Source: Lingula anatina
Lineage: Eukaryota > Animalia > Brachiopoda
Assembly: GCA_051362555.1 (NCBI GenBank)
Contig: CM120641.1
Span: 21,018,001-21,082,000 of the forward strand
Length of the DNA: 64,000 bases
Direction: 5' to 3'
A program made the translations under genes and the position numbers. The notes beneath the pieces are model-generated. The model did not search any database, was not told where the DNA came from, and worked only from the letters and a program-made list of their open reading frames with translations. Shown here one piece after another: positions 1-64,000 of the stretch. Each line of letters begins with the position of its first letter. Positions within the stretch are counted from its first letter, which is position 1.

Positions 1-1880
1 GAGCAAAAAATGTTTAGAATTTTTTTGGTTAATAGAGGTATATTCAGCAATTTATGTTCAAAAAGCAATCTTTTAAAACTTTTTTTTCACAAATTATTGT
101 TTTCAAGGTTAAATATTTTGGGTAAACAATTAATTCTTTAATTCTTTTTAGATTCCATTACATACCATCAAGGGTTATCAATTTTTTCTTCAAAGTCATT
201 AGATCTTTTACGTGTTGTACCATTTTCAATCTTTAATGAGAAATGCGTTCACATTTTTCACACCAAATGCAATTCTCTGCAAAGCATCTTCTTGAATATT
301 TTTTCCATATGAAACACAATTCAATATATTAAGTCTACTCTTAGATCTTTTCAGTGAACTACTCTTCAGTCGATAGAAATGCACGCCATGGGTGATTAAT
401 GAAAGCTCATTATCTTTTCTTTGACTGACCCAACCTTCAGTGGGACTATTTCTTCTCACATTATTCCTTTCCTATGCATAATGCATCAATAGTAGATAAC
501 ACACATCTTGATAAGAAGAAATCTAGAGCAATAACGGACATATTCTTTTAAGTCTGTTCCAATCATAAGGAACAAAACCAAATTATCTAATCAAAGGACT
601 GCATTTTGCAATCTTCACACATTTGCTGTTGCTTCACAAATCACGAATGTGAAGTAGAATGCAGCTGTCTAGAAAGGAGAAGTAAATGTATTGGAATGCA
701 GGCCTTCACACTGATTATGCTACAAAACATTTTTCTTGGGACTTGATTGTATTGATTTCTTTGTAAAGGCTTCTCCATGAACACCTTAAATTGGCTTTCA
801 ATGGCTATCAGCCATCTACATATATGTTTAGTGCAGTTATCATTACCCAAAGGTTTAATTTTTTTTCGTGGCCAAGCAAATGTTTCAGACCAGAGTTACT
901 AAAATAATATTAACAACAAAAACCAGCAGCTTAAGTGGTTTGTTTTTGAAAAACAAATACCAACAAAAGAAAAAAAAAACAAATTAAAAAAACTGCTTGG
1001 ATTCTTTCTGAGAACTGAAACAAATACCAGTCATTTCTAATCAAACTGGGAAAGAATTTCTTCCCCAAACACATCCCTTTGGGACCATCATCAGCCAATC
1101 TTTGCTTCTCTTGAACCTCAGTTGTGTGCTAACCTATTACAAGCATGATAAAGGACTTCTGCTTCTGGGAATGCTACTAATGAGAACATTGCTCCATTTC
1201 AGCCCATCAAGACAAAGTTTGTCTAATTTTACTGTATATTCTGAGGTGAATACCAACAACAGCAGTAGTCAGTTACAAACTTTAAAATGACACTGTGCAA
1301 TACAGAAGAATGCCTTTCCTATCCAAAAGCATATACGGGAATTACTTTATCTTTTCAATGGGGAAAGATGTACTGTAATTGGTCAAGATTTCTTAAAATA
1401 AGAACATTCCTATTGAGTGTTAGCTAAAAAAAAATTAAATTAAAAAGCAGGCTACTCTATAGTTCTTTTCTATGCAGTAAAAGCACCTCAAATGCTAAAT
1501 AGAATTTTTTTTAAATTACAAAATTATGTATCTGAAATTTTGGTAATTTTTGCTCATTTGAAAGATCGAGTCATTACCCTAGAGTTTATTTATTTAGTAA
1601 AAATCCAACAGTAATTTGGGGTATGGAGTTATTAAGAGTGGGATTTTATAATCTCTAATAATAACTAGTTCTTAAATTATGCTATCTCTACATGATAATT
1701 TAAGTGAATCAAATTCAGAAATTACTAAGAAGATTTTCATTTCATTAGGGTTTTCAAATATTTTTGCAAACCACAAGAAGCAAATTAAAATTGCTACAAT
1801 TTCCCCTGATTCCTTAATTTTGTGCTTGGTAGCTTCCATCTTCCATTCCTTGTTATTTCACAATATGTCACTTCTAGAAT

Positions 1881-1889
1881 CAAGGATAT
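1881..1889 (-). other. U12-type (AT-AC) minor intron 5' splice site
   Basis: Minus strand reads GAA GT|ATATCCTTG, an exact RTATCCTT match at the point where RasGRP similarity stops. Confidence 0.8.
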
Positions 1890-1995
1890 ACTTCTATCAA
1901 CTTCTGAGCTAACTCTTCAGATGAGATGAACCATCTATGCATAAGGAACAGGACTCTGGGGAAGTCTGTACTGTCTATTACTGCGCCATTTTCAT
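1890..1995 (-). CDS. RASGRP: RasGRP-like Ras guanyl-releasing protein, coding exon (REM domain); gene continues beyond the left edge
   Basis: Not in the ORF track. Hand translation (D)ENGAVIDSTDFPRVLFLMHRWFISSEELAQKLIE(V) matches the RasGRP REM pattern FDxxG..PRxxLLMHRWxxSSxELAxKL. Acceptor ttttcttgcag, phase 1, compatible with the previous exon; followed by ATATCCTT. Confidence 0.9.
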
Positions 1996-3011
1996 CTGCA
2001 AGAAAACCAGCAAGAAAATGAAAAATCAATATGCGAGGGTCAGCAAGGTGTGGGGGGCTGCCAGTTAAATCAAAACTAAAGGCATGTATACATCAGGACT
2101 AACTTGACCTCCACTTGACTAACTGACATCACCCAATAGATAATCAAATTGTGACAAGTAAACCAGGGGCCCGTTTTGTGGGAGAACACACTACAGCCAA
2201 AAAATTGGTGAAAATTCTGGTCTCTTTTGACCCAAGAGAAATCAGTAGTACGTTATTAGGCCAATCAAAAGCAACATTGCGTCCTGTTTTATTACAAGAA
2301 AGGCATGACTGCATGATGTTTCAGACCAATTCTTGATTTGTTCAAGTGGTCACTTCTGTGGATGCATCTTGAACTAGAAAAGACCAAATGTATGGTCTCA
2401 AAGTTTAGACCAAATTTGGGCTTACTACTAGTTGTAATGCAAAACCACCCCCACCCCCCTTACAAGAGCATAAAGCCCAATAAACTATGGTCATCTTGTG
2501 ATATCAAACTATTCTCTGTGTGAATGAGTCTGATCATTCCCAATGGCAGACAAAGACAGTAAAACACAGATGGTGTGAAACAGAGTAAAAAAGGAATTCA
2601 AGTTGTAACATAAACTACTAGGTTTTTCTTTTTTTATTAAGGGAATTAAATAATGCACAATGAGTAGTGAAGATAACCTGAATAAAGGAGACTGCAAGAC
2701 ACCATGCAGTTGCTTCATAATATTAGCAACATATATGTACAATTTGCATAATATTATCTTATTTTGCCAAAGCAATACACTTCTTAGAAATCTATGCATT
2801 CACTTTTTAGCATTCAGTTTTAAAATCCCACATAAAGTGAATCAATTTCTTTTGTTCAAGACAGTTAAAAAAAATTACCAGATACGTTTCAGACTGAGTC
2901 AAACGTGCTAAAACATGTTGCACATAACCAATAAATTCGTGACAGCTGAATTAGTCCAAAAAGATCTGTCAAAGCCTTCTTAACACATAAAAAAACTTGG
3001 AACATCAATGA

Positions 3012-3164
3012 TTTTTTCACCGAATCTGGAACACTTATGTAAGACATCATTATACTACCACTATTAGCCCAATTTGCTTCAGTTCTGGAATTTTTTCACC
3101 TAATCTGGAACACTAATGTAAGAAATTATACCACCACTATTAGCCCAATTTGCTTCATTTCTGG
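3012..3164. repeat. Two-copy tandem duplication, unit about 78 bp
   Basis: ttttttcacc(g/t)aatctggaacac...ctattagcccaatttgcttca(g/t)ttctgg occurs twice head to tail. Confidence 0.9.
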
Positions 3165-4727
3165 GACATTCCAAGGAATTACGTATTATAAGTGCCTGGG
3201 CTACCAGTTTATTCACTGCACTTTCTTGCCAGCTGCAGAGAGAGTCTATTTGATCCAGAGTAATTGATGCCTAATGATGGAACGAAGCAGATTTCTCCAG
3301 GTCTTTGACCCTGAACATGTTTTGCAATTGGCTTCTAGGCCAACTAACACTGCTCATTTCCAGGGGTATTCTATGTGTTTATTTTCATAATTGCAACTGA
3401 AGATTTTTTTTCATAGAATCGTCTTAAAGCCCTAGCTGTAGTGTACTTTCAATCATGAGTCCAGGTAATAAACCCAGCAGAAGATTTTTATTGTGTTAAG
3501 GCTCTTTCGGAAGACGAACAGGTATTTTTATTGAAAGGCAAATTCATTATAGAAAATGGGTGATTTTCTTTCAAAATTGACTTTGGGATCTCAAGATTGT
3601 CAGCCTTGAGGCCGAGCCTGTATGACAGGTTCTGATCAGAAATGTCCATTAAATAAATATAGTTTGAAAGAAGAACTAAGTAACCTTGTCTTAAGTGTTT
3701 AGCTTAACACTGATCAAATTTTGCCAATGTTAAAATCAATTTCTGCAAAACACCAACCTTCAGACTAATGATGGGCATAATTCACTTTGTCTATGGTATG
3801 GGATGTGTAACTGGTTCATAATTTACATTAAACAGTGTCAATTTTTTTATTTTGCATAGAAATCATACACCCTTGGTGCACTTAAAGGCCAAATTATTCA
3901 ACTTTAACATGTACTGAATTTTGTAGGCAAAAAAAATCAATTCAAAAGTTCTTCAGTGTTATCAAACACTGCCCCTCGCTGTCACAGGGAAAAAATACCA
4001 TTAAAGGACATCAGGGGTTATGTGTCCTATAAACTTCAAAATGTTCAAAATTGCAAAAGTTTATGTCTCCAATTCAGGGGATTATACAGCCCTGACCTTA
4101 TTTCACAGAGTAACAAGCACCTACATAGCAGACTATTTATATATTTATATCTATTCTGCCCTTCCTCTCCCCAACCAAACACAATTCAAGCTGTAAGTAT
4201 ATGCATTTAATCCATTTTTTGCTATTTGCACTGGACGAATAATTTATTTTCAAAAATATTTAATTTACCACATTTTAATTATAGCTGTCAGTTATGATGC
4301 CATGCCATGTCATGATAATCTGTGTTTTTTATATGACCAGCAATATCATGGCTAATTGATCAGAATACGAGACATTATATTGAAACCTTAATTTCACTTG
4401 ACAATTAAAGCACCAACTCTATTATTAATGATGGATGCTATATGAGTCTTTCAATGAATATGCATACTGATAAATACTAACTATATATACTGTATTTTTA
4501 TCAAACTTACTTATACAAGGCTTCAATTTAATGATGGGTTTTTTATTTATTTTTATTTTTTTTAACATTCCAAAATCAAGTGTACTATATTACTGCATTA
4601 ATCTAGCAACATGCTACGTGTAACAGTTAAATTGGGGGCTTCTTCTTGTTTTCAGGGTATGGGAGGGGGACTGCTCTAAAAAACAAGGGCAATTATTTAA
4701 GCATGGATCATTATTATGTGAAATATG

Positions 4728-4797
4728 ACATCACCTATCACTTACAAAATGAATCAACTGTGACTTCCACCAATTACTACATGGTTGCAGTATCCCA
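4728..4797 (-). pseudogene. Dead partial duplicate of the 3' end and donor site of the 5232-5399 exon
   Basis: cttacaaaatgaatcaactgtgacttccac resembles cttaccaaatgaatcaactgttgcttccac; translates TATM**LVEVTVDSF versus TATIQQLVEATVDSF. Confidence 0.75.
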
Positions 4798-5231
4798 TAT
4801 TCTAGTAATCATGGTTAACTATAGCTAAGACAATTACCATGACCCAGTTTGAAAAGGATGTTGTCACAATAGTTTATAAAACGTGTAGATCTATTATTAA
4901 TACTGTTATCAATAACAGAAAGACAACACAAAACAAAAAAATCAATACTTAACTTGGAGAGCATTTCAAGAGTGCAGAGAAAAGCACTAAATAAAATTTC
5001 GAGAATATTGTTGAAATTGCAATAACTTCTTTCCTTCCTGAATATATCTTATACAGGAAATTTTAACAAAGATTGTAAAAAAAAAAACTTTTTTGATGTA
5101 TCTCATCCATTAACAAAAAAAAAATGCAAATCTGAAAATGTAACCTCCGTAAATACATGTATAAAATACAAATATATTGAATGTTTGGAAGGTGGCACCC
5201 TGGCACAGATACATGCTCCCTTATTACTTAC

Positions 5232-5399
5232 CAAATGAATCAACTGTTGCTTCCACTAGTTGTTGGATGGTCGCTGTTCGAATCCCAATACCTGGAGAGA
5301 CAGGAGTGGCTGGACGGTCATCCTCCAAGCAACTGAGGCGCATTTGGTTCACGCGATTATCGAACATCTCTTGACCTCTTTTAGGACTCATTGGAGGTT
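5232..5399 (-). CDS. RASGRP: RasGRP-like gene, coding exon (start of REM domain)
   Basis: 168-nt exon, ttttcag acceptor and G|gtaagt donor, phase 1 at both ends; ends ATIQQLVEATVDSF, resembling RasGRP A(T/S)LDxLxxxCIxxF, and joins in frame to 1890-1995. Confidence 0.85.
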
Positions 5400-8300
5400 C
5401 TGAAAAATACATATCAAATTTAAACCAAATTGTATAACAGCTCTACTGACTTCTTTCTGAACTCATTGGAGGTTTTGAAAAAAAAAACGCAGTCACGTAA
5501 AAATCAAACCGTTCAACACAATGCTAGGCAGAAATGAAAACGGATTAAAACACAAACATGCAATGATCTTTATTTGAAATCATAACGCATCCTGCTCAGA
5601 ATATTGAACAACTAACACTTTTCCTCATTTCCACAATGCAAAGTATTGGAAAATGCCTGCTGCAGGAACCACATTATAAGTTAATAATTTACATCCAGGG
5701 TATCAAGGCTTCATACCTACATAAGGGTTCCATTGTGAATGTGACAAAAAAATTGCAATTACATTATGAAGCAGTATATCACTTTTGTATTTCAAAACAA
5801 CTGTGACAGTGTGGTATTACCTGAGTTGTAAATGCTCTAAAAAAGTACAAAGCCATATTCAGTTCAACACAAAACCAAGACAAAAGATGTTTTCACTATC
5901 CAAAGGAGATCACCTGAGATAACACAAATTTTCTTTACTTTGTGGAATTTGGGTATGAGAGGGGTAAGGAAAAATGGCAGACTAGCAATTGTGGTGTGGC
6001 AAAAATAAAAGTTGACAAAATGTATCCACGGACATTTTTTTCTGGTTGTTTTCTATTATCATTTGCACAACAGTAAAAATTCACAGTGTTTTATGTGTTA
6101 CTTCCATATTGCTTTTTAAAGTGGTATGCAGAATTTCAACATCAGGATCAAAATCTAATTATAGTGAATTTTCTACAGATTTAATTTTCCATCCCCTCTA
6201 AGGAAAAAGTTCATATGTATCTTGTATCATTCCATGTAACCTTTACTTATTCCTCACACCTAATAATAATAATGATGATGATGTTTATTAGTACAAGCAT
6301 ATTTTATAAAGGCTATGACCTTAGGTGTTAAAACAACATTAAAAAAAATAAAGGACATAAACCCTTATTATGTTAGTCATTAGATTTCCTTTTCAAGTGA
6401 ATAAATAAGTACTGTACTCAAAATTTGAATTTTACTGATTCAGAGGGAAAAAAAACAGAATGCAGATAATCGTTAACTGTTAAAAGAGGTATAAAATTTA
6501 CAGTGTAGTAACATGTTTTTTTAGGTCTATAGGCAGACAGTTGGTAATATCTAAAAAGTTGTTAAGATATCTTGAATATTGTTGATGACTTGAAAACAAA
6601 GATTACTATACCTAAGTTTACTTTGACTTCAAATACCAGATTTTATGGCTTAAAAATAACTCAAAATTTCAGGAAAATTTGTCTAAAAATAAAGTACCTG
6701 CTAGTACCTGCCCCAGTCCAGAGTATAGCTAACCAAATGCACCACATACAAACTATCTTGCCAGCTCCATACAGCAATACTGAACAGCATTTTACCTGCC
6801 TTCCCATTAGCCTTTCCTGACATAGGAGTAGCACTTTGACCTCCTTCATTAGACCTTGTACAGCAATCCCCTTACCAGGTAATGGTTCACAGAAAAAATA
6901 AAGCTGTCTGATTTTTCTGAGAATGCCAAGACACCATAGTTAACCATGCATGATGATGAGAACAAAATTGGGGCAAATGTTTACACAAGCCCTAAGGCCT
7001 GTTCAGACATAGTCCATAACAGAACAGAAATAGGTCAAAATGTATTATTAGACAAAAAGTCCACACCAAAATCGAAGCAAACCCAGAATATCTTGGGTTC
7101 TAATAGCATAAAATGACATGGGGCTTTGATGTCTGAGGCACAGTGCAGTATTTAAAGAAACCTGTAAGACATCTGATTTGTTTCCAACTTTTTTCTGCTT
7201 AATGCTTTTTACTGCAAAAGAAAAGTAAAAAATAGAATACAGTGTAGCTAAACAACAATAGTAGTATCCAGAAATAAACTAATTACAAAGGAAATTAAAA
7301 ATATATACATATATAATTCCCACACAAAAATTAACTGAATGAGTAATTGAAAATAGGTAAATTGAAAATGGTAATACATAGATACATAAAAAATAGTGAT
7401 AAATTGTTGAAAATGATAAGCATTTGTAAAAAAGGTTCCTTACTTTTGTGTGGAATTGATCAGCAATGTATTACCACTATATTACATATGCAGCAATTTC
7501 TGAAACATTCTGTCATTTGGTTCTATCTAAACCAGTTGAGCTTCAGCCACGAACCTGTAAACACTATCTATTGTTCAGCTTATGACAATAAACTATTGTA
7601 ACCACGTAAAAGAATCTAGTTGGTTATACACCTAGCTTTTGAAGAAAATTTAGATTCAACACCACTACATGCAGCATTTGTGCATTATTTCATTATTTTT
7701 ACTAGAAAACAGAAAGTTAATGCAAAATCCTGTTCCAATGTGGCTTAAACATGTAATGAGTTTTTGTCATTTCCCATGATATCATATTCATGATATTCAT
7801 TGTGTCCCAATTTCCTCGTTTATCTAGGGCATCTAGTCTCAATAAAAGACTCCATGCATGCACACTGAAATGTTGGATATCTTTTTTATTCAAATTACAG
7901 AATCAAGGACTAATGTGTTGACTGAGGCTCTCGAAGTATCAAATAAATATCTTATCCACTCTAACTATCTTATTTCATTCAATTGCAATATTTTAAATTT
8001 AAAACTCTAAAAATCTATCATTTCAATCATCTCTAATAAACAAATAAAAGGCATACAAGCAATTTTTTTTTTCGGTCATCCAGTAGAATAAGAATAATAA
8101 TTCTACATAAATCAAATTCAGGAGCTTAGGTGGTAAAAATTCAACAACAAACCAAAATTGTGACTACACCTTAAATGACACTAAATAAGGTGATCATTCC
8201 ATCCAGGTCATTGGACAGATATAGATAGATATTTTATTTATTCTGAATTGTGAGCAGAAGCACACAAATTAAAAAAAAAATTTTCTTTTCACAATATCAG

Positions 8301-10021
8301 CAAGTTCAGCATTACTTAGAGAAATGCCATGGGCGAGACTGCAACATCAGTTTGTGGTTGAAATTTTTGCGAAGTTCCAGAATTTGACTTATATATGTAT
8401 AACCATATTTAACAGATCACTGATCAAGTTAATATTCAGTCCTGACTTTCTTTTATATTCATCATCATCATCATTATATAGCAGACATGACATGACCCAC
8501 TGCTGAAACACTTATGCTTTATAGCAAAATGATCAGAAATAATCAAAGCACAATACAATCCAGTCAGACATTTCATATCTAAGATGAAGTTTATCAGTCT
8601 ATATGTGATTTGCAATAAACTATCAACTGAAATTATATATGTAAGAATGACAATTTAATGAAATTTGTTTATATATCATTTAAAAAACCTAAGAGTAGCA
8701 ATAAATAATGGTGTTTTACCAAAGTGATGCAAAATTGTAATCCTTCTGCTTCTGCTTTTACAACTCTTTAGTTCATCAACCGTTCCCTTTGCTTCAATTT
8801 TCTTTACAATCTCCCAAAACTTCATTCCAAATGTTTCTCCAAATCTGATAACAGAATCTGCAGTCAGTATTCATTGTCCTTTGTAAAACTGGCAAACACG
8901 AGAAATTCAGCTTGCAAGCCTATCAAGAGAAGGTCCATGCTGCTCATCCTCTCTATCCAAGGACAGATGACAAAAATCATTAGTTTCAGATCCAGAGAAG
9001 TGCTCCACCAAGAATTGCTGGCTTTCAGTAGACCCTTCACTTAAATGTATCTTTACACAAGAAAGTTCAAGCCACATGTCGAGATGTATAGTATGATAAA
9101 ATCACATAGACCCCATCCCTGGAAATAATAGCCCTTTCTATGATCTAGCAACAATTCTTCTTGCCTGACTACTGCTGCACTGAAGGACTTTATAATGCTG
9201 CCAGCATCTAAATTTGACCTGGCTGTCAAGGCCCTCATCAGGATTGCCTGCAAAGCATAATGCCACCATCATCTTCAGGTGGCCCCACAATAGTTAGCAT
9301 TCAGCAAATAAAATATGCTCAAGATTTATTGTGAAGTTGCAGTCTAGCTGTGGCAATCAATGCCTAATGTATATAATGAGTTTGAGCTTCAAATGCTATA
9401 GACTTCGTATCCATTTTGGAATTATTCCGAACAAAAGGATGACAGTTTCTTGCATGTACTAATGACCCTCCAAGGCAGCATCCCAGCATTTTAATCAGAT
9501 CTAACAGGATTACTTCTTTCTAACTAAAACCCAGTAAATTGCCTAGTGGGACCAGGGTCTTATAGTTCCTGGGAGTTTTACAGTGAAAACACTGAGAGAA
9601 GGGGAAAGAGTCCCTTTACCATCAGTGTCCAATCAGCTGCATGAAGTTTAAAACAAGTCTTTCAAAAGAGAAAATAAAATTATAACAAAACAATTGCACA
9701 TTTTCATTTTGATAGACTTTGGGGCAGGGGAATTATATATGATACAAATATGCAGAGATGTTAAATTTGTACATTTTATTTACCATAAGTCATGATGACA
9801 GTCCCTCTCCCATCTTTACCATATCCAACATACAGAACAAACATTTCTTTTATGCTGAATAGAATTCACTCCTTATAAATATCATGGGTATTCTTTTTTT
9901 CTTTTGAAAAATAACTGAAATATATTCTAGGGTTTATGTTATATCCCAGGCCAAAGTATTACATTGAAAGAAATATCAACAATTTTCCAACACATAAATG
10001 AATCATTCAATGAATATAAGT

Positions 10022-11700
10022 CAAGATGGCACCGTACTATGGCGACATGATCTGTCGTGCTGTAGTAATCCTTGTTATTTTACTGCCAATCTTTATCCTT
10101 ACTTTTGGATACATAACTTATTCAAGAGAGGGGTTGCTATAGGGATCAGAAATACTCATATTGATGGGAGCTGTGACATGATAAGAATACTAAATCAGGT
10201 TGAGGGTGCCGAGTATGAAGATTCAAATACATGGTGGAAGGGACGGAAGCGAGGTAAATGAGATGGGGCTATAGTCAGGCTGTGTAGCCGCAGAAATCAA
10301 TCACTGCTGCAGTGCATATTTCTCATAAATGCCCGTTCGTTGCACCACAAGGTCGATGAGCTTCACAGTCTCATCAGTACCAATCGAGATTACAGAGATT
10401 GTTCAGCCTGCTTTATCACAGAAACGTGGCTTAATAACCTTTACTAGATTTGGCCCTTCAAAGTCAAATCCTGGGATTCTCTCTATACAGATCCACCCAA
10501 TTACTCCACACTGTGGACAAAGAGCGCAGTGGTGGGGTGTGTCTTTTGATCAAAGATGTAAAGGTACTATCCAGGTCTTGTACCAAGGAACTAGAGACTT
10601 TATAGTTATTAAGTGCTGGCCGTTCTACTTGCCACAGGAGTTCACATCAGTCATTTTTACAGTTGTATATATTCTACTCGAAGTGGATGCCAAGTCGGCC
10701 ATCAGACAGCTAACACAGACTATGAAAATGCAAGCCCAGGCACAACGTCTATTGTAGCCAGGGATTTCAATCACACAAACGCAAATCTGAAAAATGGTTT
10801 ACCCAAGTATTTTCAACAAGCATCGTGTTATACCAGGAAAGATACAATATTGGACCACTGTTACACAACAATCAGGGGCGCTTATAAATCACTAAAACAA
10901 CCACTATTAGATAAGCCGGACCACAACACGATCCATCTCATCCTAGCATACAAATATCAGCTGAAATGTGAAAAACTGGTACATAGAGTAATTCATCAGT
11001 TGAGCTAAAGAACGACTTCACGACTGTTTTGCGTGTACTGATTGGGACTAATTTCTCCGTATTTGTCTGATCTTGATGAATATGTTGAAGTGACAATGAG
11101 TTACAAAAAATTCTGGGAAGAATTATGCATTCCAATTAAAACTGTTACATCATATCCGAACAACAAACCCTGATTTTGTTCCACAGTACGTAAACAACTT
11201 GTTGCCAGACAGGAACCATTCGTCTTACTAGATCTAGAGTAAAGAAAGTGGCAGGACTGGATGAGATCACACCTAGACTGTTGAAATCATGTGCTGATGA
11301 GCTCTCTGATGTTTTGTGCAATATCTACAATTGGTCTTTATGCACTAGTTAAACGAGAACTGCTGGCAAAATTTTACCGGTCAGTGATTCAGAGTGCACT
11401 GACCCTCTCTTTCACCGTCTGGTACGGTAGTGCTACAGCAGAGGACAAGAATTGCCTCGATTGTATTGTTAAACTGCCAGTCGCATTTTAGGTAGGGAAT
11501 TGCCATCAACTGAATGTTTGTATATGAGACAAGTGCTCAAGAAAGTGAAGTCAATCATGGGTGACCCTGGTCACCCAGCAAATAGTCTATTATGCCTATG
11601 TCATCAAGTCGACTACTTAAATACTTTAATGTATGTGACAATAAATTATTATTTTTTTATTGTTATTATTAATCATTTTTAGTCTTCGATGGCAAAAATC
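10022..11700 (+). mobile_element. Decayed, internally deleted non-LTR retrotransposon (Rex1/Babar-like, APE-RT)
   Basis: Frameshifted APE endonuclease motifs (FITETWL, PFYLPQEFTSV..VVYI, IVARDFNH, TRKDTILDHCY, DHNTIHL), then YPNNKP, KVAGLDEITPRLLKSCADEL, then a direct jump to the C-terminal FYRSVIQSALT..VWYGS. The RT core is missing. Ends approximate. Confidence 0.85.
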
Positions 11701-12963
11701 TTGTACACTTAAATTAGTTTTGTAAAATAAAATAGACAACAAAATATATACTTAATTATATATATATAATACATAATTACATAAAGCAGTCAAAATAATT
11801 GAATGTATCTATTTTGAATTTTAATGCCAATTAACCTGTATTGAACAGGACTCCAAACTGTCAGTGTATATCATTCAGTTTTTGGAATAAAATATGAAAA
11901 CCCTTATTACTGCTTCATTAAAATCAGTCAAAAGACTTCTTTTCTGGATTCCAGTATATCATGGGTAGATAAATCTTATGACACAGTTCTAAATTGCACC
12001 ATAACACCATTGAAAAATAATTACATGTTGGTAATGTTGCAGAAGAAGGCTTTGATTGGTTATTAGTGATGGACCAAACTTATGATTGGAGAAATGGGCT
12101 GGTGAATTGTGCAGCTAAGCCGAAAAGAGACGCATTACAGAGACCAATGTTCCTTAGTGTACTTTTGACCAAAATGGGTAGTCTGTAATCACCCCACCCC
12201 CCTCCCCCTCTCGGAGGGTGTTGGCTTTACATGAGACAAGACATGCATGATCTGTAGTCATTACACCATCCAATTCACACTCTCTAAGGTGGTACTTGAT
12301 GCATTATTTCTAAGCATTAATCCAGTTCTATGTTCAAATCTCATGTTGAATACAAATCAATGAGCCTAGCACTCACATAGTTTATCAAATGTCCAATGAT
12401 ACTACTATTTTTTATTATCTTTATTCTTTTAATCAAAATCTACATTATTTCATTTATCAATTTTTTTTGTTTGCAATTTTTGTTTTGCATTGCTTTGTGA
12501 TATACCTTTTAGCTAATATTAATTACATTCACTTACCTACTGAAATTAATGTAACTTAAAATACCCAAGCTTGTCTGTATATCTAACATTTTTCCTGACT
12601 ACTGTTTCAACAAAGAAAAATTTTTTTTACAATATGAAACAATGATTTCACCTGTCTGATCCAAGTTCATATATATATATCTAGTTTTGGTGAATTAACC
12701 TGAACTTCTGAGTCCAACACCATTTGTCTTGTCAACAAGTGCCTTTTTATTTGTCAGAGTGACTCCAGACTTTATGTACCAAATCAATGCTGCAAAAGAA
12801 TCACATTGTCTTTGATGGTTTTAATGGTTTAAGCACATTATCTAATGGCTGATGATGTAAGCTACATCTATATATAACCGGTTTCCATTGGTTACACTAA
12901 AAATGTTTAATGTACATTTTATAAATGTCACCTAACACAATAGGATTTCTCATTTGTATTTTT

Positions 12964-12971
12964 CACACACA

Positions 12972-13002
<31 letters not shown>
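12964..13002. repeat. (CA)n(GA)n compound microsatellite
   Basis: Directly visible. Confidence 0.95.
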
Positions 13003-13003
<1 letters not shown>

Positions 13004-13756
13004 ATAAACAACAGAGAAAGTAATGCAATTGTACTTATCTAACAAATTCTCCTCAAATTCACCAAATTTCACGTTAGATAGAATTAAATATATCGAAATT
13101 CATAGTTCACATATATCTAAATAATGATAATAATAACACTTTTAAATAATAAAACTAAACAAATGTGAACAAAAAGTTATTCAGACAAGCAATCAGTGCA
13201 TGTTACCAATGAATAGGGTTGCAACTCTTTTTCAAGTGCATTTATCTAGCAAATGATGCTTAGCCACATATATAGAAAACAGAAAGAATATTTGTGATTG
13301 ACATGGTATTTTGAAAGCAGGTGGGCTTAAGCTGAAAGGTTCAAAGTGGACCGTTGCCCACTATATCTGAAAAATCCCCAATGATCTAAAGCTCAGGGTA
13401 GTTTTACGTGAATGTCATGACTTCAGTTCTCAAAATGACATCATTTTTTGTCCTTCCAAAAGTGTGATTCTCTCATGGAACAAAAACAGCAAACCATCCA
13501 ATCTACATATTCCCAGTACCCTCACAGCTTGCTCACATTACCAAACAGATAAATGTCAATTTCAAATATTAATCAATATCCAGGCACGCCAACTTGGCTG
13601 AAGCAGTATTATTAACTGCTAGTACCAGTGTACCTCCCAGATTTCTAACCCAGTCAGAGGCTATCCCTCTGAACCTTAGAGGAAACTTCTCTCTCCACCA
13701 TCGGCATACTTCTACGGTTGAATTTCCAGTATCCGTTTAAACTCAGTACAGTTGTT

Positions 13757-13761
<5 letters not shown>

Positions 13762-13844
<83 letters not shown>
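13762..13844. repeat. (TA)n microsatellite
   Basis: Directly visible; generates the spurious YIYI ORFs. Confidence 0.97.
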
Positions 13845-13848
<4 letters not shown>

Positions 13849-16800
13849 CTGCATTTATTGAATGCTTCAAAGAGCTATTGGAGACTGGGAGCTTCATAGC
13901 CAGTGTATGAACTACAAACACTCACCATTTTTAGCCTTTTCACAACATTGACTAAAAACATTTTTTAGATTTATCTATAAATCTAGGAACTAAAGCAATC
14001 TTCCTGATTGCACCCACCCAGTACAAATTTGCTTGAGTTATGCAGTCAGCAGAGTGAGTGGATGAACAGGGATTCCACAACTCGGGATACCAAAATCTAC
14101 ACAGTGTGACCAAAAAATGCCTTTCAGAAATCTATGTGCTGGTGGTGTTGTTTATCTCCACCAAGGAGAAAGTTGTTTTTTTTATTGGCATCTGTTTCAT
14201 TGTTACTGACAAGACTGCTAAAAGGATCATCACAAATTTTGATGAATTTTTAATGATAGACCATTATTTGAGAGGGGAAAAACAGCAGAAAGAGTTAATA
14301 ATAATGAGTTTGAAAAAGTAACTGGTAACAGGGTTAGACGTTATAATGCAATATTGAGGAGGAATTTTTAATCACATATGCTTACTTGTCTCTGTTGACA
14401 AAAGACTGCAGGTATTATCAAATTATTTCTCATGTCTTTTAAACTATCTCCACTTCATGTCAAAATATTTTCAATGAGTTAAATGGATCAAATCAATTAC
14501 TTCTATTTTGCATTATGAAAGGTATACATTTTGTGTACAATTTCCCCATCTTCAGATACAATACCATTACTAACTTGTAAAGACAAGAAATAAAGCATGA
14601 AACATCCCAAATTTCCTGAGGTAATTGATATTATGTGAGACAAAGTCTGGTTTATAGATGCCTGCATGACTTCCTTTCATGTGTTCTTCAATACCTGATA
14701 ATGCTATGAACATAATATCTGCAATATTACCCAAACCACCGTAGATTCTGAACCTTGACTTTTCATCTAAAAATCCAATAAATGTATTTTTATTGTATAT
14801 ATATCATTTTCTTTTGTATACATCTATTATATTTCCCACTTTTTTCTTACCTTAAAAAAACAAAAACTTTCATATGTATATAATCTAAATTTCACAACAT
14901 ATAACATGAATTAGACCTCAGCAGTGATCTAGCTTCAGGTAAAAAAATCTGATGTATCATTGCATGAAAAAACACATCACAACCAAAAAGAAGTTTTTAG
15001 TGAAAATGTACATGGATAGTAAAGAGAAAGTGGTAGAGACATCAACAATAATAAATAGCAGCCCAACTCATCTCAGATAAAAGACAAACTAAATACAGTA
15101 CTTCTACAACAAAGAACTTTAAGTTTACACAGACATGTATACATATAAAAAATGTCAGGAATCATGAAGGTACCGGTCTGCCCTGCCAAACCTAGGGAAA
15201 AGTTTAACTCAGCACAAACCACACAAAACTCACACAATGAAAAAGGATGGGCAGTTCTTATAATTGTCATGGAAACAAATATATTTTTCATGTCCAATTA
15301 CTATCTTTCTGACATTTCAGGCTGACAGGGATCTCCATAAGTCACTTAGGTTATCTTCTACAGAAGATCTCTCAAGATGAAACAAACCACATTATAGTTT
15401 GTTGCACTAACCTGTTTACAATGGGAATCATCCAAGAAACACCAAAGCCTCACAACTTATCGTAAAAAAAATCAAGTGGTATTTTGCCAGACTTGGAAGA
15501 GAGTGGGGACAGAAATAATGACAGACAGGTCAGTGCCATGTGGCAATCAGTAAAAGCTGACAGAATTTATCCACATATTTTGCTGGTTTGGTCTAATTTC
15601 AGTCTTTTGCACCAAGTTACTAGTATTGTATTCCCTGTATGTTTTGTGTTTTACTTTTGTACGTATTGCTTTCTAAGACAGTTTGCTATGCATCATACAG
15701 ATTCTCGCACATTTTCTAGTCTTGTACTATAGTTGACAGCCTTGCTTTAAGCTATCTCAGCTGATTTCCACTGCACATGCAGCAACTGGTAAAACAAATG
15801 TGATTTCAAAAAAATACATAAAATTCAATCATTATTTCTTTTTGCCTTGGCAGATGATATTTAATTCTGGTGGGAATTAAAATGAAAAAAATGTATTTAT
15901 GCTGCTTAGATAATTAGTTCTATTATATAACAATGTTAGACACAGCAGCGTAATGTAATAACTGAAGCACAGTTTCCAAACATTGGAAACCTGATAAGAA
16001 ATTTGCTGTTAAACCAATCAGTAGAAATTTACTTTTTAATCAACATCTAGGCACTTGAGGCTCAAGAATAAGACAAGGTCTTCTTCCCATAATAAACAAA
16101 ATGATGCCCTTTGTCAGCAGTCTAATAAGCTTACAATAAAAATCAATTAAACTTAGTGTTTTAATTAATTATTTTACAAAGAGATGGTTAAAGGATGTCC
16201 AGTATTCATTACACCATGGCTGAAGTGTTATCATATTATTTCCTCCTTCTAGATTTTTTCTCCTCCTGTCACTCTCACTATCTTTCTCGCTCTCCTTCTC
16301 CACATTATTATGAAGCACAATCATGTTCAAATAATTCTGCCATATGAGCTGCTTCATTTATTCTATATTTATACTTTTTCTCCCACACTTAGCTATCAAA
16401 CCACCATTTACCTAGAGTAACATGTGAAGGGCATGGTAAAAAATTAATTTTGCATATGATTTAAAGAAATCAGTCTTTGCTTTGGTAATAGAAGCCTCAA
16501 TTATGTAGTGCGTGCTATTTACTTTGCTAATTTTAGTCCTTCTATTGAATTTCTCTGTGAAAAGCAAAGATTTACTGACACAAAAAGAATGCTGACAAAT
16601 CAGAAATATACGTCACTGTGAAAGGTCAGACTGTAGTGCTTGCGTCAAGAGGAGTCCATTTCTAGACAATTTGTATTGATGACTTGTCTACAACCAACAG
16701 AATGTAATGAATTCATAGGATAAATTTGTTTCAGACAGGATCTCAAGGGGGATTAGAGTTGCTCTTAATTCCTTTGGATCTCAAAAATAACTTTAAGATA

Positions 16801-17054
16801 AGCTTAATATATAATTTTAAAAATTCAGTATACATACATACTATAAGTGATACAAAGGATTCTTCCAGGTTCTGACCATCAGGCCATTTCAGTTCCCCAG
16901 TGATAAATAAAAAAAATCACATCATTTGCAAGTCACTGCCTTAGAAGACAGGGTGGAAGAGGGGTTCCAGAGAGTGCACCAGGGACTTAAAAACCTGTAA
17001 AAATTGAAACCCTGTGACACTACATAAAAATTACAATTGAAAAAGTTCACTTAC

Positions 17055-17652
17055 CTGTTAATTGTATTCTGATTTCTGGCTTTTTCCGCGCTTCTCTCTT
17101 TCCCCCCTTTTCTTTACTGACAGTAAGAATCTCACTGGCACTAGCAGTGTCCCTAGAAAAAGGTGCCACAGCATCGGGATCTGGGCTTTGTGAGGGCCCA
17201 TCTGAAGAAGAAGACTTGGTCCACGGAAAATGTGTTTTATGACCACCATCAACAGAAACACTACTGGGGGACTTGGAAGGAACGTGAGAAGGAGTACTGT
17301 TAGCTGGTGAAGAAGTCAATTTTGATGTACTGTGTCCAAAAAACAATGGAGATCTTGGGCGCTGTCCAAACGGTGATGGTGACCTGCTTCCACTTTGACT
17401 CGATCCAGCGGATGGGGATTTGCTGGCTGGGCTAGAAGGCGAATTAACTCCATTTTGTTTAATTGTCAACGATGATAAGGATGGTGGTTTTGAACCTTTT
17501 TTATCCACTATTCCTTTACCTTCCTTTGGTGATTTTTCCTTTGAATCTACCACACTTGACAAGGTATCAACATGAGGGTGTGCCTTTTTATCCATCTTAA
17601 CTCTCCCACTTTCCTTTGGTGTTTTCTCTTTTGACTCCATGTTAGATGACAT
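17055..17652 (-). CDS. RASGRP: Probable first coding exon of the RasGRP-like gene (Ser/Pro/Lys-rich N-terminal extension); whole exon probably 17055-18024 including 5' UTR
   Basis: About 199 open codons from ATG (MSSNMESKEKTP...) to ACA G|gtaagt, phase 1, which matches the phase-1 acceptor at 5399. Upstream acceptor ttctctcttacag at 18025. Linkage to RasGRP is inferred from strand and phase. Confidence 0.7.
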
Positions 17653-20533
17653 ACCTCTGCACAAGAGTACTTTTCTGAGAATGAAGGAGAAAACTCGGGT
17701 CCCTTTCCAACATTGTCCCGCTGGAGTACTCAATCAATTTGCACCCAACCATTCCACTTGGCAAGTGTTGCTTAAGCTTGCTGATGGCTAAGTAATTTAA
17801 CAAGTAGGTAGCCATGTCTCGCATTGACTTCTATGCAATTACACACATAGTTTTATTGACCAAAGTATCCAAATCGTAGCCTTTTTTACAAAAGGTATAA
17901 TCAGCAGATGGTGGACTCCAGTCGTGAGCTGTCCCCTGTCCTATTTAGTTGTCATCCTAACTCGAGTTCAGGTACTTGCAGCTGTTCTATAGACTAACTT
18001 CATACTTGAGCCTGCGCATACACCCTGTAAGAGAGAATATAGATCAATTTAAGTGGTTCAATATGAGAAATAGATAATAAAAATTCCTTAGGCCTGTGTA
18101 AAGGCAAGTGGTTTATGACCTGCTCCTGACACTAGGGTGCTGGAAAACAAATAAATCTCAGATAAATTATTCTTTGCAATGCAAATACATCTTCTCCAAG
18201 AAGTTCCCTTTTATTTGAGAAAACATACACTGAAATATGTGATATTATAAGATTTGTCAAAAAAAAAACTGCAAGATGAGATAAATTGCCCTTCAGAATA
18301 TTCAATGTTCACAAAGATATTAAAATTTATAAAAAGACTTTTTAAAACTGCATATATGCACATGTTCTAGTGTAAATGCATGCATGCACACATTCTTGCC
18401 TGGTCATTTAATTGTCCATATGTGCATGCATGGGCACATAAATACCAAAAAGGGATAAAATGTTTCAGCATATCTGTATGTGAATTCAAAATACGATAAT
18501 GAATTAAAAATTAGAATGTGATACACATTGTATGATGCTGAAATAAAATTCAGCAAAATGCCCAATGTATCATAAGGAGTCTCAGTTATGAATATAGCTA
18601 AATAACCTGAATACAATACTCCTTCAGAAAATAAAAACCTTATTTTCTAACTTTCTAACTCTCATGATCTTCAGACATGACAGGCAGAAATCAGAAACCC
18701 CGGCCCTGTGCTACCAATTCTGAGAACTGCCACGAGAAAATCTCGACTCAATTGAGGCCTGCAGCTCAATTACAATCCAGGTCAATCATGCAATATTGCA
18801 GTTTGGTTTATATCTGTTTAAATCATGCATCAAATCATATGAAGCCTTGTATCCGATCCCTCTCTGCATATACTCCTGGTCTCCATGAATTTGTGAACCC
18901 ACATTTTACTGCAAAGCACTCATATAGCCAGTACTGAGGAAAACAATATAATAAAATGCATTTCAGGTCAATGCAGTTGTCTCGTAAACCTTCACTTTAT
19001 CCTAAAAGGAGTTGAAATACCCAGCCAGCATGTGCGTGCTATCTTTTTTCCAGGTCATTATGCATGTATTCCAATGCATTAATTTATAAAATATAACCAC
19101 AATAAAATATAATCGAGCATGTATTTGAAGAAACAAAATGGAAATTTTTCATTTTTTCTTTTTTTTTTCATTTTAGTGACGAAATCAAAAGAAAAATATT
19201 GGTATACACACTATACCTTTCAGTTGATATAAATATCTAATTTTTAAGTTTTCTTAAGTCAAATACTATACTGAGAATGTCTTCTAGATTGGTATCAGCT
19301 ATGCCATCATCTTTTAGTTTAAGACAGAGATTGCATATCATGAGCTAGGTTGATTGTGTGCTATATTGATGAACAACTCCAAAGCTGCTGCACAAAGAAC
19401 TTCCCATTTCCTTGTGTACAAGTAAGTTTAAATTCATTCTTCAATATTTCTTATTTGCACTCCATAAACAGCTTATATCTTGCCATTTCTGCCCAATAAT
19501 CTGCGCTTTGTTGAAATATCAGTTGTTTGACTAAAGCCAAAAGTAACCAACACCATCTCAAGTCAATTTCCACATCACTTTATCCATATTTATTGGCCTT
19601 CGCTGAAATTATTTCTTTTTTTTTTTTAATTTTTTGTTTAAAATACCCCTGTTATATAGCCATCAACTCCTAGAATTTCTCGTCATTCCCCATTAAATTA
19701 ACCCATTAGGGGTTGTCATTGATTTTTCAGGAATTAATTCTAATATTTGTTAACTAGTGAATGTATGGTAGTCTAATTAAATAAATTGCCTCTGGAGATT
19801 TTGTTCCCTGCTGGGACCGTAAAAGAGAATCAATCATATTTTAGCCATATTGTACAATCTTCTCATCCATGTTTTATACAGGGAGTGATTTTAAATATTA
19901 CTTATATCTTTTATATATTTTCTTGATCTTGGTAGGTTTATCTAATGATACACGTAGATGAAAAAGAAGCTAAATTACATATCTGATAACAGAACTACTC
20001 CACTCGGGTTTAATTCCTAACATTACCTTCGTTTTGTTTATTTTTAGCTGAACTGCAAAAATACCTTAAACATTCTAAGATCTCCATTTTTTCAAATCTT
20101 TTTCATCTTATCCATTCACAATTTTTCACTTTATAAAACAATTTAAACAGGTAATGTAACTGAACACAAAAAAAGTGTATCTTGGCCTAAAACTGACATA
20201 TAATGGTTTCTCCAATTCTCTGCTATTATTATTGGTCATTTGCCTGTATAGCCACGACTGGTGATCAATTGAAATACAGGACAGAAAAGATCATCAGCGT
20301 ACATAATATGCTACAGAGCTGTCTCTTGGGACTTGGCAATGTTACAGAGATTACATGCTTTCAACCCAGAGAGCATAATACCCATGCAACAAACATATTA
20401 TCTTACAATGAGAATTTCCAGCAAAAAAAAAATGAGCACTCCAGCAAGCAGTGCATGGCTCCACTAGAGTAAAGTCCTAACTTCGTGTTTCAATTACAAA
20501 TGAAACTGATTCTGGCTGGAATGAGATAAATAT

Positions 20534-20702
20534 CAGGGGCGGATTTAGGGGGTCTTCTGGGTCTTCCGGAAGACGGTCAGATTTTCAAGTTTACATTGAC
20601 GGGTATCTAATTATTTCTGTCGGAAGACGGTCAAAAAATGGAGGATGGATCAACAAAGATAATTTTGAAGACTGTCAGAAAATAACTCTGGATCCGCCCC
20701 TG
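20534..20702. mobile_element. hAT-like MITE
   Basis: TIR CAGGGGCGGAT...ATCCGCCCCTG; ATAAATA(T) on both flanks (TSD offset by one base). Confidence 0.8.
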
Positions 20703-21909
20703 AATAAATATGATACCTTCCCTGATGTCATTACTACCCACCTGTGTCTTTAAACAATACTGCTTTCTTCGCGAATCACAAACACAGTAACAAAGAATTC
20801 TTAACTACATGCATGTTGTCTAATACTCTTTTCTACAAAGCCAATATATGGGCTATATGCTTTGATCTGTACTCAGAGAGACATTTACCACCATGCTGTT
20901 GTGCTCTGCATAAGTCTTCTATAATGATAACTACCTGATCCAGTTTTTGTCTTCCTAATCAACCTTATTCCAAGAAATAACTGACAGTTGGCCATTTAGC
21001 TTGTCCTAACCTCTTCTTTCTCCTATGTTCAAACTACAAATTGCTTAGTCCAATTAATATCTGGCATCCTTCAGACAAAGCAAGCTGCTGCCACTAATCT
21101 AGCACAATTACTTCCATTTCATTTACCTACAACTATACACAGACTGCTACTCTAATATTCATTGATTTTAGCTCTGTTTTTGCACGTTAATCTATTACAT
21201 GTTCAGTCCAGTGCCTCCATGTTTGTTCTAGGACACAGAACAAATAAACCTATCATGGGATAAGAATACACATTGCCGGAAATCCTATTGCTTTACCTTA
21301 GTCACATTGAACTAAATATTTTATTGAAAATTTTTATCAACAAAGTTTGTAACATTTCAACAAACCTGCGGGTTAAGTCTCATCAGGCACTCTACCACAT
21401 CCATATGTTATAAGCTCTTGCTCTACGCTACATAAAATCACGCCAAATTAATTGTTAAATTCACAATAAAAGTTTTTTCAATCAAGGGCTGAAGGAGGGT
21501 AATTTCACCTTCAAATCATTGCATTGGATTATTAAGCTCTTTACCAAATTAATTGTTAAAAAAAGGCTAATCTGTAAAGGAAAAACGACCACCGAAAAAA
21601 CCTGCAGTAGACAGCATCACACTATTCCACACAGTGAATTGTGTCCCCAAGGATATTAAATTTTTTATTTGACCTATAAATATTTACTTTCAAAGTTAAA
21701 TTATAGTGCATGTGTACCTTCATCAGCTGTCGATAAACTAAACTGTAACATCACTCAATATTTCAATTAAAAATGCTTTCAAACAAACAGATGAAAGCAT
21801 GGCACTAACATGCATTTTAGTTAAAATAAAAGATTCCAGTTTATATGAAGCAATTATTAAAATATTGAAACAGATAAAAAAAAAACAAAAATATACCTCT
21901 TTGTGCTTA

Positions 21910-21935
21910 CTCTCTCTCTCTTTCTCTCTCTGTCG

Positions 21936-21971
<36 letters not shown>

Positions 21972-21988
21972 ATGTGTGTGTGTGTGTG
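21910..21988. repeat. (CT)n/(TG)n microsatellite
   Basis: Directly visible. Confidence 0.95.
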
Positions 21989-24568
21989 ATGCACTCACTC
22001 ATAAATCAAGATTACACTTGCAGATGACATGCAATTTCTCTCTCCCACACTCACCAAATTTGCCTAAGTGCATCTACATTTTTGCACTACCATATATCAA
22101 GTATCTATTTTGGGAGCTTCCTACTTGAATTTTTGGCTATATTTAAGGCCATGTCTAAAATTAACCCTCTTTTGATGAATCGTTTCCAAATGTATACCTT
22201 GTTTTATTTCATGCAAGTCCTGAAAATGATCTCACTGGCATTTTTGCAGGTGTAGTGTGCTTCACCTGGTTGCCTTCCCAAGCTATCTCTTCAATTCAGT
22301 TTTCCTTTGTTGTTATAAAAAAGGCTGATCATGTTGCTAAGCAGTGGAAGGGCAATGCTCCTGTTGGCCTCCTTTTTCCCTTGCACATTCAAACTTTCCC
22401 ACCTTCCCTGAGGCCAGTTTCACAAAAGAACTAAAAACTGAAAGTTGGTCTAACATTTAGACCTGATTTTAGTCTAATTTAACTCAGGAAAAATGTGCAT
22501 AAGTCTACAGAAATAGGCAGCTATTGGTGCAGAATAATTGCCACATTTCTTTGCCTTTGATAAAATCAGTGATTTGCATGGTCACAGTTTTTTTTTTTTT
22601 ATATATAAGATCTAGAGTTAGGCATAAGCATCTTATTACTGCATGACGAACAGTTTGTATGTCTGTAGTCCACATTGCCAACACATGAAATTATATATCA
22701 TGCAGGGTTTTTTTATCAAACAACCACATAAATTTAGTAAATAAGTGCTGTTTTCAGGATTCGGTTTTGTCTTATTCAGGTAGCACTGAATTTTGCTGAA
22801 ATTAGCAGATTCATGCACAACTATAAGTTCTATTGTTTGGCTTAGATTTAAAATTTCTGCATGATGTAATAAAGCCAAGGTTTCTTGTAGTAATAGTGTT
22901 TGCAACAATGTATCAAGCAATGTTTATCCAGGCTGGGGCTGAACTATCCAATTTGCAAAGAAATTGCTACTCCTTTTTGCCCAAAACATTTAACTACAGA
23001 TAGCACTGTGAGAGCACTGACCTACACCAACTTGAAGGCAAAATGTAAGTAATAATGGTATAAAATAAAAAAATTATTTTTTAAAATCTGTTGAAGATGT
23101 AGATTCAGACGAAACTGTATTCATCTCTTTCCTTCCATCTTTCAATCTTGAAAATTACACAATCATTTTAGAACATTTTGGGGTATCGTGTCCACAAACA
23201 AATAAACAGAAAACACTCAAACAAGCAAGTGCTGTTGAAAATATTGGCAGAGGTAGTAGGGTGCTCTTTTCCAAATACTAGCCTGACAGAACAGGAAAAA
23301 CACTAACCCTAGACAACCTTTTCCCATCACATACACACGCATTGATAATGATACAATGACATAATTTCTTATCAGGCTGAAGTTTGCCGAGTTGAGAGCA
23401 AGGCCCTGGCAGTTGACATTATCATAATGGATTCTAATACCTGTGCATAAAAAGGTGACACTTAATTCAACCCATTAAAATGCACCTCCCATGTACTTAA
23501 ACTAGACAATCTGAGACTTATATTTAAACTGAAGATATAGTAGATTCTTAGTCTGAATTCTAAGTGATTTGAAAAAACTTGAGTTGTTACTCTAGAAATT
23601 TAGGGACTTGAGTGCATCTCCCTGCCTATATAATTTCTAAGCCTATCCATCTCTTATAGCAAATGGCGCATTATGCTGACGGATATACTCAGAAGTTATA
23701 GGATGATTGTTGTACATAACAGGGTTTGCAGTCAAGCTTTTAAAAAAGTGAAATGCTTTTGTTTAAAAAAAAAACTGTCTGAAAATGTTTTTACCTTTTC
23801 CCTCTAATAAAAATCCCTGCCAATGTAGGAGGTGATCTTTTCATCAGTATTGGTTTGTTTTTTAGTGAGCAAGATGTTTCAAACAGTTCTTCGCAAATTT
23901 TGATGAAATTTTCAGGATAGATATAGTTATTCCAGGATATAAAAGTGATCGCTTTCAGGCTAAATGTAGTTATTCCAGGATTTAAAAAAAAAAAGATCAC
24001 AAGTTCAATCTAATACAGATCTGCTAATAAACTAAAAGAATCTTTTATTTCTTTAAATTCTATTATTATTAACATATTGTTTTGGCAAAGGTCTGTGCTT
24101 TCCGTTATGCTCTCTAGTTGATTATGCAATGGACAGTGCATCTTCACTAAAGCATTCTTTTGTTTCCATCAGTCAAGCACCTCTTGAAGGCAGACAAAAG
24201 CTTTTAAGGAAAAGTCTATTGTCCCACTGCACAATTCATATATCCAGAGACACACGCACCTGCATCCACAGACATACAGGTGCAAATGGAAAAAAACTAA
24301 AGATGCATGTGAAACAGGCAACTTCATCTGGTAGCAAACTTACGCAATGAATTTTATTTGTATACACCAGCTTCTAGGCAGATGCTCAATGTAAACTATG
24401 CAATTATAATTATAACAGGTGTGCATTGCAGAAATCTATCTTTACACAGTGAGTCTATACTTTCTTTGTCAAAAAATAAATGCAATACGTATGGATTCTT
24501 ACACTTGTCCTATTCATCAGGCAAATCAGATCCTTCACTACTTCTGAACCATTTCTATCAGGCTGCAA

Positions 24569-24705
24569 CCTGAGTTTCAGAAGACACTGGAAACACGCCT
24601 CTCTACTATCAACATACCTCTGCCATTACCTGTAACAGTAACTGAAAATGGCCCAGGCATGCCAATGTTAGAGAGGCCAGTTTCCAGTGTCACCTGAAAC
24701 TCAGG
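24569..24705. repeat. Inverted repeat (MITE-like hairpin) followed by a 21-bp tandem duplication
   Basis: cctgagtttcagaagacactggaaac..gcctctcta pairs with tagagaggc..gtttccagtgtcacctgaaactcagg; tgaaactcaggg(c/t)gaacaggt is repeated to about 24742. Confidence 0.75.
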
Positions 24706-26084
24706 GCGAACAGGTTGAAACTCAGGGTGAACAGGTTGAAACCATTGGCTCACCTGTAAGCTTTACTCTTGCCAATGATAAGGGTGCTTAAGGTAAGACA
24801 TTTCTACCTAAATATAACTCAACTAGCAGTTCAAAATAGCAACAACTGACAAGAGGCTGAACATTTCAATTAAATCACTTTAGCTCACAGTGAAGCATAA
24901 CATTTCTCCGTACTTAGCTTCAAATTTTGAGGACCACAGGAATAGTTAAAGATGTGAAAATCTTAGGGTTTCATGTCATAATCTAAAAGACATTACGTGA
25001 CAAATTCAAGATAAACTCTTAGTACCTTTTGAGATCTTACCATCTTACCGTTGCCTTAGTGACTTAGCTACATAATCAGCTGCATGATCACCCAAAGCTT
25101 CTACTCTCTTGCTAGCCTTTCTTAATATAAAGCTTATCTTCTCTTAGGCACAGAATAAATAATGCAATGCACCTAAGTTCCAAATGATTGTTTTTTATTT
25201 TCAAAAACAAGGAAATACCAACATTTAGAGTCTTCAGAAAATCAAATATATATATTTTGGATTTCTCATAACTTAATCTGTCAGCAGAATCTGGTAATTA
25301 ACTAATGAGGAACTTCCCCATTCACTTCAAAGGGAAGGTAGTCTAATCAACTCTTTATTCGTGTGCATTGTGGAGAGCAGTCTCTTTCCTATAAATATTT
25401 CATAGTAATGACACATGATATCAATGACCAAATTAAACTGATCTCTTTACTGTCCAGTTGTCATTAGGATTGGGGGCATTTTCAAGTAAATTGGGTGAAA
25501 AATGAAAGATTAAAAAAAACTGCAAAACGTCAAGAAAACTGGTCTGCTATTTAAACTTGACCAGTATTTTTGTGCCATAAATCAATCCACTTACTAGTAG
25601 TTTAAGGATAATAAGTCACAAGGTTTTCCATATGTTGCCTTAACCATAAAAAGTGGACAGCAACAACAGATGCAGGTGATGGCCATTATGTAGCGACACA
25701 TTGTACAAATAAACTTGCATAATAAGATATTACCACACAACTGATACTGGTGAAATGTATGGAAAAGAGGTATCAAGGCTGACATATATACAGGCATAAG
25801 CAAAGAAATGCAAAGGACTAAATTAAGTGACATGTAGGCAAGATGGATAACAAAAGAGCTTAGGAAACTCTAACAAATATAAGAAATCAGCAATTTTCAC
25901 CTCTACAACAGGTTCGCCATCTGTTCACAATCCCTTGTGGCTTTCTGCATGACCAACCATCAATACACAATACTTAATCAGCACATCTTTCATGTTGAAA
26001 GTTGCTATCAGTAGAACACAACAGCTTGTGTAACAATGGCATTATCCTGTATGAGTAAACCTTGCACCAACTTACAACAGAAAT

Positions 26085-26123
<39 letters not shown>

Positions 26124-26454
26124 AGTAATTATTTGACATTACAAAAGAAGTGAGTGAATTACAAATATGCAAATAAGTCACAACATAAATCCAAGTAATC
26201 AAATAACCAAAATCAAAATAAGATACAATTTAAACATGTTACAACCCCCTATGTTGCACAATATATTGGTTTTAAAAAACAACAGGACAAGCCAATGTCT
26301 TAAGTGAAAACTTACCAAATATGTTAATTTTCAAACTCAACCAGCCTTTTCACCAAACAAAACTTTCCAGCCAATTTTGAGTAAATGAAAATTTGTTTTG
26401 GCAGTTGTATAAATACATGAGCAAAAAAAAAAATTCCTTGAAAATGCTGATTCT

Positions 26455-26651
26455 TTAGGGTGATTCTTCCTGGCGGGGAGTCTCACTAGATTACTGTCAG
26501 ATAATCCGGCATAAATGTCCATCCCGCCCACTACCAGCTGTAAGGGGGTAATTAACTTTCTTGCCTGCTCGGCTGACAGCTATTTAGCGTGAATCCCCAA
26601 GGAGTAAGGTCAATCTAAAGTAGATCGATCTAATCTCTGGGAATGGGGTCT
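26455..26651. mobile_element. MITE, inverted copy of the 38789-39002 family (left end degraded)
   Basis: Reverse-complement match over about 190 bp, including gtaagggggtaattaacttt, gctgacagctatttagcgtgaa and tagatcgatctaatct. Confidence 0.8.
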
Positions 26652-26931
26652 TTAACTCAACCACCCTAGAAAAGTGGGTTTAGCCCCATTTGGGGACATG
26701 CCAGTCCTTCAATGGTACTCGCTGTCTCCTCACTTGACACTCAGCACATACGGGTTAAAGTACCTGGGCCCAGTAACTCGAAAGCATCGCGCATTGCGAC
26801 TGAGCGCAAGCATCTCGATTCCATAACTCACCCATACTTGCCCCATATAATACATTGTAGCCTCTATGTGATATTGCTATTCACAATGCGTGATACTTTC
26901 AAGTTACGGGGCCCTGGTCTGGCTGTGAAAA

Positions 26932-27379
26932 AGGGCATTCAGAACAAGTTGATCCACAGAGTAACAGATCTATATCCTCACCATTGCTGCAGGGACCTTG
27001 TAATTAAGGCTTCGTTCACATGAAAAATCTATTTTCTAAAGATCTATTTTCTTTTCGCGGTATCTTGTGATCACGGTCTGTGCTCTGAATACCCCGCGGC
27101 GTAATTACTGGCAGCGCGAGCCAGTTACTTCCAAAGCTGTAATTAATTCTCGGCTGCGCTCGGAGTGATCACAAGATACCGCAAATAGAAAATAGATTTT
27201 TAGAAAATAGATTTTTCATGTGAACGGAGTCTAAACCTCCGAGCTGAGATTTGATCCGATTAATGGCTCGTGAAGACAGGGAGAACATCAGTGGATTAAA
27301 TGGCACTGCTTTAAGTGGGGTCCGCCATATTTGGTCAGTGGATCAGTTAGTCTGCTGATCATGAGTTTTGAATACGCTC
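26932..27379. mobile_element. Older Harbinger-like MITE (related to 50187-50371) containing the 27008 MITE
   Basis: Imperfect TIRs gggcattcagaac..gatccacagagtaacagatc and gatcagttagtctgctgatc..gttttgaatacgctc; right part shares gccatatttg..gatc.gttagtc.gctg with 50325-50357. Confidence 0.55.
27008..27231. mobile_element. PIF/Harbinger (Tourist-like) MITE
   Basis: TIRs of about 64 bp (ggcttcgttcacatgaaaaatctatttt...gtgatcac) with a TAA target-site duplication. Confidence 0.9.
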
Positions 27380-27983
27380 AAAGATATTGTTTGTGTGCTA
27401 GTTTTAAGCGCCTCCTGTGCCAGATGGGCTATATCCTCCTTAGAGAAGTGAGATTGTCTATATATCCAGTCTGAATCAGGGCCAAGAAATATGTCAGGCA
27501 TATCTATTGTACACATCTATTGTAAAAAGCACTGAGACATAGTGGAAGCCGGTGTATATAAGAACCAGACTTCAGGTTAAATTAACTTTTTTCCAAACAA
27601 GGTCACTCAAAAAATTGAAGAAAAAAGTTGGTGTGGCAGTTATGGGGTGAAAGTCCCAAAATTACATGCAAAAAAGCCAATTATTTTACAAAAATAATGA
27701 GAGCATGCTGATTTTTTAACTCAGACTTCATTTTTACTTTAACAAGGATACCTATTAAATTTGAAGTAAAGCAAAAATACGGTAATGGGGTGAATGTTGC
27801 CAAAATGCATGCAAAAAAAAATGTCATACTAATAAATAAAAACAAAACCTCAGCATAAATCTAAAGTAAAACAAAAAAAAAAAAAGATTGGTTGTATTTT
27901 ATGAACAAATGTGTGAGACATCAACACAGACAGCTACTGCACTGAACATAGACACAGGTAATCAGAACATATACAGACACTTA

Positions 27984-28174
27984 GAGCACATTCTCAACGA
28001 ATTAAGCCAGGCTTTACAAAGCCGGTGACCTAAAAATGGCGGATGTACATGAAAGAAAAACCGCCTAATCTTTTAATAGTCTCTCCGCCTCCCAACACGT
28101 CGTCCCTGCGTTGTACAGTAATTAAATCGCGTCTCCGTTCGCAAAGTCTGGCTTAATTCGTTGAGAATGCGCTC
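27984..28174. mobile_element. PIF/Harbinger-like MITE
   Basis: TIR gagc(a/g)cattctcaacgaattaagccag, TTA on both sides. Confidence 0.9.
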
Positions 28175-28177
28175 TTA

Positions 28178-28479
28178 GGCCGCATTCACATCGAGTTGAG
28201 CCATGGCTCTACAAAGCCACAACCTAAATATGGCGGACGTACATGAAAGGAAAACCGCCTAATCTTTTAATAGTCTCTCCACCTCTCACACACCTCCCCA
28301 TGTGTCATCCCAATGGAGCCGAGATTTAATGACTGTACCCCCGCAGGGACGACGTATGGGGAGGCGTGTGAGAGATGGAGAGACTATTAAAAGATTAGGC
28401 AGTTTTCCTTTCATGTACATCCGCCATATTTAGGTAGTGGCTTTGTAGAGCCATGGCTCAACTCGATGTGAATGTGGCC
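28178..28479. mobile_element. PIF/Harbinger-like MITE, almost entirely palindromic
   Basis: Arms of about 130 bp starting ggcc(g/a)cattcacatcgagttgagccatggctctacaaagcc; TTA on both sides. Confidence 0.92.
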
Positions 28480-28545
28480 TTATAAAGATCAATGTCAAAC
28501 TTCTCCCTTATCAAAATAATTATCTTAATCATGACACTGAATATA

Positions 28546-28689
28546 TGTAAGGGGGTAATTAACTATCGTTTAGCAGTTTCAGTAGGCGTGCCAGACATCT
28601 AAGCTGCCTAAGCTGAATGTAATTTAGCGAGAATCTCCTCAGAGATGGGTCGATCCTGCTAGATCAATCTAGGTATGGAAATGGGGTCA
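28546..28689. mobile_element. Partial diverged copy of the 26455/38789 MITE family
   Basis: tgtaagggggtaattaact...atttagcg.gaatc...tagatcaatcta..tatggaaatggggtc. Confidence 0.6.
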
Positions 28690-29330
28690 AGAACATAAAT
28701 AATGTTATATTTCTCTTAAGCTTTCTTTTTTTTAAATGCCTCACAGCATATCTTGAAAATTCTAAATGCCAGTCAAATCAGGTGGCCATTTAAGTGTGAC
28801 CTTTTGACAGGATGCATGAAAAAATAGCAAGAAATCAATCTCACTGTCATAAGCTATTGAGAATGCAAGCACAATTAAACACACAAAATGAATATGTTCA
28901 CTGAAATCAAAAAAGGTGAGTATGAACTACAATATACACTGCCTTATACATTAGATCTACAGGAGAAAAAGCAACTAACCATAAATTAAACAAGTCATTT
29001 CCTTGAGCAAATACTATCTTTTTCAGAACTTCTAATATGACACCTTCCCATTTTTTTACAAAGCAAAATAGTTGATCCAACCCCCACTGCTTGCCAAATG
29101 GGGGGGGGAGGGGGGTTGGATCAGTGCATTGATATTTTAGCTGTCTTCCTTTTTGCTATATGAAAAAAAAAAAACGTACAAAATCTGTAGTTATAGTTCA
29201 AAGATCAAAATGCAAACAGCTATCTCAAGTTCTTCAGAGTTGTCTAACAGACATCTTGTCAATCTTCTTCAATATATATAAACTGATACTACACAATGTT
29301 TTATCTTAGTGCACTGAATATATACATGTA

Positions 29331-29566
29331 CTTAAACCACGGCTAGCACATAGAACAAAAGACTTGGCCGTGCTGTATTCGACATACAAGCACATCATGT
29401 ACAAGTGCGTTCCACGGTATGTTGCACTTCCGTTACTCCATAGGGTAGTAGCCAATCAGAGGCCGTGGTTTAAGCCAGATACAACACTTGTCACCAAGCT
29501 GTACGTGAAAATTACTTGCCTGCAGCTCGTACTATTTCACATACCGCTCGGCAACTCGTATTGTAT
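29331..29566. repeat. Double-hairpin non-coding repeat interrupted at its right end by the retrotransposon
   Basis: Perfect 13-bp inverted repeat cttaaaccacggc (29331-29343 / 29462-29474), then a 31-bp imperfect inverted repeat (29480-29510 / 29535-29565, 23 of 31 matching). Confidence 0.7.
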
Positions 29567-29776
29567 GTACCCTTTCCCTTTGGGAATGGTATTTAAAACC
29601 ACCACTAGAGGGACGCCTAGGCTGTGGGCTCGGGATTGGTCAGCCAGCTCACGTGGCGCATTCAAAATAATTGGCAGTTAGAGCCTGGCAGCCGTTAAAG
29701 CTGGACAGCGTGTAAGGGCGCTCGAGCCCATTTTGCTTCAATTAAAAGCGGCTTAAGCATAAGCGTAGAAGATTTT
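29567..29776 (+). repeat. Split direct repeat A1
   Basis: gtaccctttccc...gtagaagatttt, identical to 33836-34045. Confidence 0.97.
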
Positions 29777-29796
29777 TTGTTCTTTTCTCCCTGACA

Positions 29797-30906
29797 ATGG
29801 CTGAAGAATTCCAGTCTTGGGTGGAGGCTAACGAGCTCTCGGAAGACACGGTAGAAATCTTAAAGGATGCAGGATTCTTCTCACTCAGGAGTTGCAAGAA
29901 ACTCACAGAGCCACTCATTCAAAGACATTTCAGTAAATCTCTACCGCTGGCTCAGATCCTCCTTCTCCAAGATGCGGTGCTTACCCTACAACAAAAACAT
30001 AGTGCTCAGCCACAGAACAACCAGAGTCCAGCTACGTCTAACAGTGTGTCTGCTGCAACCTCTACTCCCGAAACTGGAGACAAGAAAACCCAAGACGAGG
30101 CCCCAGCCATCTTGCCAGGGACATCCGGGACCCCTAATATGGCGGCCCCCAGCGCGCAAACTGAAACAGGAAACACCGGGGACCTCGATTACACCAGGTT
30201 ATGCCAACTACTAGACATTGGGAACGGGAATGGGAATCAACCAAACACAGTTCATCAGAGAGAGCACGACGGTAAGGGGATTTTTGATCCTTTTTCAACT
30301 CCTGATAGACAAAGAAAACTTAACAAGCATCGCGACATACGTAGCTATGTAATGTTTGCAGACAAATTTGAAGCGAAAAGTGACACACCAGTCCGTATTG
30401 GCGATTTACAACTTTCCCTCTCCGACAGAAAACTTCCCCTGGAGCGCATTTCCCCACTGCAATACACAGAAGCGTCGATGAAAATATTAAGGGAAATGGT
30501 GGCCGACGACGGCGCGGACATTCAAACAGTCATGGACTACACCAGCTACGTGACAAAAGTGGCATGCATGGGTCAATCTTTTAATTGGCAATCAGTCTTA
30601 CGCTTCGACGCAGAGTATAGGAAATCTCAGAGCGAGATGGGATTTCCATGGGGAACCGACAGCCCCTTTCTCATGCAGGTGTTGTTAAAACCGAATTCAA
30701 CCCAACCAACAACCAGAGGGAAACAAACAAAATTGGACACAGCGACGGGTCGACCCATTTGTATGAAATTTAACGGTCGCCAGGGCTGCTCTTTCCCGAA
30801 CTGCCGTTATGCTCACGCGTGTGTAGCCTGTTCCAGTACTACTCATGGGGAATACACGCACAAGCAGCAAGGGACCAGTCCCACAGCAAGAAATCCTTCG
30901 CATTGA
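29797..30906 (+). CDS. Gag-like ORF1 (369 aa) with C-terminal Cys/His zinc finger
   Basis: Good Kozak context acaATGG; WQSVLRFDAEYRK..W motif and CMKFNGRQGCSFPNCRYAHACVACSSTTH, typical of DIRS/Ngaro Gag; helical SAM-like N terminus (by eye). Confidence 0.9.
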   Translation: MAEEFQSWVEANELSEDTVEILKDAGFFSLRSCKKLTEPLIQRHFSKSLPLAQILLLQDAVLTLQQKHSAQPQNNQSPATSNSVSAATSTPETGDKKTQDEAPAILPGTSGTPNMAAPSAQTETGNTGDLDYTRLCQLLDIGNGNGNQPNTVHQREHDGKGIFDPFSTPDRQRKLNKHRDIRSYVMFADKFEAKSDTPVRIGDLQLSLSDRKLPLERISPLQYTEASMKILREMVADDGADIQTVMDYTSYVTKVACMGQSFNWQSVLRFDAEYRKSQSEMGFPWGTDSPFLMQVLLKPNSTQPTTRGKQTKLDTATGRPICMKFNGRQGCSFPNCRYAHACVACSSTTHGEYTHKQQGTSPTARNPSH

Positions 30907-32538
30907 CAAACGCCCGCCGCAAAAGAATCTCCGCTGCACAAAAACATTGAAAAATGGGAAAAGGAACTACAAGGAGATACAGACTATGCTTTTATAATTA
31001 ATGGTATTCGGGAGGGCTTCCGAATAGTCGACGATTTAGATCTGGATCGCATCACGAGAACTGAAGTAGAAAACAGTAGATCCGCCACTTGCGAAGCTTT
31101 CAAGCATAAAGTTGAGACTCAAATAAAAACAGAAATAGAGGAGGGTCACTATATTGAACCAGAACTCCAGCCTACGATAATTAGTGCAATTTCCGCAGTG
31201 CCAAAACCTGACGGCGGCATCCGTCTTATTCATGATTACAGCAGACCTGAAGGGGCAGCAGTAAACGATTACGCAACAAAACAAACATTTCGATACGAGA
31301 CTATACGGTCGGCACTGGATAAGATTAAACCAGGATATTTTCTCAGCAAAGTTGACCTCCACTCAGCATATAGAACTGTCGCGTTACACCCTTCCCAGTT
31401 AACCCTTACTGGGCTTAAATGGAACTTTGCTGGTTCAACTCAGCCAAGGACTTTAGTGGACACGAGACTCCCATTCGGGGCCCGCAAAAGCCCCGAAATT
31501 TTTCACCGGTTAACACAAGCGGTAAAGCGGATGATGGAGAAACGAGGCTTCCACGTCGCAGTTTATTTAGATGACTTTTTGGTTATAGGAGAGACATTTG
31601 AACGATGCAAGCAGGCTTATAGCACATTAATCAATCTTTTAAGACTCCTGGGTTTTGGCATCAACTGGAAAAAAGTCTGTGACCCAACGACTCGCCTAAC
31701 GTTTCTAGGCATCGTCATAGATACTGTTGAAGGCGTACTCTCTTTAGAGGAACAAAAAGTTCGCGACTTACTCCGCTTGATCCAAACATTTCAAAGCCGC
31801 GTGCGCGCCAGCAGACGTCAGCTTGAATCCCTGGCCGGGAAGTTAGTCTGGGCATCGAACGTCATCCCATGGGGTAGAACACACGTGCGAAATATATTTA
31901 ACTCCATAGCTTCACTGAAAAGAGCCAGTCATAAGTGCAAGCTAAACCCATTACGTAAAGACCTCCTTTGGTGGAGCAAGTGGCTCATCACGAGAAACAA
32001 TACAAAACTCATATGGGACGCGCGACCGATTCAACAGGTGTATACCGACTCCAGCATCACAGCAGGTGGAGCGTTCTACTGCGGAGATTGGTTTTACACT
32101 AACTGGATACAGGACGCTCCTCACCAGTTAGGGGGTGAACACATTAATGTCAAGGAATTAGCATCCATCGTCCTGGCTGCGTACAGGTGGTCCCCGCTGT
32201 GGAAGGCACAACGCGTCATTGTTTACACTGATAGTGAAGTGGCAATGAACATTTTAAATAAAGGGGCTTCGCCAAACACCGCCTGCAACAACCTTCTTAA
32301 GGAATTATCTCTCCTAGCGCTGAAATATGACTTTTCAATTTATGCGATCCATATCGCCGGGGAAGAAAATAAAATGGCCGATTCCGTGTCACGAATGCAT
32401 GAGCCAGAACATTGCTCTCTTTTCCTCGAATTAGTCCATCACTGGTATTTAAGCTTACACAGACAGCCGCCAGTGTATTTTCTGCAAGACCATATGACTA
32501 ATTCCTCTTTTTCTTTTCTTTATCCCAGGCTCCGATAG
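30907..32538 (+). CDS. Reverse transcriptase / RNase H (543 codons, no initiator ATG, same frame as gag)
   Basis: Frame is open from the codon after the gag TGA: QTPAAK..WEKEL..FIINGIREGFRI..AVPKPDGGIRLIHDYS..KVDLHSAYR..LPFG..YLDDF..FLG; RNase H VYTDSS, HINVKEL, YTDS, HIAGEENKMADSVSR. Confidence 0.93.
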   Translation, partial: QTPAAKESPLHKNIEKWEKELQGDTDYAFIINGIREGFRIVDDLDLDRITRTEVENSRSATCEAFKHKVETQIKTEIEEGHYIEPELQPTIISAISAVPKPDGGIRLIHDYSRPEGAAVNDYATKQTFRYETIRSALDKIKPGYFLSKVDLHSAYRTVALHPSQLTLTGLKWNFAGSTQPRTLVDTRLPFGARKSPEIFHRLTQAVKRMMEKRGFHVAVYLDDFLVIGETFERCKQAYSTLINLLRLLGFGINWKKVCDPTTRLTFLGIVIDTVEGVLSLEEQKVRDLLRLIQTFQSRVRASRRQLESLAGKLVWASNVIPWGRTHVRNIFNSIASLKRASHKCKLNPLRKDLLWWSKWLITRNNTKLIWDARPIQQVYTDSSITAGGAFYCGDWFYTNWIQDAPHQLGGEHINVKELASIVLAAYRWSPLWKAQRVIVYTDSEVAMNILNKGASPNTACNNLLKELSLLALKYDFSIYAIHIAGEENKMADSVSRMHEPEHCSLFLELVHHWYLSLHRQPPVYFLQDHMTNSSFSFLYPRLR

Positions 32539-33496
32539 ACTGAGACAATAACTAGATAATGAAGTGAACTTCTGGAGAGCTCAACTTTTCTCGGCCTCTG
32601 CTAAATCAACTTATAGATCACATCTAAGAGCTTATATCAAGTTCTGTGAGGAAATTAACTGTAAACCGATTCCTATATCCCCCACCAACATCTGCAGATA
32701 CGCCGCTTACCGGGCACGATCGTGCGCTTTCTCATCTCTTCGGCAGTACCTAAATATCGTCCGGATCATCCACACGGATTTCGGACTTCCTAACCCTCTG
32801 TGTTCGTGGGAGCTGAAGACGACTCTAGGTGGTATAAAGAGACACAAAGGAGATCCGGGCTCTCAGAAAGCACCCATCCTACCACCACAGCTTTTAAACC
32901 TACGATCATTCCTCAACCTGAACGATTTAGAACAAGCACAGACGTGGGCAGCTTGTCTGATCGCTTTCTTTGGAATGCTCAGAGTTAGCAATATTACGGC
33001 CCGGTCTCAGACAGATAGCGGCCTATCTATATGTCGCCGCGACTTGACATTTACAAAACGTGGATGCACCCTAAGAGTAACCAAATCGAAAAACAATCAG
33101 TACGGCCAGAGAACCCATATCGTTACACTCCCCTTTCGTCACGGCAGCCCTTTATGCCCCACAACAGCGCTGACAAATTTTCTGAAGATGTCCATGGACG
33201 TCCCGGAATCTGCGCCGCTCCTTGCCACTTCTTACAACGGAGAGACCACTCTCCTCACATCGGCAGGCTTTCGTCAAAAACTTGCACGGTCACTTCGAGG
33301 GATCGGACTTTCCACCGCGACGTACAATACTCACAGTCTCCGCAGGGGAGGAGCTACGTGGCTTCTTTCTATCGGTACTCCTTTAGCGATGGTGAAGGCC
33401 ATGGGAGACTGGTCTAGTGACGCGGTATTCCAATACATCAAACCCTCGGCGGATATGAAATACGATGTAATGGTGGGAGCGCTGAAGAAAGTTTGA
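32529..33496 (+). CDS. Tyrosine recombinase (phage-integrase family); no ATG, in-frame TAA at 32549-32551
   Basis: Catalytic set intact: FFGMLRVSN (R), KSKNNQ (K), HSLRRGGA (HxxR), GDWSS (W), FQYI (Y). Preceded by a strong splice acceptor ending at 32528. Confidence 0.92.
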
Positions 33497-33654
33497 ACTT
33501 ATAGTTAAATTATGAAAAACTTAAAGTAGTGGACTGGAAATTAACAACTTGTGACTGCCCCCAAAGACGAGGTCCACTGTTATATGTCTAGATGGCAGTT
33601 TTTAAGTGCAATTACGTCTATTTTCATTTTCACTCACCTACTCATACTCTGGGT

Positions 33655-33835
33655 TGGGAATTTTGAACAGCTGCAATTAGTAATATTGCTACCTGTATCT
33701 AAGGGTTGCAACTCATTAACATACGGGTTGATGTACTGTGTTGAAGTAGTTAACGTTTACTGTAGTTATGTAATTTTATGTAAACTTTTATGTAGTTTAA
33801 TAAACTTTTAAGCCCGATAGTGGTTCTGGTTTTAA
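33655..33835 (+). repeat. Split direct repeat B1 (AATAAA at 33799-33804)
   Basis: tgggaattttgaacag...ggttctggttttaa, identical to 34154-34334. Confidence 0.97.
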
Positions 33836-34045
33836 GTACCCTTTCCCTTTGGGAATGGTATTTAAAACCACCACTAGAGGGACGCCTAGGCTGTGGGCTC
33901 GGGATTGGTCAGCCAGCTCACGTGGCGCATTCAAAATAATTGGCAGTTAGAGCCTGGCAGCCGTTAAAGCTGGACAGCGTGTAAGGGCGCTCGAGCCCAT
34001 TTTGCTTCAATTAAAAGCGGCTTAAGCATAAGCGTAGAAGATTTT
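33836..34045 (+). repeat. Split direct repeat A2, abutting B1
   Basis: Identical to 29567-29776; followed by the pyrimidine motif cccaccctcccgtccctc. Confidence 0.97.
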
Positions 34046-34153
34046 CCCACCCTCCCGTCCCTCATATGGGCGGAAGGCGCATCTTACATTTGCATTGTAC
34101 ACATTTTGCGTACATGATCTTCATTTAATTTTTAAACATTTGCGCTTAGTAAA

Positions 34154-34334
34154 TGGGAATTTTGAACAGCTGCAATTAGTAATATTGCTACCTGTATCTA
34201 AGGGTTGCAACTCATTAACATACGGGTTGATGTACTGTGTTGAAGTAGTTAACGTTTACTGTAGTTATGTAATTTTATGTAAACTTTTATGTAGTTTAAT
34301 AAACTTTTAAGCCCGATAGTGGTTCTGGTTTTAA
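34154..34334 (+). repeat. Split direct repeat B2 (element 3' end; AATAAA at 34298-34303)
   Basis: Identical to 33655-33835. Confidence 0.97.
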
Positions 34335-35724
34335 CTATCACAAATATGCCAATGGGTAATCAGGTATCATATATGTCTTCTGGTTTTGGCTTATTAAGGT
34401 TACAGATAGGGTTTCTGATAATCAAAACACCTAAAATGAGTTTTTCGTGCATCTAATTATTCAATAAAAGGAGGGTGCATGTACATATTGGGGGGTTCTA
34501 ATTATTCAATAATGTATCTACCAAAACAAAAAAATCTCCTTGAAAATATAAAGTATGAGCGTTTATGTTTTCCATATCAAGCACTTCCAAGGTTTATCCT
34601 AAATTTAACAGCTTTCCATTTTCAGGTAAGATAGCAATTGGTAGAGGACATAACTTCATCCCTGAACAAGATTTTATCACGAAAATTGGCATAGGTGACA
34701 TTAAGTATATGGACTTCAATCTCTTGCTGTAAATTTGATTAAAATGTTTTTTGTCAGGAGTTATTAGCCTCTAATTACACAATGTGTCATTGAGCAAAGG
34801 CCTAATTTGCCTTGCCAATGATAAAATCTGAACTAAGGCTTTTAAAAAAAATCACAGGCAGGGTTTTGAAGTGCTCAGTGGTGTTGAAATGGTGTTTGCA
34901 GGTACTCAAGTGAAGGAGTGGGCAGCAGATTTGTCCATTTTTATCCCAATATCACAAATATGAGGCTATCAGTAAAAAGTGATTTAGGTAAATGCAAAGT
35001 AATTAAGTCAGTGGACACTGAAGACTTATCTATTATGCAAAAGTTGAAAACATGTACATGAAGACAGTAATTTACTGGTAGGTGTTTTTGTCTAACCCTG
35101 TCTGCAACCTTAAGCACTAACATAACGCACACAGTGCTAAAATCTTTTATGTCAGGAACATAGATGTTTTAAGCTTATCTTTTTGACCAAAAAACAACTG
35201 TTAACTTCTTAACGTTAAACAACCACTTAATATGACGCAAGAAAACAGTTGTTTTTGACTATTTCTTTTGGCAAATAAACTGATATTAATGACTTACTGC
35301 TATACAACCTCTCTGCTGCCCTTACATACCTACAAGCCAACCTCCACTCTCAGATTGCAGGTAAAATTTCAATAAATGGCAGATTAGCTCCTCCATGTCC
35401 AGCCTCGCTTGGCTTTTAGCAGCCATAACAACAGTCTAATTGGTTCATTTACACCAGGAGATTTCTCCTGGGAAGGCTTGTAATTATGTAATTAATTCAA
35501 TCACTGATTTTCTGGCTTCTGTTGTTAACAATGTCTCAATGTACCTGTGTAACCTGTGAAACCATTAGAGTTCAGAGCTACCATCACAATAATATTTACA
35601 AAAAAAAAAAAAAAAAAAAAAAAACATTAACATTAACAATGCAGTCCCCTATTTTTTAATTCATATACCAAGAGAAATGGCAGCCTGAATTCCACCAGTC
35701 ACTGGGAACTTATCTCTCTCTTAT

Positions 35725-36105
35725 GCCCCTATTTCACACAGACCACGAATCCCACGAATCGCCAGGAACTGACAAATTTCAGGATTCGTGGTTGAATCGT
35801 AATCAGTTCGTGAAGTTCTTAACAGATTCGTATATAATCGTAGTCAGTTTTTGCAATTCTTGATTAATTGGGAATTCGTGGCAAAAATTTTGAGCTGTTC
35901 AAAATTTTGGCCACGAACTCCCAATTCCAAAAAATCGTAGTGAATTTTTTTACTTTAATCGTGCGATTCCAGCCGAAACCCATGAATATTCGTAACACTA
36001 TCACATCTGTATCGTAACTGAATCGTAGAGCGTGTCGAATTAAGCCAGAAAATTTGCAAAATCTCACGAATCCTCACGAATCCTGACATTTGTCAACATT
36101 TGTCA
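35725..36105. mobile_element. Truncated non-autonomous DNA transposon (Harbinger-like end) rich in ACGAAT/ATTCGT motifs
   Basis: Starts gcccctatttcacacag; many cacgaat/attcgt/atcgta copies; CpG-rich against the background; second TIR not found. Confidence 0.55.
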
Positions 36106-38788
36106 ATTGGGGGGGTGGGGGGGTGCAAAGAAAAAAAGTCCCCCTCTCTGTCCTGATATTTTGGATTCACTAGCACAATACGCAATCCCCCCCCCCCCCC
36201 CCCAGACACAACTAATAGACAAAGGAAGCCACCCACCTGACCCTTCTTTTAAAATAGGTAGAAAAGGCACATTCAGGGCCCTAGAGGGCAATGTAACATA
36301 TACTACCCAAACATACTGATCAACACTGGAAAATGTCAGAGCCAGAGATTTTTTAATGTGCCCCCCCCCCCCCCCCCCATCAATAATCAGATGCATCAAT
36401 AATTCTAACTTATAAACAACTTGGAATGACAAAGCAGCTAAAGAGACAATGAAATCAGTTACTTGTTACATAGATGCCCAGTCAAACAAGGAAACACAAG
36501 GCAAAATAGGGAATTGAGATATACAGTTATCATATTGGGGTTTAGGGGTTAAAAAGGAGGGTGCATGTACATATTGGGGGGTTCCTACTTGATATCCTGG
36601 ATCCATCTTTCATACCCAATGTCATTCAAGAAACAATTTGGGTGTTAACACTTTCACAGACAGGTGTAAAATACCATAAATGCAGCATACAGGTGTCAAG
36701 GGTATCTACTAGCATCAGCTTTGAAAGAGTAAGAGGAAGCTTTGGAAACGTACATGAAAATCTTGCCTACATGATCCTGTTAAAAAATAAAATGTGCTAC
36801 AGTTTTCATATCTCATTCAAAGGTAAAACACACACAAACACACACACACACACACACTAACCATAAACGCAAGGAGTCAATATCCATGTAGCTATCACCC
36901 CCCCCCCTCCAAAAAAAAAATGTGCACAGAAAAATAAATCAAATTTACTTACTGTGAATTCCTTTTAAATTGTTTTTCCCATTACTTCCTCCTCAATTTG
37001 ACAATAATAAATTAAATGGTGCCTAAAACACCACACAAGTTAATGTATCCATAGATATGTAGAACACACAGCCAATGCCAACAGTAACATCATTTCCAGG
37101 TTTTAGAATTCAAATTACAAAAGGAAGAAAATATAAAAACTTCATCTGTATTGTCTGAAGAATATACGTGCAAGCTAATTGCAGAGCACACATCCCAGTT
37201 CTTTTTTATTATTAGACACTATGATTGTGCATGACAAACAACACGGTTCAAACAGAATTTCTATTCTCATAGGACAATTCCAGGACTTGCGTCAATGAGC
37301 ATCCTCTCGGGAATGCTTTTATCCCAGTCTTAAGTTTCACATATCAGAAGAGAGAGCCTGTTGGATAATTAGGTTCTTTTATGGAATAGACAAATACATA
37401 AACTAAATATAGAGATGTAATTAATCACATTTCATCACGGCAGCTGAGTGCTCCATCCAAAATGTGACACAGTGTACAATTTTCTGTTTGTTTTACGTAC
37501 ACAGATGGTCCATAAAAAAATTGGATTTTTTTCCCCAATATTTCACCAATCAAATTTTCTCTTCTTTACATTAATCTTGTTATCTTCATAACAGGTGCAC
37601 TCAATCAATTAAAAATGATGAGAAAAACAAAACCAATTTGAGTTGTAAGCAAATTACAGGCAAAACATGGAATTTAAACTATATTTACTATTTGCAGTAT
37701 TAATATTAATCAACGTATCTACCAGACAGACGTGCACAAGCCTAAGTAAAAATAACAGAGCTTAGTTTATATTTCTGTCTGCTACTTTGACTTAATGTGG
37801 AAAATCACTATGACAGTCAAGGGGCATTTTTTTTTTTACTTAAGAACATAATAAGTGCTCTTTCAATTAGAAACAACAAGGTGTATAAACTGTATCTTTC
37901 CACCTAAACCATGAATCACATTTTTACTGCTGCATACTTCCGTATGCTTAAGTACATGCATCATCTTTAACTGTTTTTTTTTTCATTCCCTGCATGCTTT
38001 TCTCAGTAAATGTGCCACCTTGCCACATCTTACCCTTCCATCCTATAACGTCTTGTTCTCATCATTATCAAGTTCTCCATTTCTGGACCTAGGTTATGAG
38101 GGAAATCTTGTAGAAACTGTATCAAGTAATGGAACTGCACCACTGGCTTAGGATATTCACTATGAATCCTTGAATTCAAATCAATCTCACTTCAGCTGAT
38201 CTGCACTCCAATAAAATAAATGACATATATGATAATGGTACCATAGCTCTTGAAAAGGTCAATTCTGCAGAGAACTGCCTGCCAATGCTGAGCTGTATGT
38301 ATACCACGTACACTTATGAGAAAATCAAATCAGACGTCATTCATGGAAGGCCTCCTATAATATATTATTACCTGTGATTCTTCAAATATATTCTTCATGA
38401 ATTCATATTTTAATGTGAAGGTATTTGTCATACATAAATCACAACATTTGACACAGATTGTAAATATATAGGTTTATTCTTCTATGATATTTGTTATTAT
38501 TTCTGATTTGACAAAAACATTCCCAATTAATTCAAGTGTTTATTCAAAAATATTTATCATCAACTTATATATCATACACCCCACATACCAAAGTTCATTA
38601 GAAGCTGAACTTATCATCAGCATTTTTATGCCATTCCCAGTAAACTGGGATACACAGGGTTATACGACTTGGTGGGAGATCCACTCCCCTGAAAATCCTT
38701 CTGGGATCTATTTCAAAACTTGTTCCATTATTATTTTAATGCAAAAATATCTATAAATTGTGTAACTTGAGATAAAAATATTGCCTTA

Positions 38789-39002
38789 CACCCCATTTCC
38801 ATAGATTAGATCGACCTACTTTAGATCGACCTAACTCCCTGGGGGTTCACGCTAAATAGCTGTCAGCCGCGCGGACACAAAAGTTAATTACCCCCTTACA
38901 GCTTGTAGTAGGCGGGACGGACTTTAAGTCGGATTATCTGAAATTAATCTAGTGAGACTCTCCGCGGGGATAGATCGATCTAAAATCTATGGAAATAGAG
39001 CC
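38789..39002. mobile_element. PIF/Harbinger-like MITE
   Basis: Imperfect TIRs (atttccatagatt.agatcga / tcgatctaaaatctatggaaat), TTA on both sides; inverted copy at 26455-26651. Confidence 0.85.
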
Positions 39003-40424
39003 TTAGTTACCCAGATGCTATCTTCTTCATTTCATTCAAATGCAAAAATTATGAAATATAAATTGTTTAATTTGAGGTAACATGTCAAAATATTTCTTTA
39101 ATACTATTATTAATACTCTTTAATACTATTTAGTGGCTGTGAATAAAAAAACACTTAATTACTTTGCTGATCACTCTATACTATATGATATGCCATTTTT
39201 ATATCTAAGTCTCTGCGTCATTGTTCAATCAAAACTGTTCAAATAAGAGGTTTTCAAGGAAAATATTTCAAAACCAAACATAAGAAGAGAAGCATGTGTC
39301 TTTGTCCAATTCAAGGATGAAATTTTGTTATAATCAGTCAAGACTTCTTACCTGACCTTTCTGCCAGTCATGTTGGCTTTGAAGTCATGCCTTACCTCTA
39401 CCATCTACACTGTAGCCGCTTTATACTTTGTCCAATATCATCTCAAAATTTGGAATAAGACACCACCAACAGTGCCATGACAACAGTAGGGATGAATTCA
39501 CTTATGCAATGAAAAAATGCATGCTCATGTATGGATTAAGCTACTAACTATGGTTTTAACTATTATCTTCTGGTCCATTTGTCAATAGCAAATATTGGCA
39601 TATTTGACAGTGCAATCATCATCAAAAGTTCATGAAAAGAAAGTAATAATAATGATGATGATGACCTATTCAACAATGCTGACTTGAATAATTTGTGAGA
39701 GTCAATGAACCTAATACATGTCATGTCATCTTATAAAATGCAAAGACATTTTCCTTTTAATATTATCCTTATATATAAGGTCAATTTGTAATCCTGATAG
39801 CTCTCCAAATTGAATTTGACCAAAGTCCTTTCTCAAATTTTTAATTATTTGACAAATAAGCAATTTTTAATTTAGAATGTGAACTCTGGTATTTAAATTT
39901 CAAATGATCAAATATTTAAGCAATGATACTTGTGCTAAATACATAAAAAATCATCTTTCTGGTCAACCACAAAAATTTTGATAAGGGTAAAAAGAAGCTT
40001 CAATCAGCTAAGCAAAGCCATATTGTAAATCAGACTGGCCCCATATATAATCTCTCATGCTTATTATGATTATGTGCATGGAGTTTATAATCGATACGTA
40101 GATGAGGTAAAAAACAGCTAGATGCACATAAGAAGTTTTATCGTGATCAAGAGAAAGCATTACCTCTGACTTGCTTCTTTCATATCTAGAAGAAAACCAA
40201 TTAAAGAAAAATATATTTTGTTAACTATGTTTTGCGTTTGTATCGATTTTAGAGATTTTATATATCATTCAGGCAAGAAAGGAAGATGATTACTGGAAAG
40301 TTTCAACTTTGACATTTAAGGACACTTCCTGTTTTAGCATGAACATATTGAAATAAACAATATTCTTGGACACGAGCTATTGTCATGTAATTAGAAATTT
40401 TTTAAAGTTCTGAACTGAAATTTG

Positions 40425-40425
40425 A

Positions 40426-40460
<35 letters not shown>

Positions 40461-40462
40461 AT
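40425..40462. repeat. (AAAT)n microsatellite
   Basis: Directly visible. Confidence 0.95.
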
Positions 40463-43400
40463 ATGTCTGCTAGGCTACTTTATAATCACTTGCCTAACGT
40501 TAGGAGCACAGAACACGTTATTTGAAGTGAAAATAAGTCTTCTGAAAAGGGACAGCAAATCATGACTAACAAGAGACATAACACCAGGATGTTCAAAAAT
40601 GGGAAGATTTAAACCAACAAAACACACATACACCACACACACATCAACAGTCTGTGTAAATAGATCAGCCTCTAGGTCCACAGTAAATTTATTATTTCAG
40701 ATATTATTTAAAATCATAAAACCATCATTTTGCACTAACAAAATTTGCTTGAAATGTCCAGTTTACAAACAAGAAAGAGAAACTGATGGAGGACAGATGC
40801 TGCAAGATCGCTCAATGGACACAGAGAGGATGCACAAGCATCGCTGTGTTCATAAAAAGGTGGCACAAGCATTGCTTTGGTTGCAGAATCAACACTCAAT
40901 GATCGACCAGTTGTTGGCATGTAAAGTAGTTCTTTTTACTCTCAAACAGAGTCATACTAGGGTATTTTTCACCAGAGACAGGAAATCTTAGGGTAACAGC
41001 TACTAACAGTCTCATAACAACCTCCAATTGGTATTTTCCTAAAATCTGTGGGTAGTACAGGGGACGCACATGGGAGGCAAGCAGGTCGCTCAGAGGACCC
41101 ACAGGTCGCTCGCAGTTTTACAGGTAAAATGTAGATTCCGACATTCAAAGGACACATGAGGGACACAGAAACATTTACGCTGAGACATGATTTAACTGCT
41201 TTTACCACATTTTGATTGTAGAAGGGGCGCAGAAAGGACGCCGTCCAGTGCAAAGGGGGCTTTAGCAAAATAATTGTGATACCTCATACACTGAAGTAAT
41301 AGAATGGACAATGAAGTCATCTTATGAAGGATTATGTTAATGCATGAAAAGGTACAAGATTTCAACAGGATTTTGAATTTGGAGGTCATTTTGGGTCCAC
41401 ACTGCTAAACAATGAGTTGTTTTTAAGTCAATGACTCTGACTGTCTCACAATATGAGGGTTTTTCTTACAGATTTTAAAGAGCATTCAGACCCCCTCCCC
41501 CTGCATTAAAAATGGAAAAAAGAAAGAAGGTTCCATTTGGACATGGTGGACGTGGACGAGGTGGTTCTAAAACCGCACTATTGCTTTCACATCTAAAGAC
41601 ATTGTCTGCTGCTGAATGGAAATGTAGAAACAATGTAAATTATTCATTGATTTCTTTAATCTGATAGATATAACAATAATGACATCGTATTTATATAGAC
41701 TGCTCGTATTATAAGTCCTTCAGTATGACAGGGTCAGTAACAATACTGCAACACTATGCTCTTGAGACTAAGATAACCTAAAAATAGTAGTATGCATGTG
41801 TATCTATAAAAGGTATATCCCCAAATCTTGTAAACAAATATTTTAATAAAAAATTAAGGAAATCCTCTTCGTAAGAGCTAGCATTGCCCATTGCTTATAT
41901 GCTTTCAAGTCTGAAAATTGTGGTTTGGATGTGTGTATGTTTGATTTTACTTGTTTAATTATTTTTTTATCTTTAAGATTAGGGGCACGTTCTGTTTTAC
42001 TACTGAAACTGTGTAAATTACAACAACATGAAAAAATACAATAAGACATTGGAATTATAATCGCAGATGCTGGGAGCTACATACTTAATGGAAACAAATG
42101 AGCTATGCCAGAAAATGTGTTCTCAAATATGTTACACTTGTGTATTACTTTAAAAAATGTGTGTCACTCGGTACAGAAATGCAACACAAATGAACTGCAC
42201 ACATATTGAACAAGCTAAAGTACTTATACGTACCTATTACTGTATTCCCTGGGACCGTACTTGTGGTAAATCGGGTAAGAAGGCCACACAGCAACTATGT
42301 TAACTGCATCACTTGACTTGTAAATGGATTGAAGCTTTTGATAAAAAGCAGAACTTGTATTCCTAAGAAATAAAATACAGGGAATTTTAAGTACTGATTG
42401 GAAACATCAAGTTTAATTTTAAACTGAAAACCATGATGGTTCATTTGAGCATAAAATCTTAAGAAGAATATATCAATCTCTGATTTGTTACATGAGTAGA
42501 CATAAATAATGAAATTTTATTCTAAGGATTTGTATGTCTTCACCTTTTTAAACTTCCTCATTCAAACAAAAGGGTCAAAATTTAATTAATGCAGTAAATA
42601 ACAATCAAAATTCTCATGGTCAAACAGAGGTCCGAGTGATGTCTATTCAATGTCATAATATTTCCTGCTTTTGGACATCACACTGTATGGATGAGTGTTC
42701 ATCCATTATGTTGTAAGACCTCAAAATAAAGGGCCTAGTTTCACATAAGACTTGTTGCCTGAAAATTGGTCTACCTCAGTTCAGGATTAATCCATTGTAC
42801 TCCACTTGGATAAATGAAGTATTGGTTTTAAATATAACTCATATCTTTGTTATTATAAAACAGGCAAAACTTTTTAATTAATTGGGGATACTGATGATTT
42901 AAATAACCTTGGCTAAAAATAGACTAAAAATATTGGTTAAAAAACCTACACGAAACTCTGGGTTAATGTTTTGTTTTTGTGAAACAGACCTCTCGGGTAA
43001 GTAGTTTGAAACCATTTGAACAATTCCAAAAATGTTGATATTTTTCTTGTTCTGTAATAAGTGCATGTGACGTCTTGTAAAAATATGTACATCTCTAACT
43101 CAGATGTATTCTAAATTATTATCAAAATAGACACCACAAGAATTATATAAATTTGAAGTTTAAAACACAAATGTGTGAGTTAAGATGATAAACAAGGCAT
43201 AATTTTGATGAACAAACTCAAAATTTGCCACTTTTCATAATTGTTAATCATCAAATTGGGCATCACACATGCCCCCTAGAGTAGGCACATGCATTTGCGG
43301 TATAATTCTACACTGATTCTACAGAAGTTTAAAAATACTGATCATGATTGACATTTTAAGTTGGCATTTCAACCATGTGTTCAGACGCAATATGCACAAA

Positions 43401-44178
43401 CCCCCGCCACATATTTATGATATACGTATATATCTATTCACATGTATTGTTGCTGCAGTGAAGAGCTAAGATCCTAACATTAATTATCACTGTAACCTTT
43501 TGATGCAGGCCTGTAGCAAGCAATTTTAAAAGAGGGAGGTGTTCTTATATATAGTAGAACATAAGATTTTATTGCAAAACCTGAGACCTAGATCAAACTT
43601 TGATCCACAGCAGAACTCTGTCCACTAAGCCAAAATGGTAGCTATCTGTCTAATTCCACAATCCCCTTTCTAATGTAATGTAAGGGATGTACAATTTCAT
43701 TGTGAAAAAAAAAAAAACAGAATTCCAACTTGTGTCAACTTTACTAGTATCTCTGATGACTTCATGTATTTTAGCTAGTTTCACAAAAGAACTTAACAAG
43801 TCAAAAGTTACTTTAATGGCTTTAAGACCATAAATGTTCATTGACTTTAGATAATTTGGTAATAATTAACTTCAATAAAAATAAGTTCTGCACCTGTTTC
43901 ACAGAAAAAAAAATGGCTAATAGCAATGGCAATAGCTTTTTAGGTGGGATACTACTAATATATACCAGTGTAGCATCTGGTCTTGACTTAGACCTTTAAA
44001 TAGTGGCTCCCTAAATTTTTGCCATCAGATACGGACATTATTTTAAATTTTATTTTTATAATAATGACTTCCTCCCTCTGATACCAACTCTGCAGATAAC
44101 TGTTTGTTATATATTACTTTTTAAAATAAAAACTGCTTAAATTGAGAAACATATTCATATACAATGTTTTGTCATATT

Positions 44179-44389
44179 CAGAAGTGGACCCATGATTATT
44201 TGAAGGGGGGGTCCAGATTTTTTTAAATAGGATATGAAACCGACCTTGGCCTCCTTAGTGAGGGCTTCGTGTTTTGGAGGACAAATGTCTAATTTTAAAA
44301 GGAGAATATTAGTGTGATTTTTTTTTTCAGAAACCGAAGGGGGGGGGGGGGGGCAGTGCCCGCCTGACCCCCCCAAAATTCCGCCACTG
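44179..44389. mobile_element. Degenerate hAT-like MITE
   Basis: Right end ttccgccactg (CAGTGGCGGA-type terminus) with G/C runs; left end cagaagtggaccca is only a weak match. Confidence 0.45.
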
Positions 44390-45469
44390 ATATTTATGCA
44401 ATATTTAAGAAATATGAATCAAGAAAGGCCACAGGCTGGGAGTAGGAGGCAGCTGTTGAAGTCCTACTGGTACAATATATGCAATTTAGTTATTGTTCTG
44501 CTTGTAAGACTCATCAAGACATTGACTGAAGAAAAAGTAAGAATTCTGGAGGACTTGGAGAAAGACAAAGGATTAACAATTTGTAAAAGGGCATATATCT
44601 GTATCTTATGTTTTTTGACATTTCATGCCATTTAACTTTAATGCTTTGCATAATTAAGATAAAGTGTAAATTACCAGTACACCTACGTGCGCTGACAAGT
44701 TATTACTGTGGTAATAAGCACGATTCTTTTTAGAAAAATCAAGACAATACTCAAAGGTATACTCCATGAAATTTACCTGCCAAAATGAATTTTCCCAGGA
44801 AAATAAGCAATTTTCTTGTACGCAAGAATTATTTATTTACATGTATCCCATCTTTTGGATTTACTTATGATAAAATTTATAGAGGTTAATTTAGCCTAAA
44901 ATGACAGGCCAGCCATTATAACTGAGACCATTTTCCTTTAAGGTCCAACATCAGGTTCGCCCCAGAAAAAATATTAAGAGGTTAAATCATTTTTAAGGTG
45001 TATATAAGGTTTTAAAGAAGCTGTGGATGGCAAAAATAAACATTTGGGGGATTTTCAAACCCAGTGTACCTTTAAAGTTTCAAATAGCTAGATCATAACA
45101 CTCTACAAGGCTGACTATAGCAATAGTTCGAATTGCACATTGAACTGTGCGGCACTTATGCAGTATATAAGTGCCAACTGTGCTACTTGCAGCTGCAATG
45201 CTATGATATGATAGCTGCACTGTCACACGAAGCAGACAGCAACAATCACGACCAAAAGTATTTTCACAGTGCAAATTTCCACGTGGACTATGCTCAGTGT
45301 ATTTTCTACAAAATTATGACAAAAATTTAACGTTAGGAAACATTAGTGGTAAGAATGCAAAAGAAATAACGCTTGAACCAACCTGCAATTTTTCGCTGCA
45401 TCCCCCTTCCCCGGTCTTTGAAATGTGCCTCTGTTTACTTTCTTTGAGAGTAACAAGAAAAGCCACCTG

Positions 45470-45812
45470 CTCCGGAAATGTATATCTGCGCATGACCCAA
45501 AATATAAGGCAAGATAAAACATATTTTAACCATTTATGGGATATTTAAAATGCAAACCTCTACGTGCAATCATACATAATATAAAATACAGTATATGCAG
45601 TTGTAAATGTTAGAAATAAATTTTGAATATTGCGTAAAAACATCAATTTATGCCTTGACCTTCCATTAGCCAATCAAATAGCACCTCGTAATTTGGGTCA
45701 GTTTTCAAACGATGTTTTCGTTCCTTACGGCAAGGGGATTTAAATAGCAGGCAAAGGTTTTGGCCAATAAGTTTATTTTTAATAACTTTTTGACTGCTGG
45801 AAGTTTAAAAAA
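45470..45812 (+). promoter_or_regulatory. Putative ARHGAP11 promoter / 5' region
   Basis: CCGGAAAT (ETS-like, 45472), TGCGCATG (NRF1-like, 45487), CCAAT at 45670 and 45764, CHR-like TTCAAA (45704) and TTTAAA (45739). Short motifs only. Confidence 0.45.
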
Positions 45813-45947
45813 ATGAAGCACATAACAAAATTGGACGATTTGGGGAGTTTAAGGTCGATGGCAGTACAGGATTTGAAAGAAAAAGGAGTAAAAGTGCCAA
45901 AACTTCGAAAACGAAGATGCCCTTCAAGTCAAAGTGGGCAAACACAG
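45813..45947 (+). CDS. ARHGAP11A: Rho GTPase-activating protein 11-like, exon 1 of 9 (spliced CDS 4605 nt, 1534 aa)
   Basis: MKHITKLDDLGSLRSMAVQDLKEKGVKV resembles the ARHGAP11 N terminus; CAG|gtaaat donor, phase 0. Confidence 0.85.
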
Positions 45948-46308
45948 GTAAATTGTTTTTTCTGTTATGTTAGTAGTTTTGTTCTAAATGTGCAACGTGA
46001 ATTTGATCAGAACAGAACAATTTTGGTGATATCTGATAACTAAGAATGTCAGTTGATGACCGATTACTTGGGTGCATTCTGGGGGAGTAGTGGGGAGGAA
46101 AGGAAGGGGGAGGTTGCTTCAGTTTGAACTTTTCGACCTTACGTGGTACTAAAACTGCTAAGTAAAATTAGCATGTAAGGCTGGAACCTGAGGGAAAGTG
46201 GGCCGGAGTGAGACAGCATACTTGGCATAACTTAATTTCGCTTGGTTGTTGACACAATGTGCTGAAATATCTTATTCAGAAGTACCCTTTCTATTTCTCT
46301 TTGCTCAT

Positions 46309-46346
<38 letters not shown>
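46309..46346. repeat. (CA)n microsatellite
   Basis: Directly visible. Confidence 0.95.
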
Positions 46347-46349
<3 letters not shown>

Positions 46350-46400
46350 TTTGCGGAATTTTTAATGAAAATTGATATATCTATGACTAATTTTTTTCAG

Positions 46401-46483
46401 GACAAAGGGGATAGATACGTGTTTGGAAACAATCTCTTTAGTATGCCTGGAGTATTTATAGAAGACTGTGGATTTGTACCTAA
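46401..46483 (+). CDS. ARHGAP11A: ARHGAP11-like exon 2
   Basis: tttttcag|DKGDRYVFGNNLFSMPGVFIEDCGFVP(K)|gtaagt; VFG...VP start of the RhoGAP domain. Confidence 0.9.
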
Positions 46484-46731
46484 GTAAGTAAAAATTTGCC
46501 CTGGTGTTTTAAAGTGTCAACAGGTTGGCAGTAAATGGAACAAGATATTGCATAAAATAGGTTTTGAATTTCATAATTTATTTTTTTTTTTAACTTACAA
46601 TTGCATTGCCCAATGTTAACTTTACCCTTTACAGAGCACTTTTCCAAACATTAAAACAAAAAAAATTACCATTTGAAGCTAATTGGGGAACTGATAGATT
46701 TTTGCATTTTCTCTTTTTCTACAATTTTCAG

Positions 46732-46828
46732 GTTCCTTGTAGATGCCTTTACTGTGGTGAAAAACCACATTGACACAGTTGGCATATTTAGGAAAACTGG
46801 ATCTGTTGCAAGACAGAAAGAATTGAAA
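46732..46828 (+). CDS. ARHGAP11A: ARHGAP11-like exon 3 (arginine finger)
   Basis: FLVDAFTVVKNHIDTVGIFRKTGSVARQKELK with canonical splice sites. Confidence 0.93.
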
Positions 46829-48383
46829 GTAAGCTGGATGGAAGTTTGTCTCTTTGATGTTGTTTGATGGGATATTTTGATATCTATCGAAACATCTAGA
46901 ATTTATCATTTTCTCCAAATCAGTATGAGTAACACAGCATGAATCATTAGAAAATTTGAAATTTTATCAAAGTAACTGCCGTCAGGAGTGTTGATGTAAA
47001 AAGATACCATATCAGTAGTATTAAGGTGGTTTATTAGTCATGCTCATAGTCTGTCATTTGGTTGTTATTTGTGGGATTTGAAATGAGCACTAACATGGAG
47101 ATAATTACATGGGAAACTTTTACTAAACTTCATGATTGTAAAAAGTGTAAATCACAGCTGTACCTTTACTTAGTATGTTAATACTGTACCCACAAATAAT
47201 GATTTCAAAAAGAAAAAAAAACAAATGTGACTTGCAATTGTATTCAAACCTAAGATCTACCAACAATTTTCATTGGTCACAAGTTTGTACTGTTCAGCCA
47301 GAAAAGGCACCAGTTTGACCAATATATATGAGAGTCTCTTTGTACAAAATCACTTGTAACATATGGCAATGAATTAACACAGTTTAAAGTCATAATAACT
47401 CTTCGTTTTGGCCAAAAATTGGATTTTCCTGGAGTAAACGGCAATTTTCCCGTACTCACCAATGGTCAGCGACCCCATTCCTGCATTCAAAGTTAATCCA
47501 GGGTTTTTTTCCTAAACGTACGGTTTTTTGTTAAAATCTCTTAAGTGATTTTAACTGACGGAGCCCTCTCTAACATAGCATATCGAGCGGGGTTTTCTGA
47601 TGACCTACTTAAAACCGCGGGAAAAGCAGACAACAACAACACTTTATTGCAATAAAATAAGATTCATACGATATAATCGTCTTAATTGCTCATATTCACA
47701 ACGTGTGCAGTTCTGGGCTTTTCGTTATCCGACACACTGTACAAAAACTCGCAACTTACGTCTGAGGATTGCGTCATGCGCCTGTGTTATTTTGGTCTCG
47801 ACTGCACGCAAGAATCCGCGTGATGCGCCAAAATCCTTGGCAACTAATGCCTTGATGACCAGGAAAAAAGGCACCGAAAGCCCTATTGACAAGCACAGTT
47901 TTTAGTTTTACTACAATAACAGCCGTTTTAGTGGTGAAATGCAATATAATATATTTCCGTGTGTTGTTTAGAATGTATTTCTTGCGGAATTTTGAATCTC
48001 AAAGGAAGAGTTATTATTGCTTTAACTGTTTTATTACTTCCCTGGCCAGTGTGTTCTTACTGTAGATGGAAAAAAAGGAAATGGTAGAGACAGGCTTGCA
48101 TTTTAAAATGTTTGCTATGAAAAGTTAATAAGATGTTTTTATAGTATATAGACATGTGTACAGCACATATAACACTTGTAACTAATTAGTACACAAATGT
48201 GTTTGTACAGTAATACTTTTGTGTTTTTAAATCATTTATGAAGATGAAAGTGTAAGGCTCACATTTGAAAATCTCATTTGATGTGTCATTAAAGATGACT
48301 ATTTAGGAATTGCATTATGCAGGAAGGTTTATTTTTTCTGCTTGCTTCTTTTGACTTAAATAACAATTTATTTTCAAATTCAG

Positions 48384-48948
48384 CACAATTTAGATAATGG
48401 AGGAGACCTAGACGTAGAGTCATCAAATGTGTTTGATGTGACAAGTCTGATAAAGCAGTTTTTCCGAGAGCTCCCAGATTCTCTGTTAACAACAAGACTG
48501 CATGACGTCTTCATCAAATGCCACCAGCTGCAGGAGTCTGACTCAAGGCTTAAACACATCCAACTGATGTGCTTGTTGCTTCCACTCGAAAATCTAAGCA
48601 CTCTGAAGTTCACGATGCAGTGCTGTGCAGAAATTGCCAGCCATAGTGAGAACAACAAGATGAACGTATCAAATCTAGCTGTTGTCTTAACACCAAACCT
48701 CATCCATACTAACAGCAAGTCAGAGAAAATGACCCAAGTGGAAGGGCAGCTGTTGGCAGCACAGACGTCCATCATTGAGCTCCTGATAGAACACAGTGCT
48801 GACATAGGCATGGTGGATGAAAGTTTACAAGAGCGTTCCCACATGATGAGTACATGTTTTGCCTCTGAGGATGAATTGGACCGAAGTTGTGATGAGTCTG
48901 AAGAGCCCAAGTCCAAGAAAAAGAAGAGAAGAAGTGGCTCATTGCAAG
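48384..48948 (+). CDS. ARHGAP11A: ARHGAP11-like exon 4 (RhoGAP core)
   Basis: DVTSLIKQFFRELPDSLL, NKMNVSNLAVVLTPNL, KKKRRSGSLQ; cag acceptor and G|gttggt donor. Confidence 0.95.
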
Positions 48949-49155
48949 GTTGGTAATTTTGAGAGTGTGGTTTGTTATCAGTTAATTTGTATATTTTCAA
49001 GTGTCTGATATAAACCAGCTGTATGTTTTTTTTTTTTTTTTCCCATGATTTTGCACATTTTAATACTTAAATGAGGAATCATGTATTGCCTTTCAGCTGT
49101 TTACTTTTCACATGAAATATTTTATTTTTGTTATTTTCTTGCTTTTCTGTAATAG

Positions 49156-49393
49156 GTATTGTGTCAGGCATTAGCAACACAATCTCTAAATGGTCAAAAC
49201 GTGGTGGCATCAAGGGAGCATCAAGCAATCAAAGTTTGGTGTCTTCGTCCTCTGCTGACATGGAGGACTCTTCTGTTGCTGTGGATGTTGGTGATGCTGC
49301 TGGCATTTCTATAGGGATAATGGACGCCACGCCTATAGTGGTCAGGAAGCGAAAAGCCTCAGATGAAGGGGTGCCATTTTCTGCCACTAAAAG
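49156..49393 (+). CDS. ARHGAP11A: ARHGAP11-like exon 5
   Basis: tag|GIVSGISNTISKW...RKRKASDEGVPFSATK(R)|gtaatg; phase 1 to phase 2, consistent with neighbours. Confidence 0.88.
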
Positions 49394-49602
49394 GTAATGA
49401 AATGATGTCTAGACAGTTTTTCCCCCCATTGATATCAAAGAAAAGCAAGTAGGATAATATTTGAATTGATTATAATGATCAAGTAAAGATTGCACTGTAA
49501 AATCATTGTCAGTTTTAATAATAATCAACTTTTCCTCATATTCCTAAGGGTCATAGTGTCTACAGTGTTAGATTATATTTTTGCACTCTCTAATTTCCCC
49601 AG

Positions 49603-49682
49603 GAAAGCCATTTTGCAGCAGATGTCCAACTTTAACAAGACCCCTTTTACCCCAGCCTCAACAACAAAACCTAGGCTGCCAG
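49603..49682 (+). CDS. ARHGAP11A: ARHGAP11-like exon 6
   Basis: ccccag|(R)KAILQQMSNFNKTPFTPASTTKPRLP|gtatgc; phase-consistent. Confidence 0.82.
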
Positions 49683-50186
49683 GTATGCTGTTGCTTGTTC
49701 ATTCCTGCAGTGCATTTCTTTTCAAATGAAAGTAGACTAGATCTAATATTTTATATTATAATCCTCTTTGTGTTGTGTTACCTTGTAATATTACAGGTAT
49801 CTATTTTTGTTGCAGTGCCTCTGAATATTTACCTTAAATGGATTTTTTTAAAATTGATTCATTTACAGTTTTAAATCATTAGGTAAACAAAAGTATTATT
49901 CTAAAACTTTTTAAATTGTCTCTCTGGTAGGATTCATTTTTTGCCTCTCAAGTTAATTTTTTTTTTACTGAAACTGGTTTGTCTATTTGTTTTTAACATT
50001 AAAATGGACTTTTGATTAAATTTTCATTAAAGGCAGTTATTCAGAAAAGAAAGAAGGTATAAAAATTTTAACTCATTTCGGGTTTTCTAATATTTTAAAA
50101 AAATTTTTGTTTCACTATCCTTGTCCATAGTTGCCTTTTTCCATGGTGGAGGTCAGTACTGTTATAGTGCTCTCTTCCCCTTGTAA

Positions 50187-50371
50187 GAACATATTCAGAA
50201 CAGTGGACTAACAGATCTGCAGATCAAATTTAGTGATCTACTAAACAGCTTGCCCCTTAATTCCTTATTAGACACTGAACATATTCTCCGCGGGGATTAT
50301 GCAACACGCATTTAAGTGAGTCGGCCATATTTGACCCGCAGATCTGTTAGTCCGCTGTTATGAATGCGCTC
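50187..50371. mobile_element. Harbinger-like MITE in ARHGAP11 intron 6
   Basis: TIRs gaacatattcagaacagtggactaacagatctgc / gcagatctgttagtccgctgttatgaatgcgctc, flanked by TAA and TTA. Confidence 0.8.
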
Positions 50372-50400
50372 TTATAATTTGATGACTATTCCCTTTTCAG

Positions 50401-50539
50401 TGAACCGTAATGTTGTCCTGGGGACACCGTCTATCAATTTCACTGAGAGCAGCAATTCCCCTATTAGTTTCACTGCCACTCCTAAGAAGAAGCACACTAG
50501 ACTTTTCAGTAGCCCAGGGAGTCTATCAAGAAAAAAGAG
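50401..50539 (+). CDS. ARHGAP11A: ARHGAP11-like exon 7
   Basis: cttttcag|(V)NRNVVLGTPSINF...SRKK(R)|gtatgg; phase-consistent. Confidence 0.83.
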
Positions 50540-50644
50540 GTATGGATAAAATATCTGAAGATAAAATCACAATCAGGAGATGGTTTTTAGTCAGATGTGG
50601 ACTCTATTTTATTTAGTATTTAGTGATCTTTTAGTGATTCAAAA

Positions 50645-50762
<118 letters not shown>

Positions 50763-50806
50763 TATAGTTCTTCATTGACAAAAAGCATGGTAAATATTGT
50801 TTTTAG

Positions 50807-50888
50807 AGCCTCGGGAGGATCTCCAAAAGATGGCAAGAAAAAGAAAGGGTTCTTTAGAAGAATGAGTGGAGGAAAATCCAGTCCAGAG
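50807..50888 (+). CDS. ARHGAP11A: ARHGAP11-like exon 8
   Basis: ttttag|(R)ASGGSPKDGKKKKGFFRRMSGGKSSPE|gtacat; phase 2 to phase 0. Confidence 0.83.
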
Positions 50889-51152
50889 GTACATTTATTC
50901 TTAATTTTTAATTAGAATTTATTAGCAATTTCACACTGTCACTTACGCAATTTAGGGAGGGAAAAACTAAAAAATGTCCACGTCAGTTGATTGGGAAGTT
51001 GCCATGTAACTTGACATTTTTATTTATTAAGGCCACACAATATTTTATGAAATTTCCCAAGGTAAATTATTTTTCTTCCAAAATTCAAACCATTTGTGCC
51101 TTCTCTTTTTTTATCATCCTAATTATAGCCATCACCATTGTTGACTTTCCAG

Positions 51153-54100
51153 GCTGCCAACTGTTCAGATATAGCCATAGGGAGTAAGCTGGCAGGGACT
51201 GACCCAGATGATATCCTCAGCTCCTCCATCACCCAACACAACTCCTCCATCCAAAGCACCACATCCAGTAAAGATGAAAATGGCAAATTGAAGAGAAGAC
51301 CCAGCTGGTTCCGAAGGCACAAAAAGCACCCAAGTTCCCCTGCCAGAATCTTGGGAAATTCTGCTGCCATTAAGAAGTCTTCACTTTCCTCCTTGAGTGG
51401 TGGAAAGAAGGAAGAAAAAGAGGACAGTGATGATGGAGGGTTCTTAAAAAAGAACAATGAAGTCGTGGTGATCAGAAATCAAAATGCTGACATAGATGTG
51501 GACCAGCTGGCTGAAAATCTTAGGCAAGATCTTCAGAGTCAAACTCCTGCCAAAGCCAACATGCCAGAAATTGAAAGAGGAAGGTTGGCTTCTCGTGAAG
51601 TGTCTACTTTGGGTGTTGATGTTGGAAAACCCCGTGCACACAGGCGTGCATATTCTGCTGATGCTAAAGGAGGCCTCAAACGTGGACGTCCTAACACCAT
51701 CACTAGTGGCCTACCCAACGCAACAACAGTGGTCTGTCGCAAACCAAGCATCAAAAATGTGATTCCTCAGCGTCCAGCAGATATCAACCTCTCCCAGAAG
51801 CCCAATTTCATCAAGAATGACCTGAACAGTAAGAATAGCAACCTATCACGTAAGCCTAGCATCAACAAGGCAGATATTGGTTTGCCTATTCCAGTGAAGG
51901 TCCCAAAGGTAGCAGAACCGAAGCGCAGACACACAGTCACTGTTGATGTGGACATTCATCAGACCTTTGGTCACCTAATAAAACCAGCTTCTGATTTCTT
52001 TCAGAAGGGAACCGAAATAAGTGAAGTCAGGAAGTGCCCTGCGCCAGCTTCACATGAAGGTGTAATTGGCACAGAAGTTCCTAAGACAGAGAGGCCAACT
52101 ATCACACCCAGGAGCTCTGTGGTTTCCAAAGTCCCAGCTATAGAGCAGTCAACCCATTTGACAAATGAACCAGGCAACATGCAAGTCTCCGCCGTGATGA
52201 GAATGGAGCATTCTTCACATATCCAACAGATGATGCAACCCCCCAGACAGCAAGGTGATACTGGACTCTGCGTGAAAGAAAATTCCTGTAACCCACAGCA
52301 TCCACCTGTGAAGAGTCATGAGCCATTAAATTCCAGACAAAATAGTCATGATTTGAAGATGCTTGAGCAACACACCAACAAGGGACAGTCCCTACATGTC
52401 AGAACCGAAAGTGAAAAAACACAGCATATTCCTGCTGCTGGTGGACACTTAAACATACTAACCAAGGACCAGCAGCCAAGTGTTTCTCCTTTGCCCCAAT
52501 CTTCAAGGACACATTTGGCTGGACAAAATGCCACAGTTGACAGCAGTCTAAATGAGACAGATGGTGACCAGCCAAGCCACTGGTATCTAGCCGATGAGAG
52601 CACCATTATAAATGTGATGGACACTGCTATGATGGACAGCATACGATCCAGTGGAAGCTCTAGTTCTCTGACTTCTCAACAGGGGGCAGCACCAGTGTCT
52701 AACATGGGCCCAGACCCTGCCCAGGGGACGCAAAATGCAATGGAGGTAGATGATAATGCTGAGCAAATGGACACTGAGGAAGTGTGTGATACTACTTTGC
52801 AGTCTGAGTCTGCGAATAACACAGTTATTGAGTGTGGAGAGAAACCTGTCAGTAAAGAAGAAACAATTGAAGAACACAATACTATGGCAACTGTGATGAA
52901 TTCTGACCACTCAGATTATAGCACAGATGGAACATTTGAAAAGGATCAGGAAAAGAGGTTAGAGACAGCAGATGAGAAACATGAGAAAGAAAACATTAAG
53001 GATGAAAATCAAACTGAGACTGTAGAAAACAGAGTTGATGAAAAGAACGTGGATAACATAAATGAAAAAGAAAACCAAGCGGATGAAAATCTGCAATCAC
53101 AACCAGCTAGTGAAGACACTGCCAAAAACCACGAAGAAGACAAAAATCAAGTCCCAGTCAAGCCTGATATTGAGACCTCCAGCACTATCTCCCCAACCAC
53201 AGAAGACAACAGTAAGAAAAGTGATAGCCATCATAAGACCAATGCAGAACCCAAGCTGCAGATCTCTCTAGATACTCACAAACTATTGGAAAGAGCTGGG
53301 TTCATGGCCCATGATACCAATAATGTGCCAGAAAACGCAGGGAAGACAGACTCTGCAGAAAAATGCATTGTCCACGAGAGTGTCATCAACCTTCAGCAAG
53401 CTGGAAAAGTAACTGCAAATGTGCAGTTGTTCAGCAAAGCTAGTAATGATCCAGATGAAGTGGAGATCATCAAGAGGCACACCTCGCCTCTGAGATTTCC
53501 AAGATCACAGATGCGCAACAGAGCGTCTCCCGTTCGCATTCCAACAATATTTGCCAAGCAGGACAGAGAGTCCGCAAGATACAGACAAATGGCTAGCAAT
53601 GTGTTGAGAGCTTCCCCTGTGAAGTCAGCGCCCCGTGGAGTGCCCAATCTTCCAATATCTACCAACTTGATTCGAAATCGAAGCGTGGAAAGATCCCTTG
53701 CAAAGTTCACTGCAAGGTCTGTCGATTCCAGCAGCAACACCAGGGTCATTCCAGGCAGTTCCACTTCTGCAGGACCAAGCAAGGTTGCAAGTAACCCTGC
53801 AGAAAAGCCATTACCCCAGCCTGCTGGTTTGCTCAAGTGTCCCCCAGCTGTATCAGCTATCAATATTCCCCAGGATTTACAGGAGACAATTGATGCAGTA
53901 TGCACACCAAAGAGCCAAAGGCGATCAACAAATTCGACAGATGCTGTGACACAAAGGTCTCCACTCAAAACGATAAATGGGCCCACAGACCATAAAGAAG
54001 AGAAAATCCCTCCAAAGACTGTTCCTCACACACCAAAGATCAAGTCCTCTCTTTTGTCCGAGGATGTGGCCCATCGCCTGTTGATGAGGACACCTGGATC

Positions 54101-54338
54101 TATGACTCCTCGCAATACTATCACACCAAGGATGAGGGCAGTGGTGGGTTCCAGTCAAAAGTGCAGATCACCGGTGAAACCAGTAAAAAGGCTGCAGGGA
54201 TCACCAAAATCTCCTCATTCACCTAGGCATGCCAGGTCACCCAAACGATATCCATCATCACCATTGAGGCCAAGAATTGTTGCTAAGAAGAGTGACCTCA
54301 GCCCAATACCTGCATATTTGAAAGATGATGTTTTTTAA
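51153..54338 (+). CDS. ARHGAP11A: ARHGAP11-like terminal exon 9 (1061 aa, low complexity, probably disordered)
   Basis: tttccag acceptor in phase 0 into the 1066-aa ORF; contains GLKRGRPNT and many SP/TP sites; stop TAA ends at 54338. Confidence 0.88.
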   Translation, partial: AANCSDIAIGSKLAGTDPDDILSSSITQHNSSIQSTTSSKDENGKLKRRPSWFRRHKKHPSSPARILGNSAAIKKSSLSSLSGGKKEEKEDSDDGGFLKKNNEVVVIRNQNADIDVDQLAENLRQDLQSQTPAKANMPEIERGRLASREVSTLGVDVGKPRAHRRAYSADAKGGLKRGRPNTITSGLPNATTVVCRKPSIKNVIPQRPADINLSQKPNFIKNDLNSKNSNLSRKPSINKADIGLPIPVKVPKVAEPKRRHTVTVDVDIHQTFGHLIKPASDFFQKGTEISEVRKCPAPASHEGVIGTEVPKTERPTITPRSSVVSKVPAIEQSTHLTNEPGNMQVSAVMRMEHSSHIQQMMQPPRQQGDTGLCVKENSCNPQHPPVKSHEPLNSRQNSHDLKMLEQHTNKGQSLHVRTESEKTQHIPAAGGHLNILTKDQQPSVSPLPQSSRTHLAGQNATVDSSLNETDGDQPSHWYLADESTIINVMDTAMMDSIRSSGSSSSLTSQQGAAPVSNMGPDPAQGTQNAMEVDDNAEQMDTEEVCDTTLQSESANNTVIECGEKPVSKEETIEEHNTMATVMNSDHSDYSTDGTFEKDQEKRLETADEKHEKENIKDENQTETVENRVDEKNVDNINEKENQADENLQSQPASEDTAKNHEEDKNQVPVKPDIETSSTISPTTEDNSKKSDSHHKTNAEPKLQISLDTHKLLERAGFMAHDTNNVPENAGKTDSAEKCIVHESVINLQQAGKVTANVQLFSKASNDPDEVEIIKRHTSPLRFPRSQMRNRASPVRIPTIFAKQDRESARYRQMASNVLRASPVKSAPRGVPNLPISTNLIRNRSVERSLAKFTARSVDSSSNTRVIPGSSTSAGPSKVASNPAEKPLPQPAGLLKCPPAVSAINIPQDLQETIDAVCTPKSQRRSTNSTDAVTQRSPLKTINGPTDHKEEKIPPKTVPHTPKIKSSLLSEDVAHRLLMRTPGSMTPRNTITPRMRAVVGSSQKCRSPVKPVKRLQGSPKSPHSPRHARSPKRYPSSPLRPRIVAKKSDLSPIPAYLKDDVF

Positions 54339-54353
54339 AATGTATGTATATGT

Positions 54354-54354
<1 letters not shown>

Positions 54355-54395
<41 letters not shown>
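54355..54395. repeat. Poly(T) run just after the ARHGAP11 stop
   Basis: Directly visible. Confidence 0.9.
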
Positions 54396-54397
<2 letters not shown>

Positions 54398-56432
54398 TGT
54401 TCTTTCTGGTTGTGATGTATGTGGATGTGTTATTCTTAATTGACTGTTAATTTGCATGCAATTGATTCCCTTCCTAGATATAAATATTCTGACAAAGAAT
54501 TGAGTGAAATGGCTTGCTTTCCACTATCATATAGGGTTTAAGCTTTATGTGGGAGCGCTAGCTTTAGAAATGTCTTATCTTTTAAACACTGAATACTGCA
54601 AACTGTCAAAATTGTCCAAAACTACTGAAGATACCCACTTGGAGGTTTAATTCCTTAAAGATATTTAGATATGAAGTTAACCATTTTCTCATTCATGTAT
54701 AATTATAGTTGATATTGCTTAGTTTATTTTTTCTACCATAAGTGTCCCAAAGAATTAAATTAATAATCTATTTTGTAAACTTCTATGTTGTCACTTGTAT
54801 GTGAATTTAGTTTAAATTGATTTCACGTCATAGGAATTATGTGTAAAAAAAATAAGTGACCTTAGAACACTTGTGATAATGTCTGAAGAATAAGGCCAAT
54901 CTCAATTAAATTATAGTGACAGTTTTTACTAAAGAATTGCATGACATTTATCATGTAAAGTTTTCATCCCTTGTAAAAAAATTGCAGTATTGTCAACAGA
55001 TTTTCTCTTGCAATGTGCAATATGAATCTTTTTGGCATGCACAGGGTGTTCCCAAGATGGGAGTATTTACAAGTCTAATGCAAGTTTGCTGTAAAATACA
55101 GTTTGATAAGAACTTAGTAGTGAAGGTATTCATAAGATAGAAGTTAGCTTTGGCACACGCCTCCAGACTTGGCATACCTTTAACAGCCAATTTTGCTTTC
55201 TTTGTTGTAAGTGGTCTCTAGCACTTCTGGTCACATTAAGTATGGATGAAAGTCGTGCATTAATGCAATGGACATTTTAATTATAAGGGCTTATATTTAG
55301 GATTCTACGAATTGGTTAATTCAAATAGAACATGGAAGGTGGTATAGAAATGGCCTGATGTGATATATTTCCAATGAGAACTGCATGATATTAAAATTTT
55401 GATTTGTTTTACACTACTTAAAAACTATCAGGATATAAAATGTAACTTTAGTAATCACTGCATATTTGCCAATAATGTAAAGTGAATTAGTAAAATGGCT
55501 AATAAATTGAAATGCTAACTATAAAGTGGTTATACATTTTTAAAAATCTGAGAATGCTTATGTGAATATTTTTAAAGGGATAACAATGCATGGAAATATA
55601 TATTCTATTTTATCACAGACCATGTGACCTCCGTAGATGGCTATACTCTAATAATCTCTAAAAAAACAAACTTGAGAAAAAAAAGAGCTAACTTTGAATG
55701 TAGAAATGGATTCATCAATCATTAGGAAGTATGGAGAAATTGCCATTTACCCTTGGAAAATTCTTTTTTTTTTGGCCAAAATGGATTTGTTATCCCTTTA
55801 AAAATCTAATGGATGATGTTATTCATCCCTTATTTACATACTGTTTTCTTTGTCAAACTTGAATGTGCTGGAGGATGATCTTTAAACATTTAATAGGGGA
55901 AAAAAATACTCATCCCTTTCTTTTTGTTATGTTAATGCATAATGCATATTATCTATGGGAGTATCTTGATTAAAAGGGTTTTTTTATTGCCCAGATAAAC
56001 TTTTTTCATATTACACATTCTATATCTACTTGTAAACATTTATCCAACTGTACATTTATATTTAAACTTATTTGTTCAATTGCACATTTACTATTTTACA
56101 CTAAAATTATATGCAACTAAACCAATCCATAAATCACCTGACGAAACATTACTTGGCAAAATGGGTTAAATTTCTTAGTACAGATTTAACCCTTGCAATA
56201 TAACAGACACTCGAGTAACCAATCTCATCATGTGCAGTTCCCCTCCTAGGGGTATCAAATTTTAGGGCATATACAGTACATTTAAATTTCAGTACATATA
56301 CAGTGTTACATTAAGACAATAAAGAAATTGAAGATCTATCAACAGCCCTGAATGACCAGGAGGAATGCAATGCCCGAGCATTAGTCTGTTTATTCAGCAC
56401 CAATTTGCTGACAACTTCACAGCTTTATGGAT

Positions 56433-56534
56433 TCATTCTAAGGAAGACAACATCAACAGCTGTTTCAAAACTTTTGTTTGGCTTGTCTCTCGAATTTCTC
56501 CTGCCAGGAACATTTCATCTACCACACTATATAC
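56433..56534 (-). CDS. AP2S1: AP-2 complex subunit sigma, exon 4 (last)
   Basis: VYSVVDEMFLAGEIRETSQTKVLKQLLMLSSLE*; four exons total 429 nt = 142 aa, the known AP2S1 length. Confidence 0.96.
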   Translation of the reverse strand, partial: VYSVVDEMFLAGEIRETSQTKVLKQLLMLSSLE

Positions 56535-56831
56535 CTAGAGGAGGAAATTAAACAGAAATAAAAAGTTAAGTTAATTTCTTTGTTGGATTTCTTCACTTTC
56601 AAAATGTTTTATATTTTAGAAACACAAGACGGCAATGACATTTACCATAAATTCAAAACAATGGCTAAATAATATACTTTCTATCATTTCAACTAAATTA
56701 TTTACAATTTCATATAAGATTAAGAAGAGACAATGGTTAAATAATATATACTTCTTATCTTTTTAACTAAACTACTTACAATTTAATATACTACCAAGAT
56801 AAGTTGAACATTAAGCCACTTCAATACTCAC

Positions 56832-57005
56832 CTTATAAAAGTTGAATACTAAGTCCAATTCACAGACATTATGGAAATATTCATTGAGAACTTCTACAAA
56901 GTTGTGGATTGCTTCTAGGTAAGCTAGGTTATTGTCTGACACATCAACACATATACAGAAATACAGGCCTGCATATCTTCGGTAGACAATTTTAAAGTTG
57001 CGAAA
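56832..57005 (-). CDS. AP2S1: AP-2 complex subunit sigma, exon 3
   Basis: [58 protein letters not shown]. Confidence 0.97.
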
Positions 57006-57605
57006 CTGAAATAAAATGAAGATGTGGTAATAAAATGACAATGAATGTTATATCTATGTATGAATGACCTTTTTCATAACAGATTTAGAAAATGAGGTGC
57101 AATATGAGTAACTTAATACAAGTTGTTGATACTTTTTCATTTAACATAAAAATCATCAAAATTGTAAATCAAAAGTCTTCAAAATAAATCTTGCAAGAGA
57201 TATTTAGCAGAAAACAGAAAACTGTCCATAAAAATGACAAAAATAAGTAAAAGAAAATATTAAGAAAAAAGAATTTGAGAAATATGAGAGACTGCATATG
57301 TGGCAAGCACAACATCTAAATTATTATAATGCCATTCCCTTCTTTTTTACTACCTCATTACCTGTTTTTTCTTATTTCTAAATCCATTTATATCATTTCA
57401 TATGATGATTGTCAATGTGCAATTAAACTTGGCGGAAGAAATTTTGTCCATCACCAGATATAAACATTTTGGCAATAACATACTTGTTTTGGCATGACAC
57501 ATGAACACATGGAGAATGGAAAACAATGAAGTTGTCATATATTGGATCTCATGTTCGGAATAAAAATACTGTGAAATGACCCCTCACCTCAATTCCAATA
57601 CTCAC

Positions 57606-57755
57606 CTCTACAAAATTGGTATGTTTGGCATCTCGCACTGTTACTACTGCATGAACTTCTTCAATTAATTTTTGTTTCTCATCATCATCAAAGTGCATAT
57701 ACCATTTGGCTAACCTAGTTTTGCCAGCTCTATTCTGTATCAATATGAAGCGAAT
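57606..57755 (-). CDS. AP2S1: AP-2 complex subunit sigma, exon 2
   Basis: [50 protein letters not shown]. Confidence 0.97.
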
Positions 57756-58248
57756 CTAAAGAGAAAAACGTTCCAAATGATGAGTGATTCTTATCCTTCT
57801 GGTTACAAATTTAAACAATTGATTATTACCAGTATAGATCTAAACAATCAAAGTATATTAAATTTATTATATATCATAAATTTCAGTACGTGTACCAGTA
57901 CTTCCTTGATTTTCAATTTCCATACTTCTATTACTTGAATGGGACTTTAATACGATTGTCAACTCATCTATAAGACAATGACACCACAATGCCCACAAAC
58001 GGAAGCTACAGTTAAGCAATCAAAATTTGTCAGGCATAACTTTGATCTTGATTTGTCTTAACTTTTCTTCTTTTTTCTTAATAGACAAGTGAAATCTGAT
58101 ATATTACACCCAGTTCTTACGAACAGCATTCTTGCAGTATACCACCTCCACCCTAAATAAACACTTACTCTTTTAAAACTGTGTATTTCTCAATTAAATA
58201 ATATGTCATATTTTGGCAATTCGACGATAAAACTGATAAATAACTTAC

Positions 58249-58251
58249 CAT
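58249..58251 (-). CDS. AP2S1: AP-2 complex subunit sigma, exon 1 (initiator ATG only)
   Basis: aagATG|gtaagt; supplies the Met missing before IRFILIQ. Confidence 0.85.
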
Positions 58252-58534
58252 CTTAACGTATCTAAAACTATGACATTCGACCGGTCGATTTATGATGGCG
58301 GACACTTGCTCACTCCCACTTTACAAGACAGACTAAACACTAGTCTGATTAAACTCAAACTTTCATTGTGTCTCGTTCTTTTATAAGCAAATACTGGAGT
58401 TCTATATCCTTGGTTATATGTAAGCTAACTGGATTTGCTATAGATACACTATTTGTTTAAAAAGACAAGCAGATTGATACAACGACTAGGTTTCAACAGT
58501 GCTGCCACCCATCGAGCGCCACAATAACAACAAC
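58252..58534. promoter_or_regulatory. Compact bidirectional promoter and 5' UTRs shared by AP2S1 and POLR1C
   Basis: Only 283 bp separate the two divergent ATGs; locally CpG-richer, with a YY1-like gatggcgg near 58295. Confidence 0.7.
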
Positions 58535-58594
58535 ATGGCAGACTTGGAAGATATCCGAACACGTGTGCGGCTAAATGAATACAGTTTATCTAAT
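58535..58594 (+). CDS. POLR1C: RNA polymerase I/III shared subunit RPAC1 (RPC40), exon 1
   Basis: caacATGG; MADLEDIRTRVRLNEYSLSN|gtgagt. Not in the ORF track. Confidence 0.9.
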
Positions 58595-58984
58595 GTGAGT
58601 TTGTTACAGGCATGACCTGTGGTCTTAAATACACAGCTGCGTGTTTATGACTGTATTTTATGCTGTTTCCGAATAACGTCTAGTCTTAAATAAGTTGCAG
58701 TCACAATGTGAAATTCTGTTCAACCTCAAATTAAATTTTGTTGCCAAACTCAGTTTTGAGTAGCACGGAAAATGCACGCGTTAGCACTTTTATGTACTGT
58801 TTCTGATATTTGCTGGCTGAGAAAATAAACTGTAAAATGATGACCAGCCCTTGTACCTTAATCTTTAAATACCCCCCCCCCCCCCCCCCCCCCAAAATAA
58901 AAAAAATACTGAAAGCCCTTGTACCTACAGTATGTGTTATCTTGCTGTGCTGTCCTTTGCTGAAGTTGTAATGATATCTTCCAG

Positions 58985-59056
58985 ACTCAGTCCACAGATT
59001 TCCCTGGGAACTATCCTGATTATGATGATGCATGGAACCAAGTCAAGTTTGAAGAG
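58985..59056 (+). CDS. POLR1C: RPAC1 exon 2
   Basis: TQSTDFPGNYPDYDDAWNQVKFEE, containing the conserved TDFPGNY..YDDAW. Confidence 0.95.
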
Positions 59057-59248
59057 GTAATATTTTTATATTGCAGACAAAATTAATTTAGACCTGAAGT
59101 ACCAAACTGGAAAGGCATATTATTTATATTTTATCTTTTGCTCTAAAATGATAATGGTGCAGTTATTTTATTTTATGGCATTAAAAGAAGCATTGTCTGT
59201 ATTAGTAGTCTATGTTACCTTTTATATGAGTTTTTTTTATTGTTGTCA

Positions 59249-59252
<4 letters not shown>

Positions 59253-59302
<50 letters not shown>
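59253..59302. repeat. (TA)n microsatellite
   Basis: Directly visible. Confidence 0.95.
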
Positions 59303-59306
<4 letters not shown>

Positions 59307-59365
59307 TATATTACAGAATTTTGTAAGTCATGCAATTAACCCTGATCATGAGCTTGACTTTATAG

Positions 59366-59473
59366 AATTTCAGAATCAACATAATAAGTATGACAGATTT
59401 AGAGATGGAGTTTGACATGGTTGGTGTAGATGCAGCTGTTGCCAATGCCTTCAGAAGAATATTATTAGCAGAG
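59366..59473 (+). CDS. POLR1C: RPAC1 exon 3; gene continues past the right edge
   Basis: [36 protein letters not shown]|gttaat, the RNA polymerase D-subunit signature. Confidence 0.96.
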
Positions 59474-59676
59474 GTTAATAAATCTTCTATTTTCAGTATA
59501 AGATGTTAATATTAAGAAACATTTAGTATGAATTTGAAGACAAAAGAGGAGTTGGACTACTTAATGGTACTCTGATTAACAGATCTATATGCTTTATCAT
59601 GACTGTATGTTTAAAGCATGATAAGGCAATAAAGGCAATAGTTTCAAACAGCGTATCATTACCTCAAAATTATACA

Positions 59677-60146
59677 TTTTTTATGTACAGACACAGATGT
59701 GTCTGTACATATTGCCATCACCTGCGTCTGTCGTCGCCGATGCCGATGGCGATGCCGATGGCGATGCCGATGCCGATGCCGATGCCGGCGCCGGCGCCGT
59801 GCACTTTCCTTGTAAACACGATAAGTGGAAGGCAGTTTCACTTTTTGGCTTTATATTTACAGAGCTGATGAATATTCATAAAACGCAGGTCAAGTTCGAA
59901 AATCAGCATGATCGGGCCATTATTGTAGAAGTTATGCTGTTTTTTCACTTTTCAGCATATATGCAACCCTGTAAACACATTTCAAGGAAAACCGTTAGGC
60001 TTGTTGTCACGAAACTCACAGGAGTAATCAATCTTACTAAAACGCAGGTCAAGTTCGAAAATCAGCATGATCGGGCCACTATTTTAGTAGTTATGCGGTT
60101 TTTTCATTGTTCAGCATATATGCAACACTGTAAACACAATATAAGA
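59677..60146 (+). mobile_element. Non-autonomous Helentron/HINE-like element copy
   Basis: T-rich start, terminal palindrome atgtacagacaca-ga-tgtgtctgtacat, (GCCGAT)n microsatellite, then 159-bp tandem units (aaacgcaggtcaagttcgaaaatcagcatgatcgggcc at 59881 and 60040). Confidence 0.75.
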
Positions 60147-60285
60147 ACAAGGCAGCAAAGCTGTCAAATGTACAGACAAAAAGCAGGAAATAACAAAAAA
60201 GGCTACTGTCAATTCTGATGCAAAAGTACATTTTGTTAAACTGCAAATTCAACATCAAATTTTAATTATGCTCAACAGGTAAAAT

Positions 60286-63200
60286 ACATCTGTGTCTGTA
60301 CATAAAAACGGCATTTCTTTAAAATAATGGCCCGATTATGCTGATTTTTGAACTCAACCTGCGATTTAGCAGGAATGACCACTCCTGTGAGTTTAATGAC
60401 AATTGGCCTATATGTTTTTCTTATATTGTGTTTACAGTGTTGCATATATGCTGAAAAGTGAAAAAAAAAGCATAACTACTAAAATAGTGGCCCGATCATG
60501 CCGATTTTTGAACTTGACCTGCGTTTTAGTAAGATCAATTACTCTGCATTTTAGTCCTGTATTTCTTTTTGAAAGTTTGACAATCATAAGTAACATGGTT
60601 TTCCCATAATGGTCATCTTGGCAGCAGCACCCAAAATTGTGTTTTCTTCTATTCTGATGCAATATTACATAATGGTTAACAGCAAAATGACCGTTAATTT
60701 TTAATAATAAAATACACGTATCATGGATTTTCAGAAAATGTGACTAGCATGGGTCTTCAAGCCCGTGGAACATGCCGATTTTCGAACTTGACCTGTGTTA
60801 TAGTAAGATCAATTACTCCTGTGATTTTCATGACAACAGGCCTAACGGTTTTCCTTAAAATGTGTTTACAGTGTTGGATATATGCTGAAAAGTGAAAAAA
60901 CAGCATAACTTCTACAATAATGGCCCGATCATGCTGATTTTTTAACTTGACCTGCGTTTTATGAATATTCATCAGCTCTGTAAATATACAGCCAAAAAGT
61001 AAAACTGCCTTCCACTTATCATGTTTACAATGAAAGTGCACGGTGTCGGCACCGGCGACGACGGCGACGACAGACGCAGGTGATGGCAATATGTACAGAC
61101 ACATCTGTACATATTTACTGTACTGTTTGAGAACAGTAAGTGACATGGTTTTTCTTAAATGGTCATCATGGGAGCAGTGCCCAAAATGGTTTTTTTTTCA
61201 AATTTTGATGCAATATTACATAATGTTTAACAGCATAATGACCATCAATTTTTAATAATAAAATATTAGTATCATGGATATTCAGAAAATGTGACTAGCA
61301 AAGGTCTTCAGGCCCATGGAACTTCAAAGTTACAACTTGAAAATGCCAGAATGTAAACAAGACAGCACTGTTCTGAAATGTTTTTTTTTTTCCATTTTTA
61401 ACACTTTTTTTAACATAAAACAAAATTAACAGGTTACTGCCATTTTTATACGATCAACTAAGAAAATTGATGAGATGGGAAAAATATCAATACAACAGTG
61501 TTAAATGTCCAATTTCCTCCATTCTGAGATTCTGAACATAGTGAATGATTGAATCTGACAAACTGCAATGATATGAGTTTATTTCCATTTTGGAAACTTT
61601 ATTACACAATACACGATAACAAGTTTACCATCATTTTTACATAATCAACTAACAATGTTGTAAAGATGCAGGAAATGTCAAACAAACACTTTTACGTATC
61701 TTATTAGTTCATTAATGAGACTGTTAACATGCCTAACAGTTGAATCTGAGGAAATTTGAAAAAACAGCATAACTTCTAAAATAATGGCCCGATTATGCTG
61801 ATTTTCGAACTCAACCTGCGTTTTAGTAAGATTGACCACTCTTGTGAGTTAAATGACAATTGGCCTATCTGTTTTTCTTATATTGTGTTTACAGTGTTGT
61901 ATATATGCTGAAAAATGAAAAAACAGCATAACTACTAAAATAGTGGCCCGATCATGCCGATTTTCGAACTTGACCTGCGTTTTAGTAAGATTGATTACTC
62001 CTGTGAGTTTCATGACAACAGGCCTAACGGTTTTCCTTAAAATGTGTTTACAGGGTTGCATATATGCTGAAAAGTGAAAAAACAGCATAACTTCTACAAT
62101 AATGGCCCGATCATGCTGGTTTTCGAACTTGACCTGCGTTTTATGAATATTCATCAGCTCTGTAAATATTAAGCCAAAAAGTAAAACTGCCCTCCACTTA
62201 TCGTGTTTACAAGGAAAGTGCACGGCGACGGCGACGACAGACGCAGGTGATGGCAATATGTACAGACACATCTGTGTCTGTACATAAAAACAGAAAGCCC
62301 AATTGTCATTAAACTCCCAGGAATGGTCAGTCTTACTAAAACGCAGGTTGAGTTCCAAAATCAGCATAATCGGGGCATTATTTTAGAAGTTATGCTGTTT
62401 TTTCACATTTCCTCAGATTTCCTCAGATTTAATTCTTAGGCATGTTAAAAGCCTTATTATTTAAGTAATAAGATACGTAAAAGTGTTTGTTTGACATTTC
62501 CTGCATCTTTACAACATTGTTAGTTGATGATATAAAAATGATGGTAAACTTGTTATCATGTATTGTGTAATCAAGTTTCAAAAATGGAAATAAACTCATA
62601 TCATTGCAGTTTGTCAGATTCAATCATCCACTATGTTCAGAATCTCAGAATGGAGGAAATTGGACATTTAACACTGTTCTATTGATACTTTTCTCATCTC
62701 ATCAATTTTCTTAGTTGGTCATAAAAAAATGGCAGTAAAATGTTTATTTTGTTTTATGTTTAAAAAAGTGTTAAAAATGGAAATAAACCCATGTCAGAAC
62801 AGTGCTGTCTTGTTTCACATTTCCTCAGATTCAATTCTTAGGCATGTTAACAGTCTCATTATTTAACTAATAAGACATGTTAAAGTGTTTGGTTGACATT
62901 TCCTGTATCTTTACAACATTATTAGTTGATTATGTAAAACTGATGGTAAACTTGTTATCATGTATTGTGTAATAAAGTTTCAAAAATGGAAATAAACTCA
63001 TATCATTGCAGTTTGTCAGATGCAATCATTCACTATGTTTAGAATCTCAGAATGGAGGAAATTGGACATTTAACACTGTTGTATTTATATTTTTCCCATC
63101 TCATCAATTTTCTTAGTTGATCATATAAAGATGGCAATAACCTGTTAATTTTGTTTTATGTTAAAAAAATTGTTAAAAATGGAAAAAAAAAACATTTCAG

Positions 63201-64000
63201 AACAGTGCTGTCTTGTTTACATTTTGGTATTTTCAAGTTGTGACTTTGAAGTTCCATATGGGCCTGAAGACCTTTGCTAGTCACATTTTCTGAATATCCA
63301 TGATACTAATATTTTATTATTAAAATTGATGGTCATTATGCTGTTAAACATTATGTAATATTGCATCAAAATTTGAAAAAAAAACTATTTTGGGCACTGC
63401 TCCCATGATGACCATTTAAGAAAAACAATGTCACTTACTGTTCTCAAACAGTACAGTAAATATGTACAGATGTGTCTGTACATATTGCCATCACCTGTAT
63501 CTGCCGTCGCCGCCGTCACTGTCACCGGCGCTGGCGCCGTGCACTTTCATTGTAAACATGATAAGTGGAAGGCAGTTTTACTTTTTGGCTGTATGTTTAC
63601 AGAGCTGATGAATATTCATAAAACGCAGGTCAAGTTCGAAAATCAGCATGATCGGGCCATTTTAAGGGAAGTTATGCTGTTTTTTAACTTTTCAGCATAT
63701 ATGCAACACTGTAAACACATTTCAAGGAAAACTGATAGGCCTGTTGTTATGAAACTCACAGGAGTAATCGATCTTATTATAACGCAGGTCAGGTTCGAAA
63801 ATCGGCATGATCGGGCCACTGTTTTAGTAGTTATGCTTTTTTCTTCACTTTTCAGCATATATGCAACACAGTAAATACAATATAAGAAAAACAGATGGGC
63901 CAATTGTCATGAAACTCACAGGAGTGGTCATTCCTGCTAAAACGCAGGTTGAGTTCAAAAATCAGCTTAATCGGGCCATTATTTCAAAGAAATGCCGTTT
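60286..64000. repeat. Complex foldback of HINE-like copies plus co-duplicated flanking DNA
   Basis: Element pieces at about 60286-60545(-), 60771-61112(-), 61755-62290(-), 62286-62405(+) and 63461-64000(+). 60771-61760 is the reverse complement of about 62817-63810; 62400-62815 and 62816-63220 are tandem copies. Confidence 0.9.

Follow-up and report, generated by a model that had tools for sequence, protein, structure and literature searches.

A conserved pair of phase-1 splice sites points to a probable Gag–tyrosine recombinase fusion in a Ngaro-type retrotransposon of Lingula anatina

The tyrosine recombinase (YR) of a Ngaro-type retrotransposon in Lingula anatina is very likely made from a spliced RNA, in which the first 158 codons of Gag (a SAM domain and a linker) are joined to the YR frame. 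Strong support for a phase-1 splice that runs from the linker of gag to YR, and is predicted to join the Gag N-terminus to YR in a protein of about 480 codons, comes from the conservation of both sites, from the failure of the rival frameshift explanation and from two RefSeq models. The element lies in the window, a stretch of 64,000 nucleotides (contig CM120641.1, positions 21,018,001 to 21,082,000), to which the following coordinates refer.

29567..34334, + strand: young Ngaro-type retrotransposon, from repeat A1 to repeat B2
29567..29776, + strand: split direct repeat A1 (5' end), 210 nt, 0 mismatches to A2, repeat family D1
29797..30906, + strand: gag ORF, 369 aa, with SAM domain, low-complexity linker, core and CCCH-like finger, closed by TGA
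29797..30009, + strand: SAM (sterile alpha motif) domain, common to Gag and the predicted Gag-YR
30269..30277, + strand: splice donor ACG/GTAAGG, phase 1, at the linker/core boundary, conserved in relatives
30272..32528, + strand: predicted GT-AG intron, 2257 nt, which takes in the Gag core and almost the whole of pol
30904..30909, + strand: single TGA (TGA CAA) between gag and pol, which share one frame; candidate readthrough site
30907..32538, + strand: pol ORF with RT and RNase H, no methyltransferase and no ATG of its own before RT (Pfam RVT_1 E 1.4e-17, RNase_H E 0.005)
32495..32528, + strand: branch-like TGACTAAT (32495-32502), pyrimidine tract and acceptor CAG; acceptor score 10.5, the highest of 61 loci
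32529..33496, + strand: predicted exon 2, YR, with R144, H261, R264 and Y295
32549..32551, + strand: TAA in the reading frame of exon 2, seemingly confined to this copy
32553..32555, + strand: second phase-1 AG directly after the TAA, with no tract (7/20 pyrimidines)
32975..32977, + strand: first ATG of the YR frame, M142
33655..33835, + strand: split direct repeat B1, 181 nt, 0 mismatches to B2, AATAAA at 33799
33836..34045, + strand: split direct repeat A2, directly abutting B1
34154..34334, + strand: split direct repeat B2 (3' end), AATAAA at 34298

By ORF order, domains and repeat layout the element is classed as Ngaro-like. Its split direct repeats run A1-[ORFs]-B1A2-B2, RT and RNase H share one ORF, and a YR with the R-H-R-Y residues lies 3' of RT/RH. 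After RNase H no methyltransferase domain was matched in Pfam at E 0.1, and pol ends about 45 codons past RNase H. The order gag, RT/RNase H, YR, the A1-B1A2-B2 repeats and the missing methyltransferase are shared with Ngaro-like members of the DIRS order as the relevant passages of PMC6681497 and PMC7192593 define them. DIRS-like and PAT-like assignments were rejected, as neither inverted terminal repeats with an ICR (DIRS) nor a methyltransferase (DIRS, PAT) are found. A VIPER-like assignment was also rejected; it requires the YR ORF to precede RT/RH (a gene order given in the VIPER description of PMC6681497), and the order here is the opposite. A search of viral contigs returned no relative.

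The gag ORF opens with the ATG at 29797, and 475 coding nucleotides precede the donor (GAGCACGACG/GTAAGG, cut at 30271/30272), which is therefore in phase 1. GT[AG]AG occurs three times in 29500-33600, just once within gag, and that site is the donor. The acceptor has pyrimidines at 19 of 20 positions before a CAG ending at 32528, and none of the other YAG sites among the 12 in 32300-32800 is as strong; since it lies 2 nt before the YR frame, phase 1 is required of it. GT donor, pyrimidine tract, YAG acceptor and matching phase are those of a U2-type spliceosomal intron. Upstream of 32975 the YR frame has no ATG, and this one stands two codons ahead of the catalytic R144; as a YR start it was rejected as implausible, and 7 of 9 RNA reads differ from it in a letter. 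The matching phase-1 sites and the ATG-less YR frame are confirmed, and every coordinate that the earlier note had given for donor, acceptor, intron and first ATG was correct on rechecking.

The acceptor was followed through 61 loci (80 loci plus the window, minus 11 with the YR start missing and 9 near-duplicates), taking the best AG at -75 to +12 nt relative to the YR start and scoring it with approximate splice-site weights. The relatives have a median YR identity of 35%. The best acceptor is in phase 1 in 54 of 61 loci (binomial p 5e-19) and off phase in seven; among relatives below 50% identity the figure is 33/38. The median score is 5.9, against -0.2 in 521 upstream and 1.2 in 523 downstream control windows, where the phases are even. 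Among the 54 phase-1 acceptors 51 have C at -3, and 40 and 41 have T at -5 and -6, positions that also feed the score. A branch motif, present in this copy, is weakly enriched (25/54 relatives vs 230/682 controls). Phase 1 holds whether YR is in the same frame as pol (6/7), in +1 (17/19) or in -1 (25/26), so that it is not a by-product of RNase H coding.

For the donor, 29 of 30 gag loci were kept; L048 was left out, as the ORF upstream in it does not resemble Gag. In 24 of the 29 the highest-scoring donor anywhere in gag is in phase 1 and lies 20-130 codons before the core, a linker window chosen after the data were seen, whereas synonymous shuffles of the same gags give 7.8 +/- 2.3 (maximum 15 in 500 runs); the other five best donors lie outside the linker or off phase. 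Donor phase by itself is a weak signal (26/30 vs 19.8 in codon shuffles, 4/500 of which reach 26), and locus by locus the donor scores are unexceptional (synonymous-shuffle p 0.07-0.84). The residues at the donor vary (GK, SK, GT, GE, GM, GR), yet the GTRAG-like text stays, and linker GK codes Gly by GGT in 18/26 cases vs 30/117 elsewhere (p 4e-5). Donor-acceptor intervals matching the predicted intron span 2173-2727 nt in the 29 gag-bearing loci. The earlier note had proposed related families as a check on donor, acceptor and phase; identical sites and phases recur there in distant relatives and so are not due to chance.

The earlier note had also called the Gag N-terminus SAM-like, and this is confirmed. 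The AF2 model of the region has five helices (pLDDT 93.4), its top Foldseek matches are Eph SAM domains (prob 0.99, TM 0.6-0.7, E 0.18 or worse), and profile matches to solved SAMs reach E 3e-5. SAM_1 is matched in 4/18 members and SAM_2 in 3/18 (best E 1e-4). The domain is not general, being present in 18/29 gags; of the 11 that lack it, 9 keep a phase-1 GT scoring >1 within the linker window. A phmmer search with Gag 1-158 gave 89 matches, 41 of them with both SAM and core. Pairwise BLASTP between Gag and P0041 gave no significant match, and the common SAM was detected only by the profile built from Gag. A predicted SAM homodimer scored 0.00, which counts neither way on self-association.

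At the gag/pol boundary exactly one in-frame stop is present in 16 of 29 loci, in 11 of them as TGA-C, and the first ATG of pol in this copy lies 111 codons inside RT. A model with an additional acceptor before pol was tested and rejected, as no such site was found at the Gag/Pol boundary: the best acceptor scores have a median of 0.8 and reach at least 6 in 1/29 loci, one with gag and pol fused, in which the site scored is the acceptor of YR.

RNA was taken from seven of nine raw-read runs labelled as the same species (X1-X9 except X5 and X6), with 15-69 reads aligned per run, 6-30% of each run read and three reads needed for a junction to be listed. The junction 30271-32529, by which the earlier note had proposed to check the splice, was not listed in any of these thinly covered runs, so we infer splicing rather than observe it. 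Unspliced reads span the acceptor in runs X7 and X9, as expected of genomic RNA and without bearing in favour of splicing. In run X2 the majority-strand depth steps from 0.08 to 7.09 across 32537/8; 10 letters lie ahead of the step (32528-32537), an isolated 20-21 letters fall in the donor bin, and there is no partly aligned read. This pattern fits one junction read under the listing limit, an indirect hint. Two predicted RefSeq models support the fusion. XP_066298120.1 (amphioxus, 449 aa) combines the Gag SAM profile (E 2e-18) with YR and has no Gag core. XP_062586634.1 (oyster) is 90% identical to an unspliced gene call, and the two diverge precisely where the translated acceptor signature lies. 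No SAM+YR protein was found among the 89 phmmer matches of Gag 1-158 or among 15 SAM-alignment matches, both apparently consisting for the most part of gene calls from genomic DNA. Longer YR fusions of 551-2000 aa were also sought and none was found, which is weak evidence.

For Ngaro elements Poulter and Butler (2015), in a review quoted in PMC13003380, proposed that ribosomes shift frame at the end of pol in a programmed way and so make Gag-Pol-YR; the Gag(N)-YR splice indicated by the present data is a different route. Pol and YR do overlap in 42 of 52 loci, and 26 of the 52 are in the -1 relation; 19, however, are in +1 (three without overlap), as is this copy, and 7 are in the same frame. 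An in-register slippery heptamer (X XXY YYZ) occurs in 0/26 of the -1 Pol/YR overlaps, whereas 5/7 of the -1 Gag/Pol overlaps have one. Frameshifting also leaves the conservation of acceptor and donor unexplained, and we regard it as extremely unlikely.

Could both sites be by-products in an element that is not spliced, the donor of Gly-Lys codons within Gag and the acceptor of a T-rich stretch separating the ORFs? Gly codons readily create phase-1 donors, GK is the most frequent residue pair ahead of the core (32 of 43 close Gag proteins) and could be a protein motif, and the RNA runs list no junction. However, synonymous shuffling loses the signal though it keeps the protein, the linker GK is biased to GGT, the acceptor phase is constant while the frame relations vary, and the Gag/Pol boundary has no comparable acceptor; this explanation is most improbable. 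The acceptor might instead be real but served by another donor, such as repeat A's GTAAGG at 29712, or YR might have its own short transcript with a non-AUG or nearby AUG start, in either case without a Gag fusion. An upstream in-frame ATG is indeed present in 17 of 61 loci, directly past the acceptor in 6 of them, and absent in 44. Splicing from 29712 to 32529, however, gives no ATG ahead of M142, the donor in the gag linker keeps its position, phase and codon choice among the relatives, and the amphioxus model carries the Gag SAM, which makes this alternative very unlikely.

With the gag-linker splice, one gag ATG would serve three proteins. Unspliced RNA would be translated into Gag. Gag-Pol would arise in this element probably through readthrough of its single TGA, and in some relatives through a -1 frameshift, while Gag(N)-YR would need the Gag core and pol to be spliced out. 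The Gag N-terminus may be a tag that delivers YR to its target site or to the Gag particle, in the latter case perhaps through SAM-SAM contact, though we hold this part tentatively; the reading in the earlier note as a whole (splice fusion, SAM and recruitment) is partly supported. For animal Ngaro elements in general it is conceivable, on balance short of probable, that the recombinase is made solely as spliced Gag(N)-YR with pol within an ancient intron, that an exchangeable module at the N-terminus of Gag, a SAM in one clade and other domains in others, is a particle-loading or targeting arm, and that host control of the splice switches integration on or off.

A limited literature search found no description of a splice-made Gag(N)-YR in Ngaro elements. 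Retroviral and gypsy env and foamy virus pol are expressed from spliced subgenomic RNA and keep a few Gag codons at most. There too a downstream ORF is reached by removing gag-pol sequence, but here 100-320 Gag codons and a folded domain would remain on the enzyme. In the Ty1/copia element EVD (PMC5580714), host splicing sets the protein ratio and is conserved across the family, as may hold here; the spliced RNA there yields Gag alone, whereas here it is predicted to yield the integrating enzyme as a fusion. ORF1 of the Cafeteria Ngaro elements appears to set integration-site specificity (PMC8547959); the passages concerned name no mechanism and have no occurrence of 'splic'. These are elements of the same type, compared here by description, and a Gag(N)-YR fusion would supply one way in which ORF1 could come to influence the choice of target, as reported. 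The translation of ATG-less YR in DIRS-order elements has so far been a guess (frameshifting), which the conserved splice would replace. If the fusion is made, the real recombinase carries a Gag-derived N-terminal arm, which bears on annotation, expression and structure solving, and the splicing step would be a point that the host can regulate.

The Gag 1-158 plus YR arrangement of the earlier note is backed by conservation, but the stop within its junction peptide (between SDRLRQ and LDNEV), which the note wrote out and gave no weight, is a real TAA here, which ends the spliced frame 6 codons after the acceptor; the main acceptor therefore cannot yield the Gag-YR fusion from this copy. The TAA looks private to this genomic copy: among RNA reads over it, 12 of 14 (X1, X2, X7, X9) have a different first letter and two are ambiguous, and the frame is open for >200 codons past the acceptor in 24/29 loci. 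This copy would depend on other copies, or on the weak AG after the stop. As an acceptor of the family, the AG at 32555 was rejected because it has no pyrimidine tract and because 7 of 8 reads from divergent copies (X7, X9) lack it; in X2 it is present in 6/6 reads.

The tyrosine recombinase (YR) retrotransposon is complete in the window and is laid out as follows.

29567-34334, forward strand: full YR retrotransposon, with repeats and ORFs
29797-30906, forward strand: gag ORF (369 residues)
30907-32538, forward strand: pol ORF, in the gag frame with one TGA in between
32552-33496, forward strand: open part of the YR frame

Its split direct repeats, in the order A1, ORFs, B1-A2, B2, are free of mismatches across 210 and 181 nt, which marks this as a young copy. 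A blastn search of the window detected no other copy. Repeats, ORF order and absence of a methyltransferase class the element as Ngaro-like on sequence grounds. The earlier note had proposed that a phase 1 donor in mid-gag (30271/30272) is spliced to a phase 1 acceptor (32528/32529), joining the Gag N-terminus to YR. A recheck confirmed both sites, their phases, the 2257 nt intron length and the first YR ATG at 32975. The fusion frame stood only in part: sites and phases are correct, but a TAA (32549-32551), present in that note's own translation, closes the spliced frame of this copy six codons past the junction. As it reads, this copy is defective for the predicted Gag-YR fusion via the main acceptor. 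The TAA is probably private to it. The position is a sense codon in relatives, and 14 RNA reads cover the site [X1 1, X2 5, X7 6 (counted once), X9 2], 12 with another first letter and 2 ambiguous. Of the 29 gag-bearing loci, 24 keep an open frame for > 200 codons past the acceptor. The exceptions are this copy, a locus with 121 codons, and three loci in which either the acceptor chosen or the copy itself is off. A further donor-like GTAAGG lies at 29712, within repeat A and 5′ of the gag ATG.

The predicted acceptor and its phase proved to be conserved among relatives. An alignment of 46 YR proteins served as query, and the best 80 of 393 loci in metagenome contigs were taken together with the window; the YR start and 150 nt upstream were present in 70/81, and removal of 9 near-duplicates left 61 loci (median pairwise YR identity 35%). 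With approximate acceptor weights that take no account of the first exon base, the top-scoring AG from −75 to +12 nt of the YR start is in phase 1 in 54 of the 61, phase 2 in 4 and phase 0 in 3. The median score is 5.9, against −0.2 and 1.2 in control windows, where phases are even. An in-frame ATG upstream of YR is absent from 44/61 loci and present in 17/61, six of these just past the acceptor. Six loci (L038, L039, L054, L063, L064 and L075) have YR beyond the pol stop without a change of frame; the phase 1 acceptor lies 16-55 nt past that stop.

The best donor is in phase 1 in 26 of 30 loci with an upstream ORF; codon shuffles already yield 19.8, so phase by itself is modest evidence. Position is the stronger test. 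With L048 dropped (29 loci), the best donor is in phase 1 and precedes the Gag core by 20-130 codons in 24/29, compared with 7.8 ± 2.3 (maximum 15) in 500 synonymous shuffles keeping the protein; this interval was picked after the data had been seen and was used identically on the shuffles. The earlier note's donor is kept, in position and phase, in most of these relatives. The residue pair at the donor varies (GK 15, SK 3, GT 3, others 8), and GGT is the glycine codon in 18/26 linker GK pairs versus 30/117 elsewhere. Donor and acceptor lie 2173-2727 nt apart. The pair is a real, family-wide feature.

Programmed frameshifting is the published alternative: in the text quoted in PMC13003380, Poulter and Butler (2015) describe a YR ORF overlapping RT/RH in the −1 frame and probably reached in this way, and PMC3783388 describes fungal Ngaro elements whose YR may be either in frame or shifted. 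In the 52 loci where the end of pol is present, the YR frame relative to Pol is −1 in 26, +1 in 19 and the same in 7, and the phase 1 acceptor holds in all three relations. None of the 26 −1 Pol/YR overlaps has an in-register slippery heptamer; the identical test is positive in 5 of 7 −1 Gag/Pol overlaps and so detects real sites. No acceptor signal was found at the Gag/Pol boundary. We regard expression of YR by the predicted splice as very likely. Pol of this element, with a single in-frame TGA-C and no ATG before RT, is probably reached by readthrough. At the Gag/Pol junction (30904-30909 in the window) 16/29 loci have a single in-frame stop (11 TGA-C, 3 TGA-CTAG), the five positive −1 overlaps carry A AAA AAC, and gag and pol form one ORF in L039; within the family, readthrough and frameshift seem to stand in for one another at this junction.

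Predicted protein models bear on the fusion. RefSeq XP_066298120.1 (P0041, from Branchiostoma lanceolatum) combines the Gag SAM (residues 3-72) with YR from 128 and lacks the Gag core; a SAM profile built from gag ORFs only matches it with E = 2e-18. Two Saccostrea RefSeq models, XP_062586634.1 and XP_062595112.1, carry ~125 additional residues N-terminal to YR, which we infer to be Gag. The match to the unspliced call P0063 (90% identical) begins exactly one residue past a hydrophobic run, which has the look of a translated acceptor. No more fusions were found among 89 and 15 matches to the Gag N-terminus or among the longer YR proteins searched.

No splice joint, including the junction predicted by the earlier note, is listed at the three-read minimum for any of seven raw RNA runs of the same species label, which cover the element thinly (15-69 reads each). 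Depth in X2 (10 letters before 32538, an isolated patch of 20-21 letters in the donor bin, and no read aligned only in part) is compatible with a single junction read, by arithmetic on binned depth with the junction itself unobserved. X7 and X9 contain unspliced reads that span the acceptor, and the differences listed for these reads leave the CTAAT core and pyrimidine tract intact.

Gag 1-71, thought SAM-like at first reading, is predicted to fold as a five-helix SAM domain (pLDDT 93.4), in agreement with its matches to Eph-type SAM domains; Pfam SAM is found in 4/18 members. SAM domains often self-associate, so loading of YR into the particle via SAM is plausible. SAM is absent from 11/29 gags, most of which retain the donor, so what is conserved appears to be the predicted fusion rather than SAM. 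In PMC8547959, ORF1 of Cafeteria Ngaro is tied to target choice, which makes a targeting role for the Gag N-terminus an equal candidate. The SAM profile also matches the N-terminal SAM of AIG1/GIMAP GTPases (P0116, P0187; E about 1e-15), and exchange of SAM between the element and host immune GTPases is possible.

Goodwin and Poulter reportedly mentioned spliceosomal introns in some YR elements in 2004, so an earlier mention of the Gag-YR splice in print is possible. The literature searched on such elements, including passages of PMC7192593, PMC9341512, PMC6681497, PMC13003380, PMC9210276, PMC8547959, PMC3783388 and PMC6431247, contains no description of it. The spliced RNA of copia (PMC5580714) is an analogy.

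Another repeat (29400-29566), with many loose-ended RNA reads (X7, X8), lies directly 5′ of the element, a placement that possibly reflects a target preference. An inverted repeat pair ~12 kb apart (26454-26649 and 38790-38984) encloses the element, and nested inverted and direct repeats at 27980-28480, whose arms measure 135 and 67 nt and match at 91-93%, are MITE-like. The interval 52001-54000 resembles the pol region: its GC is elevated (0.46) and its AT skew is strong (0.28).
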